A DNA stretch of 64,000 nucleotides from Octopus vulgaris (taxonomy: Eukaryota): contig OX597814.1 of assembly GCA_951406725.2 (NCBI GenBank), forward strand, positions 140,430,001 to 140,494,000, given 5' to 3'. Under the pieces are notes generated by a model. It saw only the letters and a program-made list of their open reading frames with translations. It was not told where the DNA came from and did not search any database. Shown piece by piece: positions 1 to 64,000 of the stretch; the first letter of the stretch is position 1, and the number at the start of each line of letters is the position of its first letter. The position numbers were made by a program, and so were the translations under genes.

Positions 1-153
1 CCAAACAAGAGAAATGTGCTTTGACGATCGAGGGGAAGAGTGAAGAGGTGAGCAGAACACAGAGACTTGAGTAAGGTTTGAACACGCTATCATGTTCAGC
101 ATCTTAACCCTCACAGCCATCATACTATGCACGGTTCTTTCAACAGTAAAAAC

Positions 154-154
154 T

Positions 155-185
<31 letters not shown>

Positions 186-258
186 CAGCAGCAGCAGCAG
201 CAGCAGCGGTAGTGGTGGTGGTGGTGGTGGCAGTGGTAGTAGTAGTAGTAGTAGTAGT

Positions 259-295
<37 letters not shown>

Positions 296-512
296 GTAGT
301 GGTGGTGGTGGTGGTGGCAGTGGTAGTAGTAGTAGTAGTAGTAGTAGCAGCAGCAGCAGCAGCGGTAGTGGTGGTGGTGGTGGTGGCAGTGGTAGTAGTA
401 GTAGTAGTAGTAGCAGCAGCAGCAGCAGCAGCAGCAATGGCACTGGTAGTGGCGGTGGCGGCGGCGGCAGTGATAGAGGTGGTGGTAGTGGTGGTGGTGA
501 GGGTGGAGGAGG
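154..512. repeat. Compound trinucleotide microsatellite with higher-order unit (GTA)n(GCA)n-GCG-GTA-(GTG)n-GCA-GTG
   Basis: The unit is repeated about 3.5 times between 155 and 436, then decays. It explains the poly-V/A, poly-S/G and poly-L/P ORFs. Confidence 0.95.
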
Positions 513-1177
513 AGCTTCTGTGTAGCAGCAACTTCTATACAGGAGCAACAGACCAGACAAGGTTGAAATTGACTTTCTGACCAATCAAATATATGATATT
601 ATAAACCAATGAAGGGGGTCTCTATCAATAGTCACTTTACATGCTAGAAACTGCAGTGAAATTACACTTAAATCATATCTTACTGTTTTAAAAAAAAGAT
701 GGGACCAAAACACCTACAGAGCTGTTGCATCACCTGATGAGACACTGTTTCCTACATTCAGAAACAGAGTAAGGCAACACCTTCAGCATACATGTTACCC
801 TAAATGTAGTATTAAATACTTGGTGCTTGGAGAGAGACAAGGTGGGATGGCCATAGGTGGAATAGTTTTGATTGAGGTTTGCTCAATTAATGCCAACCAA
901 GTGATAAACAACAACAAATAACAGCAATTATGAGCCAACAAGCGAATCTCTACATGGTAGCTCAAACTACAAGAATAAAAACAAAAAGTGGAAGTCCCCT
1001 CAAGTTGCAACCATCATGAAAAGCAAAAAGTCCTAGGATACATTGTCTGAAGATTAGTTGTGATAGTTGTGGCTGGAATGCTATTCCCTTCCAGTCATTT
1101 CAAAATGTAGCCACATGTAAATCGTTGGGAATTTTTTCCTCCATCTTCCCTTTCCCTTGGACTTTCTTCTGTTTCCT

Positions 1178-1212
1178 GTTTCTGAAGAAGAGCTTTGCTC
1201 AAAACGTAAAAC
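1178..1212 (+). ncRNA. Minimal hammerhead ribozyme-like motif (Penelope type), probably inactivated
   Basis: GTTT-CTGAAGA-A-GAGC-ttt-GCTC-AAAA-C-GTA-AAAC: stem I GTTT/AAAC, CUGANGA core, stem II GAGC/GCTC, palindromic ACGT stem III, GUA cleavage triplet. GAAA has mutated to AAAA. A pyrimidine-rich tail runs into (TA)n at ~1320. Confidence 0.65.
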
Positions 1213-1334
1213 TACCTTTCTTTCCTTCCCTGAGCATCTGCTAATACTTTGAATATACTATGTCCTTGCATTGCTGTTTTTTTTCTTGTGTTAGTTCTTT
1301 GTTTTTTTTTTTGATCTATTATATATATATATCC

Positions 1335-1541
1335 AATACTGCCTGACTGGCACGTAAAATCACCCAGTGCACTCTCGGAGTGGTTGGCATTAGGAAGAGC
1401 ATCCAGCTGTAAAAACTCTGTCAGATCAGATTGGAGTCTGGTGCAGCCATCTGGTTTGCCAGACCTCAGTCAAATCGTCCAACCCATGCTAGCATGGAAA
1501 GTGGACGTTAAACGATGATGATGATGATGATGATGATGATG
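1335..1541 (+). mobile_element. SINE/RTE-tail repeat ending in (GAT)n
   Basis: ...ggaagagcatccagctgt...gtccaacccatgctagcatggaaagtggacgttaaac(gat)n. Other copies at ~3330-3560(-), 4130-4290(+), 9086-9395(-), 9583-9765(-), 27340-27570(-), 32620-32790(+), 33000-33345(-), 38035-38300(-), 38690-38990(+), 42400-42760(-), 61190-61400(+). Confidence 0.85.
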
Positions 1542-2412
1542 ATATATTTATATATAGTGTAATAGGATAATAGGATGTCTTTGTGGTTAAATGGAAGGGG
1601 TTAGTAAAGACAGCAATGCAAGGACAAGGGTTAACAAATAAGGTATTAGCTTAACAGTGTTTTAAATGCTTTGAGCATTAGTCCTTCCTCAGAAGAAAGA
1701 GAAAAGCATAGAGGAATAGTCAGAGAGAGAGAGAGAGAGAAAAATCAAATACTAAGTGATAAAAAAGAGGAAGGGCAAAAGAGAAGGTGGTGAAAAAAGA
1801 AAACGGTAAGATCATGGGAAGTTATGCACAATGCAAAGAGTAGTAAAAATATATATCCAAAATAATCTAGAGAGTAATTTAAGTTGAAAGTTTGAGTTTT
1901 GAGGTTTTCCAGTCTTCCAACTGAATAGAATATGCACAACTGAAGAGGCCTAATAAGACTGAAACTTACCTGTTGTTTTAACCAGTTGGATTTAAAGATC
2001 AGATCCACTCCAATCTGTACTTTTAGACAATAACAATATTCTAGCAATATGATTTATCACACTGGCATGATGCCACATATTTGCATAGTAGGTTGAAATG
2101 CCTTCACTACATAAACAACTACTTATTTTATCAATCCTGATGAGAGTGAGAGAGAGAGAGAGAGCCCTTAAGTAGTCACTAAACCTGCTAGAACTAGCAG
2201 CCAAATTTCCTTCAGCTCACATCTTACTGTCTTGTAAAAGAAAGGACAGACTGGACAATGAAGTAATTAATAAAAAATGATGATGATCAAAACTAGGATA
2301 CTTCTGATCATAAATCTGCTAAACTGGAGCCGATAGGAGGATAAACATTAACCATCTTTAATGGGTGACAGGAAAAGTCAACCGCAGTGGGATTTGATCT
2401 TAGAACCTAAAG

Positions 2413-2500
2413 GTGGTAGTAGTAGTAGTGGTAGTGGTAGTGGTGGTGGTGGTGGTGGTGGTGGTGGTGGTGGTGGTGGTTTTAGTAGTAATAGTAGTAG
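2413..2500. repeat. (GTA/GTG)n microsatellite
   Basis: Direct reading. Confidence 0.95.
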
Positions 2501-2865
2501 TCATTGTTGTATGGGGACGTGCTGTCCCCATACTCCTACTCCTAGCAGGTGACACCTTTGCCCCACTCAGGCGACAACCTTTCATCCCATGTGTCTGTTT
2601 GGGGGATACGCTGCTGGTGAAGGTTTTACGAGGTCAGAGTGTAAATCCTACCTCAACCACTTTTAGTTGCTTTTTACGACATGCAAAGGAAACATTGGAT
2701 CTATTCCTTCACATGCCAGTCCACACACAACACTAGACCAATGTGAAATGAAGTGTCTTGCTCGAGAACACAACACACCACTCAGCCCAGGAATTGAACC
2801 CATGATCTAGTGACAATGAGTGCAACACCTTAACTAATAGGGATATGACTAAATTATCTGGTTAT

Positions 2866-3084
2866 TTTACCCTTTAGCATTTAATCTAACCATATCTGGC
2901 CCAAGTATTGAACCTGTTTTATGTTAAAACTGACTAGATCCAGCCTCTCACACCTACCCTACAATGTCATTCTAAAAATATACAAACATACCATTGAAAT
3001 CTCGAGGCCACAAAATAATGTGTGATTAATTCAAAACAACGTAAATAAATAAGCATTACATTTGACAAAGAAATCTAAATGCCA
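2866..3084. mobile_element. ~220 bp piggyBac-like MITE (TTAA-CCCTTTAGCATT...AATGCTAAAGGGTTAA family)
   Basis: Same element at 26240-26467 (ttaaccgtttagcatt...aatgccaaaggattaa), 41291-41508 (ends aaagggttaa) and 24911-25626 (interrupted). Short inverted termini flanked by TTAA are the piggyBac signature. Confidence 0.7.
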
Positions 3085-3564
3085 CACTTCAACATTGCAA
3101 CTATCATTCACTGGTCAAGCTTGCTTGGATTAGAAGGACCCTAAATGCACAAATGGAAATAACTATAGACTTATATAGTAGTTTTTAACCTCAGTGGTTA
3201 TGGAGAGGTCCTGAGCTCATAAGAGGTGGTGGGGGAGCACTATGGGAGGAATGCTAAGTGTTTAGAGGTGGGTTGTGATTTTCCTTAAAAATTAAATATT
3301 TAAACCAGCTATGATATTTGCATCTTATACTTCATCATCATCATCATCACTTAATGTCCACTTTTCTATGCTTGCATGGTTCGGACAGAATTTGCTGAGG
3401 CAGATTTTGTACAGCTGGATGCCCTTCCTGTCACCAACCCACACCTGTTTCAAAGCAAGGTAATATTTCTCCAAGGCTAGACACATTTTTTTCATGGAAG
3501 ACTGGAAATGAACAACCTCATATGTATGATAATGATGCTCATTTACAACTATCATGTGATGTCT

Positions 3565-3757
3565 CAACATACACACACACATGCACATGTGCACATGCAT
3601 ACACACATGCATGCACATGCACATGCACATACATGCATGAATACATACATATATACATACTTACATACATATATATATACATGCATACATACATACATGC
3701 ATACATATATACATACATGCATACATACATATATACATACATACATACATACATACA
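3565..3757. repeat. (CA)n/(CATA)n microsatellite
   Basis: Direct reading; source of the H/T/Y/M-rich ORFs. Confidence 0.95.
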
Positions 3758-4297
3758 TTTGTTTCCATCTATCAAATCCTTGCACAGGGCTTTGGTTGGC
3801 CTGGAACAGTATTAGAAGACACTTACCCAAGGCACTGTGCCCTGGAAATTTCTCAACCACACAACCATACCTTTCAAAAAATTGTTTTAACCAGTTTTAG
3901 GATATAAGTTGGACAGTTATTGTGTTATCAATATCAGTGTTATCAGTGAGTGGAAACATAGCAGAAAAGGGGCCAATGTTCAATATAAGTCCTAGCCTTT
4001 CCTTAGTGACTGCCATAATAATTTAGCAATGGGGTCAGTAATCTGTGCAAATATCTAAAAGGAAGAACTTAGCACATGTTAAAATATGGCATGGAATCAC
4101 TGCAATAAATAATCTTTGTTATATTAGCCCTGCAGGGTGGTTGGTGTTAGGAAGGACATCCAGCTGGAAAAAAAAAACATGCTAAAACAGTGAGTGAAAC
4201 CTGGTGCAGTCTTCTACCTAGCTAGCTCCTGTCAAACTGTCCAACCCATGGCAGTATGGAAAGCAGACATTAAATAATAATAATAATAACGACGACG

Positions 4298-5253
4298 ACC
4301 CTTTTGATACCAACCCACCTGAGACTGCCCTTGGTTCTGTGTTAAAAATTTCCTGTTTTAAAGTAACTGACACTATGTTAGTTACAATGACAAGGGTTCC
4401 AGTTGATCCGATTACCAGAACAGCCTGTTCATGAAGTTAATGTGCAAGTGGCTGAGCACTCCACAGACACACGTACTCTTAACATAGTTTTCAAGGAGAT
4501 TCAGCATGACAGAGTGTGACAAGGCTGGCCCATTGAAATACAAGTAGTATGATATTTATTTTTGCCAGCTGAGTGGACTGGAGCAATGTGAAATAGAGCA
4601 TTTCATTCAAGTCCACAACACAACAACAGGAATTAAACTCATTTTCTCACAACTGTGAACTAAATACCCCAAACCACTAAGGTTTTAAAGTAAGCTAAAT
4701 TAAAATCTTTCATAAAATTTTCATGTTGATGTATGTTCCAAACACCAGTTTAATAATCCTTTCTACTATAGGCACAAGGCCTGAAATTTGTGGGGAGGAG
4801 TCAGCCGATTATATCGACCCCAGTATGCAACCGGTACTTAATTTATCGACCCTGAAAAGATGGAAGGCAAAGTTGACCCCAGTGGCATTTGAACTCAGAA
4901 TGTGAAGACAGACTAAATACCTATTTCTTTACTACCCACACAGAGAGGACAAACAAGGACAGATAAACGGACCAAGTCGGTCATATCGACTCCAGTGCGC
5001 AACTTGTACCTATTTAATCGACCTCAAAAGGATGAAAGGCAAAGTCGACCTCAGCAGAATTTGAACTCAGAGCGTAGAGGCAGACGAAATACCACTAAGC
5101 ATTTCGCCCGACATGCTAACGATTCAGCCAGCTCACCGCCTTAAACACCAGTTTTACAATAGCAAATTTGTTTTACTAAATTTTCATCACTTTCAAAATG
5201 AATTGAAACAAACACAATGTATTTCAATAGAAACATGATAACAAAAGTGTTAA
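4298..5253. mobile_element. piggyBac-like MITE split by two SINE insertions
   Basis: Begins cccttttgataccaacc and ends taacaaaagtgttaa. Uninterrupted reverse copies at ~46470-46689 and ~59990-60193. The inserts are bounded by duplications gttttaaagtaa (~4355/4682) and aaacaccagttt (4740/5143). Confidence 0.7.
4755..5142 (-). mobile_element. tRNA-derived SINE with Nin/Deu-like central domain (internally duplicated)
   Basis: Minus strand: ggcggtgagctggc...gttctgagttcaaat...gactttgcctttcatcctt..gggtcgataaattaagtacc, which resembles the Nin/DeuSINE core. The module is present twice. Other copies ~5585-5912, 29005-29420, 39880-40096, 49770-50230, 56792-56968, 62690-63025. Confidence 0.8.
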
Positions 5254-6047
5254 AAATATTCTGCTGTATTTTATTTTTTAAATATATGTAGAGGGTGTTG
5301 TAAACCGCCATTTTGTTTAAAGGGTCATTGAACTACAAAAGGTTGAGAAGCAATGTTCTCTAATATATCACAATATATCACACAGTAAAGTTCAAGAGAT
5401 AGAAGTCACATATCCTGTCTAAATATCCGTTAAACAATCACAAACTAGCAACACTTCTCTTTTTGTTTCAGATTCTTAAAATTTCAAGATATATCTGAAA
5501 TAATAATTTTTTTTATCAACAAAAATTGGTGTGAAGCATATGGGTTGAAGAGAGGGTCTTTTGTAGGGAAGAACTCAAATTAAAATGCTGATTTCAAATT
5601 TTGGCACAAGGCCAGCAATTTTGGGGGTAAAGGAATAAGTTGATTACATCGACCCCCTAGGGTTCAACTCATACTTATTTTATAACTCAAATTAAAATAT
5701 TGATTTCAAATTTTTGCAAAAGGTCAGCAATATCGGAAGTGGGGGTAAGCCAATTACATCAACCCCAGTGTTCAACTGGCACTTAATCTATCGACCCCAA
5801 AAAGATGAAAGGCAAAGTCAACCTTGGTGGAATTTGAACTTCAAATGTAAAGATGGACAAAACACTGCCAAGCATTTTGTTTGGTATGCATTTTGCCAGC
5901 TTGCCACCTTAACTATTAAAAATTTAAATTAAAATGCAGTAAAAAGTTATAATAACAAGCAAAATTCAAGTCTGAATTAATAAATATCAGATATTTTGAA
6001 TCTAAATTGAATCTTATATTGCCATTTAAATTTTTGTAAGCATCATA

Positions 6048-6206
6048 GGTGCAGAGTGGCTGTGTGGTAAGAAGTTTGCTTCCCAACCACATTGTTCTGG
6101 TTTCAGTCCCACTGCGTGGCACCTTGGGCAAGTGTCTTCTACTATAGCCTCAGGCCGCCCAAAGCCTTGTGAGTGGATTTATTAGACGGAAACTGAAAGA
6201 AGCACG

Positions 6207-6242
<36 letters not shown>

Positions 6243-6461
6243 TTATGTCTTTGTGTCTGTGTTTTCCCCCCTTCACCGCTTGACCACTCGGTGTGTTTAC
6301 ATCCCTGTAACTTAGCAGTTTGGCAAAAGAGATCGATAGAATAAGTACTAGGCTCAAAGAATAAATCCTAGGGTCGATTTGTTTGACTATAAAAACCTTT
6401 CAAGGTGGTGCTCCAGCATGGCCGCAGTCAAATGACTGAAAGAAGTAGAATAATAAAAGAA
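6048..6461 (+). mobile_element. Major octopus SINE (tRNA-like head, internal (TA)/(TG)n, GTAAAAGA-type tail)
   Basis: gtggctgtgtggtaag...ggttcagtcccactgcgtggcaccttgggcaagtgtc...microsatellite...gatagaataagtactaggc...ggtgctccagcatggccgcagtcaaatgactgaaa. More than 15 full or partial copies in the window. Confidence 0.9.
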
Positions 6462-7040
6462 TTACCACTAATAACTGTCTTCATTTGTTTCAGTTTAAGA
6501 AAAACATTTTTAAATGTTTTAAAAATTCAAATCTTAAAATTAAAAAGATATGGCTGTGTGCTTCAGGTTCAGTCCCACTGCATAGCACCTTAGGCAAGTG
6601 TCTTCAATTATAGCCCTAGGTTGACCAATGCATGGTGAGTGAATTTGGTAAATGGAAACTGTGTTGAAGACCAGTCTATCTCTCTTTGCGCTTGTGTTTG
6701 TGTGTGTTCATCATTCCCTCTGCTTGACAATTAGTGTTGTTTTGATTATGTCCCCATAACTTAGCGGTTTGGCAAAAGGGACCAATAGAATAAGTACCAA
6801 ACTTTAAATGCACTTAAGTACTGGGGTCAATATCTTTGACTAAAATCCTTCAAGACAGTGCTCCACAATGGCCACAGTCCAATGACCAAAAGATAAAAGG
6901 TGGATGCATAGTTCTGAGCTGGTATCATGCAATTAAGGGAAGTCAGTCTCAAGTGGCTTAGTATCAAAAGGGCCATTTTTGGCCTCCTAGCCAAAAATGG
7001 TTGAAGTGCTACGTCTAAAACCTAAACAAATGGCATTCTG

Positions 7041-7750
7041 TCAGTTATAACGATGAGGGTACCAGCTGATCTGATCAACGGAACAGCCTGCTAGTGAAAT
7101 TAATGTTCAAGTAGCTGAGAACTCTACAAACATGTGTACCCTTAATGTAGTTCTCAGAGAGATTCAATGTGACACAGAATGTGACAAGGCTGGTCCTTTG
7201 AAGTACAGGTACAATTCATTTTTGTGGAGGCGCAATGGCCCAGTGGTTAGGGCAGCGGACTCGCGGTCATAGGATCGCGGTTTCGATTCCCAGACCGGGC
7301 GTTGTGAGTGTTTATTGAGCAAAAACACCTAAAAGCTCCACAAGGCTCCGGCAGGGGATGGTGGTGATCCCTGCTGTACTCTTTCACCACAACTTTCTCT
7401 CGCTCTTTCTTCCTGTTTCTGTTGTACCTGTATTTCAAAGGGCCGGCCTTGTCACTCTCTGTGTCACGCTGAATATCCCCGAGAACTACGTTAAGGGTAC
7501 ACATGTCTGTGGAGTGCTCAGCCACTTACACGTTAATTTCATGAGCAGGCTGTTCCGTTGATAGGATCAACCGGAACCCTCGTCGTCGTAACCGACGGAG
7601 TGCTTCCACAATTCATTTATGCCAACTGAGTGGACTGGAACAATGTGAAATAAACTATCTTGCTCAAGGTACACAATATGCCACCAGGAATCAAACTCAC
7701 AACCTCACATTCATAAGCTGAATGACCTAACTACTAAGCCACATGCCTTC
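7041..7750 (-). mobile_element. Older tRNA-SINE (head B, tail X) hosting a younger SINE
   Basis: Same family as ~4370-4680. Split at the duplicated acaattcattt (7211 and 7608). Confidence 0.75.
7223..7607 (+). mobile_element. Young tRNA-derived SINE (octopus OK/OR-like)
   Basis: Pol III A box TGGCCCAGTGG and B box GGTTTCGATTCC, CpGs retained, 11-bp target-site duplication acaattcattt. Confidence 0.88.
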
Positions 7751-7932
7751 ATATATAAAATAAAATATATATAAGGCGCAGAAGTGGCTGTGTGGTAAGA
7801 AACTTGCTTCCCAACCACATGGTTCTGGATTCAGTCCTACTGTGTGGCACCTTGGGCAAGTGCCTTCTACTGTAGCCTCAGGCCAACCAAAGCATTGCGA
7901 GGGGATTTGGTAGATAGAAACTGAAAAGAAGC

Positions 7933-7970
<38 letters not shown>

Positions 7971-8082
7971 AATTTTTTGCATTATGAGATAAAAAAAACA
8001 ACATTTATAGATATCTATAAATGTTCTGATATCTACACAGACTTGGTATTTTATCTCATTACGCAAAAAATTCTTATATACA

Positions 8083-8222
8083 CATGCTGACATATGACCA
8101 ACGTTGAACCCCTTATTCGCAAAATCACCAAGCCTGGAACTTAACTATGGTCTGTCTATAGCACTTATTCAGCGTTACCTGACACCTTTGGGTCTCAATG
8201 ACACCATTACCCCTTATAACCT
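8083..8222. repeat. ~140 bp dispersed repeat, second copy at 15070-15210
   Basis: Shared cttaactatggtct...tagcactta.tcagc.ttacctgacacctttgggtc...gaca.cattacc; both copies end in (TA)n. Confidence 0.8.
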
Positions 8223-9831
8223 ATATATATATATATCCCTCTCTCTCTCTTTCGGAGAGGCACAAGCACCTACACGTACATATACACACACGGCAGTAAC
8301 TTCTGCCTGCCGAATTCCATCACAAAGCTTCGGTCGGCTCGGGGCTATAGCGGAAGACACCTACCCAAAGTGCCACGCAGTGGGACTGAACCCGAAACCA
8401 TGTAGCTATATATATATATATATGTCATATGTGTGTGTGTGTGTATGTGTGTATCCACCATTGCTTGACAACTGATGTCGGTGTGTTTACGTCCCTGTAA
8501 CTTGGCAGTTCAGCAAAAGAGACTGATAGAATAAGTACCAGGCTTACAGAGAATAAGTCCTGGGGTCGGTTTGTTCGACTAAAAAACGCTGCTCCAGCAT
8601 GGCCACAGTCAAATGACTGAAACAAGTAAAAAAGGATAAAAGAATACAATTAGCTAACAATAAATAACCACAATTCTGCTAACTTGGTATTTGTAATGGT
8701 TAATGACAAACCTTCACTGGAATTGGTTATATACAGCCGGAGGTAACAGCTTGAGAATTACTAAGAGCCACCAACATATATATATATTTTTTTTTAATTG
8801 CCAAAGGTAAATAAAGAGAGGGAATCAATATAACCAATGAGTTTTAGTTAATAAAACATATGTACATGACATCTCCTAGTAGCAGACAGTCTTATTCAGC
8901 TGCTGCTAAATGTCTGGTTTCAGTAACATTAAGGCATAGCCATAGGCTTAAAAAGTTCACTTTGCAACCATATGATTCTGAGTTCAATTCTACTGCATGG
9001 TACTTTGGGCAAAAGTCTTCTATTGTAGACATATACACATGGAATTTGGTAGACTGGAAACTGTGAGGAAACCTGATATATATATATCATTATCATCATC
9101 ATCGTTTAACATCCACTTTCCATGCTAGCATGGGTTGGACAATTTGACTGAGGACTGGCAAACCAGATGGCTGCACCAGGCTCCAATCTTGATTTGGCAG
9201 AGCTTCTACAGCTGGATGCCCTTCCTAATGCCAACCACTCTGAGAGTGTAGTGGGTGCTTTTACATGCCACCGGCACAAGGGCCAGTCAGGCGGTACTGG
9301 CAACGGTCACGGAAAAATCGTGTTTTTTTTTTACGTGTCACCTGCACACCGGCACAAGCACCAGGAAAGCGACGCTGGTAACGATCATGCTTAATGGTGC
9401 AGATCCACACATACAGTGTGACACCTTGTGCAAGTGCCTTCTACCATAGCCCTGGGCTGACCCATCCAAGATGGAGACAAGTACCAACGTTCCATGTGGC
9501 AAGCTTGATAATTGTTGAGAGATATCTCCCAACATGAAATCAATGGTAGCCTTGTTAAGCCACAAATAAAGTATATATATATATCATCATCATCATCATT
9601 TAGCGTCTGTTTTCCATGCTGGCAGGGGTTATACAGTTTGAGTGGAACTGGTAAGCTGGAGAGCTGTACCAGGCTCCAGCTTGGTTTGGCTTGGTTTCTG
9701 CGGTTGGATGCCCTTCCTTATGCCAACTACTCCAAGAATTTTGTGGATGTCTTTTACAGGTCACTCTAATATATATATATACACACATACAGACATATAT
9801 ATATGTATGTATATGTATATATATATATATA

Positions 9832-11250
9832 CTAGCACTATGACCCAGCATTGCTGGGTCTAGCGCTAGTGCTTGTTGTTCATTGCTGGGTTGCAGTAAA
9901 AAAGATTTCTCACTAAATCAAGAGCTAAGTTTCTTATCACATTTCAGCCCAGGCCAGTTTTGTTGTTTATGAGCTAGTTGGAGCTTTTTATGAGACTAAT
10001 TAATATTCATTGAACTTCAGTTTTCACGTAATCATGGAAAATTAGCAAGAGTGTGCACATGCCATTAGTCGGACAAAAAAGGAGGCAGAAGAAAGCAAAA
10101 AACTCGAATTTGGCCTCAAAATAGCATGATTTTGAAAATACACATAAATCTCGTTTGTTGAGTTTTGGTTTCACACCCAACCCAGTTCTGCACAATCAGT
10201 GTCGCGATGGAACACATGGGTTGTGAGTTTGACTGGCAGAGGTGATCAAGTTGCACATGTCAGCCCTTTTGACACCCTCCTTCACCTAACCCCCTCATCC
10301 TATAAGTGAATAGCAATGGTGGGAAGAAAAGTGCTGATTCCGGCGAAAAGACAGAGCAATTAGATCACAAAAAAGAGCATTCCAAGTGATTTTATGAGTA
10401 TGACACATTGTAGCAAGTAACGTAGTAAGGTCAATAGTTATAAGTTCATGATGCACAGAAGCACATAAGACATCAAGGTTAACTAAGGTATAAATAATAG
10501 GTATGCCTTTTCACCAGACGGCTAATTGGGCTCCCAATCCACTGAAACGGAGGAGGTTAGGTTCGGAACACAACAAAGCCTTCAACTAAAACCTAGACTA
10601 ACCTTATGGAAGGGGGCTCGGGAGCTTCTAATAGGCAGCCTCTAATCCCGATCTATCACTAACCCATCCTAGGGGTGCTAAATGACATGGCTGTAGAAGA
10701 ATTTGGCTGTGGTGATGTGCATGGCAGGTTTGTTTCAGAGGAGGATGACTGCATTGGATTAAGGACCATTGAAGAATGTAGCTTTGGAGATCCTAACTCG
10801 TTAATTATTCCCTGCATTTCTCAAATCAAAAACCGTGCACGTTTGAAAGCCTAAACACATAACATGTCTTTGCAAAACACAAATATGCACTGAGCCATAC
10901 AGACTGTCTGCAAATGCACACGCGCATTCAACTGTCAAGGATAAAATTATCTCCGTCCAATCAAGAAACAGCTGGCAGTCTATTGGTGTATTTAGCCGTA
11001 CGCATGCACCACGTACAAATTTCTATGTTTTAGCGATTTTGAACAGATATGCCCATAACTTATGGGCATAAGATGTCGGTTTATCGATTTTTTTAATGGC
11101 TTTCTGGGGTGACAGGGGAAATGAAAAGATCTTCACGACCACCCTCAGACAGTTTTGAAAGCCCATAGAAAATGCAAGCCTTTTATGTGAAAAACTGTGG
11201 ATTTGTATAAAGGACAGACAGATACATAGACATTTTGCCATTTATATATA
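9832..11250 (-). mobile_element. Non-autonomous Helitron, family 1 (long copy)
   Basis: 3' end CTAG at 9832 with GC hairpin gacccagc-att-gctgggtc. 5' end (minus strand) tatatataaatggcaaaatgtct. Both ends match the short copy at 12896-13250. Inserted in (TA)n. Confidence 0.8.
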
Positions 11251-11252
11251 TA

Positions 11253-12097
11253 CTAGCAGAATTGCCCGGCGTTGCTCGGGGCTGAATTGCTTGAAAGTAC
11301 TGTTAATGATTGCACTGAATTATGATGATTATTCAGGCAAATATTGGTATAAGTTTACGGTGGGAGATAAGGACTTAACGATCAAACGTGTGCCATTGCA
11401 TTGTTTTGGGGGAACCAAATTTCTGATGAGCATTATAGGGGCACCAACTTTAAGTTTGAGAAAGTGTGGTGGTAGTCCAGGGTGCTCAAAGGAATTGAGT
11501 ACCTCTATTGGATAGTTGATGACGTCCTCTGGGTCAGGAGTTGTATCGATAGACTGATATACATAGACTTCCCCAGGAATGAGTTTTAGCATTTCATCAT
11601 TAATATGGTGAACAGTTTTATTCCTCAGGGCCAGTATAGCCTTTTTGCCAATCCAATCCATATTCTGATAATTAGCTTGTAGATCTGGGAACACTGCATC
11701 TCTGAGATCAGAAGACGTTTTAACAATGTTACAAATGGAATCGATGGCAATATTACCATTTTCATCCCCTGGTATTTTGCCTTCGCCAAGTGCAAGGAGG
11801 GTGTGAGGAAATGCTGCTGATGTGATATTACGTCGCATATGAGCACGCATATTGGTGTGAAGTTTGAGAGTTACTTTCCTTTATTAAAAAAAATATGCAT
11901 TAAAATGGAAAAAAATGATGGTAAATTATTTGTAAAATCATAGACTCATCGTAGATGCGCGCTAATACCCAGAAGGGCTCGATATGAATCACGACTATAA
12001 GATACCCGGTTTTGGTTAAACTGCATCGCAAAATGTGGGAGTAGTTAGGAATCTAAATCGGAGTAGACAGACACACAACCTTTCTTTTATATATAAA
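11253..12097 (-). mobile_element. Helitron, family 2, deletion derivative with helicase fragment
   Basis: 3' CTAG at 11253 preceded (minus strand) by hairpin cccgagc-aac-gccggg. The 5' part 11866-12095 matches 13760-13996. Confidence 0.9.
11329..11868 (-). pseudogene. Helitron RepHel PIF1-like helicase fragment
   Basis: LHTNMRAH...LLALGEGK...AILALRNKTV..IN...Y.SID...YPIEVLNSFEHPGLPPHFLKLKVGAPIMLIRNL..CNGTRLIV are typical Helitron PIF1 helicase C-terminal motifs. Truncated on both sides. Confidence 0.93.
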
Positions 12098-12099
12098 TA

Positions 12100-12891
12100 T
12101 TTTCGTCCTAAAAAACTTTGTATGGATTGAATGGTTACCTCTATGGAAATATATACACGCACATTATACATACATGTGTGTATAAATGAATATATAAATA
12201 CATTTAAATATCTATATACACTTTTGGGCGATCTTTCTGTTTCTTAGAGATAACTTTATCCCGTCCGATTCGCTCCAAAATTTACAGGGACATGTAGAAT
12301 GAGGTGACGATGCTCGTGGGCTACCTTAGAAATCCCTATCTTAAAAGGTGTGGTTGCTAGGGGCCATCTTCCTCACTCACCCTATTTCCTCCAGTACCCT
12401 TTCACTCCTCTTCATTTGACAAGCCACTACGGTTATTTAATATAAAGTCTTCCTCAAATCACTCTCTCGCTATTTACTCTCTTCCAAGAACATTTTCACT
12501 CACTCTTATCTCTTAGCTTCCCATACATTTTACTCATGTATCTGTCAGCGTCATAGACAGAAACAAATATTACATCGCCATCGCCATCGCATTCTATTGT
12601 CTACCTGTCAACACACACACAGTGAATTACTTTCACTTTATTCGTTGCACACTATGTGTGTGCGTGTGCTGTAGACCACACTAAGAGAAGCATTTGACTC
12701 AAACACCACAATGTGAGTTTTCTATAAATTTTGCTTAATTGGGGTTGAAATTTTAAAAAGTGGACCTGGCAAAACCCGATGCATTCTACTCTTAAAAATG
12801 CTAGGTAAATTGTAATTGAAGAAATCCTATATTGTAGATTTCTATAAGAGACAAAGGGAGGCAGATAAAATCTGCCTTTTATAATAAGAGA
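12100..12891 (-). mobile_element. Helitron family 3, 5' portion
   Basis: Minus strand begins TCTCTTATTATAAAAGGCAGA, a Helitron-like 5' TC plus AT-rich start. ~12690-12891 is nearly identical to ~14865-15066. No own CTAG end seen; left boundary uncertain. Confidence 0.65.
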
Positions 12892-12895
12892 TATA

Positions 12896-13250
12896 CTAGC
12901 ACTATGACCTGGCAACGCTGGGTCATAGTACTAGTGCATGCATATACAGCTGCGTACGTGCACACATACATGTGAGTACTGTCCAAATCTCCGACCAATC
13001 ACATACAGCTAGCTGGCATTCAATTGGCGTATCAAATTTCAGGCATTTTGATTGGGTTTTGGATAGAAAATTCCCCAAAAATCACTTCTATTGATTTTTT
13101 AATGGCTTTGCTGGATGACTGAGGAAATGTAAATATGTGCACGACCACTCTTGAACAGTTTTGAATGACCATAGAAAGTGCGAACCCTCTAACTGAAAAA
13201 TTGTGTATTTGTATAAAGGACACACACACAGACATTTTGCCGTTTATATG
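12896..13250 (-). mobile_element. Non-autonomous Helitron, family 1 (short copy)
   Basis: CTAG at 12896 with palindrome actagcactatgacc...ggtcatagtactagt. The 5' end gacattttgccgtttata matches 11230-11245. Confidence 0.8.
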
Positions 13251-13595
<345 letters not shown>

Positions 13596-13599
13596 TATA

Positions 13600-13996
13600 C
13601 TAGCAGTATCGCCCGGCGTTGCTCGGGTTTGTAAGGGAAATAACTATATAAGCATTTTTAGAGAGTTATAGCCAAAAAATAGGAAAAAAATGCATTAAAA
13701 ATGGAAAAAAAATTAAGGTAAATTTCTTTTTAAATCGTTGACACATCGTAGATATTTTTAGAGAGTTACTTTCCTTACATAATAGCAAAAAAAATGCATT
13801 AAAATGGAAAAATATGATGGTAAATTTTTTTAAATTGTAGACTCATCGTAGACGCGCGCTAATACCCAGAAGGGCTCGATATGAATCACGACTATAAGAT
13901 ACCTGGTTTTGGTTACACTGCACCGCAAAATGTGGGAGTCGTTACGAATCTAAATCGTAGGAGACAGACACACAACTTCACTCTTATATATAAAGA
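13600..13996 (-). mobile_element. Non-autonomous Helitron, family 2 (short copy)
   Basis: 3' CTAG at 13600 with the same cccggcgttgctcggg hairpin as 11265. 5' TCTTTATATATAAGAG at 13996. Internal ~100 bp tandem duplication (~13655-13850). Confidence 0.88.
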
Positions 13997-14104
13997 TATA
14001 AGTCACGTAGTTATATACACATACTTTGTTATATACACATTCTTAAAAGAAAATGTTATTTTGAATACAACATTTATAAAGAATAAAATATTTTTTGGCT
14101 TTTC

Positions 14105-14760
14105 TTAACCCTTTCGTTACTATATTTCTGACCAAATTACACCCCTTATGTGTTTCAATTAATTTCTAACGTAATCATAAATTTAGTCTGGTTTCATTAA
14201 ACAACTATAACTTTTTTATTTATCAATATATTAATCTGATTTTTGGAAGATAATTTAATGAAATATTCTCAACCAATTCTACACTATAATTTTTGTCACA
14301 AAGTGACTCTAATTGCAGGTAGATACAGGTAAATTCAACAATATATAAAATTATAAAAATTTTGTTCAAACATTGCTATAGAAAATGGGTTATTAGCTAA
14401 TATTCAATTGGGTATACAACAAAATTTTACGATAGAATTTGTTATTCTGGGTAACTTTCTGATACCCATAATAATATTTATGGCAAAATAGGCCTTAATT
14501 TAATTTAAGGTTGTGGGAAATAACAAACTATCCTTTCTTTCGCTTTGTTTACGTTTAGCATAATGATTTCAAATAGGCTCATTCGAAAAAGTAAAAAGAA
14601 ATAGTTTAAGGCTTTATACTCTTCTGGGAAAGTCTGTGGCTTGGTGCAGTTTCTTCAGAAAAATCACCGAAAGAAACAGTTTTTAAATTTTCACTCCATT
14701 CAGGTACCAATTCATTTTCTTAATCGCTGTCGGATTCACTGTTTTCACTTTAATAGCTGC
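14105..14760 (-). mobile_element. piggyBac deletion derivative with transposase N-terminal remnant
   Basis: TTAACCCTTTCG terminus at 14105. The minus strand of ~14750-14530 reads, with stops and frameshifts, SENSESDSD*ENELVPEWSENLKTVSFGDFSEETAPSHRL/EEYKALNYFFLLFRMSLFEII/YAKRKQ. This resembles the acidic N-terminus and the F-LF...L-E-I...YA block of piggyBac transposases. Confidence 0.55.
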
Positions 14761-14859
14761 AAACTTGCAAAGACAAAGGAGGAGAAGGGTGATAGCGTCA
14801 GTGAAACAGTCGCTCCCTTTGTGTGTGTGTGCGTTTGCGTGTAGTGTATCCCACATTAA

Positions 14860-15066
14860 GAAAAACATTTGACATATACACCAGAATGTGAGTTTTCTCT
14901 AAATTTTGCTTAATTGGGGTTGAAATTTTAAAAACCGGACCTGGCATGACCCAATGCATTCTACTCTTAAAAATGCTAGGTAAATTGTAATTGAAGAAAT
15001 CCTATATTGTAGATTTCTATAAATTACAAAGGGAGGCAGATAAAATCTGCCTTTTATAATAAGAGA
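14860..15066 (-). mobile_element. Helitron family 3, 5' portion (second copy)
   Basis: 5' TCTCTTATTATAAAAGGCAG at 15066; near-identical to 12690-12891. Confidence 0.65.
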
Positions 15067-15314
15067 TGCATGCTAATATATGACCTACGTTGGTCTCCTC
15101 ATTCGCATAATCACCGAACTTGGAGCTTAACTATGGTCTATACATAGCACTTACTCAGCATTACCTGACACCTTTGGGTCTTCTTGACATCATTACCTCT
15201 CATAGCCTCAATATATATATATGTATATTCATATCTACATATATATGTGTGTGTGTGTGTGTATGACCGCATGCGTACTGTTGGCGATTTTTTTTCCTCC
15301 GTCTTCTCTTCTCT

Positions 15315-15349
15315 GGATTGACGAAGAGCTCTGCTCGAAATGTAAAACC
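15315..15349 (+). ncRNA. Degenerate minimal hammerhead motif in a Penelope-like tail fragment (~15275-15450)
   Basis: TTGACGA-A-GAGC-tct-GCTC-GAAA-TGTA-AAAC. Flanks are homologous to 1125-1320 and end in (TA)n. Confidence 0.55.
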
Positions 15350-15546
15350 CTCCTTCTTCCCTTCCTTCCTGAGCGTCCAATAATACTATATTTGTTCCAC
15401 ATCCTCGCGTTGTTGTGTTTTCTCTTGGGGTTTTCATGTTTGGATTAACTATATATATATATATATATATATATGTTTGTGTGTGTATGTGTATATATAC
15501 ATATACATATATATATACATATATATGTATATATAGGTATATGTGT

Positions 15547-15589
<43 letters not shown>

Positions 15590-15671
15590 CAAAATATTAG
15601 GGAATAAATCCAAACTTACAGGGAAAAATCAGATTTAGGATTGAATCCAATTTTATAGTAAAATATTATAT

Positions 15672-15918
15672 TATATTAAATTAGAGATAAAACCACTATT
15701 AGGCAAATCATACAATGAAAAACTTAAGCCAATACATAAGATTAATTAATTTATATTATTTAAATATATATCAAAATGATTAAAAAAGATAATTAATATA
15801 ACACAATTATCTTTTTTAATAATTTTGATATATATTTAAATAATATAAATTAATTAATCTTATGTATTGGCTTAAGTTTTTCATTGTATGATTTGCCTAA
15901 TAGTGGTTTTATCTCTAA

Positions 15919-15926
<8 letters not shown>
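15672..15926. repeat. Near-perfect palindrome, ~120 bp arms, 10-nt loop
   Basis: Arms 15672-15794 and 15805-15926, one visible mismatch. Lies between (TA)n tracts. Confidence 0.95.
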
Positions 15927-15991
<65 letters not shown>

Positions 15992-16474
15992 TACATATAT
16001 ATATATACATACACACACACATATATAAAATAGTCATACAACCATGTATATATGATGGTATGCATCTATGTATTCAAAGTTAGTGCTTTAAATAATGTTC
16101 TTGACATGGTCATATCTTAATATTTCTTCCCTCAATGTCTCTGATATTCCAAGTATGTTTGTTATAAATTTTAAAAAAAAACCTTATTATAGAGTTAATC
16201 TTTTTCTCTGCAAATCCTCTTTTACCAGTTCACTAATTTGATTCTCCTTTGCTTACCTTGTATATGTCATGTTTCATTACATAACACAATGTTGAACTGC
16301 TAAGTTAGAGGGATGTAAAAACCCAACATTGGTTATGAAGTGACAGGAGGGAGACAAACAGAAACACACACACACACAAGTTTCTAGTTTCCATCTACCA
16401 AATTCATTCATGAGGCATTGATGGTGGTGTGTGTGTCTGTATAACCCCACCATTTACTGACTCATATATATATA

Positions 16475-16856
16475 CAGGAGTGGCTTTGTGGTAAGTAGCT
16501 TGCTAACGAACCGCATGGTTCCAGGTTCACTCCCACTCCATGGCACCTTGGATAAGTGTCTTCTACTATAGCTTTGAGCTAACCAAAGCCTTGTGAGTGG
16601 ATTTGGTAGGCAGGAACTGAAAGAATCCCATCATATATATGTGTTTGTGTGTGTGTGTATAGATATATATATATACATACATACGTATGTGTGTGTATAT
16701 GTTTGTTCCGCTAACATCACTTGACAACTGATGCTGGTGTGTTTTTGCCCTCGTAACTTAGTGGTTTGGCAAAAGAGACCGACAGAATAAGTACTAGGTT
16801 TACAAAGAATAAGTTCTGGGGTCAATTTCCCTGAAACCAGTAAAAGAATAAAAGAA
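16475..16856 (+). mobile_element. Major octopus SINE copy
   Basis: Colinear with 6048-6461. Confidence 0.85.
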
Positions 16857-17050
16857 TGTGTGTGGTAAATGTGTATATACATGTGTATGTGTATATATAT
16901 ATATGTGTATATTTGTGTACATATATATATATATCACTGTGATCACTGTGACCGACCAGGCTATCAGATGATACTACACATCGCTGGTCACAATGTGCTT
17001 TGCATTGTTTTAGCCTTCAAGTGATGCCACCCCACTGGCTAAGCGAGCAG

Positions 17051-17103
<53 letters not shown>

Positions 17104-17424
17104 CAAGTAAGTTAGGGGCTGTGGATCCAACCATCCAAGGGATAATACTTATCCAATATACTGTTGGTATAATACCCAAATTATTAATACATAAGTGCCA
17201 CATATTAGACGAGGTTCGTCGCAATAACAGTGTAGCACAAAACGGCGGTGCATCAGCATGGCCGCAGCTCTGAGCTGAAAGTAGAAAAAAAAAAAAAAAG
17301 TGTTTTTAATTGTAATGCAATTAACTTACTTATTGTATTAAATTGGTGAAGGTAAAGAAATATTTTACCATTAATATATATTACAAATAAGAAAATGGAG
17401 AAACAATTTGGTTGGTTTATCAGC

Positions 17425-17603
17425 TTTATGTATGTATAAATACATATATATATACATATATATATGTATAAATACATATATACATACATATATATGTATA
17501 CATATAAATACATATATACATACATATATGTATATATACATGTATAAATACATATATACATATATATATATATATACATGTATAAATGCATATATATATA
17601 TGC

Positions 17604-17661
<58 letters not shown>

Positions 17662-17670
17662 GTATGTATG
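17425..17670. repeat. (TA/TACA/TG)n compound microsatellite
   Basis: Direct reading. Confidence 0.95.
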
Positions 17671-18412
17671 CAGGGTTTCCAAACAGTTTCCATCAACCAG
17701 ATTCACTCATAAAGCATTGATAATTCCAAAGCTGTTGTAGAAGACATTCGCCCTAGGTGCTGTGCAAGTGGGACTGAACCCACATACTTGCAAAGCATAG
17801 TTGTTAACCATAGAGTCAGGCCTGAGCCTAAGAAACAAAAACCCAGCAGAAAGTGCAAATAAATTTTCAACCTAAAAACAATCTTTGACCGGAATCTCCA
17901 GATTTTCTCCTGGAATCTTAAAATTTCTTCTTTTAAGAATTGCGACCTTATAGTTTTATCACGTTGTGGTAGTTATTATTTTATCTTATATACTGATATA
18001 TTATCAGTTGGTATTTCTGATATAATCAAAATGTTTTCCATATGGTTCCTGAAGTTTATAAATAGTTCTTTCTTTTTCTTCATTTTTTTTTTTTTATGGA
18101 GGGGTCCACAATTTTACCGATTCTTCGGCAGATTTTATCCACAACTCTCAAATGTTGACAGGAATGGCATTTTTAGAGTTATGATCTACTATATTGTTTT
18201 TTACATGTCAACTATAACTTCTACTTAATATACAATTTCATACTGTCCTATACATTTTCCAGAGTACACACACACACACACGCGCGCGTTTAATGCCTAT
18301 TAGACTCACGGTTACTGATTTTCAGACTGCTTTCTGTAAATTCTTTATCCTGTGTAACTAAACCATGTTGCTACAGACGTCATTGTCAAGAATTTATATA
18401 TATATATATATG

Positions 18413-18478
<66 letters not shown>

Positions 18479-19214
18479 GTAAAATGCGTGTGTATGTGCG
18501 TATCTTTAAATATACACACACACATATATGTAGCGATATATTTCGAAATTATTTAATTATAATAATATACTCTGGAACTATTTTACTGAAATGTCAACGG
18601 AATGGATCATTTTCTAACTAATATAGATATTATTTAATAATTATGAATTATAATAAAGAATATATATTTTATGAGAAGCAGTTATGCTATTTATTTTATG
18701 GTAGTTTTAAAAGAACACACTCGATGTATTTTGGTGCAGTTACTGTATTCAGAATTAAAGACTGGAAAACAAACAAACAATTGAATAAATAAAACAAAAG
18801 AATGAATTGGCAGAGAGATAAAGCAACAAACAAACAACCCTCCGTCCCCAGTTCCCCCCCTATCGTTAACAGATCGTTTACTTATTAAAACGTTGTTTGT
18901 GATATTATGTGTATAGTGGGAGATCTGTAAGCATTCAGTCAATCATGTCTGGCTCCCATTTTAAAGCCACCCTTCCCATCAACGACCTCATTCTAAAAGT
19001 GCAAACTTGAAATCGACATCAAACGCAAGCTCTATTTTCAGTTTCGGATTTCTGCTCTCCCTTCTTTTTTCGCGTTCATTTTCCTTTTTTTTTCTTTCTT
19101 TGTTAATTATATTTATTTATTTATTTAATTGTAGACTGCTGTTGTTTAGTTGCAGGTCAACCAGCTTTGACAAAAAAAAAAAAGGAATGATTCCAGCAAT
19201 GACCATCACTCCGA

Positions 19215-19216
19215 TT

Positions 19217-19251
<35 letters not shown>

Positions 19252-19423
19252 ATCTCCCTTTCTTTCTTTATTACTTTATTTCTTTCTATCTCCCTTTCTT
19301 TCTATCCCCCTTTCTTTCTTTCTTTCTTTTTTTCTTTCTTTCTTTCTTTCTTTATTACTTTATTTCTTTCTTTCTTTCTTTCTTTCTTTCTATATCCCTT
19401 TCTTTCTTTATTTCTTTCTTTCT
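19215..19423. repeat. (TTTC)n polypyrimidine microsatellite
   Basis: Direct reading; explains the F/L/S-rich ORF 19007-19435. Confidence 0.93.
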
Positions 19424-20191
19424 TATACAGTGTAGTCGCTATACTATGTAACATTTCATTTTTTTTTTTTCCTAAAGACTGTAGGGTGTGGTGTAAAATT
19501 TTGCTGCTAACTCTAGCAGGTCAAACCGCTGCGGAAAGACACATTAGCTCGTGTGTGTATACAGGTTTGGTAAATACAAAGAGGAAAAACTAGGACTAAA
19601 AACATATATGCATACACGATACTTATGTACATGGTACTTAACAAACGACATCACGAAACTCTCGGTCTTTGAGACACTTTGTAATTTCTACCAATTAAAG
19701 TAAAACATAAAATATATGTAATGTGTGTGTGTATGTGTGTGTGTGTGTGTGAATTTTATTACTACTGTGGGATGTACTTGTTATTAAGTCCAGGGTCAGC
19801 ACTAAAAAAAAAACAAATCTAGCCGTGATTATAGCATTTTTTTTTCTTGTTTTCAGATACAATATATCCAAGACTACCTTCCTAATGTGCCCTTCACTTT
19901 GTAACATAGGAGGGTTTCATACGAGAGTGACTTGGCTGCTGTTTCTAGCAAGTTCAACAACCTTGACAGTCTCCAGCATCAGAGAAATCGCCATATTTAG
20001 TTTCCTAAGGCATATAAAATTCACTTACTAAAAACAACTTGTGATCAGAAACTTCCAGATGTAATAAATGTTAAATGTTGTTTTTATGACTTTGTACTTT
20101 TTAAAATTTCACTCTAAATGCAAATAACTAAAATGAAATATGGATAACCTAAATTTAAATTACACAAAGGCAAAAAAAAAAAAAAGGGACT

Positions 20192-20402
20192 GGGTTATCA
20201 GATAAATTCATTCGTTTTGTGTTTTTTTTTTTAAATCCTTCCCAATGATATTTGAATTAACTCGAAAAATATTTTTATTGTAGTGTTTAATGTTTTTCTT
20301 TTGTATACTGTTTCTTGAAATTTGAATAGAATTTATTTCTCTTTAGACATATGATGGCGTACCAACTAGGAAAAAAACGAACGAATTTATCTGACAACTT
20401 AA
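20192..20402. mobile_element. Mariner-like MITE
   Basis: Inverted termini ggttatcagataaattcattcgtttt / aaaacgaacgaatttatctgacaac. Confidence 0.7.
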
Positions 20403-20446
20403 TATTTAAGAACATACATACATACATATGTATATATATATGTATA

Positions 20447-20494
<48 letters not shown>

Positions 20495-20719
20495 GGTAGT
20501 TATTAATGAGGATCAAAATCACGAATGGCTTACAAAGTGATAATCTTTGCCTTATGATAATTCTTAAACCTGAGTGCAGTTATGTAGCAAGAATGTGTGC
20601 CACTAGAGACAGCTACTGGGTTTACGGCCCCTTCCCTCCGACCCCATATTCTATACAAGCTTATGCAACAAACCCAACAATGTTACCCCTCATAAAAGCA
20701 TCACTAGGGGTGGACCACC

Positions 20720-20893
20720 GGTAACCAGTAATAAAGTCACAATCTTGGCGAGGTAAAAATGTCACAATTAATTTATAGTGGCCAATAATAAAGTCACAGG
20801 AAAAAAGTCACAATTAATTTATGGGGTCCAGACAACCCTCCCCCCAGAACAAAATCCCTGTGACTTTATTACTGTGACATTTTTACTTGGATT
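20720..20893. mobile_element. MITE with iterated subterminal AAAGTCACA motifs
   Basis: Four forward motifs (aataaagtcaca / aaaaatgtcaca; ~20730, 20756, 20787, 20801) and two inverted ones (~20859, 20873). Confidence 0.6.
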
Positions 20894-20955
20894 CTGTTTT
20901 ATCAGTAAGTAGAAATATGATTGATGATGTACAATATAATTCCATTATATATATA

Positions 20956-21900
20956 CAGACACACCTCATCCTACATCGTTAATTGGTTCCAGGAGACACA
21001 ACTTAAGTCGAAAAATGACTTAAGTTGAATTAACTTGTCTCTAGGCTAGGCTAAGCCGAATTTACTTGTCTCTAGACTAAACCGACAATTACCTCCCAAC
21101 ATAATGGTCATGCGTTCTTTTGAGACCTTGTAGTCTGGAATAGCTTTCTCCTCCTTGGAAATGAATAAATGGTCTGGCAATTTTTTCCAATTCAATCCAG
21201 TTTCGTTTGCATTAAAAATCTGTTCAGGAAGAAGCCTGTTTTCTTCGATGATTTTCTTTAATGCATTAGGAAATTTGGCTGCTGCTTGTTCATCAGCCGA
21301 AGCACTTTCACCTTGCTTCTTAATGGAGTGATAACTTCTTCGCGCCTTTAATCTCATGGACTATCCTTGACTTGCCTTGAGCTCTACATCTTTCTCATCT
21401 GGGTATTTTTTCATCAGGTCCTCAAACAAAGACAATGCTTTCACTTGAAGGATTTCTTGATTAATAGTAGCACTCTGATGATTCAACTTAATCCAAAGAG
21501 GAAGAAAACTTTCCATTTTTTCAAAGATTTTGCCTCTTTTCTTATTGATAACAGTGTTCTTCATCCCTGGGGCTTCAGATTTGATATGTGTTAAAATCTT
21601 GTCCTTATTATGTACAATCATCGATACAGTTGTCCAACTCATCCCAAAAGATTATGCAATTGCTACCAGTTTTTCACCTTTTCCATAGCATTTTATCATA
21701 GCCAGTTTATCTTCCAGCATTATAGCATGATGCTTAGCACTTTCACTATGAATTTTTTTAGGAGCCATGGGGGCAAAAAATAAAATCACAAATGAATGAG
21801 AATGAGAAAGTAACTGATAAACAGAGGTAAACAAATCTGAATTCAAAACAATCACAGGAATCCCGAGTGACAACGACACCTAACAGTAGATATTAGAACT
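20956..21900 (-). mobile_element. Tigger/pogo DNA transposon, internally deleted
   Basis: TA|CAGACACACCTCATC... terminus at 20956 plus the transposase pseudogene. The other TIR was not identified. Confidence 0.8.
21088..21768 (-). pseudogene. TIGD1-like (CENP-B/pogo family) transposase pseudogene
   Basis: Three consecutive ORFs separated only by stop codons join to give MAPKK...IMLEDKLAMIK..GEKLVAIA*SFGMSWTTVSMIVHNKDKI...EKMESFLPLWI...ILQVKALSLF...KASQG*.MRLK.R...GESASAD...QIFNANETGLNWKK.P....SKEEK...KVSKERMTIMLGGN. That is HTH-psq, CENP-B HTH and the start of DDE_1, with the catalytic D changed to N. Confidence 0.93.
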
Positions 21901-22433
21901 ACAGTGCCATGTGAACTCCGAAAGAGTGATAAACAAGACAACACAACTGATTTCATGATTTCATTCACTAAATTGCTCTACTTTATGGTGTGTATCTTAA
22001 CATTTACTGTACATACTTTCACATGATTTTATATGCTTTTATTCTTATTTATTGCACAGTAACATGATCTTATGAGAAGAGAGAACTGAGGGGTCCTCTC
22101 TGAGCTATATGCTGTCTCTATTCATCTACCAATCATTTTACAGAGTGAAATGGGTGCGTTTTATCATGACACCAGCACTAGTGAGGTATCTTTGTACCTT
22201 GTAGTACAAAAAAGGATCTATATGTTGTCTCTGTTTGGGGCAGCATGGCCAATAGATTAAAGAGGACAGAGGATTGTCAGCAGAAGACAAACAAAGGTGG
22301 GTGGGACAGAAAAGGATATGATAGTTGGCAGTAGGGTGATCAGATGACTATGTGGATGGAATGAGATATAGCAGAGACAGTGCAAGTGACAGTAATGGCA
22401 AGGTGTGATGAGAGATAGTAATAGCATAGTACA

Positions 22434-22465
<32 letters not shown>

Positions 22466-22832
22466 CGACAGACAGACAAACTGACAGACACACAGACAGA
22501 CATATGGAGCAAGTGAGAGATAGCTTTAGAAATGGTCGGTGGTGGCATGTGTGATCGAGGTCAATTATGAGTGAGTGACATGGTAGAGAGGAAGTTATTA
22601 GATGGATGTCAATAAAGAAGTGACTCAATGGAGAAGTAGAGTTAAGTAACATGTTTGTTGGGAGAGAGAGAGAGAAAGAAAGAAAGAGAGTGAAAGAGGA
22701 AGTGAAAATGGGGTGTACTGGATTCCATCAAATCTGATGCAACTTGCATTCCTCAGGCAACATGATGGGAGAGAGGCACCAAGGCAATTACATGTTTGCT
22801 GGTAAGAGAGAGTGAATGAGATAAAGAGAGAA

Positions 22833-22863
<31 letters not shown>

Positions 22864-23222
22864 TCAATAAAGAGATGCCGGGGGAAAGGGTTGGAGGTGA
22901 GCAGCATAGAAAGATAATGTTAGCTAGTGAGAGAACAACCTAAGGGTGGCAGGGAGTTGAGAAGCAGTACATATAGGTAAAGGTAGGGTGTGATTCAATG
23001 CTAAAAGGGCTACTGTAATCTTTCGTTACTCAAATAACATGATTTGGGACGAATTTGAGAAGTAGCAAGATATGAGTGGTGATAGCAGGAGGAGATTGCG
23101 CATGGACTGATCTAAGGTTTTCTTTCATTTCACGGTTGGTATGGTACAGTGAACAGAAGGAATGACAAAGATGAGAAGTTAGTGAATATGTAAGATGGTG
23201 ACTTGGTAGTGGAAACATTAAA

Positions 23223-23260
<38 letters not shown>

Positions 23261-25075
23261 AATAAACGAGGAAATTGGTGAAAAGTCTAGTTGTAGACAT
23301 AATATATTCTGGCCTCCATCACAGTTCCTTCCTTCATTTTAACATATTTTGCCAAGCTTTCATGGGTGGTCGGGTCTTATCCAGCAGTTCCTCATTGCCA
23401 ATCAGCATGGGCCTTTGTCACCACACACACATGCACGCATGCACGTGCACACACACACAAACACACACACACACACACACATTATTTCTCTAACACTTCC
23501 CACAATAACTACTTTGTCTCACAAAATACTGTTGTACACTTCTTTTGCTCCCTAATTTCCAATCTGATTAATGTTGGCACAGACACCCACTAATCTACCA
23601 GTTCTAGTGACTATCCATATTTACTGTCTTGCGATATTGATTGCTTCAAAGTATTGATTATTTACAATATTGATTTCTTAGATAAGCACACAGTTTCAGA
23701 CTTGCAGAGGAAGGGAAATGAGATTCTACAAGGTGTTTAGCACTTTGGGTAAGTGTCTTCTACTGTAGCCTTGTGGGTGGAATTTGACAGACAGAAGTGT
23801 GCACAAACTTATGCACACGTATGCACTTGCATGCATGCATGCACATGTATGTGCGTTTGTGCATGCCTGCATGTGTGCATGTGTGTGTCTTTCAGTGTGG
23901 GGTATAAACATCAGTGAGAAAATGAAAGATATGAATGAAGACCCTTGCAATATTTGTTCTGCACTGATTTACTGACTCCCTCGCCATACTTACCATCAGA
24001 AATGCAGTAAACCAGTGATTGTTCTATTAGAAATTTATGATGGTATTATTTACCAATTGCAATATAAAGTAGATAAATAAAATGAAGCGAGACTGCAACA
24101 ACCAGGAATGAAAAACAGGTTATTAGGTGCTTGCCCATCTCTACAGAGCTCAAAGGTCACTTAAGAGATGGTAAATAGAGAAAAAAAATGGTAAAAAAGC
24201 TCACCTTGTACAATGATTGACCCACAGAGTAAAGAACTTTAGCATCAGTTTTAACAATTTCTTATTCAAAACATCGAGCTCGAACTCAGAGAAATAGCAG
24301 CCAAACCTACCTCCAAACCACATCATACCAACTTAAAGAAAAAACACTTTGTTATAATGTAATCCTAAATACAGGCTGTGTGGTAAGAAGTTTGCTTCTG
24401 AACCATATGGTTCCAGGTTCAATCCCACTGCATGTCTCCTAAGGCAAAATGTCTTCTATGGCCCAGGGCCAACCAAAGCCTTGTGAGTATATTTGATAGA
24501 CAGAAACTGAATGAAGCCTGTCACATATACATATATGTGTGTTTGTGTGCTTTTGTTTGTCACCCCCACCACCACCACTTGACAACCAGTGTCAGTTTAC
24601 ACCCCCATAACTTAACAGTTTAGTATAAGAGATTGATAAAATAAGTACCAGGCTTTAAAAAATAATACTAGAGGAGGAGGGCAATTCAGTTGACTAAAAC
24701 CCTTCAAGATTGTGCTCCAGCATGGACCACAGTCCAATGTCTGAAACAAGTAAAAGATGATGTAATCCTAGACTGTAACCAAAAATAGAATGCAAAAAAG
24801 ATAAAAAGGGAATGTTCAGGGTGGAATACTTTTGTTTATGAGTCTGCTGGACCAGAGCTGACCTGAGGCCAAACAGAAATAATGACAACCAGCTACCTGC
24901 CAACAATGGTTTAACTATTTAATATTCAAACCAGCCATATCAAACTCAAATATTCTACCTGTTTTATGTTCAAACTGACCAGATCAGGCCTCTCACACTA
25001 ATCCTACAATGGGCAATTCTAAAAATAAGCAATCACAACATTGAAATCTCAGAGCTATAAGATAATGCATGATTA

Positions 25076-25562
25076 CTGTATTTTGACGTATATAAGGAAC
25101 CCTTTTTTGTCAAAAGTTGGGTTAAAAAATATGATAGTATTATAATAAAAATTTTTTAAATTTCACCCTTTTCAAGCCTGGCCAGACTCACGGGCCCGGT
25201 TTCTTGGTTTCTGTGGCATATGTGTTCCCCCCAGCTGGACGGGACACCAGTCCATTGCAGCATTACTCAAGAAACTGGAAGAGAGAGTGAGAGAAAGTTG
25301 TGGCGAAAGAGTATAACAGGGGTCGCCACCACCCCCTGCCGGAGCCTCATGGAGCTTTTAGGTGTTTTCTCTCAAGAAGCACACACAACGCCCGGTCTGG
25401 GAACCAAAACCTCGATCCTCCGACCACAAGTCCGCTGCCCTAACCACTGAGCCATTGTGCCTCCAGTATTATAATAGACAGTATTATAATCCCTTGCAAA
25501 ATATTTTTTCCAAATTTTAAGCCCTAAAAATTAGGGGGTTCCTTATACACATTAAAATACGG
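25076..25562. mobile_element. pogo/Tc1-type MITE with TA duplication
   Basis: TA|ctgtattttgacgtatataaggaaccc ... gggttccttatacacattaaaatacgg|TA, inserted in the gatTAattc site of the piggyBac-like MITE. A related MITE lies at ~55602-55752. Confidence 0.75.
25168..25465 (-). mobile_element. tRNA-derived SINE (head A, tail Y)
   Basis: Head matches 7223 (ggaggcacaatggctcagtggttagggcagcggac); tail matches 36850-36940. Apparent TSD agtattataata (25136/25465). Confidence 0.85.
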
Positions 25563-26649
25563 TAATTCAAAACATGAATAAACAAGCATTACATTTAACA
25601 GAGAAATCTGAATGCTAAAGGTTTAAAGGATTTGAAATTTTGATTTTAGCCTTTACTCATCATGCATAAGATAGATTTTAAAGACACAAAATATCTTGTG
25701 GTTAACAAACACTGCTGGACTATTTATACAGTGGCATTCTTTTACTCTTTTACTTGCTTCAGTCATTTGACTGCAGCCATGCTGGAGCACTGCCTTAAAT
25801 GGTCTTAGTCAAAGACATTGACACCAGGACTTTGTAAGCCTAGTACTTATTCTATTGTTTCTTTTGCTTAACCACTTAGTTACGGGGACATAAACTCACC
25901 AGCATTGGTTGCGAAGAGATGGCGGGAGGAAGGGAGACAAACACAGACCCACGCACATAAACACACACACACACACACACACACTTTCTGGCTACTAAAT
26001 CCACTCACAAGACTTTGGCTGGCCCAAGGCTATAGTAGAAGACACTTGCCCAAAGTGCTACGCAGTGGGTGTGAACCTGGAACTATGTGGCTGGGAAGCA
26101 AGCTTCTTACCACTCAGCCATGCCAGCATCTAAATGGTACTGAACTATTTTTTATTTATGAACCTCTTTGATTCCTATTTTGCTGTACTGGACTCCCTAG
26201 CCAATTGATGTTTTAAAAAATCTCACCATATTTTTATAATTAACCGTTTAGCATTTAAACCAGCTGTATCCAGCCAATATATTCTGCCTGTTTCATGTTT
26301 AAACTGGCCAGATCCAACCTCTCATGTCTACCCTTACTATGTCAGTTGAAAAATAAACAAGTACCACATCAAAATCTCAAACCTTTGAGATAATGCATAA
26401 TTAATTCAAAACAATGTGAATAAATAAACAATTCTTTTGATAAAATAATGTGAATGCCAAAGGATTAAAAATATTTAGGAATTGTATTAAAAAATTATCA
26501 AAATATCTTGTGTATTGTATAAGTATAAGCAATTTATATACAAAATTTTATATCGACCCCTAAGGGTCATGTGGACCCAGGTTGAGAACTGAACTACAGG
26601 TTTATAAGAGCAACTTGTCAAGATAGAGTTGGTGGTGTCAGCTCACCAT

Positions 26650-26803
26650 GTGGGTGGAGATAAAGAATAGGTGCACCACCCATTTTCAGTGTAACAAAAG
26701 CCTTAACCCTAACCCTAATCCTAACCCTAACCCTAACCCTAACCTTAACCCTAACCCTAACCCTAAACACTGGGTGTGCGTATTCTTTGCCTTTGCCCAC
26801 CAT
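26650..26803. repeat. Interstitial telomeric array (CCCTAA)~11 flanked by imperfect inverted repeats
   Basis: Array 26701-26766. Left flank gggtggagataaagaataggtgcacc; right flank gggtgtgcgtattctttgcctttgcccacca. Confidence 0.85.
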
Positions 26804-26825
26804 TTGAATGGTTGATGATTTTTAT

Positions 26826-27225
26826 ATTCTCTTTTACTCTTTTACTTGTTTCAGTCATTTGACTGTGGCCATACTGGAGCACTGCCTTTAGTTGAGAAAA
26901 TCGACCCCGGAACTTATTCTTTGTTAGCCTATTACTTTTTCTATCAGTCTTTTTTGCCAAACTGCTAACTTACGGGGACGTAAACACACCAGCATCGGTT
27001 GTCAAGCAATGTTGGGGGTACAAACATATACACACACGTACATATATATATATACTTATATACAACGGGCTTCTTTCCGTTTCTGTCTACCAAATCCACT
27101 TACAAGGCTTTGGTCGGCCCGAGGCTATAGTTTACGACACTTGCCCAAGGTGTCATGCAGTGGGACTGAACCCGGAACTATGTGGTTGGTAAGCAAACTA
27201 CTTACCACACAGTCACTCCTACGCC
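26826..27225 (-). mobile_element. Major octopus SINE copy
   Basis: Reverse copy. Further copies at 24372-24757(+), 25736-26125(-), 41973-42382(-), 43991-44399(-), 63318-63686(-), 63740-64000(+). Confidence 0.88.
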
Positions 27226-27567
27226 TATTCCATCAGTTTCTTTAAATACCAATAACAAAATGAATCAACCTACTTTTTGATAATCAATCATTGAGATATG
27301 TTAATATCAACACCATCATTGTCATTACCACTTTTGCCACCACCATCATCATTTTGATACTGTCCGCTTCTCCATGCTAGCATGGATCAGACAGCACTCA
27401 CTGAGGCAGATTCTCTATGGCTTAGTACCCTTCCTGTTGCCAACCCTTGCCTCACTTGAAGTATGGTAATTTTTTTCTCATGGCCAGACATGATTTTACA
27501 GAATATTGAAAACAAATGAGCACTTGTATAACAGTAACATTTGTTTTTATGATATCAAAACAAGGAG

Positions 27568-28080
27568 ACACAAACACACATACACACCAGTCACACACCA
27601 CTCATGCACACATACACTGTTCATGCACACACATCACTCACACACACACACTGCCCGTGCACACACACACCACCCACACACCCCCACACACCCACACACC
27701 ACCCACACACACACCACACACACACACCACACACCCACACTCCACACACACCACTCACGCACATATACACCACCCACACACACACACACACACACCACTC
27801 ACGCACATATACACCACTCTCACGCACACACACACACACCACTCACACACACATACACTCACACAACTCATGCACACATACACGCCACTCACACACACCA
27901 CTCATGCACACACACACCACTCACACACACACACACCACTCACCCACACACACACACCACTCACACACATGCACACACACACACACTACTTACACACATG
28001 CACATCACTCACGCACATACATACCACTCATACATACACACACCACTCACACAACCACACCACTCACATACACACACATG
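27568..28080. repeat. Degenerate (CA)n / CACACCACT minisatellite
   Basis: Direct reading; source of the H/T-rich ORFs in three frames. Confidence 0.95.
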
Positions 28081-28370
28081 CATATATGGCAGACTTCTTT
28101 CATTTTCTGTTTCCCAAATTCACTCATAAGATCGCTGGGACTGAACCCAAAACCTAGTGGTAATTCTTTTAAGCTTTTAGTTGAACAGATAAGTTTCGTA
28201 TTCTATCTTTTGCCAAACTGCTAAGTTACAGGGGCACAAACAAACCAACACCAGTTATCAAATGGTAATGGGGCAACAAACACAGATACTTACGTATATA
28301 TATATATATATAGTCTGTAAAAAACATAAATCCGAAAGAAGAAGCACACTCTAAGATGTAGAGCAGTACA

Positions 28371-28644
28371 TATTAAAAACAGAGAAGACTGGTTTGTGGG
28401 ATTACCTTAGGTTTCCAGTCCATTAAGGATTTAGCTTTACAGTGTATTGTCAGATCCCTGGGAAATGTCTCACTACTCAAAGGTAAATTGTTACCTTTGA
28501 ATAGTTAGCCATTTCCCCCTCCATATTTTAAAGAGGTCATGGGCCAACAGGTTTTTGGGATCTGACAATACGCTATAATGTTAAACCCTTTATGGACAGG
28601 AAGCCTAAGGTAGTCCCATAAACCTGCCTTCTCCATTTTTAATA
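28371..28644. repeat. Diverged nested palindrome (88-bp outer arms, inner hairpin 28461-28516)
   Basis: tattaaaaacagagaag...tattgtcagatccc / gggatctgacaata...cttctccatttttaata. Inner hairpin ggaaatg..tcaaaggtaa/ttacctttga..catttcc. Confidence 0.85.
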
Positions 28645-28930
28645 TATACACACACACACACAAAAGGCTTCCTTCAGTTTCCATTTACCAAATCCTCTCA
28701 CAAGGCTTTGGTTGGCTCAAGACTATAGTAGAAGACACTTGCCCAAGGTGTCATGCTGTGGGACTGAACCCAAAATCATGTGGTTGTGAAGCAAGCTTCT
28801 TAACCACACAGCCATGTCTACATCTAGCATATCAAAATGAAAAATTACTGAGATAATTAATCAATCCAGTTGTAAGCAGATGATAGCTGTTTAACCCCAG
28901 GTCAGTTCTGATCCAGTGAATCTTGTGAGT

Positions 28931-29003
28931 GAATTTGGTAGATAGAAACTTTGAGGGAATTTGGTAGATAGAAACTTTGAGGGAATTTTGTAGATAGAAA
29001 CTG
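28931..29003. repeat. 26-bp tandem repeat x3 (gaatttggtagatagaaactttgagg)
   Basis: Amplified fragment of the major SINE, directly 5' of a Nin-type SINE insertion (agaaactg repeated at 28996/29421). Confidence 0.85.
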
Positions 29004-29004
29004 C

Positions 29005-29420
29005 AAGGCAGTGAGCTGGCAGAAATGTAGCACGCTGGGCGAAATGCTTAGCGGTATATCGTCTGCCCCTACATTCTGAGATCAAATTCCGCCGAGGTCA
29101 ACTTTGCCTTTCATCCTTTCGGGGTCGATTAAATAAGTACCAGTTACACACAGGGGTCGATATAATCGACTTAATCTGTTTGTCTATCCTTGTTTGTTCT
29201 CTCTGTGTTTAGCCCCTTGTGGGTGGTAAAGAAATAGGTATTTCGTCTACTGTTACGTTCTGAGTTCAAATTCCCCCAAGGTCGACTTTGCCTTTCATCC
29301 TTTCAGGGTTGATAAATTAAGTACCAGTTACCCACTGGGGTCGATATAATCGACTTAATCCCTTTGTCTGTCCTTGTTTGTCCACTCTGTGTTTAGTCCC
29401 TTGTGGGCAATAAAGAAATA
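29005..29420 (+). mobile_element. Nin-domain SINE with tandem duplication of its ~185-bp body
   Basis: aggcagtgagctggcagaa head, then two copies of ttctgag.tcaaattc...actttgcctttcatccttt..ggg.tga..aa.taagtaccagtta...aaagaaata. Confidence 0.88.
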
Positions 29421-29451
29421 AGAAACTGTGAGGGAGATGTGGAAGCTTATC

Positions 29452-29487
<36 letters not shown>

Positions 29488-30152
29488 GTGCTCATACCAC
29501 TGCTTTATGTGGTTCTTTATCTTATGACTTCATAGCTTTGTGGTTTGACAAAATAGATTCATAGAATAGGTATCGGACATTAATAATATGTATTGGAGTG
29601 GGATGGGGGTCACTTTGTTTGATTAAAACCCTTCAAGGTAGTGCCCCAGCATGGCTGCAATCCAATAACTGACACGAGTAAAAGATAAAAAAGGAGGCAG
29701 AGAGTCAGATTAAAATATTTTACTTTGACTTTTATCTTTTCTAACTTCAAATGTTATTACAGATGACTAGCGTTCTTCATCTCTTCAGATTTGGTGAAAT
29801 GTCATTGTGTTATGAATTGGTAAACTGACATTTAGCATGAAGGACAATCTCTTAAGATGACCACTAGCCTCTATATCAGTGTGTTTTAAATAGTGTGTCA
29901 TGAAATAGGGCCCAAAGACAGAATATTTTACTCCTGATTTTTCATATTTGTTAATTATTTGTTAATAGGTGCAGGAGTGGCTGTATGGTAAAAAGCTTGC
30001 TTCTCAACCACATGGCTTCAGGTTCAGTCACAATGTATGGCACCTTGGGCAAGAGTCTTCTACTACAGCCTTGGGCCGACCAAAACCTTGTGAGTGAATT
30101 TGGTAGACGGAAACTGAAAGAAACTTGTCACATATATATATATATATGGTCC

Positions 30153-30188
30153 CTTTCTGTAGAAGAGCGTAGGCTCGAAACGTAAAAG
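30153..30188 (+). ncRNA. Hammerhead-like motif with variant core in a Penelope-like fragment (~30148-30280)
   Basis: CTTT-CTGTAGA-A-GAGC-gtag-GCTC-GAAA-C-GTA-AAAG. All stems pair; the core has U at position 6. Flanked on both sides by (TA)n. Confidence 0.65.
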
Positions 30189-30274
30189 ACTTTTTCTATT
30201 CCTGAGTGTTATACAAATATATCTTTGTTTTGTACACCACCTGTCTTCGTCTTTTGCTTTTTACGTAAACTCTT

Positions 30275-30317
<43 letters not shown>

Positions 30318-30319
<2 letters not shown>

Positions 30320-30740
30320 TCTTTTACTCTTTACTCTTTTACTTGTTTCAGTCATTTGACTGCGGCTATGCTGGAGCAGCGCCTTTAGTCGAGCAAATCG
30401 ACCCCGGGACTTATTCTTTGTAAGCCCAGTACTTATTCTATCAGTCTCTTTTGCCGAACCGCTAAGTGACGGGGACATAAACACACACCAGCATCGGTTG
30501 TCAAGCAATGCTAGGGGGACAAACACAGACACACAAACACACACACACATACATATATACATATATATACATATATACGACAGGCTTCTTTCAGTTTCCG
30601 TCTACCAAATCCACTCACAAGGCATTGGTCGGCCCGGGGCTATAGCAGAAGACATTTGCCTAAGATGCCACGCAGTGGGATTGAACCCAGAATCATGTGG
30701 TTGGTTAGCAAGCTACTTACCACACAGCCACTCCTGCGCC
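30318..30740 (-). mobile_element. Major octopus SINE, near-consensus copy
   Basis: Full head (ggcgcaggagtggctgtgtgg), internal microsatellite and (GAGTAAAA)n tail; CpGs retained. Confidence 0.92.
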
Positions 30741-30756
30741 TATTCATATATATATA

Positions 30757-31050
30757 TATATAAAAAAAGGAAATGAAGAAAATGCTGACAAAATAATTTA
30801 AGTAAGGGAGAGTGAATTTAATTAGGTGAAAGTTCTTTTTACCGGTTGCGTATTTGTTATGCTTATCAAAAGATATTTTTTTAAGTGAGATAGAGTTCCT
30901 TTCTGATAGGAACTCTATCTCACTTAAAAAATATCTTTTGATAAGCATAACAAATACGCAACCGGTAAAAAGAACTTTCACCTAATTAAATTCACTCTCC
31001 CTTACTTAAATTATTTTGTCAGCATTTTCTTCATTTCCTTTTTTATATAT
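30757..31050. repeat. Near-perfect palindrome, ~140 bp arms, 7-nt loop (ttctgat 30901-30907)
   Basis: The arms appear to differ only in homopolymer lengths. (TA)n on the left and again at ~31083. Confidence 0.96.
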
Positions 31051-31078
31051 CACAACTCATGTTCCACATCTCCTTTTT

Positions 31079-31128
<50 letters not shown>

Positions 31129-31890
31129 TATACATCCCTGTCACTTAGTGGTTCGGCAAAAAGAGACCGACAGAATAAGTACTAGGCTTACAAAGAATAA
31201 ATCCTGGGGTCAATTGGTTCGACTAAAGGCAGTGCTCCAGCATGGCCATAGTCAAATGACTGAAATGAGTAAAAAGCATAAAAAGAACAACCGAAAATGT
31301 TTGGTCTACAGCATGAGTTTGAACACATTATATAAAGATTTAATACTATTTAAGAAAAAGCAGTATATTCATTGTGTGTTATGTTACAATAAAATGAAAA
31401 TGTGTCACCTTTCTTTAAAAGGTTGGAAAACATTGATCTATAATCCATAAAGCAATCTGTTACAAGGTTTTCTAGCTGTAAGAAGAAGTAACAGCAACTG
31501 TTCTTATTGTTTGTATGTGTCTCAAGGTGTATGATCACCCGCAGTGTTTAGAATAATGTTGAACTCAGTAAATAAAACTAATTATAAATGCTTGTGTGAA
31601 CCATGTTAATATTCAGAACAACAAGTTGAGAAATCTTCTACATGGTTGATCAACATGCTAAAAATAGCAGTCAAATCTCCTTCAACTGTCGCTTTACTGT
31701 CTTAGACTTGGTACAGATGTTAGCTAATGTAGCTCTAGAAACTTCTAAAATTAGAAGATGGTTGCAGTTGAAGTGCCTTTGATGATAAGGTCTGCTACAT
31801 CGGGGGTGATAAAGGGATAAATAACAACTGTTTGATTGTCTATAAATAAAAGAAAGGCAGTTTCTATCTCTGAGTCATTGTTAAACCAGT

Positions 31891-32097
31891 TACACACACA
31901 CACACACATACACACACACACACACGCACACGCACACAAACACACACACACAAACACACACACACAAACACAAACACACACATGCATACGCACACACACA
32001 CACAAACACAAACACACACATGCATACACACACACACACAAACACACACACATACACACACACAAACACACACAAACATATACACAAACACACACAT

Positions 32098-32134
<37 letters not shown>

Positions 32135-32185
32135 TGCATGCACACGCACAAACAGATACGCAAACATACGCACACACACACATGC

Positions 32186-32224
<39 letters not shown>

Positions 32225-32321
32225 TACACACACACAAACACACACAAACACACTCAAACATATACACAAACACACACATGCACACACACACACAAACACA
32301 TGCATGCACACACACAAACAG

Positions 32322-32362
<41 letters not shown>

Positions 32363-32373
32363 TACACACACAT
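31891..32373. repeat. Long degenerate (CA)n microsatellite
   Basis: Direct reading; source of the poly-CV and poly-HT ORFs. Confidence 0.96.
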
Positions 32374-33005
32374 GCTTCATTTCTACCAATTCCAAGGATT
32401 TTACCTGTAACATTATTGATCTATTTACCAAACTATGCTTCATCAATATTCAGCCATGTATCTCCTCTACCTTGTTCCTTTATCATATTTAAACCTTTCA
32501 GCACCTGGCATTAAGCTATCCACTTCCACCTCTCCCACTCAAATACTCCATTCTTGGTAGTGGGATATTTTTCTTCTTGTTCTTTTTCTGTCTTGCAAGT
32601 TTATAGAGCATCCTCACTGGTATCAGTAGCACAAAGAAAACTTAGTGCACTCTGTAAATGGTTGACATTAAGAAGAGCATTCAGCCATAGAAACCATGCA
32701 AAATCTGACATTGGAACTCAATGTGGCCTTGCAGCTTGCTAGATCCTGTCAAACCCATACCCCTAAGGAAAATGGATATTAAATTATGATGATGGTGGTG
32801 GTGGTGGTGGTGGTGTTGGTGTTGGCGGCGGCAGCGGTGGTGGTGGAGGTGGTAATGGTCATGGTGGTAATGGTGATGATGATGATGATGATGATGATAT
32901 GGACTTCCTTTGTACCTTATCCTGGAATGTACCTATCTACATCTGAACTATTACAAACTTTTCATATTCTGGACTCTTCCTGATTCCCTGATATATATCT
33001 TCATC

Positions 33006-33037
<32 letters not shown>

Positions 33038-33393
33038 TGTTTAACATCTGCTTTCCATGCTAGTATGGGTTGGACAGTTTGACTGAGGACTGGCACGCCA
33101 GTAGGCTGCACCAGGCTCTAATCTGATCTGACAAGGTTTCTACAGCTAGATGCCTTTCCTAATGCCAACCACTCCAAGAATGTAGTAGGAGCTTTTTACG
33201 TGCCACCAGCACAGGAGCCAGTCAGGGGGCACTGGTATCGACCATGTTCAGATGGTGCTTTTTACGTGTCACCAGCATGGGAGCCAGTCAGGTGGCACTG
33301 GCATCAACCATGTTCAGATGGAGCCTTTTATATGCCACCGGCAAGTATAAATATGTTATAAATTGGATGCCTGTTGTTCATGATTTTATTCTA

Positions 33394-33461
<68 letters not shown>

Positions 33462-33930
33462 TAATATTTGCACTTCAACCAGTTAGAAACAGCCAAACAT
33501 CCACCAAACATGCTCCACTGTCTTAAAAGTTTAAGGAGGAAGGAGGATACATTAAGCAATACAGTCCCAGAGTTGGAATGGTCATGGTTGAAATACTGTT
33601 GATCAAAAGTCTGTTGAATCAGGGCTAACCTGGAACTGAACAGCAGCAACAGACCAATGATAAAACAAATGACAAATTCTAAAAGTACATATGATTAAGA
33701 AGCATACTTAGAGATAAAGTGCAAATAGCATGAATAACATTTAGGTTGTCAAGTATGAAATTTGTTGTAAGGTATAGAGTAAACTTTGACAGCTGCTCAT
33801 TTTGCGCCATTATTATATTTTGACAATCTTTATTTTTTGTTAGAAAGCTGACACATCTATTTCTTTATTCTAACACATTTTGCACTTTATAAAGTATTTA
33901 TAAATCATTTTTTGCTATTTTTGTTTAGAA

Positions 33931-34132
33931 ATGGATAAGTCAGAAATTCATACAGTTTTGTAATATGAGTTCTTTTTTGGAAATACAGTATCACAGACAG
34001 CATGGAATATTAATGGAGTATTTCATTCTAATGTTATTACACAGCAGACAGTATCAAACTGGTTTGCAAAATTTCGTTCTGGTAACTTTGGCCTCACAAA
34101 TAAGCAACACAGTTGACTAGAAAAAAAGGTGG

Positions 34133-34179
<47 letters not shown>

Positions 34180-35391
34180 TGTGTACAGTGCTCAGGTGCA
34201 CTACAACTCATCTAAAGTGTATATATATAATCAGGTGTAGTTTCGGCGGATTTCGGAAAGCATGAGGGCCTTAAAGGATGTAGTGTCATGGCAGTCAACA
34301 ACTGACGCAGGCAGTTTATTCCATGCTTCAGCAACTCTGAGCGTGAAAAAATGTTTCCGAAAGTCATGGGAGCTGTGTTGTTTTCTGACTTTGTAGGCAT
34401 GTCCACGTGTGTTAGACACATGGAGATCAAAAAGGTGTTCAGTGTTGTTGTTGGTGAGGTGGTTGATAACCTTGTGGGTGTTTACCAAGTCTGTCGCCAG
34501 ATGCCGGAGCTTCAGTGAGTCCATGCCCAGGGAAACAAGGCGCTCAGAATATGGTAGGTGTCTGATGGAGGGTATGCGTTTGGTTGATGAACTGAAAACC
34601 ACCGTTGTGTAAGATCCATCTCAAAGTGCCCGAGAATTATCATTGCTGCTTGGTGTTAGCAAGCAAACAATATTGGCTCACCTAGTTCAAATCAGTAAAG
34701 TGAAAAAGGTGGATAAGTGGGTTCCACATGAACTCAGTGAAAATCAGAAACAGTAATGCTTAGAAGCTTGCATTATGCTAATTTCTCGAAACAAAAATGA
34801 ATCATCTTTGAATTGAACTGTAACATGTGATGAGAAATGGATCCAATACAACAACTGTAAACATTCAGCGCAATGGCTGGACAAAGACAAGTCACCAAAA
34901 CACAGTCCAAAAAGCAAAATTCATCAAAAGAAGCTGATGGTGTGTGTTTGGTCTGGCGCAGATGTGATCCATTATGATTTCATAAAATTGGCTCATCAAT
35001 CACAGCCTAAGTATACTGCAGCCAACTGAACCAAATGATGCAGAAACCTACAAAAAAAACAGCTTAGATTAGTCAACAGATCCACTTGTATTTTATTGCA
35101 AGACAATGCCAGACACCACATCACAAAAATGACATTGGCAAAACTACAGGACTAGGAGTTGGATGTTCTCCATCACCCACCATACTCACCTGATCTTGTC
35201 CCCACTGATTCTTTCAGAATTTGGAAAACCTTTTGATAGGAAAAAAATTTAATTTTGACAATGCTGTAAAACAGGCCTTCCAAAATTTTATTGATTCTAG
35301 ATTGCCAGGCTTTTACAGTTCTGGGCTGGAGAAGCTACCACTGAAATGGCGAAAGTGTATTAACAATATGAGTGCATACTTGGATGAATAA
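33931..35391 (+). pseudogene. Mariner transposase pseudogene
   Basis: MDKSEI...QTVSNWFAKFRSGNF...KVDN[LINE]DELK...KWVPHELSENQK...VTCDEKWI...KKLMVCVW...LQDNARHH...HHPPYSPDLVPTD. The WVPHEL and YSPDL motifs are diagnostic. Several stops and frameshifts. Confidence 0.93.
34133..34584 (-). mobile_element. 5'-truncated CR1-type LINE 3' end with (TTA)n tail
   Basis: ORF TKRIPSIRHLPYSERLVSLGMDSLKLR...DL...K....NTRGHAYKV......RKHFFTLRVAEAWNKLP matches the C-terminus of CR1/L2-group ORF2. The (AAT)n at 34133-34179 is its tail. Confidence 0.9.
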
Positions 35392-35959
35392 AATTATTCC
35401 TTGTATTTATAAAACATTAGCAAACTTCTTTTTCTTTTCTACAAATTTCATACTTGAAGACCTAATATAAGAATTTAGGATGATAGGACTGGCAGAAAGG
35501 AAGCATTTTCTTTCTGACCTGTTACAAAAAATTCAAATACTGACAAATTTGACCTCTTTTTATCATTCAAGAAGTTGATGAAAATAACTACTGGATGGGG
35601 TGAGGTGTTAACTTCAATCAGTTTTATCCGTCTCTGACAAAAATTGCCCTTGCATCTAGTTCAAATGAATAAAGAGAGATTTCTTTCATTTTTTTCTTCT
35701 GTTTTTTTTTTTTTGTTTGTGTGTGTGTGTGTATCAGTGGATAAAATATAAGCAACAAAAGATAGACAAGCATGGTTGGCTTGAGTGGAGGGTTGCACAA
35801 GGTCAGCCATCTCCAAGAAACAGAGGTTACTATAGAAGTGAAAGTAGAATGATTTCTATTTTTGAAGAATTTTCGATGCTATGACATAGATTAATACATC
35901 AGTTGCCAAACTTATTCTGATACAGAGCTCATTAAACCATTTTCCAAACTTATACCATT

Positions 35960-36292
35960 TTAAGATACTACACAAGGATGCTATGTATGGCCCTAAATGT
36001 GAAATGGCAGCAACATATGACAAATGAATGCCTTTATGGAGACCTGCTGAAAGTTAGTGAGAAGATCAGGCAAAGACAGCTGCAACTATCTGGTCACTGC
36101 ATGCACCAACCTGATTTGAAAGCATCCAAATTAGTCTTGTGGAACCCACTTCATGGTGATGTAGGAAGAGGAAACGTTGTCATACTTACATTAACAACTT
36201 GATTGCAGACACTGGCCTAAAATGTATCCAGGGTCTAGAGGCAGTGATGATGGACTGAGAAGTATGGCAGGTAGACTTTGTTGCTGCAGCAC
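35960..36292 (+). mobile_element. RTE-clade LINE ORF2 C-terminal fragment
   Basis: YTRMLCMALNVKWQQHMTNECLYGDLLKVSEKIRQRQLQLSGHC...SKLVLWNPLHG..GRG fits the RTE pattern W...TN..LY...I..R.L...GH. Confidence 0.85.
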
Positions 36293-36402
36293 GGGTGACA
36301 GTCCCCTCCACTCTGATTTAAATAAAATCTTAAATGAAACAAAAATTGCTCGAGAGAGGGAGAGAGAGAAAGAGAGAGAGAGGGGGGAGAGAGAGAGAGA
36401 GG

Positions 36403-36457
<55 letters not shown>

Positions 36458-36648
36458 TTTGTTAGGTTTTAATCAGAAAGGCAAGCAGTTCCCATTGTTC
36501 TTTATAGGGCCCTCAAGATGAGTGCAAGGGAAGACCATATCCTCAAACTGGAGAGCTGAACCAAATTCTTGCAACTGAGTGGACTCCACTAAAGGCAACC
36601 AAAATATTAAGAGATGATTCCAACACATTAACAAGCATATGTACCACC

Positions 36649-36949
36649 TGTGGAGGCACATGGCCTAGTGGTTAGAGCAGCCGACTTGCGGTCGAGGGAT
36701 CACGGGTTTGAATCTCAGACCGGGCGATATGTGTGTTTATGAGTGAAACACCTAAGCTACACGCGACTCCGGCAGAAGGTAATGGCAAACTTCTGCTGAC
36801 TCTTTTGCCAAAACTTTCTCTCACTCTTTCCTCCTGCATCTTGCAGCTCACCTGCAACAGACCGGCGTCCTGTCCAGGTGGAGAACCTATACGCCAAGGA
36901 AACCAGGAAACTGGTCCTTATGAGCCAGGCATGGCTCGAGAAGGAACAA
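36649..36949 (+). mobile_element. tRNA-derived SINE (head A variant, tail Y) with 12-bp TSD
   Basis: A box TGGCCTAGTGG, B box GGTTTGAATCT; TSD atatgtaccacc at 36637 and 36950. Confidence 0.9.
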
Positions 36950-37057
36950 ATATGTACCACCAATGGTTCATCGCAAACTTCACACAGTTGCCATATGCAC
37001 CACCACTGGTACATTTTCATATTTTGAGAAAATATCCTACATAGTTTTGAAGATATT

Positions 37058-37165
37058 TAAATAACATAAGTACTAAATACTACATATTAAATAACATGAA
37101 TGCTGAATATTACATATTAAATAACAGGAGTGCTAAATATTAAATAACATGAGGGCTGAATATTA
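37058..37165. repeat. ~30-bp AT-rich minisatellite
   Basis: taaataacat.a.t.ct.aata.tacatat repeated about 4 times, with deletions. Confidence 0.8.
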
Positions 37166-37991
37166 AAGTTTAATTATGAAATACTGTAATATTGCACTGA
37201 GTTCAATAGTGTGTGAAGTACATGGCGTCACTAGTAAATTTCAGTAATGAGCCATGGTGGTTAACGTGTTAAACCAGATGACAAGTTCAGTTTATTACCC
37301 AAGTAGGCCATGGTAGGATTTGAATACAGAATGAAAAGAACTGGAACAAATAACAAATGGCATCTGGTCTAGTGTTCTTGAGTTCACAGCTCTTCACTGA
37401 TATTTTTTATTCACACCAAAAGGATAAATGGCAAAGATGATATTGGTGGGATTTGAACTCAGAGAGCAGAGATCTCAGTACAAACACCCATAGGCATTCT
37501 ATCCTATCCACTTATGGTTATTTAAATAAGTTGTGTCTTATATCCTTTTCTTGTTTCAGTCATTTGGACTGTGGCCATGCTGGGGCACCACATTGAAGTA
37601 TTTACTTGAACAAATCAACACTGGTACTTTTTTTAATCTGGTACTTATTTTATTGGTTTCTGCTGAACTGCTAAGTTATGATGATGCTAAAACTTTGAAG
37701 TCACAATCAATAATATATGTAGCAACATTTGAAATACTGTCCAGGTAAATTTAGCTGAAGGGAACTAATCAAATTTACAATAACAAACGTATTTGAAGAG
37801 TCTGAAACCTAGGTATTAGATTATCTGATTCTGAGTTTTCCATTTATTTAATGTTCTTCCTAGAGGTAAGATGAAATTTTTATATTTGCTGCCCTCACAT
37901 GTCTTTGCCAGTATATATACAGTGAAGCTTTACTATAGCGTTGTAAATTTATTGACTGCTATTTCCAGTAAACATTGATGTCTTGTTGTAC

Positions 37992-38036
<45 letters not shown>

Positions 38037-41000
38037 CGTCATCATTGTCATCATTGTTTAACATACGCTTTCCATGCTGGCATAGGTTGGACAGTTTGAC
38101 TGAGAACTGGCAAGACAGGAGGCTGCACCAGGCTCCAATCTGATTTGGCAAGGTTTCTACAGCTGGATGCCCTTCCTAATACCAACCACTCTAAGAGTGT
38201 AGAAGGTGTTTTTACATGCCACTAGCATGAGTGCCAGTCAGGTGGCACTGGCATTGGCCACAACTATGATTTCACTCGGTTCAACAGGTCTTCACAAGCA
38301 TGCCATATAGTGCAAAAACATGATAGTGTAGTGTATGCAGGTTGAATGGAAAGCTATTGTTTTTTTTATGAATTCTGCCAAATGGCAGTATGCTTGGCAT
38401 TTTGCCACTATCTCTATCCTGCTATCTCCCACTCTCTCTCTCCTTCTCCTGCACTTCTTTCAGGTTGGATAACCATGTATTTCCTTTGCGGTAGTGCACC
38501 TGTTTCTATCTTCATTCCTGATCACTCTCTCTGGCCGGGTAACTTTGTACTTCCTCTATAGCAAGACACCTGGTTCTGTCTCTTTGTCTCACTATAGCCT
38601 TTCATCATCTGACACAAGATCGCCTCTTCCAATGCCCCCTCTCCTCTTGAAAGTTTTTTTTTGTATTTTTTTTTTGTGTTGCAAGTACCCTCTCAGTGCA
38701 GGTGCCACTTAAAAGCTCCCAGTCCACACTGTAAAGCGGTTGGTGTTTGGAAGGGCATCCAGCTGTAAAAATCCTTGCCAAAACTGACCTCATCTATGCT
38801 TGTGTCAGGTAAAAAGCACAAAGTCCATTCTGCTGGGTGGTTGGTGTTAGGAAGGGCATCCAGCTGTAAAAATCCTGCAAAAAAAAAAACAATCACAGAA
38901 GTCTTATGCAGGCTTCTGCCTGGCCAGCTCTTGTAAAACCATCCCACCCATGCTAGCATGGAAGGTGGACATTAATCAATGATGATGATTATGATATATA
39001 TATATAAGTAGTTTATTTATTGTAACTAGGAATTACAGTTTCAAGATGACAAGGTCTGAGTTAGGTCTAGATGTCATAGGTTATGTTACTCTAAGTATTA
39101 TTTGTATAATTAAAGAATTGTAGTTTCATGTCTATTTATATTTTGTGCCTCTACTTAACATGGTAATAAGAATAAAGTATATAAAAGTGCACATAATACC
39201 CTATTTGGCTAATAGTGAATGCCTGTTATTTCCTTATGGAGTGCCTACTACCAGTGTAAAAACGATCAACATTGCCAAAAAAGATAAGACCCAATTATAA
39301 ATGAAGATGATGTAGATTAATGAGAAATAGCATGTTGCTATATGGAGAAATTTTTTTTTTAAATTCAGAAAGAATTTAAGAAGGGACAAATGGTAAATTG
39401 TTGATTTGAAGAGAAAAACAACCAGCTTAGTAGCTGGCCAAAATAAAGCACTTATCATAGCAGTTAGGAAAGATATTTAAAAGGTGGAGTTTGAGTAAGG
39501 AGGAGTGGTATGGTAAGTAGAGGGAGCAGAGACAGAAAGTAACAGTATACAGAAAAGCTATTTAAGTGGGAAGGGATCCATACAATACTCTCAATAGCCT
39601 TAATTTAGAATGCCTATTATGTATTTCATTTTTCCCAAGTAGCTGTAAGTTACACTCTTTGGAGATTGGTTATACATATAACCAACAAGTGACTATTTTG
39701 AGTTAGTTATTTGTTACATAGGATTCAATGTTGTCCACCTTCAGCTTATTTTTAAGAGTACAATATGTTTACCAAGAATAACATTCCAGTAGCATATTAG
39801 TTTTTCTATACAAAGGGAAAGGGCCGCCTTAGCAGCAACATAGGCCCCTGGGCAAATCAATGTACTTGAGCCTATAATATTGATTTTAAATTTTGGTACA
39901 AGGCCAGCAATTTCAGGGGAGGGGATAAGTTGTTTACACTGACCCCAGCACTCATCTGGTATTTATTTTATCAACCCTGAAAGGATGAAAGGCTAAGTCA
40001 GCCTCAACAGAATTTGAACTCAAAATGTAAAGAGGGACAAAATGGTGCAAAGTATTTTGTTCACCATGCTAACAATTCTGCCAGCTTGCTACCTTAAACA
40101 GGAAGCTGTAATATTGATTTATTGATAGTAAACCACAGCATACAAAGATCAGAAATGGACCTCTAAATCCACGTGGCTGCTGGGCAATTAACCAAAGTGT
40201 AAAGAGGTAACAACCTCCACCTCCTGCTGGTCTCTTCTTTGTCCATTTCTGGAGGAAAGAACATTCTGATTGGTCCTCTCTTCGCAACCCCTTAACACAG
40301 CATAGCTATGTATGTGTGTGTGTGTGTATATGAGAGGGGGTAAGAGAGGAAGAGACAGGGTGAGAGAGGGAGGGAGAAAAAATTGAATGGGACTTTATTG
40401 ACTCCAGAAAGATGAAAGGCAAAGTTGACCTTGGCAGGATCCAAACTCAGATCTCAAAGAACATGAATAAATTCTACAAGTCATTCTATCTGGTGTTCTA
40501 ATAACTATGCCAATTTGCCACTTCTCCATAGAGTTAATCAAGGATAGTTTTAATCTTTGGTCTATTTGTATTGGCTCCAGATTCTACAGCTATGTTTCAC
40601 AATTCCATGATAAGTTTGCTCAGAATGCTGGTGAGTCAGTGCTGAGTGAATCCCTGTGTTTTGTAGTATCTATGGTTCTTGGAAATGTTTTCCTGAGACA
40701 AAATACTACATCTACTGCCATTCCATATTTGTATATACATTATAAATGTTATACAGACATGTATTTTAATCTAAGGTTGTTTCAAAAGTGTATGTTAATT
40801 GCTTCAGATGTTTACATTTTCTTCTAAGATGCTGAATTCTGATGCAAGGTCAGATCTGGATCCCATTCATTGAGTTAACCCTGAATTATTCAAGATAATT
40901 CTAATCTGTTTACTGTTTGCATTGACTAAGATTCTGCAGTAATGCTTATCAAATTTAATAGCCATCATTTGCAAGCAAGAATGACTTGTACCAAGCTTTC

Positions 41001-44000
41001 ACGACTTATCTTTGATCCCTGTGTAGTTTCAAACAGACACAGATACCCTCTCACCTTTTGACCTAACAAAATATTCAGGATGTGACAAATGAATGAAGAG
41101 GGCTATATCAGCACAGGGCTGTTACTTGTTTCAGCTGAGTACACTGGAGTAATGGTAAATGAAGTGCCTTGCTCAAAGCACTGCCCAATCCGGAAATCAA
41201 AACCCATACCTTATGCTTGTGACTCCAACTGCTTAATCATTTGGCCGTACACTTAATAATTCCATGTACATCATCCCTCTATAAAATGTGTTACCCCTTC
41301 AGTGTTTAAACCGGCCATAATATTCCACCTGTTTTATCTTCAAACTGGTCAGATATGGTCTTTCATAGCTACTTTACAGTATAATTTTAAAAATAAACAA
41401 CCACATCATTGAAATCTCAAAGCCATGGAATAATGCATGATTAATTTAAAATGGTGTGAGTACATAAGCTTTACATTTGACAGAATAATCTGATTGCGAA
41501 AGGGTTAAACCAAATAGGTATTCTCTTCAAACCTACTGGTAACTGGAAGATTTTCTGGAGTTTGACTTCTTCAGCTCTTGTCCCAATGCTACATTATAAG
41601 AATTACAGCTTGATAATCATTTCTTGTTGTGGTGATCTGATAACTTTGCTACAACAATCGAAAGTATAGACATTTTTTTATTGCTTGTTCAATCTGGGAT
41701 GAAATGTCTTTGTCAGCTCAGTAAATTTTTTAAATACTTTTCTTTATTTTTTATTTGTGTCATGTACTCGTGAATAAATACTATGTTCTATTTATAAATG
41801 TGAAAGTTTCTTCACAAACAAGTAAGAAATTTAATAAAACTCATTGAATAATCTGGAAACTACTGCTCCACAAGATAGAAATATATGTGTTGACCTCTTA
41901 TGATTCTGACTGTCACCAAACTCACCTCCAATGTGTTCACCTTATATGTTCTTTCAGTTAAGAATATTCTATACTCTTTACTCTTTTACTTGTTTCAGTC
42001 ATTTGACTGTGGCCATGCTGGAGCACCGCCTTTAGTTGAGCAAATCGACCGCAGGACCTATTCTTTGTAAGCCAGGTACTTATTCTATTGGTCTCTTTTG
42101 CCAAACCACTAAGTTACGGGAACATAAACATACCAGCATCGGTTGTCAAGCGATGTTCGGGGGACAAACACAGACACACAAACATATACACACATACATA
42201 CATATGTATATACATATATACGATAGGCTTCTTTCAGTTTCCGCCTACCAAATCCACTCACAAGGCTTTGGTTGGCCCGAGGCTATAGAAGAAGACATTG
42301 CCCAAGATGTTATGCAGTAGGACTGAACCCGGAACCATGTGGTTTGTAAGCAAGCTACTTACCACACAGCCACTCCTACACCTATATATCTATATTCATC
42401 TCATCATCATCATCATTTAATGTCCGTTTGCCATGCTGGCAATGGTTTGGACAGTTTGACAGGAGCTGGTCAGCTGAAGAGCTGCCTGAGCTCCATGTCT
42501 GTTTTGGCATGGTCTCTACAGCTGGATGCTCTTCCTAACACCAACCACTTTACACAGTGTACTGGGTCCTTTTATGTGACACCAGCATGGGTTAGTTTTA
42601 TGTGGTACCAGCACCCACAAGCCTCCACAGTTAAGAGCACCCAGCTGAAGATGGATGTAGGTGATATGCCTGGATGCAAGTGAAACCACAAATTTACTTA
42701 CCTTGACATGTCTTCTCAAGAATAGTTAAGCACCAGGAGTCCCAGTACCCTGTCATCCCCTCTGTTGTGTATATGAATGTGTATTTTAGACATGTACGGA
42801 TGTATATACTTCTATGTACTTGTACGTGCATATGTGTATATCAGGCATGTGCTGTCAGTAATTACTCAGGGTAGGCAGTTGGTGACCTTTATGTAGTAAA
42901 ACACACAAAAAATAAATGAAACACAGGCACACGACTGAATTGAAGGCAGATTTACTTCTGCCTTTAGAGCACGTAAAGAAAACAGTGTTGTAGGAGTGTA
43001 CACAGCACATGTACTACAGTAGTACTATGCATAGTTTAAATACCGAGATTGAAAGGCAAGTGCGAATTATACCTACCTAATCTACAAAAAAATAAAATAT
43101 TTTGCATTTTATGCCTAGTAATCAGAATAACCTTCATAAGTTTATTGCATATTTTGCCATAAAAGGAAAATATTGCTATTGATCTATTTCAAGGTATATA
43201 TATTGTTGATATTATGTTCAACTGTTGTATGTCCAAATTTGGCTAAATGCGATTTTTTCAATATTTATTTTTGCTTGCAATAGCCAGTTCTTTTGGTCAA
43301 ACTATCATATCTCCAGCTGCTTCAGATGCCAAGATATCAAAAATTGTCAAAGTGTAGTACAATGGTTTTGCTATGGAATAGTGAAACTAGTTTTTTTTGC
43401 ATAATAGCAATGATATGTATATATATGTACCAGTGAATGAGGCTGTATATGTATGTGTGTTTACTCCTACTGCCTAAATAATCTAGGACAGTCTAAATTA
43501 AGAATATTCAATGGCTCTTTTCCCACTAAGTCCTGTTTCCCTTTGTCTTTGCTTCTTCTATTTACTATGCCAATCCTCTTTATTCAAATTTCACTTTTTA
43601 TTTTTTAGCCCCATCCGCTTGTTCACATCACACCTCTGTCTGCTGATCTCTTGTAACACCTCCCTTAGTCTTCTCTCTTTCAACTTCAATTCCTTCATCA
43701 TTTACCTGCCTGCAGCTCAAGATGACAACACCTCCTACTCTCTTTCTTCTCATCATTCCTCTCTCTCTGAACTTAACCAAACTATAAGCACTTGTGTAAA
43801 ATAATTGAAAACTGAAAGTGGATCACAGACATGATTTACTAATACGGGAACCATAGACACTATTGCCTATAGTTTAGAAATATAAGGTCCTAGTTTAAAT
43901 CCAGCATGGTATTATGTAAACATCAAGGATGAAAACTGGATGAAAACCCTTGATCGTTAATGGTGATCAAAGCAATCAAAAGTATAATGTACTCTTTTAT

Positions 44001-45169
44001 GTGTTTCAGTCATTTGACTGTGACCATGCTGGAGCACTGCCTTTAGTCGAGCAAATCAACCCCAGGATTTATTCTTTGTAAGCCTAGTACTTATTCTATT
44101 GGTCTCTTTTGCCGAACCGCTAAGTTACAGGAATGTAAACACACCAGCATCGGTTGTCAAGCAATGTTGGGGGGACAAACACAGACACACAAACATATAC
44201 ACACACATACATACATATATATATACACATATATACGATGGGCTTCTTTGAGTTTCTGTCTACCAAATCCACTCACAAGGCTTTGGTTGGCCTGAGGCTA
44301 TAATAGAAAACACTTGCCCAAGTTGCCACACAGTGGGACTGAACCCGGAACCATGCGGTTCATAAGCAAGCTACTTACCACACAGCCACTCCTACACCTA
44401 GTAGTATAAAAATTATCATTATTAGTTTTTTACATGCAACTCTTCCATGCTGGCATGGGTAGGGTGCTATTCTGAAACAATATTCTACTGCTGGATACCT
44501 GTTTTTTAATCAACCTTTTTAGTTGTCTTATATGATACACAGGGACATGGGGAACCTATTTTAAAAAAAGAGATTTCAGATAAGAGTGCTCCTATTCATA
44601 GCTTAGTTAAAGGAAGGACAGCAATGAAGACCTTTTCTAGGACCTCAACGACTAATGGTAATAAGGGATACGGCTATATCTTCAGATCAAAAAACTGGCT
44701 AAAATGCTTGCAATAAAGTGGGCGTCACTAAAGGCATCAACAAGCCAGGTAGGGGTGTTAAACTGTGGGTCAGATTAAGTCTACCACCTAAAATTAGAAA
44801 TGGTCCCTCTGATGGGATTCGATATAATTTCTATCATATGACATATATTTTACTAAAACAATGTCTCAAAAAAAATCACCCTGGGTCATACATACAAAGT
44901 TAAGCATTTATTGCATGTTTTACATGTACTGCTGAAAATCCATCTCAAATGCCATCAAATACAGGAAATACATGAAGGCCAGTCAGGCGGTACTGGCATT
45001 GGCTATGCTTGAATGGTGCTTTTTACATGCCACTAGCAACAATCATGCTCAAATGGTGCTTTTTATGTGTCACCAGCATGGGACCAGTCAGGCGGCGCTG
45101 GTATCAACTATGTTCACATGGTGTTTTTTACGTATCACCAGCACGTGTGCCAATCAAGCAGTATTGTCA

Positions 45170-45595
45170 TTAACCACAATGATGAATTCACTTGTCTCCA
45201 CAGGTCTTTGCAAGCACAGTTTATTTCTCAATGATTGAAGGGTATTCTTAAATGAACTGGTTATGCTGCACTGGCATAAGCCACGGTTACGGTCTTACTT
45301 GGCTTGCTGGGTCTTCTCAAGCACAGGATATCTCCAAAAGTCTCAGTCACTTGCCATTGCTTCGGTGAGGTCCAACGTTTGAAGGTTGTGCTTCAACACC
45401 TCATCCCAGGTCTACCTCTTCCACAGGTTCCCTATTCTACTAGGGTGTGATACTTTTTCACACCACTATCCTCATCCATATGCAACACATGACCATACCA
45501 ACGCAGTCATCTCTCTTGCACACCACATCTGTTGCTTATTATGTCCAACTTTTATCTCAGGGTGCTTACACTCTGTTGTGTAAGCACACTGACAT
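45170..45595 (-). mobile_element. RTE/BovB-like LINE 3' fragment
   Basis: Minus strand reads RCGVQER*LRWYGHVLHMDEDSGVKK...GTCGRGRP..WDEVLK, followed by a 3' UTR that continues into the ccagtcaggcgg repeats shared with the (GAT)n SINE. Confidence 0.8.
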
Positions 45596-46828
45596 TACAC
45601 AACCAGCAGAGCATATTAGCATATATATATATATACACACAACAGGCTTCTTTCTGTTTCCATCTACCAAATCCACTCACAAGGCTTTGGTTGGCCTGAG
45701 TCTATAGTAGAAGATACTTACCCAAGGTGCTACACAGTGGGACTGAACCTGGGTCCATGAGGTTGGGAAGCAAGCTTCTTACCACATATGTATGTATGTA
45801 TTTAGTGCTGGATGTCAGATGAAAGAGTACTTGATATGACAGTAGAGATAAATAATATTTTATTTTTGTTTGAGTCTAAGTCTCTTGATACTCTGAGTTT
45901 TGTCTGAGTTCCACAAGGTATTTAGGTGAAACTCAGTGTAGCAAGGCACTGACTTAACCAAAATAAAAATAGGTGTGTGTGTGTGAGAATGTAGTGATTG
46001 TGTAAGTGCCTATTTAGAACATTTGCTTAAACCGGTTAAAAACTTACAATCATGTGACGTTAATTAGATGCTGCTGATGAAATATATTTCTAAATTTAAC
46101 AAACAGAAATAATGTACCAGCCTAAGAAGCAGCCTTTAATCTGACCTTCTTAGTCTTCTATTATAATTCCATGTGCTTCATTCTCACTTACCAGAAACAG
46201 CCAGGTAAGTGAATGAAATTCAAAGCGCGTCTCCATTCAACTCTTTCAAAGTCTTCAGTCGCTTGCTCTGACTGACTATCTCCTATACTTTGAATACTTC
46301 TCCTTCCTTAACCCCCACCTTTTTTTTTTTACCATATTTGTGTTAAAATACACTGCTCTCCTTTCAATTTTAAAAATAACGAAAAATTTAGTAAAATAAC
46401 ATTTCCATTTTTAAGCTCATGTATTAACATGAAATTTTGAAGGAAGGTTTTAATTTCAGTTACTTAAATCCCATTGTCACCATATTTCTGTTGAAATACA
46501 CTGCCTTCGGTTCAATTAATTTAAAAAATAATGAAGAATTTAGTAAAATAACTGTCATTATTAAGCTGGTGTTTGGAACATAAATTTATATAAACTTTTG
46601 ATAGACAGTTTTAATTTAGAGTACATTAAAATGGAGTTTATATCATAAGACCAAGAGTGGTCTTAGGCAGGTTGGTATCAAAGAGTTAAGGACCACCAGT
46701 AAAGCTTTTGCAGAGCTAGAGAACACTTTGAAATCTAGTCTCCCTTATCACTCATCAGCAGGCTATTGCTCCCAAGAAATTTGATGAAAGTATAATTTTT
46801 ATTGTTGGTATCAATAAATTTTTGCACG

Positions 46829-47060
46829 AGCAGGCAGTTTTGATAAGAGATTCATGTGTTAGGCATGAATCTCTTATTAAAACTGCCTGCTATGAATCTC
46901 TTATTAAAACTGCCTGCTTATGGTTTCCATCCACATTTTGTGTCTTGGATCAGAAGCCTCTTTGTCAGAGCACATGATCGTGACAGCAGGTGTATTATGG
47001 AGCTCTCTCTTTTTCTCATTCACATCCTTCTGCTGATACATCAATGACCTACTTACCTTC
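46829..47060 (+). mobile_element. Decayed CR1/L2/Jockey-type RT fragment with rearranged 5' junction
   Basis: LLLKLPAYGFHPHFVSWIRS resembles the LL.KL..YG......WI.SFL RT segment. It is preceded by one inverted and one tandem copy of a 27-28 bp segment. Confidence 0.6.
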
Positions 47061-47619
47061 ACCTGTTACAATACCCACTTCCCACAATTTTGAATATACA
47101 TTCATACATTCTCATGCAAATACAACACGCAGTGTGTTGTTTTTCCATGAGAGTGAATGTGTGTGTGTGTTTTCAAGGTGCGATGAGAAAACCAGCCAGA
47201 TTGGCCATTCTTTATTGTGTAAAGTATGAGGTTTTCCTATTATGACTGTCTGTCCATCATCATTATCATCAACAGCAACAAGGACAAAGGCAACGACAAT
47301 ATTTAGTGTCCGTTTTCAATGCCAGCAAGGATTGGATGGTTTAACCATGATGTAACAAGCTGCAGGACTACATTGAGCTCCAGTGTCTGCTTTGGCTGGT
47401 TGCCTTTCCTCATGTCAACCACTTTACAACATATACAGGGTGCTTTTTCGTAATCCCTGTCTGTACCTATTTTCTTGCAGCCACTGACTTAACAACAGTT
47501 AAAGTGAAACATTGCTGGTATCCATCTTACCAGTGCTGAAAGGTCTGTAAATGCCATGGCTCTAGCCTCTTCCTCCAGTGAAACAAACCCTTAAATACAT
47601 GCAGAATATATTTATATAT

Positions 47620-47828
47620 GAGGTGCTGAAAAGTTCCTGGTTTTGGGTAAAAGAAATTACAGGAGGATCAGTTAATTATGATTTCATTTTACATATTTCC
47701 CTCTCTGATTCACACACTAATTGCAGTGGTCCTTCAGTTTTTCTAAGCTCTGTAAAAGAACTTGGAAGGTTGGGCCTCCAACCGGACATTTTGCAATACA
47801 CTTAAAACCAGGAACTTTTCAGCACCCA
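47620..47828. mobile_element. Mariner-like MITE
   Basis: TIRs ggtgctgaaaagttcctggtttt / aaaaccaggaacttttcagcacc. Confidence 0.8.
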
Positions 47829-48988
47829 CCCCCACCGTGTGTGTATGTGGAGAGAGAGAGGGGGGGAGCAGCCCATGGTTAACACTCGGGATCTTTACAT
47901 GCTCTGAATTAAATTGCGCCAAGGTTAACTTTGCTTTTTATTCCAATAGAGTCAATAAAAAAATTCATGATCTAAGATGCTTTATAATAATATTGAATCG
48001 TTCTTAGTACTACTAGCATTTCATGTTATTGACAACGTACAGGTGAAAAGGCAACGTTGACCTTTGCATGATTTGGGCTCATGGATTTTGTCCATCGCTC
48101 TTACGACGCTGCTAACTGTTCAATCATCTTAAAATAACAGCTAAATATCTTTTAAAATTATTCCCCGACCGTTTTAAAAAATTGAAGGATATCTTAGAGA
48201 ATGTAGTCCTAAATAGTTTAGCTGCAAACAAGACGAGATGGCCACGGTTGGTATACTTATGATGATAGGTCTGCTCAATCAGGGTTGACCTGAATTGAAC
48301 AAGTGTATTGAAAGTATTCAACTAACAATCAGAAGTGCAACAAAAGTTATTTATTTATAGTACTGAAATGCTTATAAGAAAGCAATTAATAAGGCCTTCC
48401 GTTAGATAATACTTTTGTTCTTTTATGACAATTCTCACGCATAAAATTAAACTTGTTACCAAGGTCAACAGCATTTCGTGAGAGACTGTCAAGGACTCAC
48501 GTTTTCCGTTAGTCAACAAGAATTAATGAGCTTGAAAGACAATTTTACGGGCATTTTGGGGAGAGGCACGTAGCTTAATATATCATAGATGTTACTTTTC
48601 TAAATCATTAAGAATTTTTTAAATGAATACAGTTGCAGAATATTACACACATATACAATCTTTTTCCACTGGTCGAAATATAAACTCCACAGGTAGTTTT
48701 GGGATTTGCATTTGATCCCATAAAACGGGCACTAATTAATGCCTAGAAATATCACAATTAAAATCATAAAAGATTATACAAAATACTTAGTGCCACCGAA
48801 TGATGTAGGAAATCGATTTCGATATGATTATCTTTTTTCTTTATTAGGGAACTGAATTTACAATTGGTGGAAAACCAGTAAGAAAAACGTTTTCCGTTTG
48901 AAGGCTGCTACTCATTTTAAATGTCCCTAAGGAAGATAAAAATTACGCAATGTTATTCTCTCAATGGACCTAAATCAGAACGTAAAAC

Positions 48989-49066
48989 ATTAACACTACA
49001 AATGATGAAGAAAAAGATACCAAAAAGATTAGCACTACAAATGATGAAGAAAAAGATACCAATCAT
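48989..49066. repeat. 39-bp tandem duplication
   Basis: atta(a/g)cactacaaatgatgaagaaaaagataccaa x2, ending just before a strong donor AG|GTAAGT (49068/49069). Confidence 0.9.
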
Positions 49067-49952
49067 AGGTAAGTTTAGATTATAAAACTTAAACCTGTCA
49101 GCTTTTGCTTAAAGTTTAATGTAATGTTCATATTTCCGAAAATTCAACAGCTGTTAATTTAGTTTAAGAACTGTTTTTCAAATAGTAGATAATTTAACAT
49201 AAAATCAATGTTGTATTAGGTTCTTCCCTGGTGAAAACCGTTTTTTTAAAAACACAATTATAAAATATTTGTAAGGTATATAAATTCTAAGTTAAGGTAT
49301 GAACTCAAAGTTAAACAAAATAAAATATCTTCAAAGTTTCGGCGGAGTTCAGGAGTTCGTAAAAATATCTCCTACTCATTCTAATGTTTCTAAATAAAAT
49401 TTTAGGTTCGCCAAATAATTTCTATGATTTAAATATATATTTTCCTTTCATCCTTCAACAAATTTTACGAGTAACAGCCGTGTTGGCACTTATACAAAGT
49501 ACCACTATTTGTGAAACGTTTGCACATTGATAAATAAATAAATGAAAACACAAAAAGTAAATGTCCTAAAAGAATAAAATGAAAACATATAAACGAAGTT
49601 AACTAGTTTTAATAAATTTCATTCATCCCTTGTTTTAATTCAATCTTTTAAAATAAAAAATAAATTGCAACAAATGAATTAAATGAAAGTTTGTTTACGA
49701 CACCGTCTCAAAGTAAGAACGACTACTGCGTGTCTGCTAAATGACAATTATAATAATCGTTATTATTATTATTTCTAATTTAAGTACAAGGCCAGTACAT
49801 TTAAAGGAAGAGGTTAGTTGATGCCATCGGTCTCAGTACTTGACCGATACTTTATTTTATCGACCCTAGAAAGATAAAAGCAAAGTTGATCTCGGTGAGA
49901 TTTCTTTACGTTCTGAGTTCAAATCCCACCGATGTCAACTTTGCCTTTCGTC

Positions 49953-50111
49953 CAGTGCCGCCTTAAGGCATGGGTACACTGGACGGTTGACCGGAGGCCT
50001 CATAGACACAGGGGCCCAATTCTGATCTATGCATACTGTCAATAAATAATATAGAGCCTAGTGTATTGATTTGCCCGGGGACATATAAATATTGCTGCTA
50101 AGATAGCTGTG
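49953..50111. mobile_element. hAT-like MITE inserted in a Nin-type SINE
   Basis: Starts cagtgccgccttaa; 8-bp TSD ctttcgtc / cttgcgtc. A related end lies at 39820-39875. Confidence 0.65.
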
Positions 50112-50349
50112 CTTGCGTCCCTCTGGGATCGATAAAATAAGGTTACCAGATACGTTCTAGAGTAGATGTAATCGACTGATACCCTCATCTCAAAATTGCT
50201 GCCCTTATACGTAAATCAGAAACCATTATTTTTACTCTATATTAGTAAATAATAATAATAATGGTTTCTGATGTTACTACTAATAATATTATTGCAACTC
50301 TGCAAATTTTTTTTACAAAAGATTACGAACATAATGTCTATAATTTTTA

Positions 50350-50937
50350 GGTAATATTAATCAGTATGCAAGACCCGGTTCCGCATGGTCGGCATCTGTT
50401 AAGGAAAGGAATTGTAAATGACCTCGATTGAGAGATATCATTAGCGGCTTTTCCGATATACATGCGCTGCTGTAAGTGAACCACGTCACCGCCGTTGGAG
50501 CTTTGGCAGTCGTGAAACACATCGCCAGCGTCACTATCGTAAAGTAGTAGAGGCAGACAACATGAAAACAGTTCTACTACTTCCACTACTACTATTTTAG
50601 ACACTTAGAGACACAGAACAGGAACTATATTGGTTTGGGCATGGCCATTTGACGATCGCAAAATCACGACTGCTACGACGATAAACAGCATTTGTTCTGA
50701 AGAGAAATCACACGCACACGCAAAAACAGACATATACATACATACATCTCTGTAATCTTTATAAACAAGTAACATTGTCCCTAAGGGACCGTCTTTTTTA
50801 TCGTCGTCTCTCACTAGAAATCAACCTATCTCTCTCTCTCACACATACACACAAAGCAGACATTTGGATATTTACCACGGCATGCTTTACCATAATCCAG
50901 TTACTACTTTATCTACCATTCTTCTATCCTAGACTTC
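50350..50937 (+). promoter_or_regulatory. Candidate promoter / 5' UTR (CpG-rich unique sequence)
   Basis: Visibly dense CG dinucleotides, no SINEs, short CA/CT tracts typical of 5' UTRs, directly upstream of the signal-peptide exon. Inference only. Confidence 0.35.
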
Positions 50938-50993
50938 ATGGGGACCAAGACGCAGATTGTCAAGTTCTGCTTCCTTCTAATATTATGCCTGAC
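50938..50993 (+). CDS. Candidate first coding exon encoding a signal peptide (MGTKTQIVKFCFLLILCL-T), secreted or membrane protein
   Basis: ATG followed by a basic n-region and a hydrophobic h-region, ending at a consensus donor AC|GTAAGT (phase 2). Lies in repeat-poor, CpG-retaining unique sequence. Downstream exons not identified. Confidence 0.5.
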
Positions 50994-53872
50994 GTAAGTT
51001 ACAAGTTATTATTTTGTTTAACTTAGTCACGTCTATCTAACTTTAAATCCCAAACACAACTGTATTTTGAATCATTTTGCAAATCTGTTTTGATGTATGA
51101 AAACTAACTCCTATACAAACTCTTTACGTGAGCAGTTTGTTCTCTGTCAGACTAAATGAATCTTTTATATTTTCTTTTAATCTGTTAACGCTATCATCAT
51201 TATTTAAAAACTAATAACCTTTAAAAGAAAAACAGAAAGCTAATAATATATACACATCTACATTAAATTTCAACTGAACAAATATTTAAATTGCTATCAT
51301 GTAAGCTATTAGTATCGTTAATAGATTAATATCTCTAATCAAATGGAAAATAAACATAAAAACAAAATATTTTCATTGTCCCTCGTCGTTGCTATCTGTT
51401 GGACATTTAAATTGATTGTGAAATTTAAACCTATTGCTTATGACTCTCTCCTAAAGTTGTTTATTTTAAATTTGTCCTATTAAAAAAAATATTTATGCAT
51501 TAATATTGCTGTTTCTCTGTGTCTAATATACACACATACACATTACACTTGCTTATAAAAAATTTAGGTACTTTGTTCCATCATTTTCACTACAACAATG
51601 ATCATTCCATTTTAGTCGTTTCATAGCTTTCTTGTTACGATTATGGCGATTTTTCATAATCATGTACTGTATATATATTCTAAAATATTGCAGTCTTTTA
51701 ATTAAAGAAAATTACAATATTACTATTAATCTGTTATACACCTTCGACCTAATAACTCTACTGTTAGATTACACTTACTGATATGCTGAGGTTTCCATAC
51801 TATCTTATATATATATGTGGCCTTAATTTACCATGTTTTAATGTTTCTATTCCATGTTTTTCTACTTGGGGCCAATTTTATTTCAGCAATACATTAAACC
51901 ATGTTAGAAGATACTTATTTTGTAACAGATACGTGTGTAACTTTAATTATTATTTACGGAATTCACAAAACATGATTGTTCTTACGTAGAGTAAGACTCA
52001 CCTCACTACTGACTTAGCCAACTAACTACAACTTGATGGGGGGTATATTTTTATTTTTAATTCATATTGTTCAGCTTTTCTCTCCCTCTAAGTTGTCTTC
52101 CATTAATTTAAATACTGGTGTTTGTGAAAATAAATGCACAGCATCGTCTAGAAATGGGTAGTATTGGTGGGGAAAGAGAGAGAGAGAGACCTGTGACTAT
52201 AGATCCTTTAATTTCTAGAATGGCTATTTACAATATCGGAATCTTCAGCATTGAACACATTTTGCTCAATGCTCACTCACAGATCTCATGCTTACTCTTT
52301 TCCCGACCATTGTATTCGTTTTTCCTTGTAAGATATCTCTTTTTAATTTTAATCTTTCTTAATGCATCAATTGTTCCATCCATTGAGTTGTAGAAACACA
52401 ACGAAAAATCTATGAAGGATATTTAATCCACCGTATATACACAATCATCATTTTTTTTTTGGAAAGAAAATTTGCTTGTAATTGTCAATGAATGCATCAT
52501 AAAATGCGTATTCTTCATTTTAAACTTAATTTCACAAAGTAAACAATTCACTTGAATTGTACATAGTAATATATTGGTTTGCCGATTTTACAATCGTGGT
52601 GGATGGTCATCATCTTGGTAAATTTCTGTTAGCTGGTTTCCTTCCTCTCTACATTTTTATTGAACATGTCGTTTCCTAAATGTCTGTCTACATGATTTTT
52701 TTTTCCTTTTCCATTTGGTGAATATGATTTTATTTCAAAGTTAAAATACTATTTTGACATTTGCCTGTATGACAGACACATACATCTTTCGTGTCGGCCA
52801 CTACTTATCACCTATCATTTGGATCAGCTACATCATTTACCGATTATTTTATGGTTGATAACAATTTTATAAAACTGCTATAATGTTGCTTTTATTTTTT
52901 TTCTGTATCTTACTGGTTTTGTGATTTTTGCAATATATATCCCACTACACGTTGCTTATTAAATGAATGGTATACTTTTTTTACGAATCGTTATAAAAAC
53001 TACACATGTAAGTTTGTTAATAACTAGATCTATTGGTTAACTATACTTTGCCTTCCAATTAGGCAGTTTACATAATAATATAGATTAATATCCTCACTTA
53101 AGATGATTAGTTAGCTGCGGCATGATTATTTGTATTAAACAGAATTCACACCGCATTTGATGAAACTTATTTTGTACACATACATGTATTATATACACCA
53201 TGTACCAAAAAACTATACATTCATATATGATAAATAAATGATTTTCAATTCTAAGCAAAAACAATGAAATGTGTAATTCATTTAATGGCTAAGAATTTGT
53301 TGTTAGAGACTCGATTTTCGGTGTTTTTCAAAGTCAATATCTAGACCGACGAGTGACGATAGTTTAACCACGTGCCTATGGGTACGGCTCAAGAAATCAT
53401 TAACTATCTTGTCATAGTAGCAGAATGATTTCTGCTTTTCGCTGTCATATCGGTCCTTAGAGTGAGGTGTGTACGGGTGTTTATATGGTTTGCCTCAGTG
53501 TCTGAGCTAATTTCTTAGGGATATATTTTATTCTATGAGTATCTAAAATAGTGATAAAAGTGTGTGTAGGTGTACATATGATTGTAAAAATACGTCTAAC
53601 ATTTATGTGGAAGGGTTTATGCTTGTGTACCTAGACCCTTTTTTTTTAAATACGTACATGTAAGAAAATATTTTCGGGAAACTCTTATATATATTGATTC
53701 ATAGTGGTAGCCTTTTATCTACTGTCTACCCTAAGCGTTCACTTATGTGACCTTTTACATACATAGTAGAGTTTATCGGTTCGGAGGTATGTATTATGTA
53801 TATGTGTGTGTATATATATATATATATATCATCATCATCATCATCGTCGTTTAGCGTCCGTTTTGATGATGA

Positions 53873-53948
<76 letters not shown>

Positions 53949-54689
53949 TGCTTGGGTGCACTTGTGTCTGTGTGTTTGTTGTAAGTTGGTATACTTATAC
54001 ATATATATGTTTTGAGTTTGTAAGATATATTCTTATTGGTAAATACCTGAGAATGTTCATATTTTGCTTACCCAATCTAAATGTTTCTTGTTTTGTTTAA
54101 CATGTTTTCATAGCAATTTGGCTTGAAGTGTTTACGAATCAGTTAACAAGTTTCTTATAGAAGAATTTCTTGTTCGTTGCAGGACCTGTTATTTGACATA
54201 GACGTTAAAGTACACGAAGGCGTCCTCGATTGGTTAGAAATAGCTGCCAAGTTTTCCCTTAACTCATATTCTTTCACCATTGATATGGAAAGGACTACAG
54301 CATAAGATATTTTAACTCTTACATTTCCCTTAAAAAGATAGTGATCACAACTGGAATGTATTTTAATCTTAGGTTTGACTTGAATGATAGGGTTGAATTG
54401 GGTTTAATTAAACAATTTGTTATTTTTAATTATCAAAACTGAGAGGTCACACGAAGTTCAGTGTTGAACGTCAATCGCTCTATCTCACCAGCTGTTTTCA
54501 CAAATTAGAAAATCTCAAAACCGTTTCGTTGCCACCCAGGTTTCACTCGATGTTGTCTATACTTTTTTTTTCTTTACTATTGCCAATAGGAGGAATTCGA
54601 AATGGTGAGTTCCTCAGGCATCGTGACGACTCAACTAGAGCTAATCTAATTGTTCATCGTCGTCACCATCAAGCACTGGACATAGCTGT

Positions 54690-54921
54690 ATCCAGTCCCA
54701 GGATTCATAAGGCTAGTTACCTGATTTCCATTGCGTAAAAGTAATTAGGATCACAACCTCCCCACTGAACGGAACGCCAGTCCGTCGCAAGTTGACAGTC
54801 GAGTCGACTGAAACAGTGAAATCAAATGGTTTGCTCAAGAACACAACGCACTACCTGGACTGGTCCGGGAAACGAAACCACTGTTTCGTGATCGTGAGTG
54901 CAACACCATAACCTCTGGGCC
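54690..54921 (-). mobile_element. Old tRNA-SINE (head B, tail Y)
   Basis: ttgctcaagaacacaacgc...gtgagtgcaacacc matches the head at 2740-2840 and 7620-7750; cccc.ctg.acgg.acgccagtcc.tcgca matches the tail at 25228-25260. Confidence 0.6.
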
Positions 54922-57790
54922 AGTTTTTCAGCGATGACTAATTATTACAATTGCAGAATAATTGAGTTCTCATGTAATCATATTGTTGCAATGGCGGTAT
55001 TTCCGTCGTTGCCATTAGCTTAGTGATTTGGGCTTACTGCCATTCTCTCTGTTTGCGATGTTGAGATCTTGGATCACCAATTCTGTAGGGTTTATGACTG
55101 TATATTATATAGATCTGAAAGCCTTCATTAGACATCTATTCCACTGGTCTAAAGACGCACTCCAACTTCAGCAGCGCATATTCAGATTAGTTTCAGTGCA
55201 TTTAAGCACGTAAGCTTAACTTCTCAAATAGGACTCAGGGTGAGCTTTTTTGAAACAATTTTTTGTGGGTGGGAGAAGTGCATTTGATATGCCAACTAAT
55301 CCACCTTTCCAATATGTTTGGGACCTGATGAGTAAGAAATGCTTCCCCCAATCCCTTAATCTGTGGTGGCAAAAATCCTAGTGGTGAACTAGAACAGGTT
55401 CTTGAACTGGAATACGCACATCCATAGGGGTAACGTCAGATAAATTACGAGGGTACGCGAAATTTATAAAATCACTAGAATTTTGAAGTAACTGCAATCA
55501 ACTTCTTTTCAGAGCTGCACTCTCAGATTTACTAAATTGTATTTATAAAAAAAGATAATCATCCAGTATGATGTTTGCAACTCTTGGTTTCCAAATATAA
55601 TTACTATGTTTACTCGTGTATAAGTCGTACACCAAATTTAGTTATAATTATTGGCACAAAATTTTCTGCTTTATATTCAAACTTGTCCTGTGTATAAGTC
55701 ATACCTCGGGTGGGTTTTTTTCAATCAACTTATACAGAAGTAAATTACGGTAATAACAAATAGTTACATTGTTTTATGACACCCGTTATCTATTTTGTTT
55801 GTATCCCACCACTTTCACAATATATTCTTCACAAGGGATACGTCAACAATGCTAGTTGTGTGAGCTGGGAAGCGTTGAAAGTGCCTGAAGTATAATGTTT
55901 TACATTGGATTAAGTTTTGCCTGCATTCCAATCAACTTTATTGACAAGTAAAGTGTACCAGATGTGTAAAAAGCGATTCGATTGTTCCCCAACCCCGTTC
56001 ATCAGCAAATTTTTGGCATTATGTTAACATATGAAATCAATTATTACTAATAAGACTGACATACCATTCATCACATGTATAAAGACGAAATACTAATTGA
56101 TGTTTCAAATATTTAGAGGGTTTTATTAAATAGCATATTGAGCGAAATTAGATTTATAAAGCTAACTTTTTATAGGTTAAAAATTAATGGTACTTCATCA
56201 TCATCGTTTTAATGTCCACTTTTCCATACTTGCATATGGATCAGACTGAATTCGTTAAGTGAGATGTTTTACAATCCGATGCTGTCCTTCCTGTCGCCAA
56301 GTCTCACTTGTTTCCATAAAAGATTGGAAACCAACAACACCGCTTGTATGACAGTGATACTCGTTTACAACCATCATATGGTCTTAAGATAAAGTGGTAC
56401 AAACACACACACACATACCGTGACTTTCTTTCAGTTTCCGTCTTCCAAATACACTTAAGACTGTAGTCGGGCCGGAGCTATAGCAAAAGACACTTGTCCA
56501 AGGTAACATGCTGTGGGACAGAACCCGAAATCGCACAGTTAAGAGGCGAACTTCTTAACAACACGGCCATGTCTAGTCAGAAAACAATTTAATGGAAATA
56601 GTACGTAAGAAGTGTTTATAAATTACATGACTTACAAACATCAAATGTTACATATAAAATAGTTATGAAAGTAAATTAAGAGGAATTGTGAAAAATATAT
56701 ACTTTTACAATTCTTCTGCCAGCTCAACAGTAAGGGCGGGTGGGGTGGAGGTATAATATATAATTTGTAGCGTTAATATAACCCAACTGTCTAAGGCAGC
56801 AAGATGGCAGAAACGTTAGCACACTGGGCTAATTGCAACATTTTGTCCGTCTTTATGTTCTGAGTTCAAATTCTACCGAGGTCGACTTTGCCTTTCATCC
56901 TTTTCGGAATCGATTTAATCGACTTACCTTCCCAAAACTGCTGGCCTTGTTCTAAAGATTAAAACCAATCTGACTTGATTACGGAATATATATTTATAGC
57001 ATTCGTGTTAATAATCATTTTTGCCTATTCGTGCAGTTTTGAATTTTTATGTAACTAAGATGAAAATCATGGCAACTTTAACACTGACTTATTTTATATA
57101 TTTAGCGTTTTTAGTCAAATTTTCTGGTTGTCAATTGTAGTTATTATTGCAGCATTTAGCTATGTTCTGAGTTCAAACCCACACTGTGGTTAACCTTATC
57201 TTTACCCTTCCAAGGTAGAAAGAAAAGTATATTACTAGTCAAGAACTGGAGCAGATTTTAGGCAACTAACTCCCTCTAAATTTCCAGTTTTCGATCTGTC
57301 TAAGAAACCATTATTACCAAAACTGACTTCCCCCTCCATCTATATATTTTAAAAAAATCTCAAAAAAATCACCCTGGGTCCCATATGTGAAGTCGGGTAT
57401 CCTATAAACACTAAAAAAAATTCCTAGATTTGCGCTGCTGAAATTTATACTATCAAGTACTATATTTTTAAATGGCAGAATTGTTAGAGCGTCGAGTATA
57501 TTACCTTCCGGCATTTCTTCCAATTCTTGACGTTGTGAGTTTAAATGCCGCCGAGGTGAAACTTTACCTTTCATTCTTCTGGGATCAAGAAAATAAAGTA
57601 CCAAAATTCCTACTCTTGTTCTTAAATCAGAAGTAGCTATCTTTTAAAACTTAGTTTTAACGCCTTGTTTTCTCATTCTACTGTTTAAACAGTTTAAATT
57701 TCACAAACAGAAATTTGAACACTGTTTTGATATTTCTTTTTCAATAACTTATAATATGATATTGTTGCTGGCATGTTATTTTGGTCCACA

Positions 57791-58138
57791 GGCGCAGGCG
57801 TGGCTGTGTGGCAAGACGCTTGCTTTCTAACCACATGGCGCCGGGTTTAGTCCCACTGTGTGCCGCCTTTGGCAAGTGTCTTCTACTGTAGCCTCTGTCC
57901 GACCAAGACTTTGTTGGTGGATTTGGTAGATGGAAAAAGCTGGAAGAATCCCGTCGTGATATATAGTTGAAATTTATAGAAAGACGAAAGCCGAAGACAG
58001 GTGTATGAGCAACAAGCGTGTTAGTTTGACACTCGGGAAAGTGAAAAGTTCTTTTAAGTTTCGAGCCTACGCTTTTCAACAGAAAGGAATAAGAAAATAT
58101 ATATTTAAAAAAAACTTGTGGATTTAGCGGTCAAGCAT

Positions 58139-58173
<35 letters not shown>

Positions 58174-58338
58174 CCTCCACCATCGTTTGACAACCAATGC
58201 TGGTGTCTTTATGTCCCCCTAACTTAGCTGTTCGACAAAACAGACCGATAGAATAAGTACCAGGCTTAAAAAAGAACTGGGGTTGATTCATTCGACTAAA
58301 AATTCAGTGATGCCCCAGCGTGGTTGCAGTTTAATGAC
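57791..58338 (+). mobile_element. Major octopus SINE carrying a Penelope-like insert in its internal microsatellite
   Basis: SINE halves 57791-57960 and 58150-58338, separated by ~57965-58140. Confidence 0.85.
58051..58086 (-). ncRNA. Degenerate hammerhead-like motif, same subfamily as 30153
   Basis: Minus strand CTTT-CTGTTGA-A-AAGC-gtag-GCTC-GAAA-C-TTA-AAAG. Confidence 0.55.
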
Positions 58339-59120
58339 TGAAACATGTAAAAGATAAAATTATCGATTTTGTTTAATCTGCCCCTTTCTTACGCTTATTT
58401 TTTTAGAATATAGGCTGTTAAAAATCGGCAATGTAATTGCTTGGGTGTATTTATATATTTAGTGTCCTTGTTAATTTTCCTGATTAATATATCCTAATTA
58501 ATTTTCAATATTTGTAAATGTATGACTCGTAACTAAAATAATTAAGAATGTTTTCAATTTTTCTGATAATTGATTCGACTTGCCTAAAGATTAAACCAAT
58601 ACATCCCGGGTAATTTTCAACATCTGTTAAAGTACAAAATGTTATATATGAACGAATATTTTGCGCATACAAAACATAATAATAGTCGATTGATGTAACG
58701 AATGTCCACAGTTCTTTGTATGAGTTAGAAAATCTCTGGAAAGAATAAATTGATTCTGTTGGGAAAATTGTCACATGTCTTGAAACTAAAGAGATGCATG
58801 ATTATTATATTATGCAATCTTTATCCATGTATGTGCGAGCAGTTTGCGTGTGTCTATATATGCATGCATTTGGATGTGTATTGTATGCTCACTAGAATAT
58901 ATGTACATATAGCTGCGTGTTTTTACTTGGGCGATATACATGTATTTTTGTGTGTAACGAGAAACAAGAGTACATTTTGGTTATCTCGCCCCCATTAAAA
59001 AATTGGGTTATCTCCCCCCGTTTTACGAGAAATATCGGTACTTTAGGTCATCTCTCTCTACTAAAAAAATTGTTTAACCCTTAATAAAACAAAAACAAAA
59101 AAAATTTTATTACAAATTAT

Positions 59121-59534
59121 GGATCTTTTCGGTTTGAACGGCAGTTTTTTCTAGCGGTGTCATATGAAATTGTCACCCATAATTATGACCCTAGTATCGA
59201 TCTATTGCATTTCAATCTATTTTAGGGTTAGGGGTGGGGAGAAGGGTATCTTTTTTTCTTCACAAATGTAAATAAACCCAATCTGTTTCTTAAACGAGGG
59301 ACATATTCATACGGCACAATGTTTTTTTTACCTCAATTAGACGTCAGTGATTGGTTGAAATTGCAGAAATTGAAGAAAAAAAACAACAAATATTTTACAA
59401 ACTATAGAATTTTCTAAAATAAAGTCAAGAGAAAAAGATATTTTATAAACACATTCTACCAGTATACGAAGTTTAAAATTTTTTAGTTACCTAGAAATTA
59501 TGTTAAAAACTGCCGTTTAAACCGAAAAGATCCC
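59121..59534. mobile_element. ~415 bp MITE with ~29-bp TIRs
   Basis: ggatcttttcggtttgaacggcagttttt / aaaaactgccgtttaaaccgaaaagatcc; internal ttagggttaggg at 59222. Confidence 0.88.
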
Positions 59535-61007
59535 AAATCATACCATTCCTATTGAACAGGCCAAATGTCAACTGTGTGTTGAAGTATTAATTCAAAAAGA
59601 TCTCTTTTAATCCAATCTCTTGTCACATTAACTCTATTTTTTAGTGGGGAGATAACCAGAAAGTACCGAAGCACGTGTATAGAGAATGCAAATGTATGCA
59701 CTATTGTATGTATGTAGTAAACAACTTTGAATGTATGCATACAAATAGTTAGATTTGACGTAATTAGTCTGTTGATGGCGTGGATACATTCACTAGATTG
59801 AAAAAAAAAATTACTCTATTTATCGTAATTTTCTTTATCCTGCTATAATTCTAGTCACCGTGCTATGTCTGGGATATAGTTGACATTGTCTAGAAACGTA
59901 ACTAACTGCAAATAATTCTTTTAAGCGGTTTCTGAGACTGCAAACATGGTTTCAATCCCCAGTTAAAGCTAATTTACTTAAAATATCACCTCTTTTGTTA
60001 CCATCTTCCTGTTGAAATACGTCGCTTTGTTTCACTGTTGGTAAATTTACTGAAATAATTTTATCATTAAGCTGGCGTTTGGAACAAATTAACATGGAAT
60101 TTTGTTAGATTTTAATTTAGCTCTCCCTAAAACAGGTAGTTTGTATTATAGAACCAGGTGTAGTTTCTAGTGGGTTAGTGTCAAAAGAGTTAAGCGGCGC
60201 GCTATTTCTTTTCCATTCCATTTATATTTTTATAGTAGTAGAACAATTAGGTTAACAGGTGTGAAAGAATAATACTTCAAAGCAATAACAATTTAATTTT
60301 TATTGTTTTAGAAAATTGTTTCTTTTTATTGTCTATTAGGGGTTGGGTGAAAATGCGCTAATTGCTCATTATTATTTTTTCTTTATTGAACTTATATTTA
60401 TTTATATTGTGTCCGATCTAGCTATACTACTTTCAATGTTATCTTACTAATACCACGGAAGTGGTATTCTAGATTTCATTCAGTTTATCTTGTATTGTCT
60501 GTGCGCGCGCGGACGGACACACATACACACACAAACTGAAGTCCAACTCTGAGTTTAAACTGTCTCACTCGTTATTTACTTCTGTGTTTTAAACGTTATC
60601 TTATCAACACCGCTGTTTTCATTCTGTTTATCATGTTAGTTATATATACTCTACAGCGACACAGAATAAGTGAAACCCAAATTTTAGAATCAAGTGCTTG
60701 ATCTTCACTAGTTTTTAATTTACCTCTACAAATAAATAAATAAATGTCGCATTTAGAAATGTTATAAAGGTTAATTTGTTTGACTAGGTTGAGGCTGTTG
60801 ATTTTATGAAAAGGTGAATGGAACGTAATCCACAACCACTTAGGCATACATAACACCTATGTATATGATACAAAACAAATATAAACGAAAAAAGATTTAC
60901 TTTTTAAATTTTTAGCTGTTTTTTTTTCTGTATTTCCCAGTATGTTTTATTCGTATAAAAACATACAGTAGTATTTTCTCAATGAACGATGTAGTTTTAT
61001 GTATGTT

Positions 61008-61059
<52 letters not shown>

Positions 61060-61995
61060 TCTTTACTCTTTTACTTGTTTCAGTCATTTGACTGCTGCCA
61101 TGCTGGAGCACCGCCATTAGTCGAGCGAATTGACCCCAGGACTTATTCTTTGTAATCCTTGTACTTATTCTATCGGTCTCTTTTGCCTGGCTTCCATGCT
61201 GGTGGCACATAAAAAGCACCAACCAATCGTTGCCATTGCCAGCCTCCTCTGGAGTGGTTGGCTTTAGGAAGGGCATCCAGCTGTAGAAACACTGCCAGAT
61301 CAGACTGGAGCCTGGTGCAGCCTCCAGGCTTCTCAGACCCAGGTCGAACCGTCCAACCCATGCTAGCATGAAAAATGAATGTTGAACGATGATGATGATG
61401 GATGGGTACCTTGAACAAGTGTCTTTTACTATAGCCCAGGGTTGAGCTAAGCTATGTGAGTAGATTTGGTAGATGGAAATTGAAAGAAACCCATCATATA
61501 TGTGTGTGTGCACATGTCTATGTAAGTACACACACACGTATATATATATATATATACATATTTTCATGTGTGTGTTCTTTTACCATTTCCTTGCCTTGAC
61601 ATCATGTGATAGTTGTAAGCAAGTGTCACTATTATGCAAGTGATATTCTTTGTTTTCAATCTTCCATGAAAACATGTCTGGGCATGGTGAGTATTACCTT
61701 CCTTGGGAACAGGTGAGAGTTGGTGACAGGAAGGGCATCTTTTAGTACACAATGTGTGTGATCTTCTGATCTATGTAAGCATGGAAAAATGGAGGTTTCA
61801 TATATTATGTGGACAAGACTATTATCAACGGAGACTTTAAAATATATCTGATCATTCAGGTGCTTAAATTCTGTGTATGTACATACATTTACTCAATTTC
61901 TGACCGTTTATCAATGGTCTCTATCACAGTTTTGTTGTGCCACTTTTTATCACTGGTAAAACTGTCAGCATTTTTGACATGTGTGTGTGCGCGCA

Positions 61996-62228
61996 TACAG
62001 GATGGCCCAAAAGTAGGTTTACAGTTACTCAACTATCTCTTTCGCATTAATATATTAACAGTTTAGATCTTAATAATAAAAAAATATGAAACCATTATTC
62101 TATGTTAATTTAGTTAATTTTGTCAAGCTCCCTTTTCAGTTTGTAAGATAGAAATTTAAATGTAATAAAATGTTTTAAAAGAAATTTAAAGTGTCTACGT
62201 GATAACTGTAAACCTACTTTTGGGGCAT
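61996..62228. mobile_element. Tc1/mariner-type MITE
   Basis: ta|caggatggcccaaaagtaggtttacagtta ... taactgtaaacctacttttgggg. Confidence 0.75.
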
Positions 62229-64000
62229 TGCTTTGATGGGTTTTAGTCTAATAAATTAACCTAGTGCTTCTCTTTCTTTTTATGTCTGGTGTTCTGTCAG
62301 TTTCTTTTGCTGAATTTCTAAGATATATGGATGAAACAAACCAGCATTGGTTGTCAAGTGGTGGCAATCACACACACATACACGATGGGCTTCCACACAG
62401 TTTCCGTCTGGCAAATTCACTCAAGTGATTGGTCAGTCAGGGATGATAGTAGAGGTCACTTGCCCAAAGTGCCATGCAGAGCTGGGTGGGTCGGTATTGT
62501 GTATTTATATTGATTATGTAACATGCCATATGTACATACTTGTAGTATCAGTGAAATATGTTTAACTTGATCGAGCCTTTATCTTTTCATTGATAACAAA
62601 AACATTACAACTCTATTGTGAAAGAGTCCAATATTAATGACTTTGTTATTGAATGCACACTATTTTTGACCAGTTGTTCTGCAATAATAATAATAATCCT
62701 TTCTCTAAAATTTTGGGTGTAGTGACTAGTCAATTACATTGACCCCTAGTACTCAACTGGTACTTAATTTATCGACCCCAAAAGGATGAAAGGTAAAGTC
62801 AACCTCGGCGGAATTTAAACTCAGAAGGTGAAGATAAACGAAACACCATCAAGCATTTTGCCTGGTATGCTAATGAGTCTGCTAGCTCGCCACTTTAATA
62901 ATAATAATAATCCTTTCTGCTATAGGCACAAGGCCTGGATTTTGTGAGGATGGGGATGGTCAGTTACATCAACCCCAGTACTCTACTGGTACTTAATTTA
63001 TCGACCCCGAAAGGATGAAAGGCAAAAGGATTAAAGGAAAAAAATTGTCTAATATGCTATAAAATATGGTAGTTTGGCTAGGTGATGATGTTTATTTGTG
63101 AACAGGACTATTCGATGGGAAAGGCATTCAGTGTTGTGTTCTTTGAAACATCTTGTTAGTTATTAATAAAAAAGGATGGTTCCTTATGATTAGGAAGAAG
63201 ATAAATTAGTAACTGTATTATCCAATGAGAATTAAGGGTGTTTTAATCTCAAATTTTGCCTCCTGTTTTAATCTCATAGATTTTCAATAATCACAACATA
63301 ATTGTTCAGGCTGTTATTCTCTTTTTTCCTGTTTGTCATTTGACTGTGGCTATGCTGGAGCACCATCTTTAGTCAAGCTAAAATCGACCCTAGGACTTAT
63401 TCTTTGTATGCCTAGTACTTATTCTATCGGTCTCTTTGGTGAACCACTAGGTTACGGGGACTTAAACACATCAGCATCGGTTGTCAAGCGATGTGGAGGG
63501 GGGCAAACACACACACACACACAACAGACTTCTTTCAGTTTCTGTCTACCAAATCCACTCACAAAGCTTTTGTCGGCCCAAAGCTATAGTAGAAGACACT
63601 TGCCCAAGGTGCCATGGAGTGACACTGAACCCCAAACCATGTGGTTGGTAAGCAAGCTACTTATCACACAGCCACTCCTGTGCCTGCCACTCCACTGCAT
63701 TTTTAGGATGTATGTCTGTATAGTTAAGGAGTTCACTTAGAAACCACATGGCTTCAGGCTCAATTCTAGTATGCTGCACCCTTGACTGGCCAATAGCTTG
63801 TGAGTAAATTTGGTAGGTGTAAACTACACGAAAGCCCATCGTGTGTGTGTGTGTGTGTGCATTTTTGTCTCTGTTTGGTAACTGATGTTTGTTGTATTAT
63901 TGTAACAAGTACCAGACTTTAAAAAAAATAAGTACTAGGGATGATTTGATCAACCAAACCCTTCGAGGTGGTGCCCCAGCTTGGCTGCAGTTCAATGACT

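What the first reader, a model, noticed from the sequence alone, without database searches (positions are those of the whole stretch)
9832..15066. Helitron train: three families, same strand, in the same order twice
Seen: on the minus strand the order is fam3-5'(15066) > fam2(13996-13600) > fam1(13250-12896) > fam3-5'(12891) > fam2 with helicase(12097-11253) > fam1(11250-9832). There are four hairpin+CTAG 3' ends, and two junctions are only 2-4 nt apart (12891/12896 and 11250/11253). Family 3 shows a 5' TC end twice but no 3' end of its own. Established: Helitrons insert at A|T without a TSD and can read through ends to form composites. Inference: either a tripartite composite Helitron moves as a unit (fam3 start, borrowed fam2 or fam1 terminator), or each family targets the TATA-rich end of another, giving an ordered self-stacking array.
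Basis: partly seen in the sequence, partly recalled or inferred. Interest (0 to 1): 0.72.

Follow-up and report, generated by a model that had tools for sequence, protein, structure and literature searches.

The report
Helitrons stack at a polar target
Four separate rolling-circle transposons sit in a row on one strand here, and across this genome their relatives often land seven or eight bases before a short ATAAA box that their own front ends also carry, which likely makes them pile onto one another facing the same way.

Summary
The termini are real but the parsing is wrong. There are four non-autonomous Helitrons, not six parts: B (15066-13600), D2 (~13262-12896), A (12891-11253), D1 (11252-9832). 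'Fam3 start + fam2-type end' is one fixed element: 27 of 29 B hits and 14 of 29 A hits are full length at 96-99%. Autonomous RepHels with the fam3 start and A's own CTAG end exist. No tripartite composite recurs.

The self-stacking idea holds. These Helitrons insert at A|T with ATAAA starting 7-8 nt downstream: 31 of 72 non-microsatellite sites against 0.55% background, and 15 of 35 in a second sample. Their 5' ends carry that box. Genome-wide there are 969 head-to-tail junctions against 10 tail-to-tail. Neighbouring units are randomly assorted subfamilies in no fixed order. Target reading by the transposase's 5'-end pocket is inferred; an age-polarity test gave no support.

Nested and tandem Helitrons are known. 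I did not find the spaced motif in ten searches, but three key papers were unreadable. The scan's earlier notes showed no match.

The parts
13600..15066 (-). Element B: non-autonomous Helitron, 1467 nt, A|TC ... hairpin-CTAG|T; fam3 start, with an intact ~400-nt fam2 mini-Helitron as its fixed 3' part (TC at 13996). ATAAA lies at +8 in its 3' flank.
   Evidence: 27 of 29 other top hits full length at 97-99%; nearest copy 98.9%; flank; both flanks align across the site to an older repeat at window 8047-8138 (75%)
13354..13599 (.). Short inverted-repeat (MITE-like) spacer. Its TA-rich left end supplies the ATAAA box at B's landing site.
   Evidence: A 21-nt arm occurs at 13360 (+) and 13588 (-); MITE label is my inference
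13263..13353 (.). (TA)n(TG)n(TA)n microsatellite
   Evidence: sequence
12896..13262 (-). Element D2: short fam1 Helitron (~360 nt); 5' TC lost in the TA tract, start uncertain within 13254-13262; strong hairpin-CTAG end
   Evidence: 40 relatives at >=85% cover, best 92.8%; hairpin z -5.0
12892..12895 (-). TATA spacer between D2's CTAG and A's TC, read as the part of D1's TA-rich 5' end left upstream when A inserted
   Evidence: sequence; comparable TC-bearing stubs upstream of A-type elements elsewhere; reading is inferred
11253..12891 (-). Element A: non-autonomous Helitron, 1639 nt, internal-deletion derivative of a fam3-start RepHel; carries a ~240-nt fam2 5' piece (12100-11863) and the helicase tail. 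ATAAA lies at +8 in its 3' flank, which is D1's start.
   Evidence: 14 of 29 other top hits full length at 96-98%; 92-93% at the 5' end and 96-99% at the 3' end to RepHel loci L407 and L417; flank
11329..11880 (-). 183-codon open frame: passenger fragment of a RepHel helicase (Pif1 2B)
   Evidence: all 150 scored genome matches are 96-100% identical
9832..11252 (-). Element D1: long, older fam1 Helitron (1421 nt), no TC start left, strong hairpin-CTAG end, 3' flank (TA)n
   Evidence: 11 relatives at >=85% cover, best 90.0%; hairpin z -5.8

Best explanation
The locus is four separate non-autonomous canonical Helitrons, and it likely built up by successive insertions because this genome's Helitrons often land at A|T with an ATAAA box starting 7-8 nt downstream, a one-directional motif that Helitron 5' ends also carry. 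Shown: the element boundaries, the motif, the strand bias, and mixed subfamilies in trains. Inferred, route 1: a newcomer inserts at or a few bases inside a resident's 5' end and faces the same way because the motif is polar. Inferred, route 2: with no target duplication the downstream half-site survives behind a resident's CTAG, so a newcomer can also join there. Inferred: flanking (TA)n tracts erode a resident's leading TC and turn its start into an exact +8 target. Inferred enzyme step: after nicking, the target's T-strand is held by the RepHel like the element's own 5' end, so one binding surface reads both. Likely local order: D1, then D2, then A into D1's start, with B landing independently 340 nt upstream.
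For: Motif: among the first 100 exact fam2-type ends on contig C1, 98 are followed by T. Of the 72 not starting (TA)5, 31 have ATAAA at +7/+8 against 0.55% of 6684 local AT sites (AT-matched expectation 0.9; shuffle mean 3.3, maximum 11 in 10,000); second sample 15 of 35. The rule appears for fam1 (4 of 7), fam2 (9 of 20), fam3 (27 of 66) and RepHel copies (3 of 8 non-TA flanks). The motif is host sequence: an uninterrupted 94% paralog of the L200 site carries it. Polarity: 325 + 516 + 128 head-to-tail junctions within 15 nt against 10 tail-to-tail sites; about 0.3 of the 325 class expected by uniform chance. Register, by my hand count of the first 100 listed rows: ATAAA at +8 in 78 fam3 junctions; at +7/+8 in 73 fam1 junctions. 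Route 1: 6 of 17 A-type-to-fam1 junctions keep the resident's TC-bearing stub upstream of the newcomer, against 2 of 100 control starts (p 9e-5). Two 98%-identical fam1 copies were each hit at the same base by different subfamilies (L383). TC-shortened starts: 9 of 18 in long TA tracts, 2 of 75 elsewhere. In the window, A and B follow the +8 rule exactly, and nearest-copy identities are 90.0 (D1), 92.8 (D2), 98.5 (A), 98.9 (B).
Against: The motif is a preference: 41 of 72 non-microsatellite sites lack an exact ATAAA at +7/+8, and 28 of 100 sites are (TA)n. Donor starts mostly carry the box at +10 or +12, not +7/+8, so strict mimicry of the 5' end does not fit. 74 of 100 fam2-to-fam2 junctions sit at the full-length start (+10; hand count), which needs route 2 or concatemers. 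Route 2 needs a G|T nick, seen in only 2 of 168 insertions outside a Helitron end. Age polarity in trains gave no support: upstream younger in 10, downstream in 17 of 27 (p 0.73). Several trimmed-start junctions have no upstream stub (5 of 6 fam2 cases where the first unit's start was visible; L333 and L339). D2 and D1 sit in TA tracts and do not fit the exact rule. All evidence is from fixed genomic copies of one assembly.
Confidence: 0.72

Rival explanations
1. Rolling-circle concatemers or circle-into-circle multimers make the head-to-tail trains before integration; target choice plays no part.
For: Exact CTAG|TC junctions match the circle junction shown for Helraiser (PMC4778049, passages). 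4 of 14 adjacent fam2 pairs are >=95% identical against 4.4% of 747 baseline pairs. Many trimmed junctions lack upstream stubs.
Against: Fam3 neighbours are the same subfamily no more often than chance (3 of 28 against 96 of 946). The window's four units differ in family and age. Stubs and the +7/+8 motif at solitary insertions are not explained.
Confidence: 0.12
2. A composite (fam3 start, fam2 or fam1 terminator) is moved as one unit by 3' read-through.
For: Read-through is shown for Helraiser (PMC4778049, passages). B itself is a fixed fam3-plus-fam2 composite. L196, L333 and L339 look like moved two-part units with no stub.
Against: 0 of 38 junction partners is D1. Pairs of the same type at different loci are only 90-99% alike per partner, not clonal. 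B is 340 nt from D2, and both flank junctions are unique among 418 loci.
Confidence: 0.05
3. The elements merely share a taste for (TA)n microsatellites, and opposite-strand neighbours are later purged as inverted repeats.
For: 28 of 100 sites start (TA)5 against 8.8% of background AT sites. Most fetched fam3 trains lie in TA or TATG tracts. Opposite-strand neighbours exist (L058, L218).
Against: The +7/+8 peak was measured after removing (TA)5 sites. Junction spacing is sharply fixed, not spread along the tract. Fam1 and fam3 share little sequence, so purging would not act on such mixed pairs, though it could thin the fam2 tail-to-tail control.
Confidence: 0.11

Closest known systems
Helraiser / Helibat1, canonical HLE1 Helitron (PMC4778049: passages and section 10 read; PMC5876387: passages)
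   Same: 5' TC, 3' hairpin-CTAG, A|T insertion without duplication, exact head-to-tail junctions, AT-rich preference strongest on the 3' flank
   Different: The text reports only an AT-rich zone of about 20 bp. Here a spaced ATAAA at +7/+8 is measured and tied to self-stacking. The Helraiser logo figure is not held, so it may already show such a motif.
Maize Helitrons that insert near or inside other Helitrons and gain multiple termini (PMC3288121 and PMC12477314, passages; the primary Yang and Bennetzen 2009 papers were not held)
   Same: Helitron-on-Helitron clustering, nested origin of composites, internal termini
   Different: The passages read give no target motif or base-precise register. 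Here internal CTAG ends are mostly intact and junctions are exact.
Self-inserted composite FoHeli of Fusarium (PMC5148889, passages)
   Same: Self-insertion gives chimeras with several 5' ends
   Different: Non-canonical termini; target given as a short upstream motif; few cases rather than hundreds
Tandem Helitron arrays attributed to rolling-circle concatemers (as summarised in PMC11934779 and PMC5876387, passages)
   Same: Head-to-tail CTAG|TC arrays
   Different: Trains here are short, dispersed and made of mixed subfamilies

Membership tests
Canonical Helitron (HLE1) | 5' TC start | tested here: met
   A and B start A|TC. D1 and D2 have lost it, but family copies start TC.
Canonical Helitron (HLE1) | 3' CTRR with sub-terminal hairpin | tested here: met
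   CTAG at all four ends; hairpin strong for fam1, present but weak for A and B
Canonical Helitron (HLE1) | Insertion between A and T | tested here: met
   159 of 168 complete elements not preceded by a Helitron end sit at A|T
Canonical Helitron (HLE1) | No target site duplication | tested here: met
   84 of 107 non-TA sites have zero flank overlap, 99 of 107 have 2 nt or less; clean empty paralog for L200
Canonical Helitron (HLE1) | Cognate autonomous RepHel with shared termini | tested here: met
   L406, L407, L417 share A's termini; Helitron_like_N, HUH and two-tyrosine motif in L407, whose frame ends before the helicase. A second group with fam1-like starts has 1549-1744-aa frames, with PIF1 in L409.
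Canonical Helitron (HLE1) | Transposition through a circle | not testable with these tools
   needs extrachromosomal circle sequencing
HLE2 / Helentron | Terminal inverted repeats and T|T insertion (PMC11417382, passages) | tested here: not met
   T|T in 3 of 205 complete elements; ends are TC and CTAG
Rolling-circle concatemer array | Adjacent units are copies of one element | tested here: not met
   3 of 28 fam3 pairs; none in the window; a minority excess among fam2 dimers, 4 of 14
Tripartite composite moving as a unit | The same joined partners recur at other loci | tested here: not met
   0 of 38; 0 of 418 loci for the B-flank and spacer-D2 junctions

The most novel reading that the evidence does not exclude
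Canonical Helitrons have a real, polar target sequence, an A|T nick with an ATAAA box 7-8 nt downstream, read by the same transposase surface that grips the element's own 5' end. This makes every resident Helitron, and every site it leaves behind its 3' end, a landing pad, and explains Helitron-on-Helitron clustering, mixed trains and the birth of composite families in general.
Probability: 0.35. Interest if true: 0.72.

Novelty: new variant of a known kind. Interest (0 to 1): 0.5.

Why it matters
Helitron targeting is usually described as 'AT in AT-rich DNA', and the reported tendency of Helitrons to land near or in each other has no mechanism in the passages I read. A measurable spaced motif, present at about 43% of non-microsatellite sites and about 80-fold over background, gives a direct biochemical test and a way to predict insertion sites. 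It also warns annotators that same-strand Helitron trains are stacks of independent elements. The locus itself is ordinary; the genome-wide rule is the part of value.

Tried and rejected
Age polarity of trains by nearest-neighbour identity: no signal (10 against 17 of 27, p 0.73). A post hoc split gave downstream younger in 11 of 14 intact-start junctions (p 0.057), which I do not count. Insertion at TC|TC inside long fam3 starts: rejected, since no first unit in the 23 array loci carries an extra TC and 92 of 100 starts follow A. Protein search for the autonomous parent with the helicase fragment was saturated by A copies; Pfam PF14214 then worked. Empty-site search: 114 of 205 joined flanks hit something, but most were microsatellites or self-matches and the output was cut, so only single clean cases are used. 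Sequencing runs for presence/absence alleles were swamped by repeats. One contig each in X1 and X17 skips B, with sides of 21 and 24 nt, too short to count; raw run X20 gave 6 reads. Three other window frames had no Pfam match. Literature: ten searches found no spaced Helitron target motif; the Helraiser structure paper and both Yang and Bennetzen 2009 papers were not held. Figures and supplements were not seen and may bear on novelty.
Full report
Observation. A Pif1 2B helicase fragment lies at 11329-11880. The genome is 2.8 Gb in 227 contigs. 'Octopus' is my recall from its SINEs and from earlier notes, not a call result.

Parsing. Searching with the first 192 nt of the 12891 start returned 29 other loci; 14 align to all of 12891-11253 at 96-98%. 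Searching with the unique middle of 15066-13600 returned 29 other loci; 27 are full length at 97-99%. So A and B are single elements. Of 70 position-ordered fam3 starts with enough downstream sequence, 67 reach a fam2- or A-type end. Of 20 fetched RepHel loci, 3 begin with the fam3 start and end with A's terminus, and A's last 620 nt match them at 96-99%. Thirteen others begin with a fam1-like start. Fam2 also exists alone as a ~400-nt element. Fam3 therefore has its own end, and the 'fam2 with helicase' is a RepHel tail behind a 240-nt fam2 piece. B is separated from D2 by about 340 nt of an inverted-repeat element and microsatellite.

Composite test. I fetched 20 of the 21 other A-type end-to-fam1 junctions among the first 100 listed (128 in all) and used 18 further loci from that search. 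None has D1 as partner; most partners are the ~360-nt subfamily. In 28 directly adjacent fam3 pairs, neighbours are the same subfamily in 3, against 96 of 946 between loci, and 17 ordered type pairs occur, the commonest 6 times. There is no fixed order and no clonal composite for this train. A few loci (L196, L333, L339) do look like two-part units that moved together.

Target motif. The genome holds 25,634 exact fam2-type ends and 3,662 exact fam3 start 21-mers. For the first 100 ends on contig C1, 98 are followed by T and 28 begin (TA)5. Of the other 72, ATAAA starts at +7 in 16 and +8 in 15, and at most 3 at any other position. Background is 0.55% of 6684 local AT sites; the AT-matched expectation is 0.9 and 10,000 within-flank shuffles reach at most 11. 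A second sample gave 15 of 35. The rule appears in fam1, fam2, fam3 and RepHel copies (these sets overlap the samples above). An uninterrupted paralog of the L200 site carries the box, so it is host sequence. A and B in the window both have ATAAA at +8.

Stacking. Within 15 nt of a fam2-type end there are 325 fam3 starts, 516 fam2 starts and 128 fam1 starts on the same strand, and 10 opposite-facing ends. These 10-mer patterns include a few non-Helitron matches (L320). Among the first 100 fam3 starts, 11 neighbours within 3 kb are same-strand and 2 opposite, against 0.4 expected. By hand count of the first 100 rows, the box lies at +8 in 78 fam3 junctions and at +7/+8 in 73 fam1 junctions, but 74 fam2 junctions are at the full-length start (+10). 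In 6 of 17 A-to-fam1 junctions with a visible start, the resident's first bases are left upstream of the newcomer, against 2 of 100 controls, which shows insertion into the resident's 5' end. Starts shortened by TC occur in 9 of 18 long TA tracts and 2 of 75 other contexts.

Mechanism. Shown: boundaries, motif, polarity, mixed trains, stubs. Inferred: two routes to same-strand stacks, at the resident's 5' end and behind its CTAG; erosion of TC by TA slippage; and reading of the target by the surface that binds the 5' end. The last rests on the HUH model in which both the element's 5' T and the target's T become linked to tyrosine (PMC4778049, passages). Against it, donor starts mostly have the box at +10 or +12, G|T insertion is rare outside Helitron ends (2 of 168), and the age test did not resolve the growth direction. 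Concatemers may explain some fam2 dimers (4 of 14 at >=95%).

Comparison. These are canonical HLE1 Helitrons. Nesting, self-insertion and tandem arrays are described (PMC3288121, PMC12477314, PMC5148889, PMC11934779; passages only). Helraiser prefers AT-rich DNA on the 3' side (PMC4778049, section 10 read). The wheat paper reports AT preference (PMC13286980, passages). Also read as passages, without bearing on the motif: PMC13282606, PMC3789558, PMC4067079, PMC11417382. Ten searches found no spaced motif, but three key papers and all figures were out of reach, so novelty is provisional.

Verdict. The train is four ordinary insertions. The rule behind it, a polar spaced target shared with the elements' own starts, is well supported in this genome and directly testable. 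Interest 0.5; new variant of a known kind.

Noticed in passing
L409-L416, L419-L423 (e.g. G000:C4:115355300-115365200): A RepHel family with long open frames (up to 1727 aa in these loci, STPR + Rep + PIF1 in L409) and fam1-like starts; many near-equal Pfam scores suggest it is young. Starts vary in the number of leading TC and TA units.
   Followed up: partly
L372, L379, L382: Fam2 starts preceded by one or two extra TCT units, one on a solitary copy. Self-insertion stubs may become new 5' ends, which would explain the stuttered starts of all three families.
   Followed up: partly
L383 (G000:C4:83839500-83847500): Two 98%-identical fam1 copies in a local duplication, each preceded at the same base by a different fam3 subfamily.
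   Followed up: yes
L196 and L208: Two different fam3 elements sit at the same position of paralogous host repeats, with ATAAA at +8.
   Followed up: partly
window 12098-12258: A 161-nt unit, single in A, is present in 2-3 tandem copies in many relatives.
   Followed up: no
L002, L004, L018, L340, L346: Fam3 elements inserted at the internal fam2 start inside A-type elements (window equivalent 12098), again with ATAAA at +8 where the far flank was seen.
   Followed up: partly
window 15663-15938: A 276-nt near-perfect palindrome (95% arms) between TA tracts; a relative at L133/L268 is interrupted by a fam3 element.
   Followed up: no
window 21046-21360, 34231-34620, 613-921: Short frames that look, from recall, like transposase and LINE remnants; no Pfam match at E 0.01.
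   Followed up: partly
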